Part shown: positions 1 through 12,817 of the stretch, one piece after another
Layout of the letters: each line of letters starts with the position of its first letter
How positions within the stretch are numbered: the first letter of the stretch is position 1
From: a virus
Length of the DNA: 12,817 nt
Strand: one strand, 5' to 3'
Virus genome (UHGV): UHGV-0147886
The notes under the pieces: model-generated
The model's database searches: none
Seen by the model: only the letters and a program-made list of their open reading frames with translations
What the model was told of the DNA's origin: nothing
Position numbers and translations under genes: made by a program

Positions 1-40
1 CCGTAGTTTCATAGTCGAGTTGCAGATCTGCAACTCGCCA
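1..40. repeat. 40-bp direct repeat, copy A; contains a 22-bp perfect palindrome CGAGTTGCAGATCTGCAACTCG (16-37)
   Basis: Positions 1-40 are identical to 435-474 (40/40), with 3 of the next 4 bases also matching. The palindrome is centred on AGATCT and includes GATC. Confidence 0.9.
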
Positions 41-150
41 TCAGTCAGGGAAATTTTGTAATTTCACGGGGGTTAAAATTCGAAGAGGCGGGCACTCCAA
101 GAGATAAGAGACGGTAGGGATTTTGCTACCCCTCCTGAATGCAATTTTTC

Positions 151-323
151 GTATATATATACAAAACAGTGCGGGTTATGCGGGTTAGCGGGTTATCTTC
201 GCGTGCTAAGTATTTTTTATTATTTAATATCAATGCGTTGAAAAATGACATGTTCAAATGTTAGCCAAATCGTAACCCGCAAGTCATTCAAAATAACCCG
301 CAACCTCTCTCAAATAACCCGCA
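151..323. repeat. Iteron cluster 1 (putative origin-like or cis replication region)
   Basis: Alternating GTATATATATAC tract at 151-162. Three tandem direct GCGGGTTA(T/G) units at 171-196. AT-rich spacer 197-272. Three inverted copies (A)TAACCCGCA at 273-281, 293-302 and 314-323 with 21-bp phasing. Same motif and layout as the cluster at 7846-7970. Confidence 0.6.
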
Positions 324-434
324 AACACATCAGGAAAGTGGGGCCAGTGATGCCACCGATCCCCTTTATTTGGGGATCGCGAGTAAGCCCCAAAATCTGG
401 GTGTTGCTCTTACTACCCAAACTACGGGTAGTTT

Positions 435-474
435 CCGTAGTTTCATAGTCGAGTTGCAGATCTGCAACTCGCCA
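435..474. repeat. 40-bp direct repeat, copy B; 22-bp perfect palindrome at 450-471
   Basis: Identical to 1-40. Lies 45 bp downstream (minus-strand sense) of the stop of the last head-module ORF and next to a 7-bp-stem hairpin at 484-501. Confidence 0.9.
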
Positions 475-518
475 CCAGTTGCTAAGTGCATTTTTGCACT
501 TTCGGTAATATCAACCAG

Positions 519-809
519 TTACCGCCGTAAGTGCTCCGGCTTCCTCCACTGGTAAGTATTTTTCGCGCTCTCCCTCCGTTGTTGAGAACGGCGACGGTAT
601 GCCAGCAACTCAAGAACTCTGGTTCGTATGTTGCGCATATCCACGCCGTTAAGCTCAATACCGTCACGGCGCATTACCTCAGCCACCACACGCGCGTAAT
701 TTTCGGCTATCACGCTGTCCGGCTGTGTAGCCTGTTCGTCAGGCTGACGACTGATTCCGGTAATGCGGCGAATTATTTTTAGTAGATCAGTTTCAGTCAT
801 TCTCGTCAT
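519..809 (-). CDS. Hypothetical 96-aa protein, translationally coupled to terL
   Basis: ATG at 809-807 overlaps the terL stop (ATGA overlap at 806-809). Last ORF of the head/packaging operon. No recognisable motif. Confidence 0.6.
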   Translation of the reverse strand: MTRMTETDLLKIIRRITGISRQPDEQATQPDSVIAENYARVVAEVMRRDGIELNGVDMRNIRTRVLELLAYRRRSQQRRESAKNTYQWRKPEHLRR

Positions 810-2455
810 ACCCCATCAAATGCCGCAAGTCGCTCTTTCTGGCTGTCGCTCATATCAAATGCAAATTCCTCATGCTCAGCCTGGAATGTGCCAAACGCCA
901 TCAGCGCCGCAACGCTCGGGTCTATCTTATTGGATGATTTTTTCTTGTTCGGCTTGATATTGGCGTTCGCGTCACTCTGCATCACAACATTACTCATTGA
1001 CCAGGCCAGCACCGGATCACCACGATGAACAATCACCTTCCGGTTAACAAAAACTTCGAACGATTTCGCCGCCGGACTAAAACGAAGGTACGTTTGCGGG
1101 AACGGCTCCACCTCAAATCCCGCTCCCTGTAGCTGCGTCCTCAGGTGCGTGGCGTTCCATGTATCGAAACCCACCAGCCTGATATTGAAATTCTCTGCAT
1201 CCGCCATGATGTCATCACGGATACGGTCATAATCAATGCAGTCACCCGGTGTTGTGCGTATCCAGCCCGCCTTTACCCACTGGCGATAGATGGCGCGGTT
1301 TTTATTGGCGGGGTTCTGTAGCTGAAATTCCGGTAGATAGTGACGTGAAACCAGCATAATCTTTTTACCGACCGGGAAGGCATAGCACACGCTGGAAATA
1401 TCGCTGGTTGATGATAAGTCCAGCCCCGCATAGCACTCCTGCCCGTATAAATCCGCCTCAGCGAACGTTCCGGCGCACTCCGCCCATGCACCGTTACCCA
1501 TCCACGGCGTAGCCCCCTGACACCAGATATTGAATCGCTTGGTGAGCATTTCCACCCACTGCGACGGAATACCCCGCGCTTTCTGGATGGTTGAGGCCAG
1601 TTTTTCACGATCGATATTGGGATTCGCCTTTATCCACATCGCCGGATCGTCAACCTCGCTTTCATCATCCAGCTCGTAAATCAGTACGAACATGGATTCG
1701 TTCACCTCTTCACCATCCAGTATCTGGCAGCAATAGTCGTAGTGTTGTTTACAGGCTGAAACAACGTTGCTCCCCGATGTGGTGATGGCAAATAACAGCC
1801 CCTCCGGACGCGCCCCCATCCCCAGTTCAAGTGCGGAATAAACCCCGTTGTCTGGGTGCAGGTGATATTCATCCACAATGGCAAGACTCGGGTTTGTCCC
1901 CTCAATGGTTGCCGCTTTTGCTGCCAGTGGCTTTAACAGGCTGTTGGTTTTCGGGTGTATCACCTTGTGCGCCTGAATATTTACCCGCTTTCGTAACGGT
2001 CGGGATAAAAGGCACATCTGACGCGCATCATCAAACACGATCCGCGCCTGATCACGACTCACGGCGGCGGTGTAAATATCCTGCTGCCCGTTTTCCATAA
2101 CCAGAAACCAGTTAGCCAGGATAGCGGCGACCGTGGATTTGGCATTTTTTCGCGGTACTTCAATGAATGCGCTGGTGTATTTGCGCCGTCCGGTGGCCTT
2201 AACCTTAAATCCCAGGATGCAGGCAAAGGCGAACTGCTGCCACGGCTCAAGTTCAATGGGGCTACCGCGCATTGCGCCTTTTACGTGCGGGCACACCCGG
2301 GAAAAGGCAATAAACCGCTCCACGACCTCCGGATCGAACGTGTAAAGGGAGTTTTCAAGGTCAGAAAAATACCGTTTAACAGCCTGTTTCAGTCGTTTAC
2401 AGGCCGTAATTTTGCCGTTTTTTACGCCTTCTGCGTACTCATGCCAGGCGGTCAA
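806..2455 (-). CDS. terL: Phage terminase large subunit (TerL)
   Basis: 549-aa ORF with Walker A-like VPRKNAKST and Walker B-like LAIVDEYH in the N-terminal half and a C-terminal nuclease-like region. Directly downstream of terS with 17-nt overlap. First codon at 2455 is TTG, preceded by AGAGGA; no in-frame ATG nearby, so the exact start is uncertain. Confidence 0.9.
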   Translation of the reverse strand: MTAWHEYAEGVKNGKITACKRLKQAVKRYFSDLENSLYTFDPEVVERFIAFSRVCPHVKGAMRGSPIELEPWQQFAFACILGFKVKATGRRKYTSAFIEVPRKNAKSTVAAILANWFLVMENGQQDIYTAAVSRDQARIVFDDARQMCLLSRPLRKRVNIQAHKVIHPKTNSLLKPLAAKAATIEGTNPSLAIVDEYHLHPDNGVYSALELGMGARPEGLLFAITTSGSNVVSACKQHYDYCCQILDGEEVNESMFVLIYELDDESEVDDPAMWIKANPNIDREKLASTIQKARGIPSQWVEMLTKRFNIWCQGATPWMGNGAWAECAGTFAEADLYGQECYAGLDLSSTSDISSVCYAFPVGKKIMLVSRHYLPEFQLQNPANKNRAIYRQWVKAGWIRTTPGDCIDYDRIRDDIMADAENFNIRLVGFDTWNATHLRTQLQGAGFEVEPFPQTYLRFSPAAKSFEVFVNRKVIVHRGDPVLAWSMSNVVMQSDANANIKPNKKKSSNKIDPSVAALMAFGTFQAEHEEFAFDMSDSQKERLAAFDGV

Positions 2456-2795
2456 GTTCGTCCTCTTCCTCTGTTTCCGGTGGATTTCTGCGACGGCTTA
2501 CCGGGTCAAAACCCAGCAAAGAAGCCATTTTGATCATTATTCTTTCTGCGTCAGCCTTTGCGCTCAGTGCGGGGTTTCTGCTCTCGCTGCCCTGACTGTT
2601 AACAATGCTGAACCCGCGCGTCGCAAGGTCTTCGACGGCTTTGCGGTATATAGAGTAGTTAACGCAATACAGTTCCAGATTGCTCCAGTCGGCGGGGGTA
2701 AGGTCTTCCCGCCCGGAAAGCTGGCGCGATTTTTCCTTCCACTGCCTGACCGCGATTTCATCCAGGTAAGCGGGGGCTTTTGGTGGTCTTGCCAT
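2439..2795 (-). CDS. terS: Phage terminase small subunit, P27-family-like
   Basis: 119 aa from ATG 2795-2793 (MARPPKAPAYLDE...). Size and sequence pattern match P27-family TerS and it sits immediately 5' of terL. The longer ORF to 2936 is read-through of the G-rich intergenic region and is rejected. Confidence 0.8.
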   Translation of the reverse strand: MARPPKAPAYLDEIAVRQWKEKSRQLSGREDLTPADWSNLELYCVNYSIYRKAVEDLATRGFSIVNSQGSESRNPALSAKADAERIMIKMASLLGFDPVSRRRNPPETEEEDELDRLA

Positions 2796-2811
2796 GTTCT
2801 TTTTTCGCCCA

Positions 2812-2840
2812 ATTATTTTCAAAAAAATTACCGTGCACAA
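2812..2840 (-). promoter_or_regulatory. Candidate sigma70-like promoter for terS-terL
   Basis: Minus strand reads TTGTGC (2840-2835), a 17-nt spacer, then AATAAT (2817-2812), about 20 nt upstream of the terS ATG. Hexamers read by eye, not scored. Confidence 0.35.
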
Positions 2841-2846
2841 AAATTT

Positions 2847-2906
2847 GAGGGGGCGGTCGGTGTCCGGCAGGGACGGTTTCGTCCTGAAAACCACCCCCAC
2901 CCCCTC
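2847..2906. other. Nested G/C-tract inverted repeat in the HNH-terS gap: candidate cos/packaging site or intrinsic terminator
   Basis: GAGGGGG (2847-2853) and CCCCCTC (2900-2906) are reverse complements and bracket an inner hairpin (2868-2886, loop GTTT). On the minus strand the structure is followed by AAATTTTT and further T runs. Confidence 0.35.
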
Positions 2907-3083
2907 TGACGGCCTCACCAGCGATTGCGAAAACATTCCATGACCTCGCGGTCACGGTCGGTTAATCGCTTCGCTGTGGTGCGTTTTGTGCGCCCTGTCC
3001 TGTTGGCTTTGTGCTCTGTCTCCTGTGTCTTCCATGTGTCACGCTGCCTTATCAGTCCACGTATCAGCCTGGTTTGCTCCTGT

Positions 3084-3524
3084 TCAGTCATCATCGCCAT
3101 ACATCCAGTCGTTACGGTGTGCCGCCCGTTCTTCCTGCTCGCGATACATGCCCGCTTTACGGTTTGTTTTCGTGGCTGGATCTTCCCGTGTCGTCTTACG
3201 GTTGTGGCACGTCTGGCACAATGCCTGGTGATTCCACTCAGGCCAGAAGAGAACATCACCGCCGCCATTGATGGGAATGATGTGATCCACCACAAGAGCT
3301 GGCGTATAAATCCCCTTAGCCAGACAACGCACGCATAACGGGTTTTTGCTCAGGTACAGGGCGCGGTATTTGTCCCACTGTCGGGAATACCCGCGCGCGC
3401 GGCGGTGTCCCCGTCTGGCATCCTCTGCACGCCATGCAGCCCGCCTGTGCTCTTCACACTTGCCGGACTTCACGCGCTTATTACAGCCAGGCTCAGTGCA
3501 TCGCCTTAATGGTTGCCACGGCAT
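3084..3524 (-). CDS. HNH endonuclease (phage packaging-associated)
   Basis: 146 aa. N-terminal Cys cluster CTEPGCNKRVKSGKCEEH and HNH core ...VVDHIIPINGGGD...WNHQALCQTCHNRK. Start ATG shares one base with the connector stop (TGATG). Sits next to terS, as is typical for HK97-like cos-type packaging modules. Confidence 0.85.
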   Translation of the reverse strand: MPWQPLRRCTEPGCNKRVKSGKCEEHRRAAWRAEDARRGHRRARGYSRQWDKYRALYLSKNPLCVRCLAKGIYTPALVVDHIIPINGGGDVLFWPEWNHQALCQTCHNRKTTREDPATKTNRKAGMYREQEERAAHRNDWMYGDDD

Positions 3525-3826
3525 CAGTACACCCCTACGTCACGATAAACTGACCAGAGCGCAGAAATAGCCATAGGCAGTTCCGAGTGCTCCACTGGTG
3601 AAACCGCTTCCCGGTTCTCGTACAGGAAAGCGATGTACATCAGGCAACCAACACGCATTGCCGGGGTAAATTCCAGCCCGTCTTCAAAACGTTTCCCGAT
3701 ATGCTTCTGGCAGGCTTCCAGCGCCGCATCGGTATACATTTTCAGAAGTTCGCCTTCACCGGATAAATCATCATCAAGTCGAAGATGTGCCCTGACTTCA
3801 TCAGGTGTAATTCTGGCTTCACTCAT
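3524..3826 (-). CDS. gp6-like head-tail connector/adaptor protein
   Basis: 100 aa from ATG 3826-3824 with RBS AGGGAG 5 nt upstream. N-terminus ...ITPDEVRAHLRLDDDLSGEGELL... matches the characteristic start of gp6-like head-tail connector proteins. Overlaps the portal stop by 8 nt. Confidence 0.7.
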   Translation of the reverse strand: MSEARITPDEVRAHLRLDDDLSGEGELLKMYTDAALEACQKHIGKRFEDGLEFTPAMRVGCLMYIAFLYENREAVSPVEHSELPMAISALWSVYRDVGVY

Positions 3827-5033
3827 CTTTTCTCCCTTTAATTTCCACAGTCTGTTTCCATGCCTGGCTGAACTCATCACCACCTTCACGCGGCGGCATA
3901 CCCTCACGCTCACGGGCTTCGTTCGGATTCATGATCCCGTTCTTAATCCCTTTCTCATACGTGGCATAACGTTCGGTGGGTGTGGCGCGTAATAAATCGG
4001 CTGAATCAAACTCAACCAGATAACGGGTACCAGGTACGGGAGAAGCCACCAGCAAAGCGGCCTTGATTTGCTGTTCGAAGTTCGCCAGCCACGGGCGCAT
4101 TGTCATGGTCAGAAACGCGCGGCTTGCCTCGCTGAAATTGCTGTAGGTGCTGTTGCTGTATTCCTGCAGAAAAATAGGCGATACGTTGAACATGCGGGCG
4201 ATGTCTTCAATGGAGAAGCGACGGGAGGCCAGCCATTCCGCATCCTGGTTACTCATTCCCAGTTGCCTGTAATCCATGCCCCCTTCAAGGATTGGCGTTT
4301 TTCCGGCATTTTTCGCCCCCTTGTAGCGTTCCAGAGCATCCAATGCCTGTTTACCTTTCACGCCGTCCAGCCATTCGCCTGACGTGATAATCCCTGCCGC
4401 CATCATGCCATCTTTCATAATGCTGGCTCCGTGACGCTGTTGAGCAAGGCCAAGCCCCAGCGCCTCACGGCAAATCGTGACGGGGGAACGCCCCAGAAAG
4501 CCATCATCCGAGGCATAGCGGAGATGCAAAACTTCTTCCTGTAAATACGTGCGCACCGTTCCTGTACAGGGTTCGGTGATGGTATAGCGGTATTTGTGTG
4601 CGCCTGTGCGTTCCGGTACAACACACCCCGGCGCATAAGGATGAAGTGATTTTGGCTGCCCGTCCTGCCCCCACTCAATAACCGCATAGGCGTTACCGTT
4701 CAGCAGGCAGTGACGCATCATTGTGCGTTTAAACTGGTAAGGTGTCTGGCACGAATTAGGCTGCTCATTCAGCAGAATATCTACCGGGTGACTGTCCAGC
4801 CATTCCCGCGCCTCCCTGCCCTTGTCATTACGTACCAGATACAGATAACACGGCATCGTGGCCACCGCCTCAGCGATGACAGAAACCGCATTCATCACTG
4901 CAGGCAATGATTCAGCCGTCCCGGCAGAAACATATTCTCCGGATCCGGTATTCGGTACGCCGGACAGCGCCAGAAAATCATCAATGGACAGGTTACGCTG
5001 CTCGCTTTTTTTACGACTAAAAGGCCACCACAT
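3819..5033 (-). CDS. Phage portal protein, HK97 family-like
   Basis: About 404 aa from ATG 5033-5031, which lies 1 nt after the protease stop (TGATATG). Size and sequence pattern, including a conserved C-terminal region (...FSIEDIARMFNVSPIFL...NPNEAREREGMPP...), fit HK97-type portals. The upstream extension to 5123 starts at TTG with no usable RBS. Confidence 0.85.
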   Translation of the reverse strand: MWWPFSRKKSEQRNLSIDDFLALSGVPNTGSGEYVSAGTAESLPAVMNAVSVIAEAVATMPCYLYLVRNDKGREAREWLDSHPVDILLNEQPNSCQTPYQFKRTMMRHCLLNGNAYAVIEWGQDGQPKSLHPYAPGCVVPERTGAHKYRYTITEPCTGTVRTYLQEEVLHLRYASDDGFLGRSPVTICREALGLGLAQQRHGASIMKDGMMAAGIITSGEWLDGVKGKQALDALERYKGAKNAGKTPILEGGMDYRQLGMSNQDAEWLASRRFSIEDIARMFNVSPIFLQEYSNSTYSNFSEASRAFLTMTMRPWLANFEQQIKAALLVASPVPGTRYLVEFDSADLLRATPTERYATYEKGIKNGIMNPNEAREREGMPPREGGDEFSQAWKQTVEIKGRKDE

Positions 5034-5034
5034 A

Positions 5035-5595
5035 TCACAACCCCGCCAGCTCAGACCAGCGATGACGATTATTTCCTGTCGGACGTAATTCAGGGTGCTG
5101 TGCAAACAACGAACGGTGGGCAATCTCCACGCCAGATTCTGGATAAGCAGGCATCGACGTTATTGTGATTTCACGGAGTTCAGCGGCGGTTACGGTACGC
5201 AGATACGGTTTTTGCGCGATACTCCACTCCTCGCATAATGCGCGAAAACCAAAGCTCATTCCTGTAATGTCGCCACGCTCCACCAGCGTAAGCACATCTT
5301 TTCCAAGCTGGGTATCCGGCGGTGTCAGTTCAAAACGTAACCCGGTGTTATCCTCAGTCAGTACCAGAGTGCCGGATTTGGTGCGCCCCAGCAGTTGGGT
5401 ATAGTCATGCTCATACAGGCAGCGCACATCATTACCCGTCGCCAGATAGTCAGCAAAAGCCCCCGGCGTGAACTGTTCGCGGAATTCGTCCCAGATAATT
5501 TCTGAAAGGCTGTTCCAGCGAACGGCATACCCCACCAGCTTTTTATTGCTGGCGGTCAGTTCAGATGTGCGGATTTCAAAATCGGTGTTTTTCAT
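5035..5595 (-). CDS. HK97-family prohead protease
   Basis: 186 aa with the prohead-protease pattern (...GYAVRWN...FTPGAF...CLYEHD...LGRT...GDITGMSFGF). ATG 5595-5593 with GGAG 7 nt upstream. Confidence 0.85.
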   Translation of the reverse strand: MKNTDFEIRTSELTASNKKLVGYAVRWNSLSEIIWDEFREQFTPGAFADYLATGNDVRCLYEHDYTQLLGRTKSGTLVLTEDNTGLRFELTPPDTQLGKDVLTLVERGDITGMSFGFRALCEEWSIAQKPYLRTVTAAELREITITSMPAYPESGVEIAHRSLFAQHPELRPTGNNRHRWSELAGL

Positions 5596-5606
5596 CGGTG
5601 TACTCC

Positions 5607-5637
5607 ATAAAGCTGAAAAAGGAGGCCGCAGCCTCCT
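5607..5637 (-). terminator. Intrinsic terminator-like hairpin between major capsid and protease genes
   Basis: On the minus strand, AGGAGGC-TGCG-GCCTCCT (7-bp GC-rich stem, 5620-5637) is followed directly by TTTTTCAGCTTT. Confidence 0.55.
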
Positions 5638-5649
5638 CCTTACTCATGA

Positions 5650-6819
5650 CTAGCCAGCTTTCATTTCCAGAATTTTGATGGCGTTTGAATCCACCACACC
5701 ACCGCCCAGATATTTATCCGTGTGGACCTTGTAGAATCCGGGTTCAGTAATGTTGTCCGGTCGGGTGCGAATCCCTGTTACATGATCAACGATGAAATAA
5801 CCACGACTGAAATCGCCAACCGCCAGCGGTGCTTTTCCTGCGCCGATGTCCGGCATGGACTCCAGGCAGTAAACAGGACGACCAAGCAACATATCCGGCG
5901 CACCGTCTTTAAGGCTGTCGCGCCAGATATAATCGCCGTTCTCATTTTTCAGCTTCTGTAGTGTCCCTGCCGTACCCGAGTTCATCACCCAGACGGCATT
6001 TTTGCGGTATTTCGCTTTCAGCTTGTAGAGAATGTCGATCAGTTCGTCCGCTGTAATGGCGGTTCCACTTGCCGCTACCATTTTTTCAATGGTGCCAAAA
6101 GCGCGGGTTTTGTCACTGGTCGCCGCACGGGTGTAAGCCATGAAGCCTTTCGGCTTGCCGTTACCGTCGCCATTAACAAAATCATCCTCTTCGGTGCTGG
6201 CGAACGTGTCGGCAATTTCGGAGGATAACCAGCCCAGAATATCCACCTCTGAAAAATCAAGGATTTCCTGCGTGGTTTTCGGGTAGGCGTAGATCGGATT
6301 CAGCTTGATGGTTACGCGTTCAATTTTCGGGGTGTTGGTTTCACTGCGTGCGCTGCCTTCTGTGCCTCGTCCTACAGTTGCGCCGCCAGTGGAAACCAGT
6401 TTCTGAAACTCATTTGATTTTGCAGTCTTCACGGTCGCGATCACGCGCATAACACTGTCATCCTGTAGCTGGCGCATGACTTCGCGATCGAGCTCAGGAA
6501 TTACGGTATATCCGCCATCCCTGCCGCTGTCAGTGCTGGTGGACAGTGATCGCACATCTCCGGTTACGATGTAGTTACGCAATTCATCAGATGATAATTT
6601 CTGGATGCCCGTTCCTGGCTTGCTGCGTTCTTCATCAGCCACAGACTCGAGGCGGGAAATTTCTGTGTCGAGGGAGTCGGCTTTTGCACGCAGTTCATCA
6701 AACTGTTTGCCCTCGTCATCGTTCAGGCTGCGGTTTTCACTGTCGGCTTTTTCCAGCAGGGATCGCATCTGGTTTTTCAGGGCGGTTTTTTGCTGGCGGA
6801 GTTCGATTAATTTCTTCAT
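5650..6819 (-). CDS. Major capsid protein, HK97 fold, with N-terminal scaffold/delta-like coiled-coil region
   Basis: 389 aa. The first ~100 aa are charged and coiled-coil-like (MKKLIELRQQKTALKNQMRSLLEKADSENRSL...), followed by an MCP-like body (...NGDGNGKPKGF...). First gene of the head operon, after a long untranslated leader. Confidence 0.9.
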   Translation of the reverse strand: MKKLIELRQQKTALKNQMRSLLEKADSENRSLNDDEGKQFDELRAKADSLDTEISRLESVADEERSKPGTGIQKLSSDELRNYIVTGDVRSLSTSTDSGRDGGYTVIPELDREVMRQLQDDSVMRVIATVKTAKSNEFQKLVSTGGATVGRGTEGSARSETNTPKIERVTIKLNPIYAYPKTTQEILDFSEVDILGWLSSEIADTFASTEEDDFVNGDGNGKPKGFMAYTRAATSDKTRAFGTIEKMVAASGTAITADELIDILYKLKAKYRKNAVWVMNSGTAGTLQKLKNENGDYIWRDSLKDGAPDMLLGRPVYCLESMPDIGAGKAPLAVGDFSRGYFIVDHVTGIRTRPDNITEPGFYKVHTDKYLGGGVVDSNAIKILEMKAG

Positions 6820-7052
6820 GAAGGTTTTCTCGTATTGGTTAAGATTCAGGACGTGAAACCAACACGGAGGGAGCGCCGCCCGACACTCTCGGCATCTCGC
6901 AGATCAACCCGGCATCGCGCAGGGGGTCAGGCGGCATTGTGGCGGCTCACGTCTGAGTGCCACACGCCAACATATACATAAAAATCAGTATGTAAATATC
7001 AGCCAGAATCACTGAACAGCCAGAAACAACCACGAACAAATAATTTACAAAA

Positions 7053-7084
7053 CCTGAAAAAAAGACCCGGGAAAAATCCGGGCC
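7053..7084 (-). terminator. Rho-independent terminator closing the replication operon
   Basis: On the minus strand, a GGCCCGG/CCGGGTC stem (5-7 bp, GC-only) with loop ATTTTTC is followed by TCTTTTTTT. Lies 10-40 nt downstream of the 82-aa ORF stop. Confidence 0.6.
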
Positions 7085-7093
7085 TTTATCGCT

Positions 7094-7342
7094 TTACTGT
7101 TTCACGGGATCGCGCATTCTGCGCCTTATTTTCCACAAATATTCGATCATCGCTTCCACCTGCTCACGGTTGGTTGCGAAAATTTCCCCGGTCAGTGAGC
7201 TGCGCAGAAAATCATGATGATCCACAACAAATAACGCATCGGAAGAAAGCAGACGGCGATATTTTTTTGCTGTCGTGGTTTCCAGATCATCAATACCATG
7301 AAACTTTTTATGTTGCTGAACTTCTTCAAATGTCACTGGCAT
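7094..7342 (-). CDS. Hypothetical 82-aa protein
   Basis: ATG 7342-7340 with strong RBS AGGGGGA. 17 nt downstream of the ssb stop and followed by the terminator. No recognisable motif. Confidence 0.6.
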   Translation of the reverse strand: MPVTFEEVQQHKKFHGIDDLETTTAKKYRRLLSSDALFVVDHHDFLRSSLTGEIFATNREQVEAMIEYLWKIRRRMRDPVKQ

Positions 7343-7359
7343 GTATCCCCCTGTTATCG

Positions 7360-7782
7360 CTAAAAGGGTATGTTATCCCCGTATGGATCATCATTCCCCG
7401 CCTGTTGCTTAGCCCTATTTAGAGCGTCAGTAGCCTGACCCTGCTGGCCTTTTTTGCCACCAGGTCGCGCCGTTCTGGCACTGATTACGCTGTCTGCGAT
7501 AACCTGCCAGCCCTGCCGCGTTTCCCCGTTCTGGCCTGTCCACTGGCTTACCTGCATGTTACCCGCCACGCTCACCAGCTCGCCTTTGTGGTGTTTTGCC
7601 AGTGCGTCGGCCTGTCTGCCAAACGCCAGGACGGATAACCACATCGTCGCCTGTCCGTCATCTGCCTGATTGCACGGCAGGTGGACCGCCATGCTTGCCA
7701 TAGCCATTTGTGTGCCCTTGCTGGTGGTCTTTAACTGCGGGTCAGCCACCAGCCGCCCGTAAGCTGCTATCTGTGCTGTCAT
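7360..7782 (-). CDS. ssb: Single-stranded DNA-binding protein (SSB)
   Basis: 140 aa. OB-fold SSB pattern (...WLSVLAFGRQADALAKHHKGELVSVAGNMQVSQWTGQNGETRQGWQVIADSV...) and an acidic C-terminal tail ending DDPYGDNIPF, like the conserved bacterial SSB tip ending DIPF. Confidence 0.8.
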   Translation of the reverse strand: MTAQIAAYGRLVADPQLKTTSKGTQMAMASMAVHLPCNQADDGQATMWLSVLAFGRQADALAKHHKGELVSVAGNMQVSQWTGQNGETRQGWQVIADSVISARTARPGGKKGQQGQATDALNRAKQQAGNDDPYGDNIPF

Positions 7783-7845
7783 GCTGTCTGTTCTCCGGTT
7801 TTAACGTTGATAGTTACGCTTGTTTACACCCTTACGGTGAAATTC

Positions 7846-7970
7846 TGCGGGTTATAATCGCACTTTTGCGGGTTATAACTGCCGTTTTGCGGGTTACGTG
7901 CGGGTTATTGATTTCCTTTTTATTCATACAGTTAATTCACTTATACACAGGATAACCCGCATAACCCGCA
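7846..7970. repeat. Iteron cluster 2 (putative origin-like region), immediately 3' of the replication protein gene
   Basis: Four direct TGCGGGTTA(T/C) units at 7846-7855, 7867-7876, 7888-7897 and 7899-7908 (21-, 21-, 11-bp phasing). AT-rich spacer 7909-7951. Two inverted ATAACCCGCA units at 7952-7961 and 7961-7970. Confidence 0.65.
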
Positions 7971-7993
7971 ACTTTTCACCTCACACAGGGGGG

Positions 7994-10117
7994 TTAATCG
8001 TCTGCCTCAGGCTGGAACATCATCACGTAAAAAACATGCTGCTTACCCCCAATTTTGCCGAGCGCCTTTTTCTTGTAACGGCGATCGTTACCCGCTTCCA
8101 GCATTCCGGCAGCACTCAACGCGCGGGCAAAGTGAGACGGATTAAATCCCTGTGCTATCTCACCCTCAAACACATGAGGAAACGTGTAAAAACGGAACTC
8201 ATCATCTTCATTTCTGATACTCCCCTTTCTGTATCCGGCAAGGTCTTTAATCGGTAAATCACGCTCATCACTGTTTGGGTAAGGAAGGTATCGACTGAAC
8301 CCGAACGACGACAAAAACGCCTCAGCCTGTTCAACCATCTGTTTAAATTCCCTGTTACCCGTGCCGAACTCCTTCACCCAGGCATTAAAGTTATGCTGTA
8401 TTGCGTCCCGGCATTCCTGCGCGGCCCAGCCAGTTACATGACCGGAAAGCACAAGCGCAGCCTCCAGTATGGCGAAACGTTCCCCCACGCGGTGGACCTG
8501 CTCGCCGTAGCTCTCCGGTATCAGGTTGTGCCACCGTTCGCGGCATTCCCTTACCGTGTCCTTTGCCTCCTGCTGGTGGTCTGCCAGCCATTTAACCCAC
8601 TCACGACCCGCCGCCCCGTGATTTGCAGTCCAGGCATCCTTTAACGCGTCTGCGTGCGCCTTTCCGGTGCTGTATTCGTGAAATTGCGTGGCTTTCTCCA
8701 TCGGTACGTTAAGCAGACGGACAAGCTGGCCTGCTTTGACTTTTACCCCCTCACTTTTGAGGAATGTCTCAACATCCATTTCTCCGGTGCTGATTGCCAC
8801 CGTGCGCCAGTGTTTGATCTCCCTGTTGCCGCCGTCCTTCGCCCCCTGTAATTTCCCCGAACCGTTAAACAGCGTATAGGCTGACGTGGACACTTCCCGC
8901 GCGTTTCCGGCCTGGCCTATTTCATCCAGGGGTAACAGCCCGTCGTTGTGTGCTTCGGCCTCGTTGGCGATACCTAACGCCGTTCCGTACCAGGTCAGCC
9001 GTTGCGCGTCCGGCTCTCCCCATAAACTTGAAGCGATGTTCTGCGTGGTGGTTTTCCCTGCCGATGACTGTTCGAAAAGATGTACCCCGAAGCCGTCAGC
9101 ACCAACAAGGCCAATCAAAGGTGCTGCCAGTGACGTGGCAACACCCAGCATCATGGACGGATTGCCACCAGCCAGCCGCGCCACGCTGTCGCGCCAGCCC
9201 TCCGCCGTACCCGCAACCGAATAGCCATTAACAGCGGCACTTTTTCCGGTAAACAGGATCGGTTTTTCAGAATCACCAATGATTGAACCGTCCGGCATGA
9301 TGTACGCGCCAAAATGCCAGCCCGTTGTTGTGCTTAACTGCCATTCCTCATGGCTTCCGCTTAACTGCATCCAGTCAGCCAGGATAGCCCTGTATTTGCC
9401 ATTTGTTGTCACATTCAGCCCGTGATCTTTAAGCAACCGCCAGCCGTCACGGTCGCCAATGCCACCACACGGGATCGCCATTGTGATGACTTCATGGTTT
9501 GCTAATTTTTTCCAGCGCATCACGCGGTAATGCTCTTTACCGATCGTCCCCGTTCCCAGTAGTTCAAGCGGAGAACATAACCACGTCTCAGGCCGGATAA
9601 TTTCGCCTGACTGCTTATCCACTTTGGGCGTTACCCAGAAAACACCATCGACGCGACTTTCAACGCGGGGCTTTAATTCATCATCCTGATAGCATGGCTC
9701 TTTTTTCTTTACAGGCAGTTCAACTACCTTTTTCTTTTCCGCCTGCTCTGCCCGTTCACGTTCCAGATATTCGCGCCAGTTCTCCCGTTTCTGGCTGTGC
9801 ATTCCTTCAGGATAATAATCAGCATCCCTGACACCTGCCGCTGCCAGTTTCTGCCCGATGGTATTAACAAGCCCCGGACGCAATAACCCCGCCTGATAGA
9901 GACGCACGCGATAGCGTCCGTCCGGTACGATTTGCAGGTTGTCCAGTTCGGCAAGTTGTTGCTCTCCAAGCCAGACAGGAGGCACGTTATCGCCAGCCAG
10001 TCGCCCGTCCTGTTCCTGCCACTGCTTCGCATGTGCCCACGCATCACTACCCGCAAAAATGATGACTTCCGTCATTTTGTCACGCGGCTGGTGTTTTAAA
10101 TTTGGCGCTTTTTTCAT
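7994..10117 (-). CDS. Replication initiator, P-loop NTPase of the primase-helicase type (SF3/DUF927-like)
   Basis: About 707 aa from ATG 10117-10115 (RBS GGAGAG; ATGA overlap with the upstream ORF; alternative GTG at 10132). Central Walker A ...EQSSAGKTTT... and Walker B ...LLPLDEIG.... Followed directly by the iteron cluster. A primase function for the N-terminal domain is inferred from context only. Confidence 0.75.
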   Translation of the reverse strand: MKKAPNLKHQPRDKMTEVIIFAGSDAWAHAKQWQEQDGRLAGDNVPPVWLGEQQLAELDNLQIVPDGRYRVRLYQAGLLRPGLVNTIGQKLAAAGVRDADYYPEGMHSQKRENWREYLERERAEQAEKKKVVELPVKKKEPCYQDDELKPRVESRVDGVFWVTPKVDKQSGEIIRPETWLCSPLELLGTGTIGKEHYRVMRWKKLANHEVITMAIPCGGIGDRDGWRLLKDHGLNVTTNGKYRAILADWMQLSGSHEEWQLSTTTGWHFGAYIMPDGSIIGDSEKPILFTGKSAAVNGYSVAGTAEGWRDSVARLAGGNPSMMLGVATSLAAPLIGLVGADGFGVHLFEQSSAGKTTTQNIASSLWGEPDAQRLTWYGTALGIANEAEAHNDGLLPLDEIGQAGNAREVSTSAYTLFNGSGKLQGAKDGGNREIKHWRTVAISTGEMDVETFLKSEGVKVKAGQLVRLLNVPMEKATQFHEYSTGKAHADALKDAWTANHGAAGREWVKWLADHQQEAKDTVRECRERWHNLIPESYGEQVHRVGERFAILEAALVLSGHVTGWAAQECRDAIQHNFNAWVKEFGTGNREFKQMVEQAEAFLSSFGFSRYLPYPNSDERDLPIKDLAGYRKGSIRNEDDEFRFYTFPHVFEGEIAQGFNPSHFARALSAAGMLEAGNDRRYKKKALGKIGGKQHVFYVMMFQPEADD

Positions 10118-10413
10118 TTCTGCTCTCTCCACGCGGCAATCATGTTTTTCAGTTCCTGTAGTTTTTTATCCACATCCACACGTGACACATGGTTATTTCT
10201 GGAAAGCGGGATTTCCCGCCGGAATCTGCAAATAAAGATCTCCACGTTCAGCGAACTATGAAATGAATAGCCATCACGAATAAAATAAACACGGTCAAAC
10301 ATCAGTTCTTTTACCGTTACTCTGTTACCGTTCTTATCCAGATAAATAGCGCCGGGGATAATTTTGGGGTGTGCATAACCGCTGGCAGTCAAGCCAGATA
10401 AATATGTTCTCAT
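10114..10413 (-). CDS. Hypothetical 99-aa protein
   Basis: ATG 10413-10411. Stop overlaps the replication protein start (ATGA). Part of a tightly coupled operon. No recognisable motif. Confidence 0.55.
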   Translation of the reverse strand: MRTYLSGLTASGYAHPKIIPGAIYLDKNGNRVTVKELMFDRVYFIRDGYSFHSSLNVEIFICRFRREIPLSRNNHVSRVDVDKKLQELKNMIAAWREQK

Positions 10414-10419
10414 GATTAT

Positions 10420-10740
10420 TTATCCCCGATTTGAATCAGTATTCGCTTTCTTTATGGCATTTAATGCATCTGCGGCATTTTCAATGGTGCACCGTAACGA
10501 AATATCAAACTGCCCAAGCATTGCCAGTAACAAACCGATATTACCCATATCAATGCGCATAGCCTTTTCGTCATATTCCTCATTTTCTGACGCATGCCAC
10601 ATCAGGCTACCAATTGACGCAACAGCCATTGATATATTGTCAGTAGCCCCATCCGCAGCGGAATAAACCTTTTTAGCAATATCATGCTCACAGTTAAAAT
10701 GCGGATTAATCAGGTACTGGTAATTTGACATATCAGGCAT
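10420..10740 (-). CDS. Hypothetical 106-aa protein
   Basis: ATG 10740-10738 with RBS AGGGGG. Overlaps the upstream ORF stop by 8 nt. No recognisable motif. Confidence 0.55.
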   Translation of the reverse strand: MPDMSNYQYLINPHFNCEHDIAKKVYSAADGATDNISMAVASIGSLMWHASENEEYDEKAMRIDMGNIGLLLAMLGQFDISLRCTIENAADALNAIKKANTDSNRG

Positions 10741-10936
10741 GGCACACCCCCTGACGAATACGGGCGGCGAATACCATCACGCAGCCAGCCGGGGATTGCT
10801 GGCGTGCTTCCTGTTCGCTGGTGGCCACGATGTGAATCACGCGCGGTTGTGCGGTGCTCAGGGCGATAAAACGCCAGATGTATTTATTCAGGTTGTGCGA
10901 GTCCCGCCCTTGCGGGTGTATGGTATGATTTCTCAT
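10733..10936 (-). CDS. Hypothetical 67-aa protein, first gene of the replication operon (possibly Icd-like; weak recollection only)
   Basis: ATG 10936-10934 with GAGG 5 nt upstream. The longer ORF to 11026 starts at TTG inside the promoter region. The motif ...WRFIALSTAQPRVIHIVATSEQEARQQ... resembles small Icd-like proteins that sit upstream of primases in enterobacterial islands. Not verified. Confidence 0.45.
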   Translation of the reverse strand: MRNHTIHPQGRDSHNLNKYIWRFIALSTAQPRVIHIVATSEQEARQQSPAGCVMVFAARIRQGVCHA

Positions 10937-11034
10937 AACTGCCTCGATACTCTCGTTATCGTTGGTGGTTAGACGCCCCGTATGTGTTTCCGGCACTGCG
11001 GGGCGTTGCTCTTTGTATTTCAACAATCCTTTCG

Positions 11035-11112
11035 GTGTGTTTCATGTTATGAGCGCATGAAACACACGTCAAGGCTTTTTGTATTTCTTTTTTTGTGTAT
11101 ACTGAAACACAC
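11035..11112. promoter_or_regulatory. Divergent control region: palindromic operator overlapping a sigma70-like promoter for the replication operon
   Basis: Perfect inverted repeat GTGTGTTTCATG (11035-11046), 9-nt spacer, CATGAAACACAC (11056-11067). A third half-site-like ACTGAAACACAC at 11101-11112. Minus-strand -35 TTGACG (11072-11067), 17-nt spacer, -10 TAACAT (11049-11044), so the palindrome covers the spacer and -10. A TATACT hexamer at 11098-11103 may serve the plus-strand gene. Confidence 0.55.
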
Positions 11113-11133
11113 CGATGATTAGGAGTTTCAGAA

Positions 11134-11439
11134 ATGGCAACGGCTAACAAAAACGCAAAATCACAACTGACAACTGTCAGAGTCCCACTAGATGTTATGC
11201 AAGGGATGGAATCCGTTAAGCTGGACGGCGAAAGCAATGCCGGATTTATCGTAACCGCCATGCGCGGAGAAATAGCCCGCCGCCAAGCAGAAGGCAGCGG
11301 AGAAAATCCCCTTGTGTCGTCACTGGATGCCCTGGCTAAGGTCGAACAAATCGGCATCAAAGCAGCGGAAGAAATCGGGCAGCTTGTCACCGTTGCACGC
11401 GAAGAACTCCAGCGTCGCAAGACCAAAGAACCAGAGTAA
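11134..11439 (+). CDS. Putative small DNA-binding regulator (possible ribbon-helix-helix), divergent from the replication operon
   Basis: 101 aa. ATG 11134 with RBS AGGAG 8 nt upstream. N-terminal strand-helix-helix-like segment (...QLTTVRVPLDVMQGMESVKL...GFIVTAMRGEIARRQ...). Regulator role inferred from position next to the operator. Confidence 0.6.
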   Translation: MATANKNAKSQLTTVRVPLDVMQGMESVKLDGESNAGFIVTAMRGEIARRQAEGSGENPLVSSLDALAKVEQIGIKAAEEIGQLVTVAREELQRRKTKEPE

Positions 11440-11496
11440 TCACCATCAGCGCCTTGGTGTAAGGTATTACGGCGCATTGCTATGCAGGACAACACA

Positions 11497-11670
11497 ATGA
11501 CCGATAAAGAATTGACCAAAACATTATCACCGGCACGGAAAAGACGGCGCAGAAAGATAGAGCATGAATCAGAAAGATTCGCGCCATGTGCTTTTGCTCT
11601 TGAGAAATTCCTTAAAGAGCACAGGAAAAAGCTCTCGTTGCAAACCTTGGAACGAACCGAATCTGACTGA
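11497..11670 (+). CDS. Hypothetical small basic protein (57 aa)
   Basis: ATG 11497 with AGGA 7 nt upstream (alternative ATG at 11482). Highly basic stretch ARKRRRRK. Followed by a strong terminator. Coding status uncertain. Confidence 0.35.
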   Translation: MTDKELTKTLSPARKRRRRKIEHESERFAPCAFALEKFLKEHRKKLSLQTLERTESD

Positions 11671-11734
11671 TCAAATTGCCCACCAGCCAGCAAATCGCTA
11701 TGATGTTCGAGCTTATGTTTAGTGTTTTCCCATT

Positions 11735-11763
11735 GGCGACCGCCCCCGGTCGCCTTTGTTTTA
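11735..11763 (+). terminator. Rho-independent terminator for the plus-strand unit
   Basis: GGCGACCG-CCCC-CGGTCGCC (8-bp stem, 4-nt loop, 11735-11754) followed by TTTGTTTTAT. On the minus strand the hairpin has no T tract after it. Confidence 0.7.
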
Positions 11764-12444
11764 TGCGCGATCATGTGCCGCCTCCCACTCATATTTATCG
11801 AAATCAATCTGCCCCATCGCATCTACCAGCCGTACCGCCGGACGCAGAACTTTGAGTTCCTTCTTGCGGATATTCATTCCATTACTGCCCTGTGAGCCAT
11901 GAAACTGCTTAGAATGCTTGTCCGCACGAGTCACGGCGTTTTGCGCATCAGTAACCGGCATGGCGATCAGTTCTTCGAGCGACGGCAGATCCACATGATG
12001 GAAAGTGACAAACTCCGGGCAACGGAAATAAGTTTTCACGAGCTGGCGCTGTACCTGCCAGGCCAAATCATCGTTAAACGGTTTGGTCAGCAGCAGATAG
12101 CCTGATTCCGTAATCAGTGTTACGCGGCCACGTATCGGACTGTTCATTTTTTTGCCAGGGCGTTTAATGCCCCTGTCTAAATATCCAGCCCCTCCCCATT
12201 CGACCTCTGACGCGCCGACAATAAAAAAGTCCTCACCATCAATGAAGCGAGTGCGATTACGCTGAAAAGTCTTTTTAGCCGTGTCTTTAGGTCGCTGGTG
12301 CGCGGTATCAATCATTGCGAACGTCACCACGCGTTGCCCGTGAAATTCGACGGCAGGAAGCTGTTTAAGCTGCACGCTAATATCGCTTTTACTGGCAACA
12401 GGGTGAGCGAATCCCTGCCCGTTAAGGGCATTAATATTTTTCAT
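11761..12444 (-). CDS. ORF6N-domain (KilA-N-like) phage regulatory protein
   Basis: 227 aa. N-terminal region ...GQRVVTFAMIDTAHQRPKDTAKKTFQRNRTRFIDGEDFF...LITESGYLLLTKPFNDDLAWQVQRQLVKTYF matches the ORF6N pattern (RG..VMLD.DLA..Y...TK.LN.AVKRN..RFPEDFMF...AFTE.GV.ML...). ATG 12444-12442. Confidence 0.65.
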   Translation of the reverse strand: MKNINALNGQGFAHPVASKSDISVQLKQLPAVEFHGQRVVTFAMIDTAHQRPKDTAKKTFQRNRTRFIDGEDFFIVGASEVEWGGAGYLDRGIKRPGKKMNSPIRGRVTLITESGYLLLTKPFNDDLAWQVQRQLVKTYFRCPEFVTFHHVDLPSLEELIAMPVTDAQNAVTRADKHSKQFHGSQGSNGMNIRKKELKVLRPAVRLVDAMGQIDFDKYEWEAAHDRA

Positions 12445-12464
12445 CTCTGATTACCTGTGGTTAA

Positions 12465-12749
12465 TTAAGCAGATTTGCGGCTGTACGGGTTATTGACGTT
12501 TTCCACGGCAGGCGGATTACGAACCCACCAGAGCACATCCGAAAGAAGCCAGGCACAGCTGTTGCGGCCAAAGTGACAGCGCGGCGGGAAGCGCCCCTGC
12601 TGTTCCATCTTCCAGCGGCTCGAACGAGAAAGACTGGTGATCTCGCTGCATTCATCTTCGCGGATTCGGCGATCGAACTTGAAGCCGTACTCCTCCAGAA
12701 TGGTGCGGCGTTGTTCAGGATTTGGCGGGGTAAAGGTGATAATTTGCAT
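12465..12749 (-). CDS. alpA: AlpA-family phage transcriptional regulator
   Basis: 94 aa from ATG 12749-12747 with RBS GGAGG. Motif ...ITSLSRSSRWKMEQQGRFPPRCHFGRNSCAWLLSDVLWWV... fits the AlpA helix-turn-helix pattern (S-R-[AS]-[ST]-x-[YW] ... FP ... G..S.AW...[DE]...W). The extension to 12809 is rejected. Confidence 0.75.
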   Translation of the reverse strand: MQIITFTPPNPEQRRTILEEYGFKFDRRIREDECSEITSLSRSSRWKMEQQGRFPPRCHFGRNSCAWLLSDVLWWVRNPPAVENVNNPYSRKSA

Positions 12750-12817
12750 GTTGCCTCCACTGTTTCTAAGTTTGTGGGGGCTATTGTTATCCTTGTGATT
12801 GGATGTCACACTAGACG

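Follow-up and report, generated by a model that had tools for sequence, protein, structure and literature searches.

An E. coli island, very probably a cf-PICI of the EcCIEDL933 type, without a head-closure gene and with its iterons in two distant units

cf-PICIs are phage satellites that make and fill their own small heads and take only the tails of a helper phage. In enterobacteria they rank with the most abundant phage satellites, and their tail piracy moves DNA between species. The family (defined in PMC10085698) has been described since 2022–23 and has been catalogued in hundreds of genomes. Its prototype is EcCIEDL933 of E. coli O157:H7 EDL933, which is experimentally proven (10.1101/2022.09.08.507074; 10.1101/2025.02.11.637232). 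All packaging genes of EcCIEDL933 are needed for transfer and none for replication, alpA is necessary for induction and transfer, and tail genes of the helper are needed (10.1101/2022.09.08.507074). The EcCIEDL933 capsids are small T=4 particles that are released tail-less (10.1101/2025.02.11.637232). Helper induction, small island-only capsids and the need for a helper tail have been shown only for EcCIEDL933, KpCIDSM30104 and EcCIGN02175 (10.1101/2022.09.08.507074; 10.1101/2025.02.11.637232).

The stretch of DNA analysed here (the window, 12,817 nucleotides of the virus genome UHGV-0147886) is very probably some 12.8 kb of a ∼ 15.6-kb E. coli cf-PICI of the EcCIEDL933 type, with a life cycle modelled on that of the prototype. 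Protein calls were judged by curated Pfam cut-offs, and also by comparison with PHROGs, NCBIfam and the PDB. Eighteen genes were assigned within the window (Table 1), and the calls for TerL, TerS, HNH, connector, portal, S78 protease, capsid, SSB, DUF927, DUF4222, ORF6N and AlpA all lie above the Pfam thresholds. An earlier interpretation made from the letters alone (the sequence-only reading) had predicted the protease, portal, gp6-like connector, HNH protein, TerS and TerL, AlpA and ORF6N regulators, an SSB and a P-loop replication protein, and each of these is borne out, the last as a DUF927 protein with the Walker A motif SSAGKTT. HMM searches likewise secure the calls for capsid, portal and terminase, on whose confirmation that reading had made itself dependent. 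Among the 18 genes, compared as ORFs with Pfam, PHROGs and NCBIfam, there is no tail, baseplate, holin/endolysin or CI-type repressor gene, again as predicted. ARAGORN found no tRNA in the window, and no Rfam family matched it at E ≤ 1. PADLOC returned no defence gene among 10 ORFs (nine accessory or replication ORFs and HNH), so the island seems to be without known immune cargo. Measured against the definition of a cf-PICI, the element has alpA, a replication module, capsid, protease and portal, HNH, TerS and TerL and a connector, and is free of tail and lysis genes; judged on 97–98% identical copies, its size is that of a discrete island of about 10–18 kb. The head-tail adaptor (head-closure protein, SPP1 gp16 / TIGR01563 type) is missing.

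Table 1. Features of the window, in order of position. Percentages are identities to the EcCIEDL933 equivalents.
Feature	Position	Strand	Evidence and remarks
121-nt direct repeat, truncated copy	1..about 37-39		window begins inside; matches end of repeat
Iteron unit B	171..322		3 tandem GCGGGTTA (9-nt spacing), AT-rich spacer, 3 inverted copies (21-nt spacing)
121-nt direct repeat, full copy	349..470		folds into four hairpins
Conserved 96-aa protein, function unassigned	519..809	-	downstream of terL; phrog_1561 E=1e-51; 70% (last gene)
Large terminase TerL	806..2455	-	Pfam TerL_nuclease E=3e-49, TerL_ATPase 4e-26; 92%
Small terminase TerS, P27 family, 118 aa	2439..2795	-	Pfam Terminase_4 E=4e-23; 88%
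G-rich intergenic region upstream of terS	2796..2914	-	83% over 118 nt
61-aa protein	2915..3100	-	phrog_3173 E=6e-27; 77%; EcCIEDL933 counterpart sits between HNH and terS
HNH endonuclease of packaging machine	3084..3524	-	Pfam HNH E=9e-10; 84%
Head-tail connector, HK97 gp6 / SPP1 gp15 / Ad1 type, diverged allele	3524..3826	-	Phage_connect_1, TIGR01560, phrog_40
Portal protein	3819..5033	-	Pfam Phage_portal E=3e-92; 81%
HK97-type prohead serine protease	5035..5595	-	Pfam Peptidase_S78 E=6e-46; 62%
HK97-fold major capsid protein with N-terminal delta domain	5650..6819	-	Pfam Phage_capsid E=6e-71
82-aa conserved protein, function unassigned	7094..7342	-	phrog_1957 E=8e-37; 43% (positional equivalent)
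Single-stranded DNA-binding protein	7360..7782	-	Pfam SSB E=5e-17; 71%
Iteron unit A	7847..7969		directly 3' of rep; 4 direct + 2 inverted GCGGGTTA around AT-rich spacer
DUF927 replication protein, primase-helicase type	7994..10132	-	Pfam DUF927 E=8e-48; 89%
DUF4222 protein	10114..10413	-	Pfam DUF4222 E=5e-17; EcCIEDL933 equivalent in same position
106-aa protein, function unassigned	10420..10740	-	phrog_15327 E=3e-71
Icd-like host cell-division inhibitor homologue	10733..10936	-	NCBIfam NF033153 E=5e-20; 57%
Divergent control region	10983..11115		nested inverted repeats TCGGTGTGTTTCA / TGAAACACACCGA
YlcI/YnfO-family protein	11134..11439	+	sole confirmed + strand gene; NF041551 E=2e-17; phrog_6522 E=1e-63
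ORF6N-domain antirepressor-like protein	11761..12444	-	variable slot downstream of alpA; Pfam ORF6N E=1e-11
AlpA-family regulator/excisionase	12465..12749	-	Pfam Phage_AlpA E=8e-10; phrog_2790 E=2e-39

E. coli chromosomes hold copies 97–98% identical to the window, each of them an island of 15.6 kb between hpt and gcd, two core genes. A 22-nt att core repeat marks either end; in strain PEC209 the two repeats are at a distance of 15,630 nt, and strains KSC9 and D8 show the same borders. In three near-identical copies (L001, L002 and L006) a tyrosine recombinase (WP_000929256.1) is encoded two genes past the right end of the window, and there are no tail or lysis genes between the att sites. Neither att end is within the window, nor are the integrase and a DUF6387 gene; integrase and att sites are read only from the 97–98% identical copies. 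Since the near-identical copies are integrase- and att-bounded islands, the objection foreseen in the sequence-only reading, that tail or lysis genes might adjoin the window, fails.

It is very unlikely that the window is the HK97-like head and packaging half of a defective prophage, left behind when tail and lysis genes were deleted. Its structural genes are homologous to those of HK97-type phages and decayed prophages are numerous in E. coli genomes, but many genomes carry the tail-less 15.6-kb int/att unit in intact form, at attachment sites that differ, the ORFs of the window are all full length against their homologues, and only 3 of 50,697 phage records share DNA with it, at 75–78% identity. 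The replication and regulation half is of PICI type (AlpA, DUF927, Icd-like) and not lambdoid; the modules of a temperate prophage (tail, lysis, CI-type repressor) are absent from the window and, in the near-identical copies, from the whole island; and the element is collinear with EcCIEDL933, an experimentally functional satellite. The same packaging module also sits at other insertion sites next to different integrases, a distribution that implies mobility. HMM matches, island borders and EcCIEDL933 gene order thus support a cf-PICI-type satellite and not a prophage fragment, as had been concluded from the letters.

The capsid protein matches PDB entry 9GYI (E=2e-155, residues 1–386), so named by its authors as the EcCIEDL933 capsid (10.1101/2025.02.11.637232), and is 64% identical to the latter by tblastn. 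Its capsid domain begins at residue 102, so that residues 1–101 constitute an N-terminal delta or scaffold-like arm, as proposed in the sequence-only reading; they align with the N-terminus of the EcCIEDL933 capsid protein, whose cleavage has been reported (10.1101/2025.02.11.637232). For TerS, a longer ORF reaching 2936 is unused in RefSeq homologues (RefSeq annotation of the near-identical copy L001). The G-rich region upstream of terS is a putative cos site, judging by its position and by HK97-type genome organization. Counting on from the capsid gene (1786) suggests that the EcCIEDL933 counterpart of the 61-aa protein is gene 1792, mutation of which severely reduces transfer (10.1101/2022.09.08.507074).

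The connector scores 23.4 bits against Pfam Phage_connect_1 (E=8e-5; cut-off 21.2) and matches NCBIfam TIGR01560 at 5e-20; its PHROG family is annotated 'head-tail adaptor Ad1'. It is only 56–57% identical to the connectors of EcCIEDL933 and of the related island L007. The head-closure gene is absent: the EcCIEDL933 protein as tblastn query has no match in the window (best E=0.9), no window ORF matches a head-closure family in Pfam, PHROGs or NCBIfam, and the connector gene starts before the portal gene has stopped, which leaves no room for it. The adaptor is one of the eight packaging-module genes that define cf-PICIs, so head completion may differ from that of the prototype, and this neck component must here be either dispensable or supplied by the helper. 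The head-closure proteins of cf-PICIs are 52–62% identical to that of an HK97-like prophage of E. coli 042, the connectors only about 26%.

About 3% of the complete genomes of E. coli show the same absence of the head-closure gene. The adaptor-less junction is present at ≥ 95% identity in some 143 complete genomes of E. coli strains from various hosts, it sits at different integration sites with different integrases, and it is also seen in Erwinia and Gilliamella elements whose sisters retain the gene. This distribution is a better fit to a transmissible variant than to a dead one and, together with the intact state of the remaining packaging genes, makes it improbable that loss of the gene turned the lineage into a decaying, non-transmissible cf-PICI that persists only vertically. 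Such decay would be in keeping with two observations: the cf-PICIs studied all have both adaptor and connector genes, which jointly set tail compatibility (10.1101/2025.02.11.637232), and EcCIEDL933 transfer is abolished in every packaging-module mutant except that of gene 1792 (10.1101/2022.09.08.507074). A widespread sub-lineage without one of the two genes reported to set tail specificity bears on how heads are closed and on which helpers are usable.

The sequence GCGGGTTAT, with one mismatch or none, occurs 19 times in the window against 3.0 ± 1.8 copies expected (0 of 200 shuffles reach 19), and 12 of these copies sit in two clusters, at 171–322 (unit B) and 7847–7969 (unit A). The two iteron clusters that had been noticed in the letters are therefore real. 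Unit A, which shares 93% identity with the first half of the intergenic region next to rep in EcCIEDL933, is the probable origin of replication. Unit B adjoins a TATATATATA tract (152–166) and, compared with the second half of the origin region of EcCIEDL933, shows 78% identity; in six elements its iteron columns are invariant at 42 of 48 positions, versus 70 of 197 elsewhere. It lies 7.6 kb from unit A, beyond terL, whereas EcCIEDL933 has a contiguous two-unit origin. The DUF927 gene likely starts at the ATG at 10117, and its product weakly resembles, in NCBIfam, the replicative helicase Cch1 of SCCmec.

P4 replication requires ori and a distant cis replication region (crr), both with the same octamer. 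One could thus see in the island a P4-like satellite, with AlpA, an Icd-like gene, a primase-type Rep and two separate iteron sites that resemble ori and crr. In the sister island of strain D8, moreover, the Rep is swapped for one whose origin has TGTTCACC repeats, which we take to be the P4 iteron. We nevertheless consider this reading extremely unlikely: homologues of psu, delta and sid were not found among the window ORFs, capsid, portal and terminase are encoded by the island itself, unlike in P4, the iteron units of EcCIEDL933 are adjacent, and SatelliteFinder clusters P4-like elements and cfPICI apart (PMC10085698). Of the 'P4-like two-site iteron system' of the sequence-only reading, the two sites stand and the P4 kinship falls; what is seen is a rearranged form of the contiguous two-unit origin of the prototype. 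Nor is the layout with an SSB non-standard, as had been thought, because EcCIEDL933 also has SSB, DUF927 and DUF4222.

Unit B was found in all 20 DUF927 elements with enough flank and in 8 of 13 elements with other Reps, which rules out a strict pairing of one Rep with one unit B. One of the carriers with another Rep is a classical PICI whose own origin has TGTCTACC repeats, and the classical PICIs of strains FDAARGOS_1298 and BH100 share the distal unit B. Beside Reps other than DUF927, unit B could be a relic left after a Rep swap or could be used in trans. We also considered that unit B might represent Int arm-type sites and rejected this, as it is ∼ 600 nt from the att core and in EcCIEDL933 lies next to the rep gene.

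A pair of 121-nt direct repeats flanks unit B (Table 1). In the near-identical copy L001 the repeats are at 9001–9121 and 9435–9555, with 94% identity and 434-nt spacing. As RNA, the full copy in the window folds with −57.4 kcal/mol (z = −6.5). The repeat occurs in 665 of 5426 E. coli genomes, at a median of one place per genome; with about one occurrence per genome in only 12% of genomes, it is not a dispersed repeat of the ERIC/REP type. Unit B may have been gained or lost by recombination between these structured repeats. A probably bipartite replication origin, the second unit of which moves within PICI types and from one type to another, could be useful to specialists, and so could the widespread sub-lineage without an adaptor.

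In the divergent control region the inverted repeats are labelled I1, I10 and I17, and a sigma-70-like promoter on the − strand (11072→11044) points toward the replication operon. Across the window, promoter-like sites are not above chance (7 versus 12.8 expected). The YlcI/YnfO gene is followed by a 62-aa ORF (11482–11670) and then by a strong terminator (11735–11754). An antisense ORF of 288 aa (10956–11822) is probably not a gene, as it is without a family match and overlaps a well-supported gene on the opposite strand; its equivalent is annotated in EDL933 as a 247-aa protein. The ORF6N protein matches eight PHROG anti-repressor families (best 4e-34), and in related islands the slot downstream of alpA holds BRO-N or AntA/AntB proteins. 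No EcCIEDL933 counterpart of the 106-aa protein was found.

By analogy with the prototype, the life cycle would begin when a helper phage turns on alpA. AlpA would then have the integrase excise the island and would activate the replication operon (Icd-like, DUF4222, DUF927, SSB), and the DUF927 protein would bind the GCGGGTTA iterons of units A and B and replicate the excised circle. The packaging operon would supply a capsid protein, protease and portal that belong to the island, and from these small HK97-fold proheads, probably T=4, would be assembled; TerS, TerL and HNH would cut island DNA and package it, probably at a cos site upstream of terS. The connector, of gp6 type, would cap the portal, and the particle would be infectious only once it had been joined to a siphovirus tail from the helper. 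What is said here of induction, capsid size, the cos site and dependence on a tail is carried over from the prototype, and the two capsid proteins are only 64% identical. A further, doubtful possibility concerns both peculiarities of the island: the adaptor-less lineage may split labour differently, its heads being capped by the diverged connector alone with stopper and tail coming from the helper, and, separately, unit B may be a portable, crr-like distant replication site. If the stopper were borrowed along with the helper tail, the choice of tail would depend on compatibility between connector and stopper.

In SatelliteFinder terms the island has 10 of the 11 cfPICI core components, the integrase being counted from the near-identical copies, and no forbidden tail or holin component; elements missing one or two of the 11 are tolerated (PMC10085698). 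By component count it would correspond to Type B, the commonest cfPICI class (459 of 969 elements; PMC10085698). With classical E. coli PICIs (EcCICFT073 type) it has the left half in common (int, alpA, Icd-like, DUF4222, Rep, SSB). These, however, are without portal, connector and TerL and rely on helper capsids, whereas the window has all three; portal and head-tail genes are forbidden in the PICI class of SatelliteFinder (PMC10085698). The island shares with P4 a regulator of the AlpA type, an Icd-like gene and an iteron that occurs in two separate clusters. Unlike P4, it has its own capsid and terminase and a Rep of the DUF927 family, and no family of the psu-delta-sid operon or of epsilon is represented among the window ORFs (Pfam, PHROGs, NCBIfam). 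The comparison with P4 is an analogy, not a relationship.

The closest likeness is to EcCIEDL933, with which 15 of the 18 genes are collinear at 32–92% amino acid identity, the gene order being that of this published satellite. Both have the order int, alpA, variable gene, Icd-like, DUF4222, DUF927, iterons, SSB, capsid, protease, portal, connector, HNH, small ORF, P27 TerS, TerL and an ORF of 93–96 aa, and they share the size class (15.4–15.6 kb) and the GCGGGTTA iterons. They differ in integrase and att site (roxA/phoQ in EcCIEDL933, hpt/gcd here), in the slot after alpA (an annotated 247-aa hypothetical gene versus the ORF6N gene), in the PerC and head-closure genes, which EcCIEDL933 has and the window does not, and in the YlcI/YnfO gene, which the island carries on the opposite strand. 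The cf-PICI family was correctly recognizable from the letters alone. The assignment brings no new kind of system: the island is a further, ordinary member of the family already described, with two modest peculiarities relative to the prototype, the missing head-closure gene and an iteron origin split into distant units.

Seventeen of the 18 assigned window genes lie on the minus strand (see the table, which follows the direction of transcription, window 12817 -> 1). All named families, capsid, portal and terminase included, score above curated Pfam thresholds, and PHROGs and NCBIfam agree; the same three collections assign none of the 18 genes to tail, baseplate, lysis or CI-type repressor families. 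The description given by the sequence-only reading, a tail-less head and packaging module joined to replication genes and AlpA/ORF6N regulators, is therefore correct. No tRNA or Rfam match was found in the window, and no PADLOC defence gene among ten ORFs tested. The slot after alpA is occupied by antirepressor-like genes (ORF6N here, BRO-N or AntA/AntB in related islands), and we speculate that their products could act on helper repressors.

Features of the window in transcription order, with amino acid identity to EcCIEDL933 homologues
Feature	Coordinates	Strand	Identity (%)	Remark
AlpA	12465-12749	-	47	first gene
ORF6N-domain antirepressor-like protein	11761-12444	-		
Ser/Cys/Arg-rich ORF, 288 aa	10956-11822	-		doubtful
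YlcI/YnfO-family gene	11134-11439	+		
62-aa ORF				plus strand; followed by strong terminator
Nested inverted repeats	10983-11115			
Icd-like		-	57	
106-aa ORF		-		
DUF4222		-	32	
DUF927 replication protein, 712 aa	7994-10132	-	89	
Iteron unit A	7847-7969			directly 3' of DUF927 stop codon; 4 direct, 2 inverted copies, AT-rich spacer between
SSB		-	71	
82-aa ORF		-	43	
HK97-type capsid protein		-	64	
S78 prohead protease		-	62	
Portal		-	81	
gp6-type connector		-	56	
HNH		-	84	
61-aa ORF		-	77	
G-rich intergenic region	2796-2914			
P27-family TerS		-	88	
TerL		-	92	
96-aa ORF		-	70	last gene
Non-coding DNA, ~500 nt	low-coordinate end			contains unit B
121-nt element	349-470			
Iteron unit B	171-322			beside TATATATATA tract; 3 tandem, 3 inverted copies, AT-rich spacer between
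121-nt element, truncated copy	1-37			

The nested inverted repeats between the divergent Icd-like and YlcI/YnfO genes include a perfect 13-nt pair (TCGGTGTGTTTCA / TGAAACACACCGA) 58 nt apart, and look like candidate operators around the replication-operon promoter. The 288-aa ORF is homologous to a product that EDL933 lists as a 247-aa 'hypothetical protein' following alpA (L005, 17170-17913). Since the window ORF lies antisense to YlcI/YnfO, a well-supported gene that it overlaps, the call in EDL933 was probably made on the wrong strand.

The ends of the element lie outside the window. E. coli chromosomal copies are 96.9-98.4% identical over 97-100% of the window, and those of strains PEC209, KSC9 and D8 are inserted between two core genes, hpt and gcd. 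Past the right end of the window, a DUF6387 gene and a tyrosine integrase are all that these copies hold before gcd; past the left end, non-coding DNA alone leads to hpt. At each border stands a repeat whose 22-nt core (AGTGATACACCGAGTGATATAC) is identical, the two being 15,630 nt apart. Thus the integrase and att-type repeat that the sequence-only reading had proposed to look for are present in near-identical copies. As the island has no tail or lysis gene next to it in the three strains, the alternative that the window is the head region of an ordinary prophage is not borne out. Among 50,697 phage records, DNA matches to the window occur in just three, at 75-78% identity.

Capsid-forming PICIs (cf-PICIs) were described in 2022-23; their 15.4 kb prototype, EcCIEDL933, carries PICI-type int, alpA and rep together with capsid, protease, portal, head-tail connectors, HNH, TerS and TerL, and is without tail genes (10.1101/2022.09.08.507074). 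It is located between roxA and phoQ in the EDL933 chromosome. Gene-by-gene comparison found homologues in EcCIEDL933 for 15 of the 18 window genes, with order kept, and the window capsid protein matches PDB 9GYI, named by its authors as the EcCIEDL933 capsid, over its whole length (E=2e-155). On these sequence grounds we identify the window as a cf-PICI, as had been suggested. The combination with an SSB, previously regarded as non-standard, is in fact the standard layout of EcCIEDL933-related islands: DUF4222, DUF927 and SSB follow in the same order in the window, the prototype and the related islands inspected.

In EcCIEDL933, mutation of any one packaging gene abolishes transfer (for gene 1792, reduces it severely) and leaves replication unchanged; induction requires alpA and infectivity requires helper tail genes (10.1101/2022.09.08.507074). 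Later work found T=4 capsids of 47.5 nm, with heads released DNA-filled without tails and joining tails of different phages (10.1101/2025.02.11.637232). For the present island the sequence establishes which genes are present, that iterons adjoin rep, and where the borders lie in near-identical copies. By extension from the prototype, a helper would trigger alpA expression, the island would then excise, and DUF927 would drive replication at the iterons. Small HK97-fold heads would be assembled, with the delta domain removed by proteolysis; TerS, TerL and HNH would cut cos, probably in the G-rich intergenic region (conserved, 83% identical to EcCIEDL933). The connector would cap the head, to which a helper siphovirus tail would attach.

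The two iteron clusters noticed earlier are real: GCGGGTTAT with at most one mismatch occurs 19 times in the window versus 3.0 expected. EcCIEDL933 has both units next to each other downstream of DUF927, in one intergenic stretch that forms a contiguous bipartite origin region: the first half shares 93% identity with unit A of the window, the second 78% with unit B, whose orientation is the same in both elements. Since the units lie side by side there, sequence comparison indicates that unit B has been relocated in the window, 7.6 kb off and past terL. It lies within a 434-bp segment flanked by 121-nt direct repeats; D8 has one repeat copy, without the segment. Across six elements 42 of 48 unit B iteron columns are invariant, versus 70 of 197 other columns. 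Among loci with enough flank, distal unit B is present at 20 of 20 with a full DUF927 Rep versus 8 of 13 with other Reps (Fisher p=0.005, the samples being mutually related). Unit B also lies distally in PICIs of the classical, non-capsid kind. The most economical reading of these patterns is that unit B is functionally tied to the DUF927 Rep and persists awhile as a relic after Rep-cassette swaps; alternatively, it might be used in trans by a co-resident island. The resemblance of the two units to ori and crr of P4 is an analogy from the P4 literature.

Classical PICIs with a distal GCGGGTTA unit B include those of E. coli BH100 (L009, 16063-16293 and 21048-21335) and FDAARGOS_1298 (L008, 16061-16277). 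In the BH100 island, the rep-proximal origin of its own is built on repeats of another kind (TGTCTACC), which leaves the island's unit B without an obvious cognate Rep in cis. The non-coding 121-nt element (in PEC209, L001, 9001-9121 and 9435-9555) is predicted to form a series of four hairpins (-57.4 kcal/mol, z=-6.5); comparison of 10 distinct copies shows one compensatory change, in hairpin 1, and Rfam gives no match. Of 5,426 E. coli genomes, 665 carry the element, at ~1 copy per genome; it is therefore satellite-associated, not a dispersed repeat.

The sister island of D8 (L006, 11688-13807), 95-100% identical elsewhere, keeps the first 151 Rep residues; the remainder is replaced by a 'DNA primase family' C-terminus, and the origin has TGTTCACC repeats, a pattern that indicates cassette exchange inside rep. 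In IMG/VR relatives (L025-L069) the same connector allele (94-100% identical) occurs with several Rep types and two capsid-protein classes, 98-100% or ~69% identical to that of the window, which shows free module shuffling within the lineage.

EcCIEDL933 encodes a 112-aa head-closure protein (TIGR01563, SPP1 gp16 type) between portal and connector; the cf-PICI papers term it the head-tail adaptor, hold that adaptor and connector jointly determine tail compatibility, and count both among their search criteria. This gene is absent from the window (tblastn, 0 matches), where the portal stop overlaps the connector start. The window connector is a diverged allele, 56-57% identical to connectors of two adaptor-bearing islands, with differences concentrated in the N-terminal half. 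Among 5,426 complete E. coli genomes, ~143 carry the contiguous, adaptor-less portal-connector-HNH junction (at least 95% identity) and ~378 the junction with the head-closure gene inserted. The adaptor-less form is further known from other integration sites, where the integrases differ, and from Erwinia psidii, one Gilliamella strain and several IMG/VR contigs; Gilliamella and Frischella sister elements keep the gene. cf-PICI head-closure proteins are 52-62% identical to that of an HK97-like prophage of E. coli 042, whereas for connectors the identity is only ~26%. Adaptor-less islands may either dispense with the stopper or take the helper's along with the tail.

Some cf-PICIs lie inside terL of an HK97-like prophage (L010, E. 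coli 042, NC_017626.1, 15070-32072; L007, NZ_OZ501679.1, 8243-25343), the interrupted terL being annotated as two fragments. This neighbourhood recurs in 10 of ~45 close IMG/VR relatives, where a prophage head-closure gene follows ~8 kb downstream. Loss of the island by excision might make the prophage terminase whole again.

The SatelliteFinder catalogue lists 969 cf-PICIs, in 13% of Enterobacteriaceae genomes (PMC10085698). SatelliteFinder accepts elements without one or two of 11 core components, many such variants being described there as conserved and functional, so an adaptor-less island remains inside the catalogued family. The element thus belongs to the cf-PICI family already described. 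Two features set it apart, the absence of an adaptor gene and an origin split in two; both are modest, and published catalogues may already include them implicitly.

Follow-up and report, generated by a model that had tools for sequence, protein, structure and literature searches.

The window analysed here, that is, the whole stretch of DNA under study, is UHGV virus genome UHGV-0147886 (12,817 nt); coordinates are window positions unless otherwise stated. All its genes lie on the minus strand and, in the order of transcription, comprise rep, SSB, the HK97-type capsid, protease, portal and connector genes, HNH, TerS, TerL and an ORF of 93/96 aa. As judged from its genes, the window is part of a capsid-forming phage-inducible chromosomal island (cf-PICI): it carries the HK97-type capsid, protease, portal and connector genes together with HNH, TerS and TerL, it has no tail genes, and its gene order agrees with that of the cf-PICIs of bioRxiv 10.1101/2022.09.08.507074. 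This identification uses the minus-strand ORFs, the RefSeq annotation of islands 96-98% identical to the window, a Terminase_4 Pfam match and PHROG matches. The window stops short of the integrase. The integrase, site-specific integration and a size of ~15 kb are found in its relatives, in which the integrase adjoins gcd, ~15.5 kb from the repeat at the start of hpt. The family is described in bioRxiv 10.1101/2022.09.08.507074 and 10.1101/2025.02.11.637232, according to which cf-PICIs are packaged via cohesive ends; in the accessible parts of these two accounts, cos and ori are unmapped.

Two of these genes are important for what follows. The rep gene (7994-10132, minus strand) encodes a DUF927 primase-helicase, the presumed iteron-binding initiator. 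The conserved 93/96-aa ORF, called ORF93 here (519-809, minus strand), is the last gene before the repeat unit described below (U). It belongs to PHROG 1561 (phrog_1561, no assigned function), members of which follow the terminase genes in several PICI families. This was its only assignment: ORF93 gave no match in Pfam or NCBIfam and had no relative in the PDB, and a tblastn comparison with phage records returned a single weak match, to a Klebsiella phage. A scan of genome contigs for distant ORF93 homologues identified five loci, none of which has U, and many islands encode ORF93 but are without U.

At its left edge the window carries a 40-bp direct repeat, the copies of which (1-40 and 435-474) are identical at 40/40 positions. 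With one mismatch the repeat extends to 45 nt (1-45 versus 435-479, 44/45). The two copies start 434 nt apart and are separated by a gap of 394 nt. Each includes the 22-bp perfect palindrome CGAGTTGCAGATCTGCAACTCG (16-37 in copy A and 450-471 in copy B), which does not occur elsewhere in the window; in most variants from other islands only 20 bp are symmetric and the centre is GATC, AATC or AATT. An earlier examination of the letters of the window alone (the sequence-only reading) had noted both the repeat and the palindrome within each copy and had judged the repeat to be beyond chance. These observations are borne out. Simple arithmetic gives an expectation of ~1e-16 for a 40-mer repeat in 12.8 kb, and the two-copy layout recurs in 12 complete E. 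coli genomes and in four IMG/VR contigs, with one further contig in which the layout is cut by the contig end. This recurrence in finished genomes as well as in IMG/VR contigs indicates that the layout is not an assembly artefact.

The 40-mer is only part of a longer unit. In the relatives L001 (the E. coli DAX4 island), L006 (the KSC9 island) and L053 (an IMG/VR contig) the full repeat is 121-126 nt long and 94-97% identical, with the same spacing of 434 nt. We use 'U' for the whole repeat unit of ~125 nt. The complete copy in the window, U(B), occupies 353-479 on the plus strand. U(A), the att-proximal copy, is cut by the window edge: its first ~81 nt fall off the window and only its last 45 nt (1-45, plus strand) are included, while in relatives the full 121-nt copy extends to the left. 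The perfect 40/40 identity of the two copies is peculiar to the window, since the L001 and L006 copies differ at three positions within these 40 nt. At its right end U(B) carries CCACCAGT, a 7/8 match to the complement of Chi.

The block bracketed by the two copies (141-322), which we call module 2, resembles a replication origin. Its outer edge is an AT-rich tract of alternating TA (141-170, 23% GC), identical to a tract in module 2 of another island (L008). This is followed by three close iterons, GCGGGTTA, at 171, 180 and 188 (171-195, plus strand), an AT-rich spacer with 30% GC (196-272), which is a candidate melting region, and three inverted iterons, TAACCCGC, at 273, 294 and 315 with a spacing of 21 nt (273-322, minus strand). 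The origin of PICIs and SaPIs lies directly 3' of pri-rep and is made up of two iteron sets around an AT-rich region (Fillol-Salom et al. 2018, PMC6092414), and 171-322 has exactly this layout of iterons. It differs from the described origin in its position, 7.6 kb from rep (which ends at 7994) at the far end of the island, in being a second copy, and in its flanking direct repeats of ~125 nt, which form no part of that origin. The canonical PICI origin of the window, module 1 (7836-7980, minus strand), lies immediately 3' of rep and is composed of two plus four GCGGGTTA iterons around an AT-rich stretch; the same iteron is found at 171-322 and at 7847-7969.

Comparison with other islands shows that the two modules can be adjacent or far apart. 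In Nu1-type PICIs with a DUF927 rep (L008, L009, L058 and L079) they are arranged in tandem directly after rep, and there is a single U. Module 1 of the window is 96.6% identical to that of L008; the counterpart of module 2 is the second module beside rep in L008, with 86% identity over 165 nt. In the cf-PICIs (the window, L001, L006 and L053, and likewise L095, cut by the contig start), module 1 lies by rep and module 2 between two copies of U. The modules are also split in L105, another DUF927 cf-PICI, but here module 2 is located in a terminal region without U. Islands with a P4-type primase, such as that of E. coli D8 (L005), have TGTTCACC iterons and one U but no GCGGGTTA cluster. Both modules are kept in every DUF927 island examined whose relevant regions lie within the contig. 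That module 2 is kept in these islands, even in those where flanking direct repeats would favour its deletion, argues from sequence comparison that it is a functional part of the DUF927 replicon. The suggestion that the repeat forms a border of the origin module is thus correct in so far as the copies do bracket an iteron/AT-rich/iteron block. As a statement of function it is unlikely to hold: islands exist with module 2 and no U, and with U and no module 2, so that neither needs the other.

To describe the distribution of U we used 354-479 as a query. It matched 801 places, distributed over 704 of the 5426 complete E. coli genomes (usually one per genome, with a range of 1-6 in the genomes that carry it), and is restricted to satellite islands. 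Every one of the 102 U copies that were placed lies downstream of ORF93 and in a single relative orientation. The gap between ORF93 and U is ~40 nt in the window, and the commonest spacing, from the last aligned residue of ORF93 to the U core, is 94-97 nt. The pair is common to at least three PICI families, characterized respectively by an HK97-type TerL, by DUF1441, and by a lambda Nu1-type TerS with gpE/gpD-type capsid genes; the packaging genes of these three families are unrelated to one another. (An identification of DUF1441 with the solved Rpp protein was considered and rejected after comparison.) U-bearing islands are inserted at hpt, thiM, tRNA-Ile or clpS and their integrases differ. 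A search of phage records with positions 1-600 of the window gave a single match, of 78 nt of module 2, to a 2-kb fragment.

U is highly structured. The 175 nt around it contain five hairpins in succession, with folding energies of -70.7 kcal/mol for the plus strand (z -7.45) and -68.3 kcal/mol for the minus strand (z -6.36) in comparison with shuffled sequences. In U(B) the hairpins are h1 (357-379), h2 (381-409), h3 (419-443) and the palindrome. A further, variable hairpin, hpV (AAGTGCATTTTTGCACTT, 484-501), lies between U and ORF93. Among 44 distinct variants, h1 and hpV show compensatory changes that keep their stems, and the hairpin loops of U vary. The core hairpins h2 and h3 and the palindrome are nearly invariant in this set, an invariance partly imposed by the search pattern used to collect the variants. 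The rare core variants have A.C mismatches on one strand and wobble pairs on the other, and the favoured strand changes from site to site: on the plus strand of U, G.U wobbles take the place of Watson-Crick pairs at 39-61, 69-102 and 108-123, while the variable sites 36-64 and 77-95 are tolerated solely on the opposite strand. Since core variation favours different strands at different sites, an RNA structure is possible but its strand is not fixed. Conservation of primary sequence, as seen in the palindrome and in the inverted ACTAC/GTAGT pentamers, would also fit a protein-binding site.

Other features of this region concern transcription. In relatives the gene strand carries, immediately past U(A), a GC-rich hairpin of 11 bp followed by a T-rich tail, which is scored as an intrinsic terminator. 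This predicted terminator beyond U(A) suggests that U is probably the 3' untranslated trailer of the late operon, with transcription predicted. No sigma-70-like promoter was predicted within or beside U, ARAGORN found no tRNA, and Rfam 15 gave no match at the gathering level in the window and only chance-level matches around U (E > 3). Three further candidates were rejected: a sigma-54 promoter (TGG...TTGCA) at the palindrome, in which the distance from GG to GC, judged by eye, is one nucleotide out; a tRNA-like 3' end at CTCGCCACCA, which has no T-arm and is missing from copy A; and coding potential, as the variable sites of U have no 3-nt periodicity. A candidate IHF site, TATCAACCAGTTA (509-521, plus strand), overlaps the ORF93 stop codon; it was recognized by reading the sequence as a match to the IHF consensus, which is WATCAANNNNTTR. 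The candidate roles of U are a hairpin array at the transcript end, a structured RNA and a protein-binding platform.

The island ends in which these features occur have different arrangements. Most commonly ORF93 is followed by hpV, U, the terminator, a segment X and att. In six cf-PICI contigs (L104-L109) it is followed by another spacer, a junction segment J, module 2, X and att, with no U. The arrangement in the window is ORF93, hpV, U(B), J, module 2, X2, U(A), terminator, X1 and att. X2 (46-140, plus strand) is a diverged copy of the att-proximal segment X and, in a stretch of 43 nt, is 74% identical to X1 of L001. On its minus strand, at ~115-132, there is a weak hairpin resembling a terminator (mapped from L001 15212-15195). 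X1 and X2 are thus diverged homologues, whereas the U copies are nearly identical. J (323-352, plus strand) ends at CCACCGA, and the same J is present in the U-less contigs L104-L109, which diverge right after this motif. The joint between J and U falls at CCACCGA, shared by J and the start of U. The joint between U and X2 falls at CCACCAG(C), which U has at its end and X at its start; this motif is the complement of Chi.

There are also traces of exchange within U. U(B) of the window is a mosaic, the left half of which is the L001 U(B) allele while the right half, together with its flank, is the allele of L005 and L002. This explains the perfect identity of the 40-mer with copy A. A contig that is 98.4% identical to the window over 354-6963 carries a single U, which points to a recent exchange at U. 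In E. coli EC12 a cargo segment of 3.5 kb lies within U(B), and U is generally a frequent breakpoint between otherwise different islands. No parent combining a single U with module 2 was found among the islands examined. The position of the joints at short shared motifs (CCACCGA and CCACCAG(C)) leads us to infer that islands with different terminal cassettes recombined, possibly after they had integrated in tandem, and that the duplication is the outcome.

On balance, we think it probable that recombination duplicated a dispensable hairpin trailer, itself probably transcribed, so that its two copies flank a second origin block similar to P4 crr. U is a hairpin-rich non-coding element (~125 nt) with the 40-mer as its distal end, placed between ORF93 and, in relatives, the predicted intrinsic terminator and att; it would form the trailer of the late operon, that is, of the capsid and packaging genes. 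In this lineage of cf-PICIs with a DUF927 rep the terminal region is duplicated, with module 2 between the U copies. By analogy with P4 crr, module 2, 7.6 kb away from module 1, may act as a second Rep-binding cis site. The paired direct U copies would be a by-product of this history and not functional origin borders, and they would be expected to recombine to the single-U state. Neither packaging nor the DUF927 replicon would depend on U. It would most likely serve as a co-transcribed hairpin array at the 3' end of the operon, for transcript-end protection or insulation, comparable to REP/BIME.

Other explanations must be weighed against this. Because its copies are direct and lie close to an end of a mobile island, with copy A at the window edge, the repeat could be a duplicated att core or an artefact of assembly or of a circular junction, and the sequence-only reading had raised these together with an element boundary at copy A. 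None of them survives comparison of island L001 with the empty gcd-hpt site of K-12 and with the 12 finished genomes that have the same layout. The island is bounded by a different, 23-bp direct repeat, TTRCTTCTACARTATGTTTCATA, which overlaps the hpt start codon and is present once at the empty site, where there are zero copies of U. The true end lies ~400 bp past copy A: U(A) begins ~400 bp inside the hpt-proximal end and window position 1 is ~485 bp inside. No U was found at the integrase end, so that U, which occurs at the hpt-proximal end only, does not have the distribution of an att core (both ends and once at the empty site). In addition, it is common to islands with different integrases and insertion sites. 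We consider the att core and the artefact to be excluded for practical purposes. (A 22-bp repeat, AGTGATACACCGAGTGATATAC, was also considered as the att core and rejected by the K-12 comparison; it is an internal repeat near both ends.) Another possible role of U or its palindrome is that of a cos or terminase-recognition site, duplicated as in EcCICFT073: U directly follows the terminase genes, the symmetric 22-bp site looks like a nicking site, and PICIs with two cos sites are on record (PMC6092414, PMC6739421). A cos site should nevertheless be present in every element that shares the terminase, and the six contigs L104-L109 are without U despite a TerS 100% identical to that of the window (TerL 96.6-98.9%, HNH 97-99%), for which reason U is probably not cos. 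EcCICFT073 itself, in which two cos sites have been mapped experimentally (PMC6092414, PMC6739421), has cos1 and cos2 flanking rppA and an ORF93 homologue, but no U. The U-bearing Nu1-type PICIs have a lambda-type cosN, GGGCGGCGACCT, upstream of the Nu1 gene, and several of their contigs start exactly there, ~1.3 kb from U; in the window the search for a lambda-like cosN gave a chance-level match only. The HNH-TerS intergenic region, on the other hand, is 96-100% conserved in all islands with near-identical terminase genes and, by analogy with HK97, this gap (~2812-2935) is a likelier cos candidate. A cos function for U is accordingly very improbable.

The remaining alternatives attribute a function to U or a different history to the duplication. 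U could be a cis-acting structured RNA, for example a 3'UTR-derived sRNA or a regulatory element, made either on the opposite strand or at the 3' end of the late operon, and the duplication would double its dose. The five hairpins with extreme folding z-scores, the fixed orientation and distance from ORF93, the variable loops on stems of h1 and hpV kept by compensatory changes, and the plus-strand wobbles are all in its favour. There is, however, no Rfam family match and no predicted sigma-70-like promoter, the sites tolerated on the opposite strand alone mean that no single strand fits, and close relatives with identical packaging genes have no U. This alternative is therefore unlikely, but deserves to be kept in mind. 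We give less weight to the idea that the U copies are functional origin borders, either ssi/primosome-loading hairpins or sites for Rep, IHF or ORF93, as with ssiA and ssiB of RSF1010. Hairpin arrays do lie on both sides of the iteron/AT-rich block, the candidate IHF site is beside U(B), and the palindrome and inverted pentamers are conserved as sequence. But module 2 has no flanking U in the tandem islands L008, L009, L058 and L079 and no U at all in the termini of L104-L109 (including the DUF927 island L105), most U-bearing islands, including those with a P4-type primase, have no nearby iterons, and the copies are direct, not inverted. As to history, the structure could be the scar of two islands integrated in tandem, with U(A)-terminator-X1 as the tail of a lost island fused to the present tail. 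Divergence of X1 and X2 alongside nearly identical U copies would agree with this, as would the location of the U(A)/X2 joint at a Chi-like motif common to the end of U and the beginning of X. It requires the single-U parent with module 2 that was not found, and the att repeats enclose the entire structure, which moves along with islands whose integration sites differ; we hold such a scar to be improbable. As a proposal about history alone, it does not conflict with the main explanation. The junction with a remnant element proposed by the sequence-only reading is in the same position: it may describe how the duplication originated, but in its present form the structure is internal to islands at hpt and tRNA-Ile sites and is mobilised with them.

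The favoured reading, a duplicated trailer around a second origin block, can be compared with several known systems. Phage P4 is reported to have an ori and a cis replication region (crr), both bound by its alpha primase-helicase, and crr involves direct repeats of ~120 bp with iterons inside them. The window resembles P4 in that its primase-helicase replicon has two cis regions with iterons, separated by several kb; the distant region has the same iterons (171-322 and 7847-7969), and related cf-PICIs carry a P4-type primase and P4-type TGTTCACC iterons. Unlike in P4, the iterons lie between the U copies, U itself has none, and the initiator is DUF927 and not P4 alpha. REP/BIME and RIP elements are hairpin arrays of E. 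coli that are situated in transcribed intergenic DNA 3' of genes, in some cases together with an IHF site, and may protect mRNA 3' ends and serve as recombination substrates; U has no sequence relation to them, is confined to satellites, and is much longer and far more conserved. Lambdoid phages have short conserved non-coding linkers between modules that are sites of mosaic exchange. U similarly marks breakpoints between otherwise different islands, but is longer and highly structured, with one boundary at Chi. The oriV of RSF1010 also has hairpin-forming sites beside an iteron/AT-rich block; its ssiA and ssiB are inverted on opposite strands and essential, whereas the U copies are direct and missing from many copies of the same module.

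Overall, the structure is a modestly new variant within a known kind of element. In the accessible parts of published descriptions of cf-PICIs and Gram-negative PICIs, the origin is placed only beside rep and the cf-PICI cos is unmapped. The DUF927 replicon consistently keeps two iteron modules, and in capsid-forming islands the whole capsid and packaging block separates them. The conserved hairpin trailer marks recombination joints at which terminal cassettes swap. In genome annotation, recognition of U guards against a false call of an att site or island boundary at the repeat. For PICI work, the segments that lend themselves to testing are module 2, both U copies and, as the candidate cos, the gap between HNH and TerS. 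A more speculative combination, to which we assign a small but appreciable probability, is that DUF927 satellite replicons have a split origin, the second half of which is many kb from rep, and that U is an undescribed satellite-specific structured element with its own role. If this were true, U might act as RNA or single-stranded DNA in, for example, transcript processing, priming or protection from RecBCD, and U-module 2-U would be an origin cassette, delimited by recombination, that passes from island to island at joints associated with Chi.

The 93-aa ORF (phrog_1561; 519-809, minus strand), the last conserved gene before U, the hairpin-rich non-coding element of about 125 nt, has homologues in related islands (L020, 2474-2665; L022, 2405-2635; L103, 3374-3655) and carries the C-terminal motif YQW[KR]KPE..RR. 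It is always preceded by a terminase-type gene (TerL, Nu1-like TerS, DUF1441 or RppA), and this order is seen in PICIs of Escherichia, Shigella, Klebsiella, Enterobacter and Pluralibacter. Searches of Pfam, NCBIfam and PDB found no relatives. The product is probably a packaging-associated protein. A second feature of the packaging region is the non-coding gap between the HNH/small ORF and TerS (approximately 2812-2935), which includes a G-rich inverted repeat (GAGGGGGCGG...CCACCCCCACCCCCTC). Every cf-PICI that carries this terminase, with or without U, conserves the gap at 96-100%, and by analogy with HK97 it is likely to be the cos site.

Downstream of the 93-aa ORF, each island has one to three copies of a unit of the form AAC..GTTGATATT..CG, with a short variable hairpin after it (window, 484-521; the E. 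coli DAX4 island L001, 15560-15900; L103, 3655-3830). This unit includes a sequence matching the IHF consensus, which in the window reads TATCAACCAGTTA. In islands lacking U, five GTCAC/GTGAC repeats spaced by approximately 11 nt are found directly downstream of the ORF (L107, 715-785; L018, approximately 3040-3085). The ORF of L107 is on the minus strand and the downstream repeats hence have lower coordinates. These repeats look like a protein-binding array located at the position occupied by U in other islands.

U includes a 9-nt tandem repeat (426-443, GGTAGTTTCCGTAGTTTC; columns 81-91 of A3, the alignment of U variants) present in one or two copies depending on the island (one in, for example, L050, L111 and the L004 type). 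Depending on the copy number, one or the other of two alternative hairpins can form. In the tRNA-Ile island of E. coli EC12 (L017), a 3.5-kb cargo segment (9432-12970) containing KilA-N, a PerC pseudogene and other genes interrupts the ORF-proximal copy of U, leaving the first 7 nt of that copy on one side and the final 59 nt on the other. U is therefore a site of accessory-gene insertion.

Chi (GCTGGTGG) is strongly enriched: the 12.8-kb window contains 11 exact matches (minus strand: 1171, 4046, 5280, 5532, 7746, 9165 and 11680; plus strand: 6535, 7720, 8572 and 10817) compared with 0.39 expected from shuffles. The excess extends to related islands (14 sites in 15.3 kb of L001). Chi may shield rolling-circle or linear island DNA against RecBCD. 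In most U variants, the ORF-proximal end of U is the exact position of one Chi. Another is located at the start of X1, the att-proximal segment beyond the att-proximal U copy and terminator in relatives.

L001 also carries a perfect 22-bp direct repeat, AGTGATACACCGAGTGATATAC (14660-14681 and 29903-29924), with copies approximately 65-150 bp inward from each island end. It is not the 23-bp repeat that bounds the island at the hpt start, and may be an integrase arm-type site.

Finally, the E. coli D8 cf-PICI (L005) encodes a P4-family primase in place of the DUF927 primase-helicase, followed by nine copies of TGTTCACC (11240-11460), which is the type I iteron known from satellite phage P4. Its packaging genes are otherwise approximately 98% identical. 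Whole replication modules are thus exchanged among island lineages.

Follow-up and report, generated by a model that had tools for sequence, protein, structure and literature searches.

The two iteron clusters of the window (the whole 12,817-nt stretch of DNA analyzed here) are probably the two halves of one iteron-type origin of a phage-inducible chromosomal island (PICI), separated by the head and packaging genes. Cluster 1 is referred to below as unit A and cluster 2 as unit B (Table 1). In the papers on PICI and capsid-forming PICI (cf-PICI) elements that we consulted we did not find a split arrangement described, nor any mention of a second, distal iteron cluster. More tentatively, it is possible that PICIs with the DUF927 class of Rep have a bipartite origin, with differentiated halves that work kilobases apart and that bracket cargo or late genes when the origin is split; in that case, nothing else may lie between unit A and the attachment site.

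A 15.6-kb E. coli cf-PICI makes up the window, which covers most of it. A full island in E. coli PEC209 (L001) is 96.9% identical, is sited between hpt and gcd, and ends in a 22-bp direct repeat (L001 positions 5660 and 21290, 15.6 kb apart). Its integrase adjoins gcd, and the integrase gene lies just beyond the edge of the window. We identified these hallmarks of a cf-PICI: a small island (approximately 10–20 kb) that has direct repeats as its borders, a tyrosine integrase near one of them, and its own HK97-type head and packaging set. Pfam matches were obtained for capsid, protease, portal, connector, HNH, TerS, TerL, SSB, Rep and DUF4222, and the annotation of the full related islands lists no tail genes. 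Further traits of cf-PICIs are helper-phage-dependent induction and tail piracy; on the regulatory side, the island has a gene resembling an ORF6N antirepressor and one for an HTH regulator. Unit A is located within the island, approximately 0.6 kb from the integrase-distal end.

The 8-mer GCGGGTTA occurs 12 times in the window (0.35 copies expected by chance), with all copies confined to positions 171–322 and 7847–7969, and no further cluster was found in the window with one mismatch allowed. For GCGGGTTAT, nine exact copies were counted (0.09 expected), a number reached in none of 200 shuffles. In the host DNA flanking related loci GCGGGTTA is present only as lone, scattered copies, at approximately one per 10–25 kb, and therefore is no host-wide repeat. 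These counts bear out the two iteron clusters, about 7.6 kb apart, and the motif enrichment proposed in an earlier note made from the sequence alone. The same note had correctly placed cluster 2 directly 3' of the replication gene (24 bp past the Rep stop codon at 7994, with the SSB start codon 64 bp away) and cluster 1 past the end of the head operon; unit A indeed follows TerL and the 96-aa ORF, where the head/packaging operon has its 3' end.

In unit A, three plus-strand iterons start at 171, 180 and 188, in tandem with steps of 9 and 8 bp, and three inverted, minus-strand iterons start at 273, 294 and 315 with a 21-bp phasing. The AT-rich spacer between the two sets is 77 bp long (196–272), with a GC content of 25–27% at 201–260. 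Unit B contains four plus-strand iterons, starting at 7847, 7868 and 7889 (21-bp steps) and 7900 (11 bp), an AT-rich spacer (7908–7952; 30–32% GC at 7900–7959), and two tandem, inverted iterons on the minus strand starting at 7953 and 7962. The claim that both clusters share one layout holds in so far as each combines tandem, AT-rich and phased elements; the clusters are mirror images, however, and cluster 2 reads in the order of cluster 1 on the minus strand only. The alternating TA tract reported for cluster 1 was recovered as (TA)5 at 152–161. Its position beside the tandem iterons is kept in E. coli, E. albertii and Serratia, a conservation that is compatible with a role as DNA-unwinding element.

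Table 1. Coordinates of the putative origin halves, their flanks and the genes between them, in window positions.
Feature	Position	Strand	Basis or remark
Left copy of repeat R, last 45 nt	1..45	.	Remainder upstream of window start; full copy L001 6001-6127
Left arm of distal module	54..150	+	Alignment of 40 unit A copies
Unit A (cluster 1), probable displaced half-origin	151..323	+	Motif positions, homology to EcCIEDL933 origin half
Right flank of distal module, CA(A/C)ACACATCAGGAAAGTGGGGCCAGTGATGCC	324..351	+	Alignment of 40 unit A copies
Right copy of repeat R (128-nt direct repeat)	352..479	.	Repeat search and folding
96-aa ORF	519-809		After TerL
Inter-unit DNA between the putative origin halves	806..7782	-	Pfam and RefSeq annotation of near-identical islands
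TerL	806-2455	-	Last of the inter-unit genes before the 96-aa ORF
Prohead protease, portal, head-tail connector, HNH, TerS	within 806..7782	-	
Major capsid	5650-6819	-	Within inter-unit DNA
82-aa ORF		-	After SSB, within inter-unit DNA
SSB	7360-7782	-	Within inter-unit DNA
Unit B (cluster 2), probable rep-proximal half-origin	7846..7970	.	Motif positions, EcCIEDL933 homology, published PICI origin position
Rep gene, 712 aa	7994..10132	-	Pfam DUF927, E=8e-48

In published PICI and SaPI origins (Ubeda et al.; Fillol-Salom et al. 2018, PMC6092414; PMC9371898), which are located 3' of rep, short iterons flank an AT-rich region on either side. Both clusters have opposed iteron sets around such a region, and unit B occupies the position directly 3' of rep. 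The island further resembles SaPI/PICI elements in being a phage satellite that encodes an integrase, Rep and packaging functions, and in a self-loading helicase that is related to SaPI Rep and appears to have C-terminal specificity. It differs from them in carrying two such units, 7.6 kb apart, with a whole late-gene module in between.

The comparison with EcCIEDL933, an island of E. coli O157:H7 and the prototype of the cf-PICIs, argues for two halves of one origin. This island shares the Rep class (88% identity), the GCGGGTTA iterons, the late-gene set (TerL 92% identical) and homologous units with the window, but its units A and B are joined beside rep (L005, 16000–16350), whereas unit A of the window is split off, beyond TerL. 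Unit A is 78% identical to the rep-distal half of the EcCIEDL933 origin and unit B is homologous to its rep-proximal half; no iterons were found at the integrase-distal end of EcCIEDL933. Contiguous origins have the order rep, unit B, unit A and a dyad-like structure of approximately 315–350 bp, and make up 12 of the 19 origins in other Enterobacterales.

We counted the complementarity of the two arrangements in 13 complete E. coli islands. In nine of these only unit B lies beside rep (L001, L002, L098, L099, L100, L102, L103, L104, and L105), and all nine, which span at least five backbones and attachment sites, carry exactly one distal unit A, 4.5–10.5 kb off. A distal unit A was found in none of the four islands with a contiguous origin (L005, L101, L106, and L107). 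A Fisher estimate for one A plus one B in split versus contiguous form (9 versus 4 islands) is approximately 0.0014, for counts that are not independent since the E. coli distal units share a left arm; judging from this, these units probably descend from one event and were spread by recombination. Contigs in IMG/VR provide approximately 20 more split cases, and genomes have a median of one place with a unit A. With respect to rep, unit A points the same way in all split, contiguous and orphan cases (the latter are described below), and its distance across the islands that keep it ranges from 2.1 to 10.8 kb. Serratia silvae L085 counts against the pairing, as it carries a lone unit B, and the 10 kb to each side of it contain no unit A.

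The distal copies appear to be constrained at their iterons. Among 29 distinct distal copies, pi is 0.008 in iteron columns versus 0.13 in non-iteron columns (approximately 15-fold), and variable columns number 4 of 48 for the iterons versus 50 of 123 for the remainder of the core (p=2e-5), which supports purifying selection on the iterons of distal unit A. Splitting recurs among origins that use different iterons (TTGTCCCA, TGAACCAAC), and these iterons match the C-terminal domain of the Rep and the unit B of the same island. The distal module of E. albertii has the same left arm and TA tract, though its iterons differ: they are of the GTCCCA type and match its own unit B. In Serratia (L088, L089, and L095), TGAACCAAC iterons are present in unit B and in a unit A 2.1–6.2 kb off. 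Overall, iterons and Rep C-terminus vary together, and three specificity classes can be told apart. The rule of one A and one B, the selection on distal iterons and this covariation together fit the notion that both sites are needed and that both are bound by the C-terminal domain of Rep.

Structure matches of the window Rep include the PDB entry 8tch ("Pathogenicity island protein," E=7e-15) and 5dgk (Cch), and among the NCBIfam models it matches the Cch1 helicase, below the cut-off of that model. By these similarities, its DUF927 core is kin of the self-loading helicases SaPI Rep and (SCCmec) Cch. In PICI/SaPI elements, a C-terminal winged helix of Rep binds the iterons (PMC9371898). The C-terminal residues of the Rep proteins compared here (approximately 110 aa) follow the iteron type and not the phylogeny of the helicase core, and the last approximately 110 aa of the window Rep (encoded at approximately 7997–8326) would thus be the iteron-recognition domain. 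An AlphaFold prediction for the C-terminal 132 aa, made from the single sequence, was too poor for use (pLDDT 41).

In a sibling island of strain D8, rep is swapped for a P4-family primase with TGTTCACC iterons in a single cluster, and unit A is lacking. The D8 Rep matches TIGR01613, the P4-family primase model, at 95 bits, which is under the 108.7-bit cut-off of the model; no match to TIGR01613 was found in the window Rep. The two proteins have only the N-terminal 146 aa in common. As this N-terminal part is 95% identical between the DUF927 and P4-primase versions of Rep, and the adjoining SSB 96%, the Rep modules have clearly been swapped by recombination. Intact GCGGGTTA copies of unit A were also found as orphans, at the distal end of at least five islands whose own Rep and complete origin use other iterons, with five to six of the six unit A iterons intact. 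These are STEC316 (L004), with GTCGTCCCA/TTGTCCCA as its own iterons, BH100N (L006), with a primase-type Rep and GTAGACA iterons, and L047, L049 and L054. The persistence of unit A therefore does not depend on a cognate Rep in cis, and its pairing to Rep is not absolute. No GCGGGTTA unit B locus was recovered in the two orphan source genomes sampled in IMG/VR, which is weak evidence against a Rep supplied in trans.

Phage P4, a small helper-dependent satellite, relies on its alpha protein and on ori and crr, two separated cis sites that carry the same initiator repeats and act over kilobases. The earlier note had likened the clusters to this bipartite system. What stands of this proposal is the presence on one replicon of two separated sites with the same iterons, one of them 3' of rep; the initiator and the iterons are not of P4 type. 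We rejected a P4-family system on the basis of the DUF927 Rep, the lack of a P4-primase match in it, and iterons of the GCGGGTTA rather than the TGTTCACC type; the P4-family primase model fits the Rep of the D8 sibling instead. Cluster 1 was likewise rejected as a crr-like, separate enhancer: crr consists of long direct repeats, but unit A has inverted iteron sets together with a TA tract and corresponds to one half of an origin whose parts are joined in EcCIEDL933 and most relatives. In plasmid R6K, the gamma origin/enhancer activates the distant alpha and beta origins by initiator looping. R6K is similar in having iteron-bound initiator sites kilobases apart that are thought to cooperate in cis, and differs in its pi initiator (Rep_3-type) and loading of host DnaB in place of a self-loading helicase; looping in the island would be an analogy.

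In the mechanism that we propose, the C-terminal domain of the DUF927 helicase/initiator would bind GCGGGTTA at both units after induction, each unit presenting iterons that face each other over an AT-rich stretch prone to melting, like the origins of SaPIs. Because both units are retained, we infer that both would be needed in cis and would be non-redundant. They may cooperate by Rep-Rep contacts that loop out the intervening 7.6 kb, in the manner of P4 ori/crr and of R6K gamma/alpha-beta, or each unit may load one of two helicase hexamers. Along the island, unit B stands beside rep, and unit A with its TA tract comes last before the attachment site, with the SSB, capsid, portal and terminase genes between them.

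Each unit by itself has the minimal SaPI layout, with at least two opposed iterons per side of an AT-rich centre (PMC9371898), and the orphan copies of unit A could be stand-alone origins for a Rep supplied in trans. The units could thus be two independent origins, each sufficient, and the contiguous form a tandem double origin that needs no cooperation. We consider this unlikely, as redundancy should often lead to the loss of one unit, but exactly one A and one B are retained in each of the complete E. coli islands that we examined; moreover, the units are differentiated, with the TA tract, three tandem iterons and the 77-bp spacer occurring in unit A only, across genera. The presence of unit A beside non-cognate Reps in at least five islands, and the demonstrable exchange of Rep modules by recombination, would also suit a distal unit A that is a portable origin for a Rep provided in trans by another island (a hitch-hiker or decoy), or a leftover of module shuffling without a present role. 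This reading has a low probability in our view: it leaves unexplained that a distal unit A is always present in B-only islands and never in contiguous ones, and that in E. albertii and Serratia the distal iterons change along with the Rep of the same island, and a neutral relic would not hold its iteron diversity 15-fold under that of the spacer.

Iteron arrays outside a plasmid origin often act by titration or handcuffing, and the distal iterons are under apparent selection away from rep. That the distal cluster is a negative control locus comparable to P1 incA, and would titrate Rep or pair with the origin so that replication is limited or timed, is nevertheless quite improbable. Unit A does lie outside the rep-proximal site, yet it has origin features and in contiguous relatives is an integral part of the origin. 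It also carries the sequence predicted to melt most easily (the TA tract and a 25% GC spacer), which is atypical for pure control arrays, and a satellite in need of fast amplification after induction would gain little from a brake.

The origin of PICIs and SaPIs is regarded as a single compact block that follows rep, and its position guides both annotation and the design of mini-replicons. The published rep-ori plasmid test used EcCICFT073, an island that may be of another Rep/iteron type. If a split origin is correct, clones of rep with the adjacent origin from many E. coli cf-PICIs may miss an essential half, and the islands would offer a simple system for the action of a self-loading helicase/initiator over distance. 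If both halves are required, an MCM-like helicase/initiator would cooperate over 2–11 kb by looping, or would load two hexamers separately. The halves would then also be fixed anchors for the exchange of late-gene, defence, toxin-antitoxin or tail-like cargo. An orphan unit A would let the Rep of another island replicate the island that bears it, with a bearing on incompatibility and cross-replication of co-resident satellites.

The surroundings of unit A are themselves conserved as a module. The left arm accompanies every distal unit A and is absent from contiguous origins. Repeat R is highly structured (folding z-score of -7.5) and contains a perfect 22-bp palindrome, CGAGTTGCAGATCTGCAACTCG. 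Its copies bracket unit A, being double in the lineage of the window and single in islands without a distal unit A.

The 8-mer GCGGGTTA occurs 12 times in the window, against 0.35 copies expected, and all copies fall within two clusters, referred to here as unit A (cluster 1, 151–323) and unit B (cluster 2, 7846–7970); the motif GCGGGTTAT is found nine times (0.09 expected). No third cluster is present in the window, even when one mismatch is allowed. The two clusters reported in the earlier note are therefore real, and its expectation that the motif is not common in the host is borne out as well: flanking host DNA contains the 8-mer only as scattered single copies, which rules out a host-wide repeat. 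The same note described one layout for both clusters. This is correct in that iterons stand on either side of an AT-rich spacer in each, but the layouts are mirror images, with the minus strand of unit B reading as the plus strand of unit A. Among otherwise near-identical unit A copies (the window and the homologous positions in loci L007–L077), the TA tract ranges from 4 to 7 TA units, a variation that suggests slippage.

Features of the window, with positions as start–end or as iteron start positions
Feature	Position	Strand	Details
(TA)5 tract	152–161		precedes cluster 1
Unit A tandem iterons	171, 180, 188	plus	n = 3
Unit A spacer			77 bp, approximately 25% GC
Unit A phased iterons	273, 294, 315	minus	n = 3, 21-bp phasing
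Unit B iterons	7847, 7868, 7889, 7900	plus	n = 4
Unit B spacer			45 bp, approximately 30% GC
Unit B tandem iterons	7953, 7962	minus	n = 2
Regulatory genes		minus	HTH regulator, ORF6N protein
Replication genes	7994–10132 (Rep)	minus	DUF4222; 712-aa DUF927 Rep; SSB
Head/packaging genes	806–2455 (TerL)	minus	HK97-type capsid, protease, portal, connector, HNH, TerS, TerL; 96-aa ORF

All genes of the window are encoded on the minus strand. In E. coli PEC209 and KSC9, islands that are 96–98% identical occupy the interval between the hpt and gcd genes, with a tyrosine integrase adjoining gcd and the copies of a 22-bp direct repeat 15.6 kb apart. The element is a capsid-forming phage-inducible chromosomal island (cf-PICI) of the same kind as EcCIEDL933, and cluster 1 lies within it, approximately 0.6 kb inside the end opposite the integrase.

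Unit B starts 24 bp past the Rep stop codon. Origins of PICIs and SaPIs are located 3′ of rep and consist of an AT-rich region flanked on both sides by iterons (PMC6092414; PMC9371898), and in its sequence organization unit B matches this layout. Among solved structures, those closest to Rep are 8tch, a ‘pathogenicity island protein’ from a SaPI (E = 7e-15), and Cch, a helicase of SCCmec; a single-sequence AlphaFold model of the C-terminal 132 residues was unusable (pLDDT 41). Unit B also contains a DnaA-box-like 9-mer, TTATACACA (elsewhere TTATCCACA), at 7941–7949, situated between its AT-rich spacer and its tandem iterons. This 9-mer is conserved across 33 GCGGGTTA-type copies of unit B; unit A lacks it, as do the origins of all 19 loci from other genera, and three more matches lie elsewhere in the window. 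We give little weight to a possible involvement of DnaA.

The Rep of EcCIEDL933 is 88% identical to that of the window, and 3′ of its gene the homologues of units A and B abut. The unit A homologue comprises a TA tract, tandem iterons, an AT spacer and inverted iterons, and the distal end of EcCIEDL933 contains no iterons. Relatives of Rep were surveyed in 20 further species of Enterobacterales, 19 of which had a readable origin; a contiguous B+A block of approximately 12 iterons is present in 12 of these 19, with iterons that differ by lineage (GTGGGTTA, CGTGGTTCA, TGAACCAAC, TGGGATAA and CCGGTTCA). In the window island the rep-proximal site lacks unit A, the SSB gene starts 64 bp past unit B, and unit A is found 7.6 kb away with its relative orientation unchanged, as would result from insertion of the SSB-to-TerL module between the origin halves. 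Judged by these sequence comparisons, clusters 1 and 2 are the two halves of a single origin. In one contig of Yersinia pekkanenii (L086), three complete TGAACCAAC origin blocks (7144–7409, 11726–11991 and 12907–13202) fall within a 6-kb stretch, which may represent tandem or rearranged islands.

Eight islands were picked with only unit B and the C-terminus of Rep as criteria. All five with B alone beside rep have one distal unit A each, 4.5–10.5 kb off, and none of the three with a contiguous origin has one. With earlier complete islands added, a distal unit A is present in 9 of 9 B-alone versus 0 of 4 contiguous islands, counts that are not independent, since the approximately 100-bp left arm common to all E. 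coli distal units indicates that these probably stem from one event. The split islands represent at least five distinct combinations of backbone and attachment site, and about 20 further split cases were found in IMG/VR. When two genome-wide searches were cross-matched, A and B invariably shared a strand and followed the order A … B-rep. Three IMG/VR contigs with B only (L008, L014 and L024) are only apparent counterexamples, as they end approximately 0.7 kb short of the place of unit A, taken from the same backbone in complete genomes. Serratia silvae does depart from the pattern: it has unit B, and a unit A is absent from the surrounding 10 kb.

Among 29 distinct distal unit A copies, the iteron columns are nearly invariant (π 0.008, 4 of 48 variable) compared with the other core columns (π 0.13, 50 of 123 variable; p = 2e-5), and the TA tract varies solely in length. 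The distal module of E. albertii has an unchanged left arm and TA tract and carries GTCCCA-type iterons, the type of its own unit B. Likewise, in three Serratia islands unit B and a unit A located 2.1–6.2 kb off both have TGAACCAAC iterons, the intervening cargo consisting of MazF toxin genes in one island and of tail/baseplate-like genes in a second. Within Rep, the C-terminal ~110 residues track iteron type and not the phylogeny of the helicase core: GTCCCA-type Reps are 94–97% identical in the core and 35% in the C-terminus, and for GTGGGTTA-type Reps these values are 76% and 66–68%. We take these patterns to support a functional distal half that is linked to Rep. The A–B gap in the window island is almost exactly half of the circular island (7.7 of 15.6 kb); this spacing is probably a coincidence, because other islands have gaps of anywhere between 2.1 and 10.8 kb.

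Other explanations for the region of cluster 1 were considered. No Rfam match was found there or in the rest of the window, and promoter and terminator counts in its surroundings are no higher than the shuffle level. The idea that cluster 1 is a TerL-linked packaging (cos) site was rejected, as EcCIEDL933 packages without any distal cluster and the cluster is also present in classic PICIs that lack TerL. An overlapping ORF (245–448) has no family match and shows indels among copies. Cluster 1 is bracketed by a 128-nt direct repeat (352–479 and 1–45 in the window; full left copy at 6001–6127 of the PEC209 locus, L001), which folds into 3–4 hairpins (ΔG −30.6 kcal/mol, z = −7.5) and contains CGAGTTGCAGATCTGCAACTCG, a perfect palindrome of 22 bp, as well as three GATC sites within stems. 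Where distal unit A is absent this repeat is single, at the integrase-far end, and it is duplicated only in the window lineage.

The earlier note had proposed a bipartite replication system resembling P4 ori/crr. This is supported in part. What stands is that the initiator sites are far apart, a property shared with P4 ori/crr and with R6K gamma/alpha-beta; in initiator family, in iterons and in the architecture of crr, P4 differs. We place the window origin, from its sequence, in the PICI origin class, as a split form; a limited search of the cf-PICI and PICI literature found no description of such a form. The sibling island of strain D8 carries a P4-family primase in place of the DUF927 Rep and lacks unit A, which adds to the evidence for a link between the distal half and Rep. 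Nine TGTTCACC repeats, the octamer of the P4 type I iterons, lie 3′ of its primase gene (L003 12740–12960) as one cluster, with no second site. Over their first 146 residues (9695–10132 in the window, 14355–14792 in L003), the DUF927 Rep and the D8 primase share 95% identity, and the proteins are unrelated beyond. Rep-module swaps thus clearly happen, and this boundary marks a recombination joint inside rep that swaps the enzyme together with the origin.

We consider it fairly probable that the origin is bipartite, with differentiated, separable halves that are both needed in cis and that would both be bound by the C-terminal domain of Rep. The halves might cooperate via looping; alternatively, one hexamer might be loaded at each. 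Under rival readings, A and B would be two independent origins, or the distal unit A would be a negative control locus, a trans-origin or a relic. One observation does not fit: an intact GCGGGTTA unit A is found at the distal end of the islands of STEC316, BH100N and three IMG/VR contigs, where the resident Rep and its complete origin are of another iteron type. Such orphan units may be leftovers of a rep-module swap, or may be origins used by a trans-acting Rep.

Near-identical cf-PICIs sit inside the TerL gene of lambdoid/HK97-like prophages (L099 3048–20256, L104 4038–21246; compare PMC10111431), a helper-embedded configuration, with distal unit A last before the split prophage TerL. The DNA from B to the distal A of E. 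coli SCU-105 (L102 3267–10928) holds no head genes; it encodes three very large hypothetical proteins (roughly 690–920 aa) and small ORFs, possibly defence cargo. Beyond TerL and the 96-aa ORF, a AATATCAACCAGTTACCGCC-like motif is found repeatedly across different islands (window ~500–525; BH100N, L006 16640–16750), with about seven in EcCIEDL933 (L005 7360–7780); these could be candidate protein-binding sites, perhaps for packaging.

Follow-up and report, generated by a model that had tools for sequence, protein, structure and literature searches.

A probable cohesive-end packaging site between the HNH endonuclease and small terminase genes of a capsid-forming PICI of Escherichia coli

Why should the genes for the HNH endonuclease and the small terminase stand 288 bp apart in an operon whose genes otherwise crowd together? 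We sought to answer this question for a 12,817-nt stretch of viral DNA (UHGV virus genome UHGV-0147886, referred to here as the window), in which the HNH stop codon lies at 3084 and the terS ATG at 2795, as a preliminary description of the sequence had reported. That description set the gap against operon junctions that overlap or nearly touch, which holds with the exception of a 54-nt gap between the capsid and protease genes, and it read the gap as a cos site, as a terminator and promoter that would uncouple terminase from capsid expression, or as both. We find that a 119-bp part of the gap, 2796–2914, is probably the cos packaging site of a capsid-forming PICI (cf-PICI), a reading to which we assign a probability of roughly 0.85.

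A capsid-forming island with a small gene inside the gap

We identify the window as an E. coli cf-PICI whose genes lie on the minus strand. We counted as cf-PICIs elements of 10–18 kb that carry int, alpA and a replication module together with capsid, protease, portal, connector, HNH, TerS and TerL genes and that lack tail and lysis genes, and the window element has this size and composition. Pfam and PHROG scans recovered the cf-PICI gene set in its usual order and no tail or lysis genes. Hits covered AlpA, SSB, a DUF927 primase, and ORF6N and DUF4222 proteins; the major capsid protein (HK97-type), a prohead protease (S78), a portal and a gp6-like connector; and an HNH endonuclease, a P27-family TerS and TerL. 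Many E. coli strains carry a chromosomal island that matches the hnh–terS segment at 99.8% identity, and in E. coli MS6198 the island lies between fis and yhdJ with a tyrosine integrase at its far end. Identity to the island of O157:H7 strains is 84.6% over this segment; this lineage includes EDL933, the strain of the prototype cf-PICI EcCIEDL933. Relatives of the segment occur in 534 of 5426 complete E. coli genomes. Elements of this class reportedly package via cohesive ends with their own HNH, TerS and TerL, and the window HNH is homologous to HK97 gp74 (36% identity, E = 6e-17) and to the SfI HNH (37% identity, E = 1e-17).

Gene content differs between islands. The window carries an SSB gene at 7360–7782 on the minus strand (PF00436, E = 5e-17, with a C-terminal ...DNIPF tail), and the MS6198 island (L001) has other genes at this position. 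The MS6198 island has no annotated 'head closure' gene, its connector abutting the portal, and the ORF layout of the window agrees (3524–3913); in EDL933-type and Klebsiella-type relatives a 'head closure' gene adjoins the connector gene (L002 1685–2285).

The genes on either side of the gap, and one within it, are as follows.

3084..3524, minus strand: HNH endonuclease gene, packaging accessory nuclease (Pfam PF01844, E = 8.7e-10; PHROG 144)
2915..3100, minus strand: small ORF of 61 aa, core MTEQEQ...REVMECFRNRW (PGAP, PHROG 3173, dN/dS)
2439..2795, minus strand: terS, P27-family small terminase (PF05119, E = 4e-23)
806..2455, minus strand: terL, large terminase (PF03354 and PF20441)

The gap had been described as wholly non-coding, a claim that the conserved 186-nt small gene inside it overturns in part. 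This ORF overlaps the end of the HNH gene by 17 nt, is annotated by PGAP in every relative examined (50–61 aa) and encodes a protein whose match to PHROG 3173 runs from end to end of it (E = 6e-27). With 88 unique nucleotide sequences and 69 unique proteins compared, dN/dS had a median of 0.36 and stayed below 1 in 99% of pairs, codon position 3 varied most, and an indel of seven codons kept the reading frame; the small ORF is under purifying selection. Since the ORF is coding and conserved, the true intergenic region is the 119 bp at 2796–2914. The encoded protein is basic, and its homologues are proteins of E. coli and E. fergusonii that are all named 'hypothetical' in databases. An AF2 model consists of two helices (pLDDT 76, pTM 0.36), a shape too simple to make a fold search worthwhile.

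At the other edge of the region, the terS start at 2795 is correct: a longer ORF from 2936 was rejected, for among 139 unique relatives about half close the frame upstream of the 2795 ATG within 1–10 codons. The Shine-Dalgarno sequence of terS is weak. A comparable layout is seen in Acinetobacter phage AbIPP1 (L303 442–783, L302), where HNH is followed by an unrelated 72-aa ORF, about 120 nt and then terS, and where the 120-nt stretch includes T-rich blocks besides a G-run and a C-run (GACCGCCCCC). The placement of a small gene between hnh and cos may recur.

Conserved blocks, mapped cos junctions and physical ends

The 119-bp region resolves into a series of blocks.

2796..2914, minus strand: true intergenic region, predicted cos site (block conservation; collinear with mapped cos junctions)
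2878..2906, minus strand: G-run block GAGGGGGTGGGGGTGGTTTTCAGGACGAA, near-invariant in about 120 unique relatives, at the predicted right end of packaged DNA
2866..2877, minus strand: hypervariable spacer of fixed length, with 26 distinct 8-nt cores
2850..2859, minus strand: predicted 10-nt 3' cohesive end 5'-CGACCGCCCC-3', aligned to the SfI, HK97 and EPP-1 ends
2812..2849, minus strand: predicted start of the packaged left end (CTCAAATTTTT) and A-tract block, near-invariant

Read along the coding strand, the region opens with the G-run block GAGGGGGTGGGGG-N3-TTTTCAGGAC (2906–2878) and about 12 hypervariable nucleotides, continues with GGACACC-GACCGCCCC-CTCAAATTTTT (2865–2839) and GCACGG-NN-ATTTTTTTGAAAATAA (2836–2813), and closes with a variable leader before the terS ATG. 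We collected about 120 unique versions from IMG/VR in two independent motif scans, each cross-checked for the block that was not used in the search; loci gathered by motif bias the conservation counts within each pattern, a bias offset by the cross-checks for the other block and by a BLAST-selected E. coli set. Distant E. coli relatives (L003/L004) retain 85–90% identity in the three non-coding blocks, compared to 72% in HNH, 47% in the small ORF, 78% in terS, 50% in the spacer and about 40% in the leader before terS. The intergenic region is better conserved than the genes that surround it. Of 105 unique sequences, 103 place the first two conserved blocks 33 nt apart, with 26 different cores in the spacer between them, and this combination of fixed spacing and free sequence fits spaced protein contacts on duplex DNA, unlike a stem-loop. 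Exact matches to a 24-base pattern taken from the C-run and A-tract blocks, searched in species-representative genomes, were found in seven genera of Enterobacterales (Pantoea, Phytobacter, Enterobacter, Intestinirhabdus, Winslowiella, Klebsiella and Kosakonia), and the blocks are kept in relatives that lack the small ORF. Among the homologues L011–L169, the spacer at 2866–2877 is strictly fixed in length and hypervariable between its near-invariant neighbours.

We rebuilt the HK97 cos junction by joining both ends of the HK97 record, and this junction is collinear with the intergenic region (local z = 5.3, a score reached by 0 of 2000 shuffles). Using the junction of Edwardsiella phage EPP-1 as a query led to the Shigella phages SfI and SfV and to Burkholderia phi644-2. 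The ends of SfI, phi644-2 (which enters the alignment by its record ends), EPP-1 and HK97 align to the window nearly without gaps over about 118 nt, with global alignment z scores of 5.3 for SfI, 8.8 for phi644-2 and 7.2 for EPP-1. The ST64B, SfII and SfV records open at other points near the site and were left out of nick mapping; the AbIPP1 record starts at the terS ATG and is hence uninformative on ends.

For SfI, run-off sequencing of particle DNA gave a 10-nt gap, TGCCCGCCCC, and we read this gap, rather than an overlap, as the mark of a 3' overhang. Experiments on HK97 established that the overhang is 3' and 10 nt long, that HNH stimulates cleavage, and that the TerS site occupies positions 15–29, where the C:G pair at 21 is critical and an A-tract spans 23–31. 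EPP-1 was assembled from a random-shear library, and PhageTerm was used to correct the assembly. The alignment pairs CGACCGCCCC of the window with the cohesive ends of SfI and HK97 (CGCCGCCAAA in the latter) and places the boundary of the corrected EPP-1 record at 2850|2849. On this alignment, the predicted nicks lie at about the 2860|2859 boundary on the bottom strand and at 2850|2849 on the top strand, and the packaged left end would start at 2849 with CTCAAATTTTT. We put the chance that both nicks fall within 3 nt of these positions at slightly better than even; the local alignment to HK97 would move the top-strand cut to after CTCAAA (2844|2843). From the predicted left end to the terS ATG the distance is 55 nt, compared to 48–51 nt in SfI, phi644-2, EPP-1 and HK97.

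Counted from this left end, positions 15–29 would place the equivalent of the HK97 TerS site at about 2835–2821, CACGGTAATTTTTTT. The window shows C:G pairs at positions 17–19, an A/T tract from position 20 and a T7 run at 23–29. No sequence similarity could be detected between its TerS and HK97 gp1, and a PDB sequence search with this TerS returned no matching chain, which makes the TerS-site model one of analogy; identity to the EPP-1 TerS is about 39%. In EPP-1 (L304 48–650), the annotated terS product carries a stretch of about 36 aa twice in exact tandem (LAGNPGKRTLNKNEPVFTPIAGVEPPEWFSEDGLLL), a duplication that could be real or an assembly artefact.

Ends of related DNA also fall in this region. 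The 16.5-kb record vB_KppS-Ant (LR881103) was obtained from particles of K. pneumoniae DSM 30104 with a Nextera XT library and SPAdes assembly. PMC8006926 describes it as a filamentous ssDNA prophage; its capsid, portal, HNH, terminase, integrase and primase genes identify it as the cf-PICI of DSM 30104, an island studied as KpCIDSM30104 for which cohesive ends have been reported. Both linear ends of LR881103 are identical to the chromosome of ATCC 13883, which we take to be the same type strain, and the record lacks 69 bp, the equivalent of window 2880–2812, enclosing the predicted nicks. A loss of this kind is expected when a linear molecule is tagmented, at a few tens of bases per end; no sequence would go missing from a permuted or circular template. 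Two IMG/VR contigs, one from a metagenome (L092, 15.5 kb) and one from an isolate genome (L069, 12.2 kb), end at the equivalents of 2860 and 2859, respectively, that is, at the predicted duplex terminus of the right end, although these ends could also be assembly breaks caused by the G/C-rich inverted repeat or by repeated conserved DNA. Two further candidate contig ends (L028 and L133) were discarded as adjoining storage chunks of one contig. Scanning metagenomes with a loosened motif returned mostly chance matches and 17 true relatives, among which contig ends did not pile up.

Taken together, the cos reading of the preliminary description finds good support for the 119 bp of 2796–2914 only, which are collinear with mapped cos sites and in which the apparent ends of relatives fall, and the site is very probably of the HNH-dependent 3'-overhang type known from HK97, SfV and SfI. 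We propose that the island TerS would bind the C:G-plus-A-tract site about 15–29 bp inside the left end (~2835–2821) on replicated concatemers, and that TerL and HNH would then make staggered nicks, at ~2860|2859 on the bottom strand and 2850|2849 on the top strand, leaving the 10-nt 3' overhang CGACCGCCCC. Packaging would start at 2849, pass through terS and terL and around the element, and finish with the small ORF and the G-run block as the last DNA to enter the capsid. We infer the exact nick positions from the alignment, and the pairing of proteins with blocks, as well as any part that the G-run block or the 61-aa protein may play in termination, by analogy with the mapped systems.

The hairpin, the promoter-like element and alternative readings

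We next considered what the hairpin, the T runs and the promoter-like element of the gap contribute. The nested hairpin at 2847–2906 pointed out in the preliminary description is present in the window, with GAGGGGGTGG/CCGCCCCCTC at 2906–2897 and 2856–2847 as its outer inverted repeat and further stems nested inside, and it is stable as RNA (−38 kcal/mol, z = −3.67, a value that none of 200 shuffles matched) and less markedly so as DNA (z = −2.65). What does not hold is its conservation. The inner stem pairs are kept in only 30–55% of 115 unique relatives, the outer G-run and C-run arms can still pair but change on one side only, and RNAalifold gives a consensus structure of only −6 kcal/mol. 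Hairpin z scores in the EDL933-type relative (−0.25 as RNA), HK97 and divergent relatives are near 0, no better than shuffles, and the Klebsiella type reaches −2.65 as RNA. Inverted repeats of at least 10 nt are frequent in the window (36 in 11.9 kb), and in five cos sites the G-run/C-run repeat is no longer than composition predicts (p = 0.03–0.7), on which ground we rejected the inverted repeat as a selected feature. The hairpin is a by-product of a G-run lying upstream of a C-rich cut site.

The alternative that survives best keeps the cos site and adds to it a modulation of read-through or of terS translation wherever the hairpin is strong, as in the window and the Klebsiella types with the RNA z scores just given. 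That late transcripts have to pass through cos on concatemers is established for lambda-like phages. The EDL933 type, however, does without a hairpin, and the repeat length expected from composition speaks against selection for one, such that we regard this added role as unlikely, if the most plausible of the alternatives.

A second alternative takes the hairpin and T run as an intrinsic terminator and TTGTGC-N17-AATAAT as a promoter, which together would uncouple terminase from capsid expression. The elements themselves are where the preliminary description placed them: on the coding strand the hairpin is followed by T5 at 2843–2839 and T7 at 2827–2821, and the promoter-like sequence spans 2840–2812. 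A stable RNA stem with a T5 run after it, C-to-T changes in the 3' arm that retain G-U pairing, and a fit of AATAAT to the −10 consensus at 5/6 all speak for this reading. For a rho-independent terminator we looked for a compact, conserved G/C stem-loop with an immediate U-run. Instead, the outer stem encloses about 40 nt, the U-run begins 3 nt past the stem (AAAUUUUU), the structure varies among relatives as described above, and neither the terminator scan nor an Rfam search returned a match in the gap. For a sigma-70 promoter we looked for a −35/−10 match of at least 9/12 with T at −7, conserved among relatives; the element matches at 8/12, below the scan threshold, the −10 hexamer is AATAAA in Klebsiella-type relatives, and the scan found no site on the minus strand of the gap. 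Within the supposed spacer, moreover, GCACGG is invariant, which sigma-70 recognition would not need. The terminator-plus-promoter reading is therefore quite improbable, and by analogy with HK97 we prefer to see in the T runs and the promoter-like element the predicted beginning of the packaged left end and a TerS site of the A-tract kind.

Least probable of all is that the blocks are sites for a regulator of terS and terL, such as the 61-aa protein or AlpA, with no part in packaging: they do lie 17–110 nt upstream of the terS ATG, terS must initiate translation independently with a weak Shine-Dalgarno sequence, and a small basic helical protein is encoded directly upstream, but the same blocks recur with the same spacing at the mapped genome ends of SfI, HK97 and EPP-1, relatives without the small ORF keep them, and the particle-derived LR881103 breaks exactly there.

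Comparison with known cos systems

The cos site that we predict closely resembles those of SfI, SfV, EPP-1 and phi644-2, phages that also pair a P27-family TerS with an HNH protein. In these, as predicted for the window, cos lies between hnh and terS about 50 nt before the terS ATG, a G-run precedes the cut by about 44 nt, a C-rich 10-mer occupies the cut itself (TGCCCGCCCC compared to CGACCGCCCC), and a T-rich start of the left end is followed by C:G pairs and then an A/T tract. The sequence of the A-tract block differs (GCACGGTAATTTTTTTGAAAATAA against CCCGCGAAAAATGAAATTTAA). Unlike the SfI group, the window has the 61-aa gene between hnh and cos, belongs to a tail-less satellite, and has ends predicted by alignment.

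HK97 shares the block architecture and its spacing along with a homologous HNH. The distance from the end of the G-run to the top-strand nick, a predicted one in the window, is 44 nt in the window and in EPP-1 and 42 nt in HK97, and in HK97 and the window alike the A-tract begins near position 23, a likeness in geometry between the predicted TerS site and that of HK97. In contrast, the two TerS proteins lack detectable similarity, the overhang and TerS-site sequences differ, and the 319 bp between hnh and cos of HK97 hold no annotated small gene. Such differences in overhang and TerS site fit the mutually exclusive packaging reported for island and helper.

Lambda cos is tripartite, with an upstream element (cosQ), a nicking site (cosN) and a TerS-binding region (cosB) before the terS gene. 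The window follows the same tripartite logic, but lambda has 12-nt 5' overhangs, IHF sites and no HNH, and bears no sequence relationship to the window, where a search of the gap for the IHF consensus found no site. By this analogy the G-run block may play a role like that of cosQ. A bolder extension holds that the G-run block, possibly with the PHROG 3173 protein, is a cosQ-like termination element common to HNH-type cos packagers, with the fixed-length hypervariable spacer and a lineage-specific TerS site setting the specificity of packaging among islands and helper phages that share a host. We hold this extension to be doubtful; if true, it would give a sequence-level explanation of the mutually exclusive packaging of cf-PICI and helper. 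Like the window, finally, a rho-independent terminator has a stem rich in G/C with T residues after it on the coding strand, and it differs in that the window stem encloses a long stretch, its U-run is displaced by AAA and its structure is not conserved.

An HNH-type 3' cos site is a known system, here in a known class of element. The searchable cf-PICI papers state that packaging proceeds via cohesive ends, with the site itself not mapped in them; what is new is the placement of cos in a cf-PICI at nucleotide level, as a prediction, together with a conserved small gene beside it. Such a prediction makes the exclusivity of satellite and helper packaging directly testable, and it opens tests of cos-plasmid vectors for cf-PICI capsids as well as the recognition of cf-PICIs and their genome ends in assemblies. 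It also points to one cos architecture, made up of a G-run, a fixed-length spacer, a C-rich 10-mer, C:G pairs and an A-tract, that is common to phages whose TerS proteins lack detectable similarity.

Several minor observations were made alongside this analysis. On the metagenome contig L190 (FWPU01042859.1, 2673 nt), GGGGGTGGGGGGCATTTTCAGGACAAGC follows unrelated upstream sequence and the contig ends 27 nt past the start of the motif; it may represent another lineage with the same G-run block. Near the fis-proximal end of the island, a perfect 22-bp palindrome (CGAGTTGCAGA/TCTGCAACTCG) occurs twice, at 16–37 and 450–471 of the window, and the two copies flank a small ORF at 245–448. Between the primase and SSB genes, window 7899–7970 contains TGCGGGTTAT followed by two adjacent inverted copies, ATAACCCGCA, at 7952–7961 and 7961–7970, repeats that could be a replication-origin or terminator element.

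Follow-up and report, generated by a model that had tools for sequence, protein, structure and literature searches.

The 12,817-nt stretch of DNA analysed here (hereafter the window) carries most of a capsid-forming PICI (cf-PICI), a phage satellite of E. coli, whose packaging operon begins with the major capsid gene and has a terminator-like hairpin directly behind that gene. Comparison across related loci indicates that this hairpin is under selection. The best reading, which we consider probable on sequence grounds, is that of a capsid-first cf-PICI operon in which a leaky intrinsic terminator, serving also as a 3′ stabiliser, would raise the level of capsid mRNA.

Islands of the cf-PICI type measure about 10-15 kb, occupy a chromosomal att site and have an integrase at one of their ends. 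In near-identical E. coli genomes the element is ~15.7 kb long and is flanked by hpt and gcd. The copy of E. coli PEC209, which is 97% identical, lies in the same hpt-gcd interval and has a tyrosine integrase at its far end; the window itself ends before int. The full cf-PICI head and packaging set (capsid, protease, portal, connector, HNH, TerS and TerL) is present in the window, together with a DUF927 primase-type gene identified by Pfam. Neither the scanned ORFs nor the RefSeq annotation of the entire E. coli island copy showed any tail or lysis family. The HTH regulator near int (12461-12760) had no AlpA, Pfam, NCBIfam or PHROG match. Close to the window start there is a 45-nt direct repeat, which was rejected as a possible att site, both copies being at the TerL end and none at the int end.

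All genes of the module lie on the minus strand, and the identities assigned to the seven named genes in a preliminary description of this DNA were borne out by decisive Pfam scores, with no reassignment by homology. The first gene of the operon codes for a major capsid protein of the HK97 fold family (5650-6819; PF05065, E = 6e-71), which is 59-78% identical to its counterparts in more than 150 cf-PICI-like loci and 37% identical to those of ST64B/SfI-type phages. It is followed by the gene of a prohead serine protease (S78; 5035-5595; PF04586, E = 6e-46), with its own SD sequence GGAG at 5606-5603 and ATG at 5595, and by the portal gene (3819-5033, alternative start 5123; PF04860, E = 3e-92). 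For the portal start at 5033, 1 nt past the protease stop, we follow RefSeq as it annotates a copy of 99.8% identity. The gene of the gp6-like head-tail connector/adaptor (Ad1; 3524-3826; PF05135; TIGR01560, E = 1e-19; phrog_40) overlaps the portal stop by 8 nt. Next lie an HNH endonuclease gene, a packaging accessory of HNH-cos systems (3084-3524; PF01844, E = 9e-10), and, between HNH and TerS, a small conserved ORF of 61 aa mapped from the RefSeq annotation (2915-3100; phrog_3173, E = 6e-26). The P27-family small terminase subunit TerS (2439-2795; PF05119, E = 4e-23), the large terminase subunit TerL (806-2455; PF03354 and PF20441) and an ORF of 93 aa (520-800; phrog_1561, E = 1e-51) complete the module. 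Upstream of TerS, a non-coding gap of 119 nt (2796-2914, unstranded) is the putative cos region, and the linear 16.5-kb record LR881103 has its ends inside it, at ~2881. Apart from this gap and that of 54 nt between capsid and protease, the operon has no real gaps, all remaining junctions being overlapping or at most 5 nt long. A generic promoter scan of the minus strand detected no promoter-like site between the capsid and protease genes.

The inverted order capsid-protease-portal-connector-HNH-TerS-TerL, given in the preliminary description with the strand unstated, is correct in the direction of transcription. The same order was found in 136/136 complete related loci from Enterobacterales, Orbales and Pasteurellaceae, which confirms the earlier suggestion that it marks an element family. 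This signature is already published: Alqurainy et al. (2022, bioRxiv 10.1101/2022.09.08.507074) describe capsid, protease, portal and head connectors, then hnh-terS-terL, as the layout conserved among proteobacterial cf-PICIs, and gene order as their hallmark adds nothing new. The placement of the capsid gene as the first gene stands for the window but fails for the Pasteurellaceae relatives, where another gene abuts the capsid gene upstream. The canonical HK97-type order, TerS-TerL-portal-protease-capsid-connector, is absent from the window; the protein families are the same. The synteny comparison proposed earlier gave capsid-protease-portal order in the relatives and canonical order in all true phage relatives examined; these were HK97, ST64B and four more phages, retrieved one by one from GenBank. 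A scan of viral contigs with the capsid alignment returned only cf-PICI-like loci, and one with the ST64B capsid only prophages of 97-100% identity.

The GC-rich hairpin and T tract previously noticed behind the capsid gene are present at 5636-5616 on the minus strand. The stem is formed by 5636-5631 and 5626-5621 (GGAGGC/GCCTCC) around the loop TGCG, and the T5 run occupies 5620-5616, so that the RNA reads GGAGGC-UGCG-GCCUCC followed by U5. The hairpin starts 13 nt past the capsid stop codon, with the protease SD and ATG downstream. Taking an intrinsic (Rho-independent) terminator as a GC-rich stem of 5-10 bp with a loop of 3-8 nt and a U-rich tract immediately after, the hairpin has this shape: six pairs, five of them G-C, and then U5. 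The 65-nt junction folds at -22.9 kcal/mol with z = -2.1 (RNAfold). A strict scan of both strands of the window (perfect stem, at least 5 G-C pairs, loop 3-8, at least 4 T) returned this single site, against a mean of 0.135 in dinucleotide shuffles. A generic promoter/terminator scan gave 25 weak sites and missed both this hairpin and the terminator at 7084-7057 described below; the capsid hairpin was probably missed since extension of its stem by G·U and A·U pairs consumes the T run. The U tract, of only five U before a C, is short; according to RNAfold it is able to pair with an upstream A/G-rich stretch, which could weaken termination.

How widely is this hairpin conserved? A GC-core hairpin was found at 141/154 capsid-protease junctions of the relatives versus 11% of control windows, and a GC hairpin with a T-rich tail at 110 of the 154 versus 1 of 2677; about a dozen relatives have no hairpin behind the capsid gene. 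The core GGGGC/GCCCC is present in 80 of the 141 hairpin-bearing loci, and the loops vary, being mostly UUCG, UACG, UGCG or GAAA. Four stem pairs have double changes, with 96% pairing, a level reached in none of 500 shuffles; these counts come from a loop-anchored tetraloop subset chosen for having the hairpin, MAFFT being unable to align hairpins of differing loop length. As a test, the excess over control windows is less open to bias. All 15 single non-Watson-Crick stem positions are G·U or U·G on the sense strand, and none is A·C. Because the mispairs are of this kind only and stable tetraloops dominate, the hairpin seems to act as RNA of the transcribed strand. At three loci the same junction position is occupied by an unrelated stem with T5. 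At least three T directly follow the GC core in most loci, and five to eight in Pasteurellaceae; in many Xenorhabdus relatives the run goes down to 0-3. The dozen or so loci without a hairpin show that the element is dispensable. In some relatives the capsid-protease gap is just 8-18 nt. Retention of the hairpin despite 59-78% capsid identity, diverged loops and diverged flanking non-coding bases argues for selection.

The preliminary description had presented the hairpin as a companion of the rearranged gene order. This link was not upheld: HK97, ST64B, Klebsiella phi6.3, Burkholderia vB_CB2a and Vibrio K275 have the canonical order, yet each has a GC hairpin with a T-rich tail right after the capsid gene. 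A similar hairpin also follows capsid genes of only 25-37% identity, and in SPP1 a predicted terminator after gene 13 (8775-8815) matches the capsid-3′ position. Since canonical-order phages carry one directly 3′ of the capsid gene, the hairpin is an ancestral element of that gene's 3′ end and is not tied to the rearrangement. Its conservation across cf-PICIs and distant HK97-like phages, whatever the gene order, makes it a general design element of head modules. Literature searches mostly did not find an explicit statement on terminators after capsid genes.

The region upstream of the capsid gene contains further signals, all on the minus strand. A strong intrinsic-terminator-like hairpin read from the sequence (7057-7084; GGCCCGG-AUUUUUC-CCGGGUC and U7) ends the replication/accessory module, 10 nt past the stop of the ORF 7094-7342. 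It is followed by a sigma-70-like candidate promoter of the packaging operon (6969-6996; TTTACA, 16 nt, TATGTT; promoter scan), whose -10 (TAT..TT) and -35 (TTTAC/TTTTC) are conserved in Enterobacterales relatives. Five nucleotides past the -10 starts a conserved 25-nt leader stem-loop (6939-6963; GUGGC-A-CUCA-GACG-UGAG-CC-GCCAC), which covaries: it is present upstream of the capsid gene in 70/163 loci, is 99.4% paired and has three pairs with compensatory changes. A search of Rfam with it gave no match at the gathering thresholds, and relaxing the cutoff to E = 10 brought up noise alone. In the phage collection the stem-loop was found in cf-PICI-like records only, and it is present in 151 of 5426 E. 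coli genomes. The promoter and leader hairpin upstream of the capsid gene thus look specific to cf-PICIs and offer a concrete handle on the switch-on of the packaging operon, which the cf-PICI literature examined does not address.

In the reading that we favour, transcription of the packaging operon would start at its own promoter (6996-6969), downstream of the strong terminator closing the replication module, and would pass in order through capsid, protease, portal, connector, HNH, the small ORF, cos, TerS and TerL. The capsid hairpin with its U5 would have two roles in sense RNA, weak (leaky) intrinsic termination and protection of the 3′ end by its stem-loop. A fraction of the polymerases would halt there and leave a short capsid-only mRNA with a stable 3′ hairpin and probably a 5′ one too, and the others would pass into the eight tightly coupled downstream genes. 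Neither terminators nor transcripts of cf-PICIs are mentioned by Alqurainy et al. (2022) or by He et al. (2025, bioRxiv 10.1101/2025.02.11.637232), and the capsid-3′ hairpin and conserved leader of this element are likewise absent from both papers. Capsid protein, of which a T=4 head needs ~235-240 copies, would in this way outnumber the protease, the portal (12 copies) and the terminase proteins, which are catalytic. Peculiar to cf-PICIs would be that, with the capsid gene first, the ancestral hairpin damps all other head and packaging genes. That stoichiometry is set by a partial terminator behind a capsid gene in first position, as suggested earlier, is plausible and fits a T=4 capsid with its 240 capsid copies.

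It is possible, though doubtful, that the hairpin is only a stabiliser of RNA 3′ ends or a processing barrier and that read-through is essentially complete, for example by an antitermination-modified polymerase. Its role would then be to keep 3′ exonucleases away from decay or processing intermediates that end at the capsid gene, the function commonly assigned to the look-alike sites in the late operon of HK97. Late transcription is antiterminated in lambdoid phages such as HK97, where Q is responsible; the homologous hairpins there may be mainly RNA stabilisers, and that of the window could be so too if the polymerase of the operon is terminator-resistant. Such a role agrees with the presence of the hairpin in canonical-order phages, where termination could not part the capsid gene from the upstream portal and terminase genes, with the many relatives that keep the stem with a short T run or none, and with the predominance of hyper-stable UNCG and GNRA loops; the conserved 5′ stem-loop also suggests selection on mRNA stability. 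However, a pure stabiliser does not need the T runs, which at the lengths given above occur far above background, and profile searches of the window identified no antiterminator or loading site.

That the hairpin is instead an efficient terminator, with a monocistronic capsid mRNA and with protease to TerL transcribed from a separate promoter, seems very unlikely. A hairpin with a U tract in a 54-nt gap would suit this arrangement, but the minus strand has no promoter-like hexamers in or near the gap, which contains the hairpin and the SD only, and the gaps of 8-18 nt in relatives are too small for a promoter. Moreover, six strong stem pairs and a U5 tract are little for efficient termination. 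We give equally little credence to a hairpin devoid of its own function, whether as inherited baggage of the capsid cassette or as a palindrome acting at the DNA level or binding protein. Common descent could account for the strong conservation of the GGGGC/GCCCC core, but hardly for a hairpin that persists while capsids, loops and flanking bases diverge, that shows compensatory changes, that is substituted by an unrelated stem in three loci and that has similar counterparts behind distantly related capsid genes. Mispairs that are exclusively sense-strand G·U speak against a double-stranded DNA site.

A leaky terminator with stabilising function also leads to a wider proposal, which we regard as unlikely. 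The capsid mRNA of Enterobacterales cf-PICIs would be discrete and very stable, with the 5′ stem-loop (6963-6939) at one end and the leaky 3′ terminator at the other. Activation or antitermination of the whole packaging operon, dependent on helper phage or AlpA, would be exerted at the 5′ element, and the permuted gene order would be adaptive in that a single promoter and a single attenuator fix the ratios of the T=4 head. The cf-PICI layout offers a clean system for studying hairpin function, as in a capsid-first operon its loss should shift every capsid-to-partner ratio.

By gene content and order the element resembles the cf-PICIs, whose prototype is EcCIEDL933 (Alqurainy et al. 2022; He et al. 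2025); for this prototype alone it has been demonstrated that a helper phage induces it, that it builds small T=4 capsids out of proteins it encodes and that it hijacks the tails of the helper. The element of the window shares with cf-PICIs the ~15-kb island with an integrase, a primase-type replication gene and the capsid-to-TerL set without tail genes, as well as the location in the E. coli chromosome. However, the clade of the window has one connector gene, whereas most relatives have two. The genome of HK97 (NC_002167) has an annotated "putative terminator" at 5192-5213 after gene 5 (major head protein), among other "putative terminators" of the late operon. There, as in the window, the stretch from the stop codon of a PF05065 capsid gene to the next SD holds, directly behind the stop, a GC-rich stem capped by a loop of the GNRA/UNCG type and followed by a short T run. 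In HK97, in contrast, the capsid gene is the fifth (TerS-TerL-portal-protease-capsid), and thus the hairpin can lower only the connector and tail genes. T7 has its T-phi terminator after gene 10, and SPP1 and T7 are like the window in having an intrinsic-terminator-like hairpin directly 3′ of the most abundantly needed structural gene. Their sequences are unrelated, the polymerase of T7 is different, and their sites are internal or terminal to longer late units, not behind the first gene as in the window.

All long ORFs of the window lie on the minus strand, and profile searches identified the head and packaging genes among them unambiguously. These are the major capsid protein (5650-6819; PF05065, E 6e-71), the S78 prohead protease (5035-5595; E 6e-46), the portal (3819-5123, true start probably 5033; E 3e-92), a gp6-like connector (3524-3826/3913; PF05135; TIGR01560, E 1e-19), an HNH endonuclease (3084-3524), a P27-family small terminase, TerS (2439-2795/2936), and the large terminase, TerL (806-2455). 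Read along transcription, the order is capsid, protease, portal, connector, HNH, small ORF, TerS and TerL, which confirms both the gene identities and the order proposed in the preliminary description. Upstream of the packaging genes the same type of search found a DUF927 primase-type gene, SSB and small regulators.

Along its whole length, the window aligns to E. coli chromosomes at 96-98%. In E. coli PEC209 the copy is an island of ~15.7 kb between hpt and gcd with a tyrosine integrase at its end, and no tail or lysis genes are annotated in it. The layout is that of a capsid-forming phage-inducible chromosomal island (cf-PICI), a phage satellite. The prototype, EcCIEDL933, is a 15.4-kb island with int, alpA and rep together with capsid, protease, portal, connectors, HNH, TerS and TerL (Alqurainy et al. 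2022, bioRxiv 10.1101/2022.09.08.507074). Two public "phage" genomes, LR881103 (Escherichia phage vB_KppS-Ant, 16.5 kb) and OR544139 (Pasteurella phage Pmp8, 15.3 kb), match cf-PICIs in gene content and order, and they too are probably satellites.

Gene order was compared in 163 related loci from genome and viral collections (Enterobacterales, Orbales and Pasteurellaceae; capsid identity 59-99%), 136 of them complete and the remainder cut by contig ends. Every complete locus (136/136) carries capsid, protease, portal, connector, HNH, TerS and TerL on a single strand. In contrast, the nearest true phages, of the ST64B/SfI type with 37% capsid identity, have the canonical order TerS-TerL-portal-protease-capsid, as do HK97 and phages of Klebsiella, Burkholderia, Vibrio and Streptococcus. 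The synteny comparison suggested in the preliminary description thus separates the two orders, and its view of the order as a signature of the element family is borne out. The signature is not new and has already been published: Alqurainy et al. (2022, bioRxiv 10.1101/2022.09.08.507074) gave capsid-protease-portal-connectors followed by hnh-terS-terL for proteobacterial cf-PICIs. Since no gene has changed strand, the two orders are related by gene-by-gene permutation without DNA inversion. Once the genome is circular, HNH-gap-TerS-TerL is the usual arrangement of HNH-cos phages.

RefSeq gene models mapped on the window leave only two real gaps in the operon, one of 54 nt between capsid and protease and one of 119 nt between HNH and TerS (2796-2914); all other junctions overlap or are separated by at most 5 nt. 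The linear GenBank record LR881103 begins just before TerS and ends just past the small ORF behind HNH. Its ends correspond to ~2881 of the window, within the 119-nt gap, which on this placement is likely the cos region.

Several further features of these islands were observed. A 45-nt direct repeat, 98% identical (1-45 and 435-479), flanks the non-coding stretch after the last packaging ORF; the stretch between its copies is rich in GCGGGTTA/TAACCCGC motifs (~170-340), whose core recurs in a tandem 21-nt pair at 7843-7884, just downstream of the primase gene. Repeats and motifs alike resemble iterons and may point to an origin. The 45-nt repeat was rejected as an att site because the int end has no copy. 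In most relatives (among L003-L081) an additional gene of ~350 nt separates portal from connector; it is annotated head closure Hc1 or gp9 in OR544139 and LR881103. It is missing from the window clade (3819-3826 in the window) and from loci L002, L010, L014, L016, L035 and L055, and its presence or absence may be linked to usable helper tails.

The hairpin and T tract that the preliminary description placed right after the capsid gene are indeed there. On the minus strand, the gap from the capsid stop codon (5652-5650) to the protease ATG (5595) contains a GGAGGC-UGCG-GCCUCC stem-loop (5636-5621), directly followed by U5 (5620-5616) and then by the protease SD sequence GGAG (5606-5603). A strict scan of both strands (perfect stem, at least 5 G-C pairs, loop of 3-8, at least 4 T) found this as the sole site in the window, against a shuffle mean of 0.135, and RNAfold gave -22.9 kcal/mol (z = -2.1) for the 65-nt junction.

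Among the relatives, 141 of 154 junctions have a GC-core hairpin in the gap between capsid and protease, compared with 11% of 2677 control windows of 50 nt taken from the same operons; with a T-rich tail the counts are 110/154 and 1/2677. The commonest stem is GGGGC/GCCCC, and the loops vary freely, being mostly UUCG, UACG, UGCG or GAAA, all very stable RNA tetraloops. Aligned from the loop, the window-clade stem GGAGGC/GCCUCC differs from this consensus at two compensatory pairs, and three loci have the unrelated stem GCGUUCCUG/CAGGAGCGC with U5 at the same place. In the tetraloop subset, which was selected for having hairpins, 96% of cells are paired, with double changes at four pairs, values reached by none of 500 shuffles. 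Where a unique junction has one non-Watson-Crick position in the 5-bp core, it is G·U or U·G on the sense strand in all 15 cases (perhaps six independent events) and never A·C, which points to a structure of the mRNA, not to a DNA palindrome. The T run is longest in Pasteurellaceae (5-8), shorter in Enterobacteriaceae (3-5) and down to 0-3 in many members of Xenorhabdus. The hairpin is missing from about a dozen loci, most of them from Xenorhabdus and Photorhabdus, in which the gap measures just 8-19 nt; the element is useful, not essential. Two loci have an insertion between the hairpin and a full protease gene, of 0.86 kb in L033 (9179-10036) and 1.9 kb in L040 (2640-4560). The latter begins with a protease-like N-terminus and holds a second copy of the hairpin found in the capsid leader, which suggests recombination between two islands.

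How might the hairpin work within the operon? A strong terminator-like hairpin, GGCCCGG-AUUUUUC-CCGGGUC with U7 (7084-7057, minus strand), lies 10 nt past ORF 7094-7342 and stands between the replication/accessory module and the packaging operon, although the generic promoter/terminator scan did not list it. Downstream of it and upstream of the capsid gene is a promoter-like site, TTTACA-16-TATGTT (6996-6969, minus strand); the promoter scan found none between the capsid and protease genes. Together with the presence of only two real gaps, this favours a single transcription unit, probably with a partial stop at the hairpin.

Immediately behind this promoter we detected the most novel lead of the region, though it lies outside the capsid-hairpin finding. 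The leader element GUGGC-A-CUCA-GACG-UGAG-CC-GCCAC (GTGGCACTCAGACGTGAGCCGCCAC; 25 nt, 6963-6939, minus strand) starts 5 nt past the -10 hexamer. With the usual spacing between -10 and start site, the first base of the transcript would fall on its stem or a few bases from it, and the element would be a 5'-terminal stem-loop. It precedes the capsid gene in 70 of the 163 loci, all Enterobacterales cf-PICIs including some Xenorhabdus, and the promoter is conserved too (6939-6996). Of 66 unique upstream regions, 55 share the identical leader, although the capsid proteins encoded there are just 64-77% identical. In its variants, three pairs have changed in a compensatory way (GUGAC/GUCAC with CUCC/GGAG; AUGGC/GCCAU), and pairing is 99.4% against 25-64% in slid controls. 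Rfam gave no match. The phage collection has it in three records only, all cf-PICI-like, and in no true phage, and 151 of 5426 complete E. coli genomes carry it unannotated. Such a stem-loop may stabilise the mRNA from its 5' end or serve as a site that regulates the packaging operon.

With a partial stop, a fraction of polymerases would end at 5616-5612 and leave a short, hairpin-capped capsid mRNA, and the others would go on to transcribe the downstream genes, which are translationally coupled. Such a scheme agrees with the T=4 head of EcCIEDL933, with ~240 capsid and 12 portal copies, and the order capsid, protease, portal, connector, enzymes would track falling demand. Attenuation setting stoichiometry, as the preliminary description proposed, is thereby a reasonable hypothesis from the sequence. 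The argument from the first gene is limited by the hairpin-less relatives and by Pasteurellaceae (L063-L081 and OR544139), in which another gene, annotated "tail terminator" in phage Pmp8, abuts the capsid gene 10-15 nt upstream, so that capsid is not first. A serious rival is that the hairpin only stabilises the RNA and has no part in termination: lambdoid late operons are Q-antiterminated, and homologous sites there are unlikely to terminate.

Similar hairpins occur in known phages. HK97 has a GenBank "putative terminator" (5192-5213) directly past gene 5, GGGCGGG-GAAA-CCCGCCC-UUUU, and ST64B has GGGGCGC...GCGCCCC past its capsid gene. The GGGGC-UUCG-GCCCC of Klebsiella phage ST101-KPC2phi6.3 is the hairpin of most cf-PICIs; strong versions also follow capsid in Burkholderia vB_CB2a (with U7) and in Vibrio K275 (with U5), and SPP1 has a predicted terminator (8775-8815) after capsid gene 13, which ends at 8774. 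Of the canonical-order phages inspected, one Streptococcus phage lacked a capsid-3' hairpin. The supposed tie between hairpin and rearranged order therefore does not hold, and in canonical-order phages, where portal and terminase lie upstream of capsid, the hairpin has no means of setting capsid apart from them. Across both gene orders it likely serves to form the 3' end of capsid-ending mRNA or to protect that mRNA. The recurrence of the site from HK97 to SPP1 indicates an old, widespread head-module feature, and the cf-PICI hairpin belongs to this known kind as a conserved RNA element of the sense strand, older than the gene rearrangement.

Follow-up and report, generated by a model that had tools for sequence, protein, structure and literature searches.

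The gene at positions 7360 to 7782 of the DNA analysed here (virus genome UHGV-0147886, a stretch of 12,817 nucleotides called the window below) near-certainly encodes a genuine SSB of bacterial type, a protein that binds single-stranded DNA. The window is an Escherichia coli capsid-forming phage-inducible chromosomal island (cf-PICI), and within the Gram-negative PICI/cf-PICI family the SSB is an accessory rather than a core protein. The reading we favor, with a probability of roughly 60%, is that this SSB is a dispensable accessory that coats satellite single-stranded DNA (ssDNA) and makes use of the partners of host SSB. The gene and the regions of its product are as follows.

7360..7782, minus strand: SSB gene, 140 aa plus a TAG stop (open reading frame list, Pfam, NCBIfam, PDB, Foldseek)
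7474..7782, minus strand: OB-fold ssDNA-binding domain, residues 1-103 (alignment to MG1655 SSB, AF2 model)
7393..7473, minus strand: linker of about 27 aa, predicted to be disordered (AF2 pLDDT, family alignment)
7363..7392, minus strand: C-terminal tip DDPYGDNIPF (family tail comparison, codon comparison)

A preliminary description of this DNA had noted an OB-fold SSB signature in the 140-aa protein, and the searches bear this out. The HMM search which that description had proposed as a check finds the SSB fold, with Pfam model PF00436 matching residues 5-99 at E=4.9e-17 and 62.3 bits (cut-off 26). The protein also passes NCBIfam model TIGR00621, scoring 63.9 bits against a cut-off of 53.95. 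A sequence search of PDB returned 28 matches, down to E=3e-11, of which 27 are SSBs, and a Foldseek search of PDB with the AF2 model returned SSBs for all of the top 50 hits, with probability 1.00 and TM of about 0.8. The coordinates first given for the gene stand, with the strand corrected to minus. A GGAG Shine-Dalgarno sequence lies at 7793-7796, ahead of the ATG, and the N-terminus MTAQIAAYGRL is kept in all homologs.

More specific models place the protein apart from well-known SSB subfamilies. The enterobacterial model PRK09010 gives it 26.5 bits, against a cut-off of 260 and a score of 360 for E. coli SSB. The F-like plasmid model PRK13732, to which host SSB scores 226.9 bits, does not match it at E<=0.001. 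Among 72,556 plasmid records, 66 match the satellite SSB lineage. Membership in the plasmid or chromosomal subfamilies is ruled out by the NCBIfam scores together with the plasmid search, and on these sequence comparisons the satellite SSB is a distinct lineage, neither chromosomal nor F-plasmid in type, whose members occur mainly in satellites.

The AF2 model has strands at residues 2-11, 16-19, 25-36, 44-54, 69-82 and 88-101, with pLDDT between 78 and 91 over residues 1-100, dropping below 50 from residue 104 onward. Identity to MG1655 SSB (b4059) is 24% over 98 aa. Three of the four ssDNA-stacking aromatic residues of E. coli SSB (W40, W54, F60, W88) are retained: W48, F54 and W81 of the satellite protein are the aligned counterparts of W54, F60 and W88, and none of them varies across the family alignment. 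By the same pairwise alignment W40 is replaced by Cys37 and H55 by Leu49; H55 is a tetramer-stability residue of E. coli SSB. The linker, about 27 aa compared with about 56 aa in E. coli SSB, is modular within the family, the blocks GKKGQQGQATDALNRAKQQ and GQQGNQPPAG being found in some members and missing from others.

The protein ends in ...NDDPYGDNIPF, and this tail has in common with the host tail MDFDDDIPF the terminal I-P-F, an acidic residue at position -4 and an aromatic residue at -6. The tail had been described as carrying a canonical DIPF tip. Its acidic, host-like, IPF-ended character holds up; residue -3 is Asn instead of Asp, giving NIPF, so the word canonical was a slight overstatement. 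The family consensus for the tip is D-D-P-[Y/F/W]-x-D-x-I-P-F. An [I/L/V]-P-F end occurs in 109 of the 120 best cluster representatives listed, and in those 120 the residue at -3 may be N, G, D, E or S. The tip mimics that of host SSB in sequence, and binding to host SSB partners is predicted.

All long reading frames of the window lie on the minus strand. Two features mark the two ends of the gene order.

12465-12749, minus strand: AlpA-type regulator (open reading frame list, domain searches)
806-6819, minus strand: HK97-type major capsid protein, prohead protease, portal, head-tail connector, HNH nuclease, TerS and TerL

The early genes run in the order AlpA, ORF6N/anti-repressor-like, Icd-like reading frame, 106-aa reading frame, DUF4222, DUF927 replicase, SSB and 82-aa reading frame. 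The reading frame list with Pfam and PHROG annotation shows no tail genes in the window. An island 96.9% identical to the window, annotated gene by gene in RefSeq, lies between hpt and gcd in E. coli PEC209, where it has a tyrosine integrase and flanking (att) repeats of 22 bp. The genes and origin layout expected of a Gram-negative PICI are present, AlpA, DUF927 and iterons in the window itself and integrase and att in the PEC209 island. The window shares the architecture of the described cf-PICI EcCIEDL933 (10.1101/2022.09.08.507074), and an EcCIEDL933-type island in an O157:H7 genome has the same layout. Helper-dependent induction and transfer have been shown in the literature for the prototype islands. 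A 40-nt direct repeat in the window (1-40 and 435-474) was considered as an att site and ruled out, because the PEC209 island is bounded by a different repeat, the one of 22 bp, that falls outside the window.

The surroundings of the SSB gene comprise the following features.

7845..7970, no strand assigned: origin-like region, iterons flanking an AT-rich spacer
7994..10132, minus strand: DUF927 primase/helicase-type replicase, 712 aa (Pfam DUF927 E=7.9e-48; phrog_1139)
7094..7342, minus strand: 82-aa reading frame, phrog_1957, beginning 17 nt after the SSB stop
7057..7087, minus strand: intrinsic-terminator-like hairpin with a 10-bp stem, 7-nt loop and U-tract (RNA fold)

The iteron TGCGGGTTA occurs 11 times in the whole window, where 0.12 copies are expected by chance. 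Six copies fall at 7846-7970: four direct copies, TGCGGGTTA(T), at 7846, 7867, 7888 and 7899, then an AT-rich spacer at about 7909-7951, then two inverted copies at 7953 and 7962. The arrangement agrees with the origin layout reported for E. coli PICIs, two iteron sets on either side of an AT-rich region (PMC6092414). The SSB gene was previously said to adjoin origin-like iterons and to belong to the replication operon, and both statements are supported: it starts 63 nt downstream of the iteron/AT-rich origin and follows the replicase gene on the same strand, and a scan of the minus strand between the two genes found no terminator-like or promoter-like site.

The replicase matches phrog_1139, 'DNA primase', at E=3.6e-180, and weakly resembles the SCCmec Cch1 helicase (E=1.6e-10, below the cut-off of that model). 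An N-terminal domain of about 150 aa that it shares with other replicases has no match in Pfam or in a PDB sequence search. BLASTP, applied to the replicase (against P4 alpha) and to the 106-aa reading frame (against P4 ORF106), gave no P4 homology for either.

The hairpin at 7057-7087 folds with dG -17.7 kcal/mol (z = -3.3; none of 200 shuffles is as stable) and ends the early/replication transcription unit. A terminator pattern scanner called no terminator on the minus strand and overlooked this hairpin, which RNA folding revealed, because the stem takes up part of the T-run. The order proposed earlier, SSB between iterons and operon terminator, is therefore right in outline, with the amendment that the 82-aa reading frame intervenes before the terminator. 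Close homologs of that reading frame (>=93% identical) occur only in loci with a capsid module, and weak matches (31-51%) occur in most capsid-module loci, many without SSB among them. Rfam at gathering thresholds found no structured RNA, such as a P4 C4/isrK-like element, anywhere in the window.

The remaining iterons form a second group far from the origin.

170..323, no strand assigned: second iteron cluster, same iteron, mirror image of the origin cluster

Its copies lie at 170 and 179 on the plus strand and at 273, 294 and 315 on the minus strand, inside the island and near its distal end. The spacers have diverged from those of the origin cluster, so the distal cluster did not arise by recent duplication. 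Classical type-A PICIs and EcCIEDL933-type islands have the two clusters side by side, with the replicase gene before them and ssb after; in the cf-PICI sub-lineage of the window about 8 kb, consisting of ssb and the packaging module, separates them. A Leclercia element (L005) has the same split with a different iteron, and another element (L091) combines a type-B primary origin with a type-A distal cluster. The split recalls the separate ori and crr of P4, both with TGTTCACC repeats. The clusters could be a pair of the P4 ori/crr kind or, equally, what is left after modules were exchanged within an origin of two parts. They may be a more informative feature of this replicon than the SSB.

Of 5426 complete E. 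coli genomes, 1821 (34%) have a DNA match to the ssb region, usually over the ssb gene alone, and the gene is labelled 'single-stranded DNA-binding protein' in every matching genome. With the satellite SSB as query, a protein search gave 747 clusters at E<=1e-10. Those that carry a name in the listed top 120 are mostly from Escherichia, with others from Salmonella, Citrobacter and Shigella. More distant relatives, at 53-68% identity, come from Leclercia, Citrobacter, Edwardsiella and Scandinavium. Among 50,697 phage records there is no close relative; the best match has 31% identity, and the matches are mostly from phages of Gram-positive hosts.

The nearest phage SSBs, at 28-31% identity, come from staphylococcal and streptococcal siphophages, which bears on a possible role in recombination. 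Such siphophages are reported to depend on single-strand annealing recombinases (PMC5499656), and SSB C-terminal tails are listed as the contact for RecT-type recombinases (PMC13490951). In phages of this kind the annealing recombinases act together with a phage SSB. The satellite SSB might have as its partner RecA/RecFOR or a protein for single-strand annealing, supplied by the host or by a helper of the Red-beta type, in recombination-dependent replication that yields concatemers for HNH-TerS-TerL cos packaging. The helper prophage of CFT073 does encode Bet/Exo/Gam. The window, however, has no recombinase gene by reading frame list, Pfam or PHROG, and classical PICIs, which use helper packaging, carry the same SSB; we consider this role quite unlikely.

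Comparison of the satellite SSB with its relatives gives dN/dS of 0.03-0.18, with synonymous divergence saturated. Over the last 10 codons, the window gene and the EcCIEDL933-type gene differ by seven synonymous changes and one non-synonymous change; because these differences are nearly all synonymous, the tip peptide itself is under selection. The codon comparisons thus show that the satellite SSB is under purifying selection, tail included. They also dispose of the idea that the gene is a hitch-hiker in decay, a remnant without function that the replication module has merely kept with it. Such a remnant would fit the absence of ssb from many related elements, its truncation to a stump of 53 aa in a Shigella element (L011) and its partial truncation in L118. 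The Shigella element is degenerate overall, since its capsid gene is split as well, and intact reading frames of 136-149 aa are found across six genera (Escherichia, Salmonella, Citrobacter, Leclercia, Edwardsiella and Scandinavium). With the selection analysis the remnant reading is effectively refuted, and we rate it extremely improbable.

Two surveys, one anchored on the SSB and one on the capsid, bear on how the gene is distributed among satellites. The first took the 80 IMG/VR contigs with the most similar SSB (96-100% amino-acid identity), mostly classical PICIs without a capsid module. Upstream of nearly the same SSB these contigs have at least three kinds of replicase (full DUF927; P4-alpha-like D5_N/DUF5906/Pox_D5; AAA_25), and the iterons upstream of SSBs 96-100% identical belong to at least five families. 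It follows that the SSB is not specific to any one initiator or origin.

The second survey took 80 loci related by their major capsid protein and searched them by tblastn with six SSB queries and by hmmsearch --max, at E<=1. The preliminary description had held that absence of the gene from otherwise intact related elements would speak against its proposal, and absence is common: by tblastn and HMM, 25 loci have an SSB-like reading frame and 55 have none. A sister clade with capsids 76-78% identical, the full packaging module and often AlpA and a DUF927 replicase (65% identical) lacks it with one exception. L124 is among the loci without SSB despite a full packaging module, AlpA and a DUF927 replicase. 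Four loci with capsids 98-99% identical to that of the window also lack it. Two of them (L099, L102) have near-identical backbones and share DUF4222 and the replicase N-terminus with the window, while L101 and L115 differ in their early region. Because many intact related elements do without it, the SSB is an optional accessory that the replication module does not require. The notion that cf-PICIs have SSB as a conserved core gene, which arose from first surveys whose loci were picked by SSB similarity or from E. coli only, is overturned by the capsid-anchored result.

In SSB-less elements the stretch from origin to capsid genes holds other cargo, including reverse-strand reading frames that have no match in Pfam or PADLOC, and in E. 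coli genomes genes for PerC or ProQ/FinO variably stand beside ssb in the same slot. The slot between origin and late genes is a variable cargo site, and for that reason the SSB gene could serve conflict instead of replication. In one form of conflict the satellite SSB would vie with that of the host over ssDNA or over the proteins that bind SSB, so that limiting host replication and repair factors are biased toward the satellite and away from its lambdoid helper. The tip keeps the aromatic at -6, the acid at -4 and the IPF end, and is under purifying selection; the lambdoid helper is without this SSB lineage, which has no close relative among the phage records; and the gene borders on the interference/late module. 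Set against this, OB fold, linker and tip are the standard kit of any ordinary SSB, reported interference by E. coli PICIs acts on packaging (Rpp, own capsids) and not on replication, and the SSB-less sister clade is apparently viable. Interference of this kind strikes us as unlikely.

A related proposal would make the protein a mimic of host SSB, in which the conserved DDP[Y/F]xDxIPF tip and the shortened modular linker draw some of the proteins of the host SSB interactome, or alternatively helper recombinases, to satellite DNA. Mimicry would explain why E. coli PICIs whose replicases are unrelated keep the SSB almost the same, and why other cargo replaces it in sister lineages. It would give the satellite a replication advantage over the helper or alter its interaction with SSB-sensing defence. 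We regard both versions, host interactome and helper recombinases, as unlikely.

Defence is a further use to which a gene in the cargo slot could be put. Several defence systems are reported to be activated by phage SSBs. The satellite SSB might serve as decoy or modulator of SSB-sensing systems such as Retron-Eco8, AbpAB, DARNA and DRT10, or as their trigger, in which case a co-infecting phage would be aborted. PADLOC was blank for the SSB, its neighbors including the 82-aa reading frame, and the cargo reading frames of SSB-less relatives, which rejects a defence annotation for any of them, and the strongly conserved standard SSB architecture fits ordinary ssDNA binding. A defence-related role is purely speculative and in our judgment very unlikely.

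The preliminary description had suggested protection of single-stranded intermediates, recruitment of host replisome factors and competition with the helper phage as candidate roles. The favored reading is the dispensable accessory that would coat satellite ssDNA. In EcCICFT073, AlpA activates the early operon and runaway replication depends on Pri (PMC6092414). Induction of a helper phage would lead AlpA to turn on the early operon of the window in the same manner, so that SSB would be made together with the replicase. As expected from established SSB biology, the protein would assemble as a homotetramer and would coat the ssDNA that runaway replication of the satellite produces on lagging strands and where the origin has melted, and so supplement the pool of host SSB that helper and satellite share. 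Through its host-like tip it would use host SSB partners, among them Pol III chi, PriA, RecQ and ExoI. Its action is probably generic and not origin-specific, because nearly the same SSB accompanies unrelated replicases and iteron types. It would boost replication and not enable it, because many satellites have no SSB and pri-ori alone is reported to replicate: a 'pri-ori' segment of EcCICFT073, which possibly still includes ssb, is enough to maintain a plasmid (Fillol-Salom et al., PMC6092414). Dispensability argues against a necessary role in replication.

How much is new in this finding is limited by what is already familiar. SSBs with host-type tips are a known theme among mobile elements, including conjugative plasmids and many phages. 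RefSeq already names the window protein 'single-stranded DNA-binding protein', and 'Primase, SSB and DUF5906' are assigned to the replication category of Gram-negative PICIs (PMC10111431). For these reasons the finding is already known in kind, and since the gene is both annotated and optional among related satellites it is an ordinary one. If the accessory reading is true, this is one more mobile element that brings its own SSB, and little changes. The cf-PICI and PICI papers searched neither mention nor test the SSB gene of EcCICFT073 or EcCIEDL933, and our literature search found no experiment on any PICI SSB and no reported PICI SSB function. Those two islands, the best-studied E. coli satellites, carry an ssb that roughly one in three complete E. 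coli genomes has. The gene bears on whether host SSB limits satellites during helper-induced runaway replication, and on whether foreign satellite SSBs matter to SSB-sensing defence systems.

Among known systems, P4 resembles the window in its early-operon logic, in iterons bound by a primase-helicase and in having two separated iteron regions (crr at 4291-4590, ori at 9086-9809), and the P4 octamer TGTTCACC is found within GGTGAACAG, the iteron of type-B PICIs. P4 differs in that it encodes no SSB and in that its alpha protein has no BLAST similarity to the DUF927 replicase. SCC/SCCmec elements with the Cch helicase and an SSB, and Gram-positive mobile elements with PolA-SSB pairs, are comparable as integrative elements with their own replicative helicase and SSB, and their SSBs bind a cognate polymerase or primase through variable C-terminal extensions (PMC10061031). 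Unlike those SSBs, the satellite SSB has a tail that mimics the host tip and is not tied to one replicase. The SSBs of Staphylococcus and Streptococcus siphophages, the best full-length phage matches, stand in replication/recombination modules; they are distant in sequence, belong to phages of another host phylum, and have recombinase partners that are absent here.

The SSBs of F-like plasmids are also encoded by mobile elements, dispensable, and equipped with a host-type tail. Conjugative-plasmid SSBs can substitute for host SSB. On plasmids the SSB gene belongs to the leading region and serves the entry of ssDNA; the satellite gene, in contrast, follows a vegetative origin. E. coli SSB (b4059) shares the single OB fold, the equivalents of W54, F60 and W88, a disordered linker and an acidic tip; it differs in a linker about twice as long and in having W40 (Cys here), H55 (Leu here) and Asp at -3 (Asn here).

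The closest counterparts are the prototype islands EcCICFT073 of strain CFT073 (WP_000126698.1) and the EcCIEDL933 type (WP_000126692.1), whose SSBs belong to the same lineage; the EcCIEDL933-type gene has about 73% nucleotide identity to that of the window. The prototype proteins differ in length (136 aa), in a different linker block and in a small upstream reading frame that overlaps the start. PerC follows ssb where the window has the 82-aa reading frame, and the EcCICFT073 replicase is of another kind, 'DNA primase family'. In EcCICFT073 the SSB gene has the primase gene and origin on one side and PerC and the capsid homolog c1499 on the other, and its product ends in DDPYGDDIPF. In both prototypes ssb is placed as in the window, with the replicase gene and iterons ahead of it and the late/capsid genes behind, and the tails follow the same pattern, DDPYGD-[D/G]-IPF.

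Near its distal end the island has a second iteron cluster, the mirror image of the cluster at the primary origin. Three of its iterons, spaced 21 bp apart, are separated by an AT-rich spacer from two closely set inverted copies. When origin and distal clusters are compared, conservation is confined to the iterons themselves. Coordinates refer to the window, or to the related locus (L-number) where one is named.

170-323, distal iteron cluster, mirror image of the origin cluster at 7846-7970, iteron TGCGGGTTA
1-40 and 435-474, exact 40-nt direct repeat CCGTAGTTTCATAGTCGAGTTGCAGATCTGCAACTCGCCA, flanking the distal iteron cluster
L027 4806-5113 and L092 9610-9917, iteron clusters compared with those of the window

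The direct repeat lengthens to 121 nt, at 94% identity, in the PEC209 island (L001). As a candidate att core it was rejected: in PEC209 that core is a different repeat, of 22 bp, located beyond the window (L001 3660 and 19290).

The stretch from the origin and ssb to the capsid gene is a variable cargo slot. In the window it holds an 82-aa phrog_1957 ORF (7094-7342); other E. coli islands (hits H72-H87) carry PerC or ProQ/FinO genes there, and relatives that lack the SSB (L102 3524-5134, L124 7764-8658) have opposite-strand ORFs for which Pfam and PADLOC searches returned no match. A small ORF overlaps the start of ssb by ATGA in the prototype islands (EcCICFT073 and EcCIEDL933-type), and in some assemblies is fused in frame to the SSB, giving products of 165-220 aa (e.g. 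P0001 and P0109). The window has no such overlapping ORF, and its ssb directly abuts the origin. The Shigella flexneri SFBU1023 element (L011) is a degenerate cf-PICI, with ssb reduced to a 53-aa ORF (10001-10162) and the capsid gene split into ORFs of 291 and 109 aa (10781-11986).

L095 10285-10542 and L092 9326-9577, small ORF of 84-85 aa, 5' of ssb
6969-6996, minus strand, sigma-70-like promoter match TTTACA-16-TATGTT, downstream of the terminator and ahead of the capsid gene
11134-11439, plus strand, YlcI/YnfO-family ORF, within 10950-11830

The predicted promoter suggests that the packaging module would be transcribed apart from the replication/ssb unit. The interval of about 0.9 kb that separates the early operon genes from the ORF6N gene (10950-11830) contains no convincing minus-strand gene and matches no Rfam family; a 288-aa ORF there is probably spurious. 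P4-like C4/isrK RNAs have been reported from some Gram-negative PICIs (PMC10111431).

9680-10132, N-terminal region of the replicase, about 150 aa (residues 1-150)
L093 4323-4585 and 9310-9413, regions of P4 compared with the GGTGAACAG iteron

The replicase N-terminal region, for which neither Pfam nor PDB gave a sequence match, is 43-96% identical across replicases whose helicase cores, P4-alpha-like D5_N/DUF5906 and AAA_25 among them, are unrelated. Because it is common to these cores and to different iterons, it is a swappable module and does not determine origin specificity. The DUF927 replicase (7994-10132) also matches the SCCmec replicative helicase Cch1 weakly (E=1.6e-10, far below the cut-off), a similarity that links PICI and SCC replicases.

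An origin type that is common among E. coli PICIs uses the iteron GGTGAACAG (L020, L026, L091 and others), which includes the exact P4 type-1 octamer TGTTCACC and is paired with a P4-alpha-like (D5_N/DUF5906/Pox_D5) replicase. In EcCIEDL933-type islands, as in classical type-A PICIs, the two iteron clusters lie side by side; in the sub-lineage of the window about 8 kb, comprising ssb and the packaging module, separates them. A Leclercia element (L005) has clusters likewise split, with a different iteron (9850-9952 and 18255-18367), and L091 combines a type B primary origin with a type A distal cluster. The layout of two separate clusters resembles the ori and crr of satellite phage P4, or may instead be a remnant left by recombination within a bipartite origin.

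Follow-up and report, generated by a model that had tools for sequence, protein, structure and literature searches.

Gene content of the window

The stretch of DNA analysed in this study (the window) comprises 12,817 nt of the virus genome UHGV-0147886. It carries genes for an AlpA-type regulator (PF05930), an ORF6N antirepressor-like protein, a YlcI/YnfO-family protein, a primase/helicase (DUF927/phrog_1139 module), SSB, and HK97-type capsid, protease, portal, head-tail adaptor, HNH, TerS and TerL proteins, the last seven of which form a complete head and packaging set (7/7) of its own. None of the 19 window ORFs compared with PHROGs, all of at least 40 aa and representing part of the whole element, obtained a tail or lysis assignment. 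The window stops within the AlpA gene or shortly after it and contains no integrase gene; where related loci share this regulatory module, a tyrosine integrase gene is located just beyond AlpA. Across the terminase and primase regions, the window is 85–87% identical to Sp7 of E. coli Sakai. Sp7 is the counterpart of CP-933C/OI-51 (PMC3378721), an island that has been investigated under the name cf-PICI EcCIEDL933 (10.1101/2025.02.11.637232). By gene content and sequence, the window is classified as an E. coli capsid-forming PICI (cf-PICI) of the EcCIEDL933/CP-933C type in which the early cassette was swapped.

This early cassette consists of three small ORFs followed by the primase/helicase gene (Table 1). 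A first-pass annotation had described three ORFs of 67, 106 and 99 aa at the head of a satellite replication operon, and all three were found on the minus strand, preceded by a promoter-like site and followed by the primase/helicase gene. It had also assigned each ORF its own ribosome binding site, in agreement with the Shine-Dalgarno-like purine runs read from the sequence ahead of every start: GAGG 5 nt ahead of the ATG of ORF1, AGGGGG 6 nt ahead of ORF2, GGGGA 9 nt ahead of ORF3, and GGAGAG 7 nt ahead of the primase gene. The latter starts with the ATG at 10117 and not with the GTG at 10132 given by the ORF lister. The description of the genes as joined by overlapping stop and start codons applied to ORF1/ORF2 (8-nt overlap, ATGCCTGA) and ORF3/primase (4-nt overlap, ATGA), but not to ORF2 and ORF3, which are separated by a 6-nt gap.

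Table 1. Coordinates of the early operon and of its upstream control region in the window
Feature	Coordinates	Strand	Remarks
ORF1	10936..10733	-	67 aa, ATG start
ORF2	10740..10420	-	106 aa
ORF3	10413..10114	-	99 aa
Replication protein (DUF927 primase/helicase), fourth cistron	7994..10117	-	707 aa; PF06048, 164 bits; phrog_1139 DNA primase
Sigma-70-like promoter TTGACG-17-TAACAT	11072..11044	-	-35/-10 positions conserved across three divergent sequence versions of this region
Operator-like perfect inverted repeat GTGTGTTTCATG-9 nt-CATGAAACACAC	11034..11066		overlaps promoter spacer and -10
Conserved GC hairpin (ACGCCCCG...CGGGGCGT)	10973..11006	-	in the ~100-nt leader upstream of ORF1
YlcI/YnfO-family gene, divergent	11134..11439	+	NF041551, 63 bits

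The three ORFs are real genes

Intactness and selection were analysed with distinct nucleotide variants from related loci. All variants were intact for ORF1 (27/27), ORF2 (53/53) and ORF3 (48/48), 128 variants in total. The dN/dS values were 0.50, 0.35 and 0.31, respectively, and in each ORF segregating sites were most numerous at the third codon position. The three ORFs are thus under purifying selection, while the value of 0.50 shows only moderate constraint for ORF1. All three have been annotated by NCBI's pipeline in hundreds of E. coli genomes. Among 5426 complete E. coli genomes, 466 contained 80% or more of the cassette, with 96–99% identity among the matches listed. ORF1–3 are real genes opening the satellite replication operon, as had been proposed. 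Chance open frames or decaying pseudogenes of a defective prophage could be suspected, as the ORFs are short, ORF2 has no curated family, and islands of the CP-933C type had for a long time been labelled cryptic prophages (PMC3378721). This explanation is already contradicted by the intact variants, the dN/dS values, the third-position excess and the number of genomes carrying the cassette, and also by family matches far above the cut-offs (see below), which make it extremely improbable.

Putative promoter and operator, and the leader region

With four promoter-like sites found versus 3.8 expected, the match TTGACG-17-TAACAT is weak evidence when taken alone. Besides the inverted repeat listed in Table 1, further half-sites are located at 11103–11112 and 10983–10990. 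All four copies of GAAACACA in the window lie within 10983–11111, compared with 0.49 expected, and none of 200 shuffles reached four. The half-site sequence changes along with the allele of the divergent YlcI/YnfO gene, with three types being distinguished, and an N-terminal segment of the protein (KSQLTTVRVP) covaries with the operator type. The YlcI/YnfO protein is a candidate for the regulator of the operon promoter; alternatively, the covariation could result from plain linkage of adjacent DNA.

Folding of the leader yielded a minimum free energy of −26.4 kcal/mol (z −2.0). The nucleotides of its hairpin are conserved across all three operator types, though not within one reading frame. 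Since no T-run follows, the hairpin is not an intrinsic terminator. A C4/CI-type RNA was not detected upstream of ORF1, as no family matched in an Rfam scan of the whole window (E ≤ 1).

ORF1 encodes an Icd-like protein

The first-pass annotation had considered the function of all three genes unknown, which holds for ORF2 only. The basic ORF1 protein (pI 10.7) matched the NCBIfam model NF033153 (Icd-like) with 71.2 bits (cut-off 25), whereby residues 19–62 covered the whole 48-position model. The same model scored 52.6 bits with Icd of phage P1 and 76.1 bits with the 65-aa ORF upstream of epsilon in P4. In BLASTP, ORF1 was 37% identical to P1 Icd over 43 aa (E 6e-7), with the common motif WRF...E-EAR...P-G...F-AR. 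Invariant in ORF1, ECs1577 of Sp7, the allele of a further related locus (L005) and P1 Icd were W21 R22 F23, E41-E43 A44 R45, P49-G51 and F56-A58 R59. These similarities place ORF1 in the Icd family, together with P1 Icd and the P4 65-aa ORF. A review names the latter Kil and describes it as a shortened form of Eta with a cell-killing effect (PMC10111431).

DNA matching ORF1 was found in about a quarter of the complete E. coli genomes (1461/5426). A tblastn search with ORF1 against 50,697 phage records resulted in a single match, vB_KppS-Ant, which resembles a cf-PICI; the very short query explains why P1 was missed. A longer, 97-aa version of ORF1 with a TTG start (in-frame extension to 11026) was rejected: the nucleotides upstream of ORF1 are conserved, yet they are read in differing frames among the element types due to a 1-nt indel.

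In the P1 record, Icd is annotated as a cell-division inhibitor "apparently required" for ant expression. The second part of this annotation suggests that ORF1 might chiefly be a translated leader cistron, the translation of which prevents termination and feeds ribosomes downstream, as with icd/ant in P1 and eta in P4, so that the peptide itself would be secondary. In P4, translation of Eta blocks termination (PMC10111431). Consistent with such a role, ORF1 is always the first cistron, with the Icd-like gene leading in all related loci, its 8-nt overlap with ORF2 recurs in a 42%-diverged element, and a conserved hairpin lies directly upstream. However, the core protein motif is kept from P1 via P4 to the element in the window, dN/dS is below 1, P1 Icd and P4 Kil each produce phenotypes at the cell level themselves, and the Rfam scan of the window provided no C4/CI-type RNA. 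We regard a mainly leader-type function as possible, but not as the favored explanation. The leader-cistron role and an Icd effector role of ORF1 are mutually compatible.

The operon can also be compared directly with the P1 immI operon (c4 RNA - icd - ant1/ant2). Both have a short Icd-family first cistron overlapping the start of the next gene. Unlike P1, the window has no C4-type antisense RNA upstream detectable with Rfam, its downstream genes do not encode antirepressors, and its operon ends in a replicase gene. Control by C4/CI antisense RNA is a trait of the P1 and P4 operons and not of the Icd-like protein family.

A role of the cassette in phage-triggered growth arrest was also considered, i.e., superinfection exclusion or abortive infection in which the product of an incoming phage turns on the operon and the Icd-like protein halts the cell. 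A precedent, likened to our cassette by its description, is a prophage cluster of six linked genes in ECOR61, among them genes for an Icd-like protein and a DNA primase, which inhibited growth upon expression of phage orf24; the effect was lost once the Icd-like gene, the likely growth-arrest effector, was removed (10.1101/2023.04.06.535777). Also, helper phages switch on satellites via AlpA. On the other hand, the Icd-like protein of ECOR61 is considerably extended at its N-terminus, an extension which ORF1 does not have as a conserved protein, and the effect of EcCIEDL933 on helper fitness is reportedly negligible (PMC10085698). In addition, none of the three ORFs is matched by PADLOC models, the sole hit (E 0.06) being noise. 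Overall, phage-triggered growth arrest as the purpose of the cassette appears rather unlikely.

ORF3 belongs to the DUF4222/RgdR family

ORF3 encodes a basic protein (pI 9.9), and residues 16–67 matched Pfam PF13973 (DUF4222) with 61.7 bits (gathering score 27). It is 32–35% identical to RgdR (ECs1581) of Sp7, its positional homologue of equal length (99 aa) and in the equal place. By sequence, ORF3 is assigned to the RgdR family of DUF4222 proteins. According to Fillol-Salom et al., every E. coli PICI in their analysis carries rgdR. RgdR is an activator of LEE1 and a repressor of motility, and its binding to DNA is non-specific. Within the family, these properties are known only for ECs1581 and C1493, and one change in the RGD motif altered RgdR function (PMC3378721). 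In ORF3, the RGD tripeptide (residues 20–22 of RgdR) is absent and replaced by P20-G21-A22; therefore, ORF3 is a family member for which the LEE-activating function of RgdR is not to be assumed.

The predicted fold of ORF3 is a small Tudor/SH3-like barrel with a C-terminal helix. A BFVD fold search with this model returned unnamed small barrels and DUF1653 only. The closest known fold systems are the bacterial RNA-polymerase-binding Tudor-like domains, i.e., the N-terminal domain of CarD/CdnL, the C-terminal domain of UvrD/PcrA, the RID of Mfd and the KOW domain of NusG/Spt5. A scan of GTDB genomes with the DUF4222 alignment gave at least one locus.

ORF2 encodes an acidic helical protein of a small family

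ORF2 is acidic (pI 4.7) and predicted to be all-helical. It matched phrog_15327 (E 2.8e-71), which carries no function, and had no match in Pfam, NCBIfam, PADLOC or PDB; sequence searches of the PDB with ORF1 and ORF3 gave no significant match either. An exhaustive HMMER search of 1.84 billion proteins resulted in only 16 representatives of the family. ORF2 is genuinely the only uncharacterised one of the three, an accessory protein of a small family. The first-pass annotation's statement that no ORF has an obvious catalytic motif was confirmed for all three.

Residues about 50–85 of ORF2 resemble one TPR_12-type repeat. Long HMMER matches to TPR-repeat proteins were rejected as homologues, because one helix-turn-helix stretch was matched repeatedly, which is resemblance only. 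The single-sequence AF2 model has five helices with a pLDDT of 44, too poor for a fold search. Distant homologues of ORF2 (42% and 29%) occupy the same operon slot in other satellites and have no DUF4222 gene downstream; IMG/VR scans with them gave no match. A relationship to the same-slot ECs1579/ECs1580 family was rejected (profile-profile probability 0.5%).

Operon architecture across related loci

In Sp7, the genes ECs1577–ECs1582 (EcCIEDL933/CP-933C/OI-51) likewise encode an Icd-like protein, small acidic ORFs, a 99-aa DUF4222 protein whose gene overlaps the primase start, and a primase/helicase, and past the primase gene a small ORF is followed by SSB and the HK97-type head module. The two primase/helicases are 89% identical. 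In contrast, the cassette from leader to primase is replaced: DNA similarity across window positions 10159–10936 is limited to 38 nt, one 106-aa ORF stands in the window versus three in Sp7 (61, 63 and 80 aa), and the Icd-like proteins are 57% identical, the DUF4222 proteins only 32–35%, with PGA in place of RGD in the window.

The gene order was constant in about 94 loci (Icd-like gene, 0–5 variable acidic ORFs, DUF4222 gene, replicase gene), though loci were recruited through ORF2 or DUF4222 matches and the counts are therefore biased toward this layout. The DUF4222 gene was located 220–1250 nt downstream of the Icd-like gene in 94 of 94 distinct loci having both markers, and one of three types of replicase followed it in 93 of 94, i.e., wherever the downstream gene was readable. 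The slot between the Icd-like and DUF4222 genes is highly variable among elements. ORF2 was present with all 67 ORF3-type DUF4222 alleles versus 2 of 27 RgdR-type alleles. ORF2 is hence co-inherited with the ORF3-type allele, a linkage that may reflect adjacency alone.

The invariable position of DUF4222 ahead of the replicase gene, together with the 4-nt overlap of DUF4222 stop and replicase start in four annotated loci and the window, could point to ORF3 as a replication accessory factor, e.g., a loader or origin-binding partner of the coupled replicase. That ORF3 is basic and RgdR binds DNA (PMC3378721) would fit. However, both DUF4222 allele types pair with different replicases and different Icd alleles; one allele occurs with replicases that are unrelated to each other (a 605-aa primase, a 707-aa DUF927 protein and a RepA-type helicase), and the converse also holds. 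This mixing means that there is no co-variation with the supposed replicase partner. Furthermore, P4 alpha is preceded by DUF5375 and not by DUF4222, and distant satellites with the same operon have no DUF4222 gene. A replication accessory function of ORF3 is accordingly very doubtful.

The P4 left operon has the order Vis/AlpA - eta/kil with CI RNA - epsilon - orf151 - orf106 - alpha. As in the window, an AlpA-family gene lies upstream, and an Icd-like ORF (65 aa) heads a run of small ORFs ending in a primase gene. The view that the cassette occupies the slot of helper-directed satellite genes was borne out insofar as its position corresponds to that of the helper derepressor epsilon. In P4, however, the slot holds epsilon (Ash), ORF151 and DUF5375, none of which is related to ORF2 or ORF3; immunity is provided by CI RNA, as opposed to a protein-type putative operator with a divergent YlcI/YnfO gene; and no capsid is encoded. 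P4 ORF106, which has the length of ORF2 and lies upstream of alpha, was rejected as a relative, as it is a DUF5375 protein.

From this layout (Icd-like, epsilon, ORF151, ORF106, alpha), ORF2 and/or ORF3 might be helper-directed factors for prophage derepression or interference, in the role of epsilon. The variability of the slot is expected of genes tracking different helpers, and an "ash family" gene adjoins the Icd-like gene in some related loci. Yet helper sensing, derepression or anti-defence, as had been suggested for the cassette, found no counterpart in profile searches, in which ORF1–3 had no match to Ash/epsilon or PADLOC defence models. For ORF2 and ORF3, membership in Ash/epsilon was supported by no Pfam, NCBIfam or PHROG match, tblastn against P4 was empty, and there was no sequence similarity to any antirepressor family. 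A separate ORF6N antirepressor-like gene is already present upstream, and the known targets of RgdR are host promoters (PMC3378721). A helper-directed function is quite unlikely.

Proposed function of the early operon

We interpret the locus as the early operon of a cf-PICI that encodes an Icd-like division inhibitor and a regulatory module of ORF2 and ORF3, with a probability of about 0.6. That the genes are real, which families they belong to, how the operon is built, its modular pattern and the predicted fold of ORF3 come from the analyses above, whereas all biochemical activities and the regulatory circuit are deduced from them. The sigma-70-like promoter, overlapped by the operator palindrome, would be held silent, likely by the divergent YlcI/YnfO protein. 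Induction of the island would lead to a single transcript, on which ribosomes would load at the Icd-like ORF and then reach ORF2, ORF3 and the primase/helicase gene through the tight or overlapping gene junctions. ORF1 most likely stops host division, or growth, during replication and packaging of the island. ORF3 is most likely a transcription co-regulator of low specificity associated with nucleic acid or polymerase, as RgdR at LEE1 and motility, whereas a role as a partner specific to the replicase is unlikely. ORF2 would most likely be a partner or modulator of ORF3, inherited with its DUF4222 allele.

The cassette is an ordinary, already annotated satellite module and not a new system. 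The earlier label "unknown" is corrected: two of the three genes fall in named families, ORF1 in that of the Icd cell-division inhibitor (phage P1) and ORF3 in that of the RgdR regulator (E. coli O157). To our knowledge, no defined role in satellite biology has been assigned to either the Icd-like or the RgdR-family genes, and we know RgdR only through its side effect on EHEC virulence genes.

A more speculative and, as a whole, improbable extension would be that ORF2 and ORF3 are cognate partners, one acidic and the other basic. DUF4222 would then act in the manner of CarD, as a Tudor-like factor docking on RNA polymerase or DNA, and would reprogram transcription of the host or the helper upon induction. 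ORF2 would switch it off or target it, and the slot would hold exchangeable modulators tuned to helpers or hosts. For the tractable EcCIEDL933 system in general, testable hypotheses follow from three results: DUF4222 is fixed in the operon and adjacent to, yet independent of, the replicase, it is co-inherited with a specific acidic partner, and it has a predicted Tudor/SH3-like fold.

Gene layout and start codons

The three small ORFs heading the replication operon (ORF1, ORF2 and ORF3) lie on the minus strand where the first-pass annotation had placed them (see table), with a purine-rich, Shine-Dalgarno-like stretch ahead of each start codon (GAGG, AGGGGG and GGGGA, respectively) and also ahead of that of the primase/helicase gene, the fourth cistron (GGAGAG). 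This earlier layout was correct save for one junction: overlapping stop and start codons, described for the whole series, occur between ORF1 and ORF2 (8 nt) and between the ORF3 stop and the primase ATG at 10117 (ATGA), whereas ORF2 and ORF3 are separated by a 6 nt gap.

For the replication protein, a mechanical ORF list gives GTG 10132 as start (712 aa). The ATG at 10117 (707 aa) is likelier: it follows a GGAG run at a distance of 7 nt, overlaps ORF3 in ATGA and agrees with the annotated start of ECs1582 of Sakai prophage Sp7. A 97-aa, TTG-initiated version of ORF1 was rejected: a 1-nt indel between element types shifts the frame of its upstream part although the nucleotides are conserved, leaving no conserved protein, and therefore the ATG was taken as the ORF1 start.

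Coordinates of the cassette genes, of regulatory features and of related small ORFs at other loci
Feature	Coordinates	Strand	Remarks
ORF1	10936..10733	minus	67 aa, start ATG 10936
ORF2	10740..10420	minus	106 aa
ORF3	10413..10114	minus	99 aa
Promoter-like site	11072..11044	minus	TTGACG-17-TAACAT; overlapped by a perfect 12-bp inverted repeat
Leader hairpin	10973-11006	minus	8-bp GC hairpin in operon leader; nucleotides conserved in all three operator types
Terminator-like hairpin	11735-11754	plus	strong; GGCGACCGCCCCCGGTCGCC followed by TTTGTTTTAT
phrog_1478 family ORF, satellite locus L165	L165:5299-5496
phrog_1478 family ORF, Sakai Sp7 region L002	L002:7876-8067
phrog_1478 family ORF, satellite locus L005	L005:3764-3994

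Conservation of the three genes

More than 150 related loci were collected by DNA searches and IMG/VR scans. Every distinct nucleotide variant was intact (27/27 for ORF1, 53/53 for ORF2, 48/48 for ORF3). Pairwise Nei-Gojobori dN/dS values were 0.50, 0.35 and 0.31, segregating sites were most numerous at the third codon position in each ORF, and all three are annotated by NCBI's pipeline in E. coli chromosomes. At least 80% of the cassette is present in 466 of 5426 complete E. coli genomes, and the ORF1 part alone in about 1000 further ones. Taken together, these results bear out the earlier view of the ORFs as real genes.

Type of element and exchange of the early cassette

Downstream of the cassette, genes for a DUF927 primase/helicase, an 82-aa ORF, SSB, HK97-type capsid protein, protease, portal, head-tail adaptor, HNH endonuclease, TerS and TerL were found, and upstream a divergent YlcI/YnfO gene, an ORF6N antirepressor-like gene and AlpA. 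The arrangement is that of a capsid-forming PICI (cf-PICI). DNA identity to Sakai Sp7 is 85–87% in the terminase and primase regions; Sp7 is the counterpart of EDL933 CP-933C/OI-51 (PMC3378721), the island investigated under the name EcCIEDL933 as prototype cf-PICI (10.1101/2025.02.11.637232). The three-ORF segment has no DNA match in Sp7 save 38 nt at the 3′ end of ORF1; therefore, the early cassette has been exchanged. In a comparison of positions 10159-10936, similarity to Sp7 ends about 40 nt into the primase gene and resumes only for these 38 nt at the ORF1/ORF2 junction (10737-10774). Also, the ORF1-only match in the roughly 1000 E. coli genomes stops at about 10737. In this region, cassettes are exchanged by recombination at gene boundaries.

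Architecture of the operon in related loci

The loci compared were recruited by similarity to ORF2 or DUF4222. In all 94 distinct ones carrying both markers, the DUF4222 gene lies 220–1250 nt downstream of the Icd-like gene on the same strand, and in 93 of them it is followed by one of three replicase types (605-aa primase, 707-aa DUF927 protein, or RepA-type helicase), the remaining locus being cut. The three-gene cassette is an already annotated module of a known satellite class, real but ordinary. Between the Icd-like and DUF4222 genes, the number of small ORFs varies from 0 to 5; they come from a shuffled pool, and six of eight tested were acidic (pI 4.3–5.1). Among these loci, ORF2 accompanies 67 of 67 ORF3-type DUF4222 alleles and 2 of 27 alleles of the RgdR type, named after the Sp7 protein RgdR (ECs1581), while both allele types combine freely with differing replicases and Icd alleles. 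ORF2 and ORF3 therefore behave as one inherited module, a linkage that adjacency alone can produce. The lack of co-variation between DUF4222 and the replicase argues against a replicase-specific role.

Small acidic ORFs of phrog_1478, starting with M-x-E-I-T-L-(H/Q)-(E/Q)-A-A-E, recur in the variable slot of satellites that are distant in other respects, suggesting that such elements draw their tiny accessory genes from a common, shuffled pool.

Protein families of ORF1 and ORF3

The first-pass annotation had described all three ORFs as being of unknown function, which applies to ORF2 and not to its two neighbors. ORF1 is a member of the NCBIfam "host cell division inhibitor Icd-like" family (71.2 bits; cut-off 25), and is 37% identical to P1 Icd over 43 residues (E 6e-7), with W-R-F, E-x-E-A-R, P-x-G and F-x-A-R in common. 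On the same model, P1 Icd scores 52.6 bits and a 65-aa ORF of phage P4 just upstream of epsilon 76 bits. The P1 record annotates Icd as a cell division inhibitor also needed for ant expression. P4 Kil is a truncated Eta functioning in cell killing, and Eta translation prevents transcription termination in P4 (PMC10111431); we equate the 65-aa ORF with Kil by its position, not from the record. In the old P4 record, these 65 aa (L166 8168-8365, minus strand; 76 bits) form the C-terminal, Icd-like domain of a 137-aa "cI gene product", and therefore P1, P4 and cf-PICIs all open their early operon with one small protein family. In ECOR61, growth arrest triggered by phage is likely effected by an Icd-like gene that belongs to a prophage cluster of six genes, a DNA primase among them (Silas et al., 10.1101/2023.04.06.535777).

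ORF3 belongs to DUF4222 (61.7 bits; cut-off 27), of which RgdR was the only studied member in the literature searched. RgdR, a 99-aa protein encoded directly upstream of the CP-933C primase, is an activator of LEE1 and a repressor of motility, and its DNA binding is non-specific (PMC3378721); rgdR is encoded by all E. coli PICIs analyzed by Fillol-Salom et al. ORF3 resembles RgdR in length, position and ATGA coupling to the primase, but identity is only 32–35% and PGA replaces the functionally important RGD. ORF3 is a family member and positional equivalent of RgdR rather than a close ortholog. In the AlphaFold model of ORF3, built from 58 family sequences (pLDDT 78; about 90 over residues 20–65), four strands and a short helix make up a small barrel, after which comes a long C-terminal helix. 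Resemblance of the model to polymerase-binding domains gave scores in the generic range for small-barrel folds and is regarded as a lead only.

ORF2, an acidic protein in the variable slot

ORF2 is the one small protein of the cassette without known function, and it occupies the variable slot. It belongs to phrog_15327, a PHROG without assigned function, had no match in Pfam, NCBIfam, PADLOC or the PDB, and an exhaustive HMMER search yielded only 16 relatives among 1.84 billion representatives. The protein is acidic (pI 4.7) and, with low confidence, predicted to be all-helical; residues ~50–85 are similar to one TPR_12-type repeat. Two distant homologues (42% and 29% identity) both lie in integrase-bearing islands, in an operon opened by an Icd-like gene, and the DUF4222 gene is absent from both loci. 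At one of them the same 8-nt overlap is kept, the operon ends in an AAA_25 helicase gene and a capsid-protease gene lies downstream; at the other, genes for AlpA, AntA and Bro-N as well as a divergent YlcI/YnfO gene precede the operon.

Promoter region and likely course of induction

The window has four copies of GAAACACA, all of them in a 130-nt stretch (10983-11112) around the promoter-like site, against 0.49 expected; two of them build the inverted repeat over the promoter. Among related loci the half-sites occur in three versions, TGAAACACACC, TGACATACACC and TGAATCGCACC, each paired with a distinct N-terminal sequence of YlcI/YnfO (KSQLTTVRVP, KSQMTTVRIP or KSQQLNARFP). These versions look like repressor/operator specificity types, which suggests that YlcI/YnfO may be a ribbon-helix-helix-type repressor with distinct specificities; alternatively, the pairing reflects linkage of adjacent DNA.

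The leader hairpin is not coding because it is read in different frames between types. It is not followed by a T-run and had no Rfam match; it could serve as RNA processing site, protein-binding site or antitermination target.

In the most likely mechanism, induction would fire the promoter and the four cistrons would be translated in series. The Icd-like protein would arrest host division or growth; in addition, the transcript may stay readable through translation of this first cistron. The DUF4222 protein would act as a low-specificity transcription co-factor with the acidic ORF2 product as partner or modulator, and the primase/helicase would replicate the island. The analysis itself establishes that the genes are real, which families they belong to, how they are arranged and how ORF3 folds; we infer all these activities by analogy with P1, P4, RgdR and ECOR61.

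On one side of the terminator-like hairpin is the plus-strand unit of YlcI and a 62-aa ORF, on the other, in convergent orientation, the minus-strand ORF6N gene. The hairpin keeps the AlpA-ORF6N transcript apart from that of the Icd-like operon, whereas in P4 the AlpA homologue and eta are coupled. Opposite the YlcI/YnfO gene and the 62-aa ORF, in antisense orientation, lies a 288-aa minus-strand ORF (10956-11822); its Sakai counterpart (L002:6732-7475) is annotated as hypothetical protein ECs_1576, while RefSeq genomes call the plus-strand genes instead, and the long antisense ORF is probably a mis-annotation.

Follow-up and report, generated by a model that had tools for sequence, protein, structure and literature searches.

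A 101-residue protein of the YlcI/YnfO family, encoded beside the divergent control region of a phage satellite, is the likely binder of a short sequence repeated across that region. We consider it probable that this protein, which is predicted to contain a ribbon-helix-helix (RHH) domain, binds two operators, OL and OR, represses the leftward promoter PL, and controls its own synthesis. The repressing sign that we infer is taken solely from where the sites lie. The operators and the N-terminal part of the gene appear to behave as one swappable specificity (or "immunity") cassette of about 400 bp.

The window, meaning the whole stretch of 12,817 nucleotides that was analyzed, reads as an Escherichia coli-type capsid-forming phage-inducible chromosomal island (cf-PICI) from its ORF layout, from family scans, and from the annotation of its nearest E. 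coli relatives, which are 96–98% identical to it across 94–100% of the 12.8 kb. In strain KSC9, the integrase gene lies just past alpA and the island is located between hpt and gcd. The genes and flanking elements of the window are as follows.

About 800–6800, minus strand: genes for terminase, HNH, connector, portal, protease, and major capsid proteins (ORF and family scans)
7360–7782, minus strand: SSB gene
7994–10132, minus strand: DUF927 primase-helicase gene
Between the primase-helicase and Icd-like genes, minus strand: DUF4222 gene and a 106-aa ORF
10733–10936, minus strand: Icd-like gene, the first gene of the PL-driven leftward operon
10973–11006, minus strand: conserved leader stem-loop of the PL transcript, not an operator but the left boundary of recombination for the swappable cassette
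11134–11439, plus strand: 101-aa YlcI/YnfO-family gene, proposed operator-binding repressor
11497–11670, plus strand: 57-aa ORF, co-oriented with the 101-aa gene and annotated in the related locus L001 and in CFT073
11735–11754, plus strand: intrinsic terminator of the rightward 101-aa-gene unit, GGCGACCG-CCCC-CGGTCGCC followed by TTTGTTTT
11761–12444, minus strand: ORF6N anti-repressor-like gene (PHROG "anti-repressor")
12465–12749, minus strand: alpA

The leftward operon runs from the Icd-like gene through the 106-aa ORF, the DUF4222 gene, and the DUF927 primase-helicase gene to the SSB gene. On the rightward side, the 57-aa ORF matches a PHROG family with no assigned function. The terminator has no U-tract in the reverse direction, and a hairpin equivalent to it is found in CFT073.

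A perfect inverted repeat with 12-bp arms and a 9-nt spacer had been noticed at 11035–11067 by a sequence-only reading of this DNA, and its presence is confirmed. The arms, GTGTGTTTCATG (11035–11046) and CATGAAACACAC (11056–11067), are perfectly complementary and enclose the spacer TTATGAGCG. Among perfect inverted repeats with up to 20 nt of spacer, this palindrome, OL, is the longest in the 12.8-kb window, and an inverted repeat of 12 bp was reached in just 1 of 200 random sequences generated by a first-order Markov model of the same composition. The minus-strand TTGACG-N17-TAACAT promoter that the same reading had placed under the palindrome was called independently by a consensus scan, with 9 of 12 matches, and reads leftward into the icd-like/primase operon. 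OL thus has the position of an operator, as it overlaps the core elements (−10, start, and spacer) of this strong sigma-70 promoter. The sites and promoter elements of the control region are listed below; the arms carry no strand.

11035–11046: OL left arm, core GTGTGTTTCA at 11035–11044, overlapping the PL −10 and predicted start
11044–11049, minus strand: PL −10, TAACAT, 17 bp from the −35, with a predicted start near 11037
11056–11067: OL right arm, core TGAAACACAC at 11058–11067, filling the PL spacer and abutting the −35
11067–11072, minus strand: PL −35, TTGACG (consensus promoter scan)
11079–11088: OR left arm, degenerate (TTGTATTTCT), with TTGTATTTC at 11079–11087 and a 7/8 match to the TGTGTTTC core
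11098–11103, plus strand: PR −10 for the 101-aa gene, TATACT, read from the sequence, with a weak −35
11101–11112: OR right arm, core TGAAACACAC at 11103–11112, overlapping the last part of the PR −10 as well as the predicted start

Three copies of the 10-mer core TGAAACACAC, all free of mismatches, fall within 78 bp, and the rest of the window has none. The third copy lies in ACTGAAACACAC at 11101–11112, which matches the 12-mer at 10 of 12 positions and the core exactly; together with its flank, this site reads TGAAACACACCGA (11103–11115) and is the perfect complement of TCGGTGTGTTTCA (11032–11044). It had been described as a lone half-site near the divergent gene. The site is indeed there, but it does not stand alone. 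In relatives, copies of the repeat are found at four fixed positions with respect to the start codon of the 101-aa gene (about −98, −74, −53, and −29), and the copy at −53, which in the window is the degenerate TTGTATTTC, is conserved, so that the third half-site is best read as the right, stronger arm of an imperfect second operator, OR (TTGTATTTC...GAAACACAC, 11079–11112), over the promoter of the 101-aa gene. The arms of OR bracket the −10 and start of this promoter, PR, which stands back to back with PL and was not called by the promoter scan, its −35 being poor. The sequence TGTATTTC in the left arm of OR is the same in 18 of 18 upstream sequences of specificity class A, in an alignment whose columns are shifted by the length of a T-run, and class E has its own core, complete, at the position of this arm.

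The class-A comparison comprised 18 distinct upstream sequences from E. coli, Serratia, Xenorhabdus, and Photorhabdus. Little or nothing changes among them in the arms, in either −10 box, in the −35, or in the ribosome-binding site, whereas the 13-nt stretch that separates the OL cores is free to differ; TGTGTTTC in the OL left arm and the pattern TATA(C/A)T at the PR −10 are invariant. Such conserved arms with a drifting spacer are the pattern expected of a protein-binding site. The conserved unit is shorter than the palindrome. Orthologues keep just ~9–10 bp per arm (GTGTGTTTC(A)), and the inner ATG/CAT of the 12-bp arms is not retained. Counting the 8-mer core in 528 kb of class-A loci gave nine other copies compared with about 16 expected by chance, and no wider regulon within the element was found by this count; with the core confined to the control region, the regulon would therefore be local. 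A fourth copy of the core, TGTGTTTC at 10983–10990, was dismissed as an operator: its position is the loop of the leader hairpin, it does not track operator class, and this loop keeps a GTGTT-like sequence in elements of other operator classes.

Natural exchanges between related islands indicate which protein the repeats follow. Up to position 11003 the window shares 96.7% identity with the island of E. coli KSC9 (L002), and from 11401 onward 97.1%; the segment between shows no similarity. The replaced segment, 11004–11400, is exactly the operators and codons 1–89 of the 101-aa gene. AlpA, ORF6N, and the primase of KSC9 are 100% identical to those of the window and Icd is 94% identical, whereas the residues predicted to form the RHH strand read TVAARVP rather than LTTVRVP and the repeats are GGTGTTAAACAC (twice) and GTGTTGAACAC. 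The reverse situation is found in L001 and L031, in which the control region is identical to that of the window and the 101-aa protein is 99–100% identical, whereas AlpA is 47–49% and Icd 50–100% identical (tblastn values), ORF6N is absent, and the primase is a different one. Another locus, L032, keeps Icd (90%) and has an unrelated small YlcI-type RHH protein along with GGTACGTACC palindromes.

A scan of IMG/VR viral contigs for the exact arms extends this picture. It returned 47 loci, and an LTTVRVP-type gene follows the palindrome in 46 of them; the remaining locus ends at a contig boundary. Apart from this truncated case, the exact palindrome was never found in the IMG/VR scan without a 101-aa-type gene. 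Relative to the window, AlpA in these loci is 29–60% identical and Icd 49–100% identical, and identical repeats occur with primases of either the D5_N/DUF5906 or the DUF927 type and without ORF6N. The 101-aa gene is the sole gene in the fetched loci whose sequence tracks the repeats. AlpA was considered as the specificity determinant and excluded, as it is identical where the repeats differ (KSC9) and diverged where they are the same; specificity does not follow the AlpA allele. ORF6N was excluded likewise, being identical in KSC9 with different repeats and absent from loci with identical ones, and Icd, the primase, and the 57-aa ORF are each contradicted by the swaps. The list of four candidate binders proposed from the sequence thus shrinks to the 101-aa protein, with AlpA and ORF6N falling away as determinants of specificity.

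The exchanged cassette is flanked by the conserved leader hairpin and the conserved 3′ end of the 101-aa gene. Taken alone, the co-variation may also be compatible with an unseen determinant inside these ~400 bp. The only other ORF of at least 50 aa with comparable overlap of the cassette is a 288-aa reverse-strand frame at 10956–11822, which is annotated in no related record.

Thirteen strand variants (residues 12–18), each with its own repeat core at the same positions, were seen among all fetched loci, a set drawn from 13 loci of a contig scan, exact-protein look-ups, and the viral-contig scan. Pairs of strand and core are listed here.

LTTVRVP and LFTVRVP: GTGTGTTTC
SLTARIP: GTGTAAG
QISIRIP: TGTGATTC
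QLNARFP: TGGTATTCA
QINARFP: TGGGATTCA
LKNIRIP and VKNVRIP: GGTGTGTATTT
IKNVRVP: GGTGTGCAT
MKNIRFP: GGTGT(A/G) variants
TVAARVP: GGTGTTAAACAC
ALKARVP: GGTGTGGCCCAC

The promoter beneath the repeats is retained as they change. A TTGACN-type −35 is found at the same position in 12 of 13 repeat classes compared (the row for L012 was mis-anchored by the script), and a TAnnnT −10 follows at 17–18 bp in nearly all classes, with several rows reading with a one-base shift. Both arms change together among classes A, B, D, and E. In classes C, F, G, and H, the sites at PL are direct rather than inverted repeats, and stoichiometry and geometry are thus not uniform. All classes keep a GGTGT/ACACC-like end of the core and the protein keeps Ser10, Gln11, and Arg16, which fits a set of conserved contacts combined with class-specific ones. 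The site is one that is conserved while neighboring bases drift and that co-varies with its predicted binding protein. With invariant arms, a drifting spacer, fixed hexamers, and this co-variation, the earlier reading of an operator placed over a promoter is strongly supported, its repressing function being deduced from geometry.

The 101-aa protein scores 63.2 bits against the NCBIfam model NF041551 (YlcI/YnfO; cut-off 30) over residues 9–50 and belongs to this family by that measure; RefSeq annotates the identical protein in the same way, and some homologues carry the database name "Arc-like DNA binding domain." The N-terminal ~55 residues are predicted to form an RHH domain of the Arc/CopG type. 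The predicted structure has the strand-helix-helix arrangement of this ~45-residue fold, and its best structural matches are the RHH antitoxins CopA_SO, TacA, and MazE9. The C-terminal region is one long helix in the AlphaFold prediction. By sequence, no Pfam family, including the curated RHH profiles Arc, RHH_1, and CopG, matched the full protein at E ≤ 0.01, residues 1–58 matched none at E ≤ 10, and no PDB relative was found, so the fold assignment is a prediction. A PDB-profile match to the helix-hairpin-helix of Hef (residues 45–86, E = 0.005, 20 bits) was judged spurious, as AlphaFold places the long helix there. Overall, the protein is a YlcI/YnfO member by the curated model and a predicted RHH protein at the level of fold only, outside the Stl/Rpr and Arc sequence families.

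The pattern of conservation within the protein lends indirect support to a dimer whose paired N-terminal strands would read the DNA in the major groove. When 22 homologues are aligned, conservation extends over the C-terminal two thirds, and the differences between classes are located in residues 8–32, amid which Ser10, Arg16, and Pro18 are invariant. The class-differing residues fall in the predicted strand and first helix and co-vary with the core of the repeat. A short form of ~59 residues that lacks the long helix is found in KSC9 and EcCICFT073. The long 101-aa form belongs to a limited set, with 74 representatives at 50% identity among 1.84 billion proteins. No homologue was found by tblastn in 50,697 phage records, and blastn against phages gave one weak match of 75 nt, to a 16.5-kb induced element, and no phage-borne site.

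We propose that RHH dimers would sit on each ~10-bp core, with centers ~23–24 bp apart, or two helical turns. Binding at OL would occlude RNA polymerase at PL and leave the icd/primase/SSB operon silent in the resting island, and this silencing would probably extend to the downstream packaging genes. At higher protein concentration, occupation of OR, one of whose arms is weak in class A, would shut PR and result in negative autoregulation. The long C-terminal helix would probably join dimers into higher oligomers.

Any such repressor has to be reconciled with AlpA, the activator of Gram-negative PICIs, which is induced by helper phages (PMC6092414). Over-expression of AlpA alone leads to excision and replication of EcCICFT073, uncontrolled replication harms the cell, and the existence of a repressor in Gram-negative PICIs was called "unclear" in the same study (PMC6092414). 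EcCICFT073, the usual laboratory model for these islands, carries the module described here: a 59-aa YlcI/YnfO-family gene, C_RS30120, is divergent from the Icd-like C_RS30125, and two GGTGTGGCCCAC repeats (class H) lie over a TTGACG promoter. Because AlpA alone induces this module-carrying island, any repression must be open to bypass without a helper protein, and the operators cannot be the sole or top-level switch. Calling the palindrome the main on/off switch of the element, as the sequence-only reading did, is thus unsupported as stated, given that AlpA is the known master activator and suffices for induction of EcCICFT073 (PMC6092414). One means of bypass would be transcription that comes from alpA, continues through the RHH gene in antisense, and enters the operon. 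Such read-through fits the orientation of the genes, and the sole strong intervening terminator, 11735–11754, acts the opposite way; weaker terminator-like hairpins found by a scan of the minus strand inside the RHH gene (11301–11276 and 11180–11167) argue against it. An anti-repressor of the ORF6N/Bro type was also considered as the general means of bypass and set aside, since many islands with an identical control region lack such a gene.

A broader proposal, which we advance tentatively and hold to be possible rather than probable, is that the YlcI/YnfO RHH protein could be the missing master repressor of Gram-negative PICIs and cf-PICIs, EcCICFT073 included. It would be carried on a ~400-bp immunity cassette that silences co-resident satellites independently of one another and would be overridden or shut off through AlpA, a helper factor, or both.

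The RHH protein could instead bind these sites without being the maintenance repressor of PL: it could act like Cro or Str, serve as an activator, or have a role in copy number or partition like CopG, omega, or ParG. Co-variation is silent on timing and sign, the mixture of direct and inverted site arrays resembles the heptad arrays of omega-type proteins, and the sufficiency of AlpA in EcCICFT073 would agree with such a role. We nevertheless regard it as rather unlikely, as the sites lie inside both core promoters, the usual position for repression and not activation. The PL spacer is a normal 17 bp, so that remodeling of the MerR type is unneeded. The gene is served by a promoter and a terminator of its own and is oriented away from the operon that is induced, an arrangement that fits expression in the resting state.

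The antitoxin-like structural matches of the N-domain, and the small ORF that follows in the same terminator-ended transcription unit, raise the idea that the 101-aa gene and the 57-aa ORF are an addiction pair of the toxin-antitoxin kind, in which the repeats would serve autoregulation only and the overlap with PL would be incidental. This seems improbable to us. Such a pair would need an adjacent toxin gene, and the 57-aa ORF has no match to a toxin or to any other informative family; it is missing from many loci with an identical control region, and KSC9 retains a 95% identical copy despite a different operator and RHH protein. Moreover, the strongest operator, the perfect one, belongs to PL rather than to the promoter of the RHH gene itself.

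A protein of the helper phage or the host could bind the palindrome, with the neighboring gene a mere hitchhiker in the cassette. Helper phages do trigger such islands via an unidentified factor, and linkage within 400 bp does not prove interaction. Against this quite improbable reading, 13 repeat classes would require as many partners, the tblastn search of phage records found no homologue of the protein, and, the locus truncated by a contig end aside, the exact palindrome was never found in the IMG/VR contigs without the adjacent gene. In addition, the 101-aa protein is itself a predicted sequence-specific DNA binder whose variable residues are in the predicted recognition strand.

Recognition of the repeats by AlpA, ORF6N, the Icd-like protein, or the primase, in the last case as iterons of an origin, is very improbable. 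AlpA is known to activate PICI genes, Icd-like families bear the PHROGs label "transcriptional repressor," and iterons are common near replication genes, but near-identical copies of these proteins accompany different repeats in KSC9 and, conversely, divergent ones accompany identical repeats elsewhere. Finally, that the inverted repeat is a nucleic acid hairpin (a cruciform, a terminator, or an RNA element) and not a protein site is barely credible: the arms co-change among classes A, B, D, and E as a stem would, but in classes C, F, G, and H these positions are occupied by direct repeats, a start predicted inside the left arm would leave the PL transcript without the stem, extra copies of the core are present at OR, and Rfam gave no family in the whole window at E ≤ 1, C4/isrK-type immunity RNAs included, and noise only at the left end at E ≤ 10.

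Repression of PL by the RHH protein, with autoregulation at PR, is thus the reading that we carry forward. Studies of Gram-negative PICIs have until now centered on activation by AlpA, and the analysis now names a candidate repressor and its operators, which in EcCICFT073 lie within small genes whose RefSeq tags (C_RS30120 and C_RS30125) were assigned late. Parts of the module are also common: 1,754 of 5,426 complete E. coli genomes, about a third, match part of it and 366 match most of it. Its discrete specificity classes offer a simple typing scheme and may account for the coexistence of several related satellites in a single genome. As PICIs are under engineering as delivery and diagnostic vehicles (PMC10460865), a compact set of orthogonal repressor-operator pairs controlling replication would be of practical use in that work. 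The literature searched, with most subscription-journal papers outside it, yielded no description of a YlcI/YnfO RHH-operator module in PICIs.

Among characterized systems, Arc and Mnt of the P22 immI region are the closest functional parallel. As in P22, a small protein (RHH by prediction here) would act on symmetric operators placed within the core elements of a pair of divergent promoters, it would repress the lytic-side operon and its own gene, and, like Mnt, it is predicted to have a helical C-terminal region for oligomerization. The differences are several. There is no detectable sequence relationship (no Pfam Arc match), the half-site centers are ~23–24 bp apart compared with about one helical turn, one protein here appears to serve both operators, and an Icd-like gene heads the controlled operon, which carries satellite replication genes and not an anti-repressor.

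The immunity regions of lambdoid phages are mosaic repressor/operator cassettes. The exchange of recognition part and operators as a single unit between near-identical elements, with discrete classes as the outcome, is the same here, but the cassette is ~400 bp, its regulator is predicted to be RHH and not helix-turn-helix, and it resides in satellites and not in phages. Short repeats in arrays, direct or inverted, are what RHH regulators such as the omega repressor of Inc18 plasmids recognize. The unit of ~8–10 bp found here likewise occurs in either orientation, in arrays of three to five copies across promoters; unlike those of omega, however, the units are about two turns apart instead of contiguous, and no link to partition is indicated.

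The arrangement also resembles that of Stl of the SaPIs and of Rpr (PMC6092414), in that the regulator gene (11134–11439, plus strand) is divergent from the replication operon (starting at 10936, minus strand), the sites are intergenic, and the presumed role is to keep silent a satellite whose uncontrolled replication is harmful. Whereas Stl and Rpr are helix-turn-helix proteins, the fold here is predicted to be RHH, with no match to a helix-turn-helix family and no homology to either protein; the candidate repressor gene does not share the orientation of int and alpA, and AlpA alone suffices to induce EcCICFT073. The K-12 proteins YlcI (DLP12) and YnfO (Qin) share the N-terminal domain family (NF041551), and YlcI is likewise a small protein with a gene divergent from its neighbor, nohD in K-12. 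They differ from the 101-aa form in being short, uncharacterized, and located near the terminase/cos region of defective lambdoid prophages. Overall, the mechanism would be of a familiar kind, and the value of the finding is in a candidate repressor for the Gram-negative PICIs together with its discrete, swappable specificity classes.

The mRNA of the icd-like replication operon begins with a leader that folds into a conserved nested stem-loop.

10937-11037, minus strand: leader RNA of the icd-like operon
10973-10980 paired with 10999-11006, minus strand: stem of the conserved nested stem-loop in this leader

After the stem-loop comes an invariant UCUAACCA, and a second leader hairpin covers the icd ribosome-binding region. 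Across 19 diverse loci, compensatory changes were observed at 8 of the 12 predicted pairs, and the search of Rfam returned no family for the leader structure. The cassette that carries the operators and the 5' part of the ribbon-helix-helix (RHH) gene has its left recombination boundary at the same stem-loop. In one compared locus, L027, the conserved leader hairpin is present in a second copy.

One more copy of the repeat core, in degenerate form, also lies within the leader.

11013-11022: degenerate repeat copy TTGTATTTCA, within the transcribed leader, 22 bp left of the operator OL

The TGTAT portion of this copy is kept across class A, the loci with the window's own repeat core, and the copy is a possible auxiliary operator site.

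The Icd-like protein itself (10733-10936, minus strand) matches PHROGs families named "transcriptional repressor," and its NCBIfam name is cell-division-inhibitor-like. That this protein sets operator specificity is ruled out by the natural swaps of the cassette. Two Icd-like genes are present in some related islands (L027 and the matches H4, H9, and H10 in complete E. coli genomes), one of which is in E. coli Nissle.

Terminator-like motifs are more frequent than expected in 10600-11600, with 6 observed versus 0.9 expected, and the strand opposite the RHH gene carries hairpins of this kind.

11276-11301 and 11167-11180, minus strand: antisense hairpins resembling terminators, inside the RHH gene

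These antisense hairpins might restrict read-through coming from alpA.

A separate repeat lies at the window's left end, in non-coding DNA past the terminase end of the island.

1-45 and 435-479: 45-nt direct repeat, 98% identity between copies
16-37 and 450-471: perfect 22-bp palindrome CGAGTTGCAGATCTGCAACTCG, one per repeat copy

A search of Rfam gave no match for this repeat region, which could be connected with attachment or packaging, or else with a host repeat.

Two known loci allow comparison.

NC_004431.1 1380242-1381052: control locus of EcCICFT073, E. coli CFT073 (L081)
NC_000913.3 580251-581379: ylcI locus, E. coli K-12 (L082)

The model island EcCICFT073 has, in the stretch from alpA to the replication genes, an Icd-like gene (C_RS30125), a YlcI/YnfO gene for a protein of 59 aa (C_RS30120), and an ORF of 57 aa (C_RS30800), all under locus tags that RefSeq assigned late; its control region has a repeat class of its own. 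YlcI of K-12, with 64 aa, is divergent from nohD, a homologue of the terminase small subunit, across a gap of 390 bp; it shares its N-terminal domain family with the 101-aa protein of the window but differs from it in gene context.
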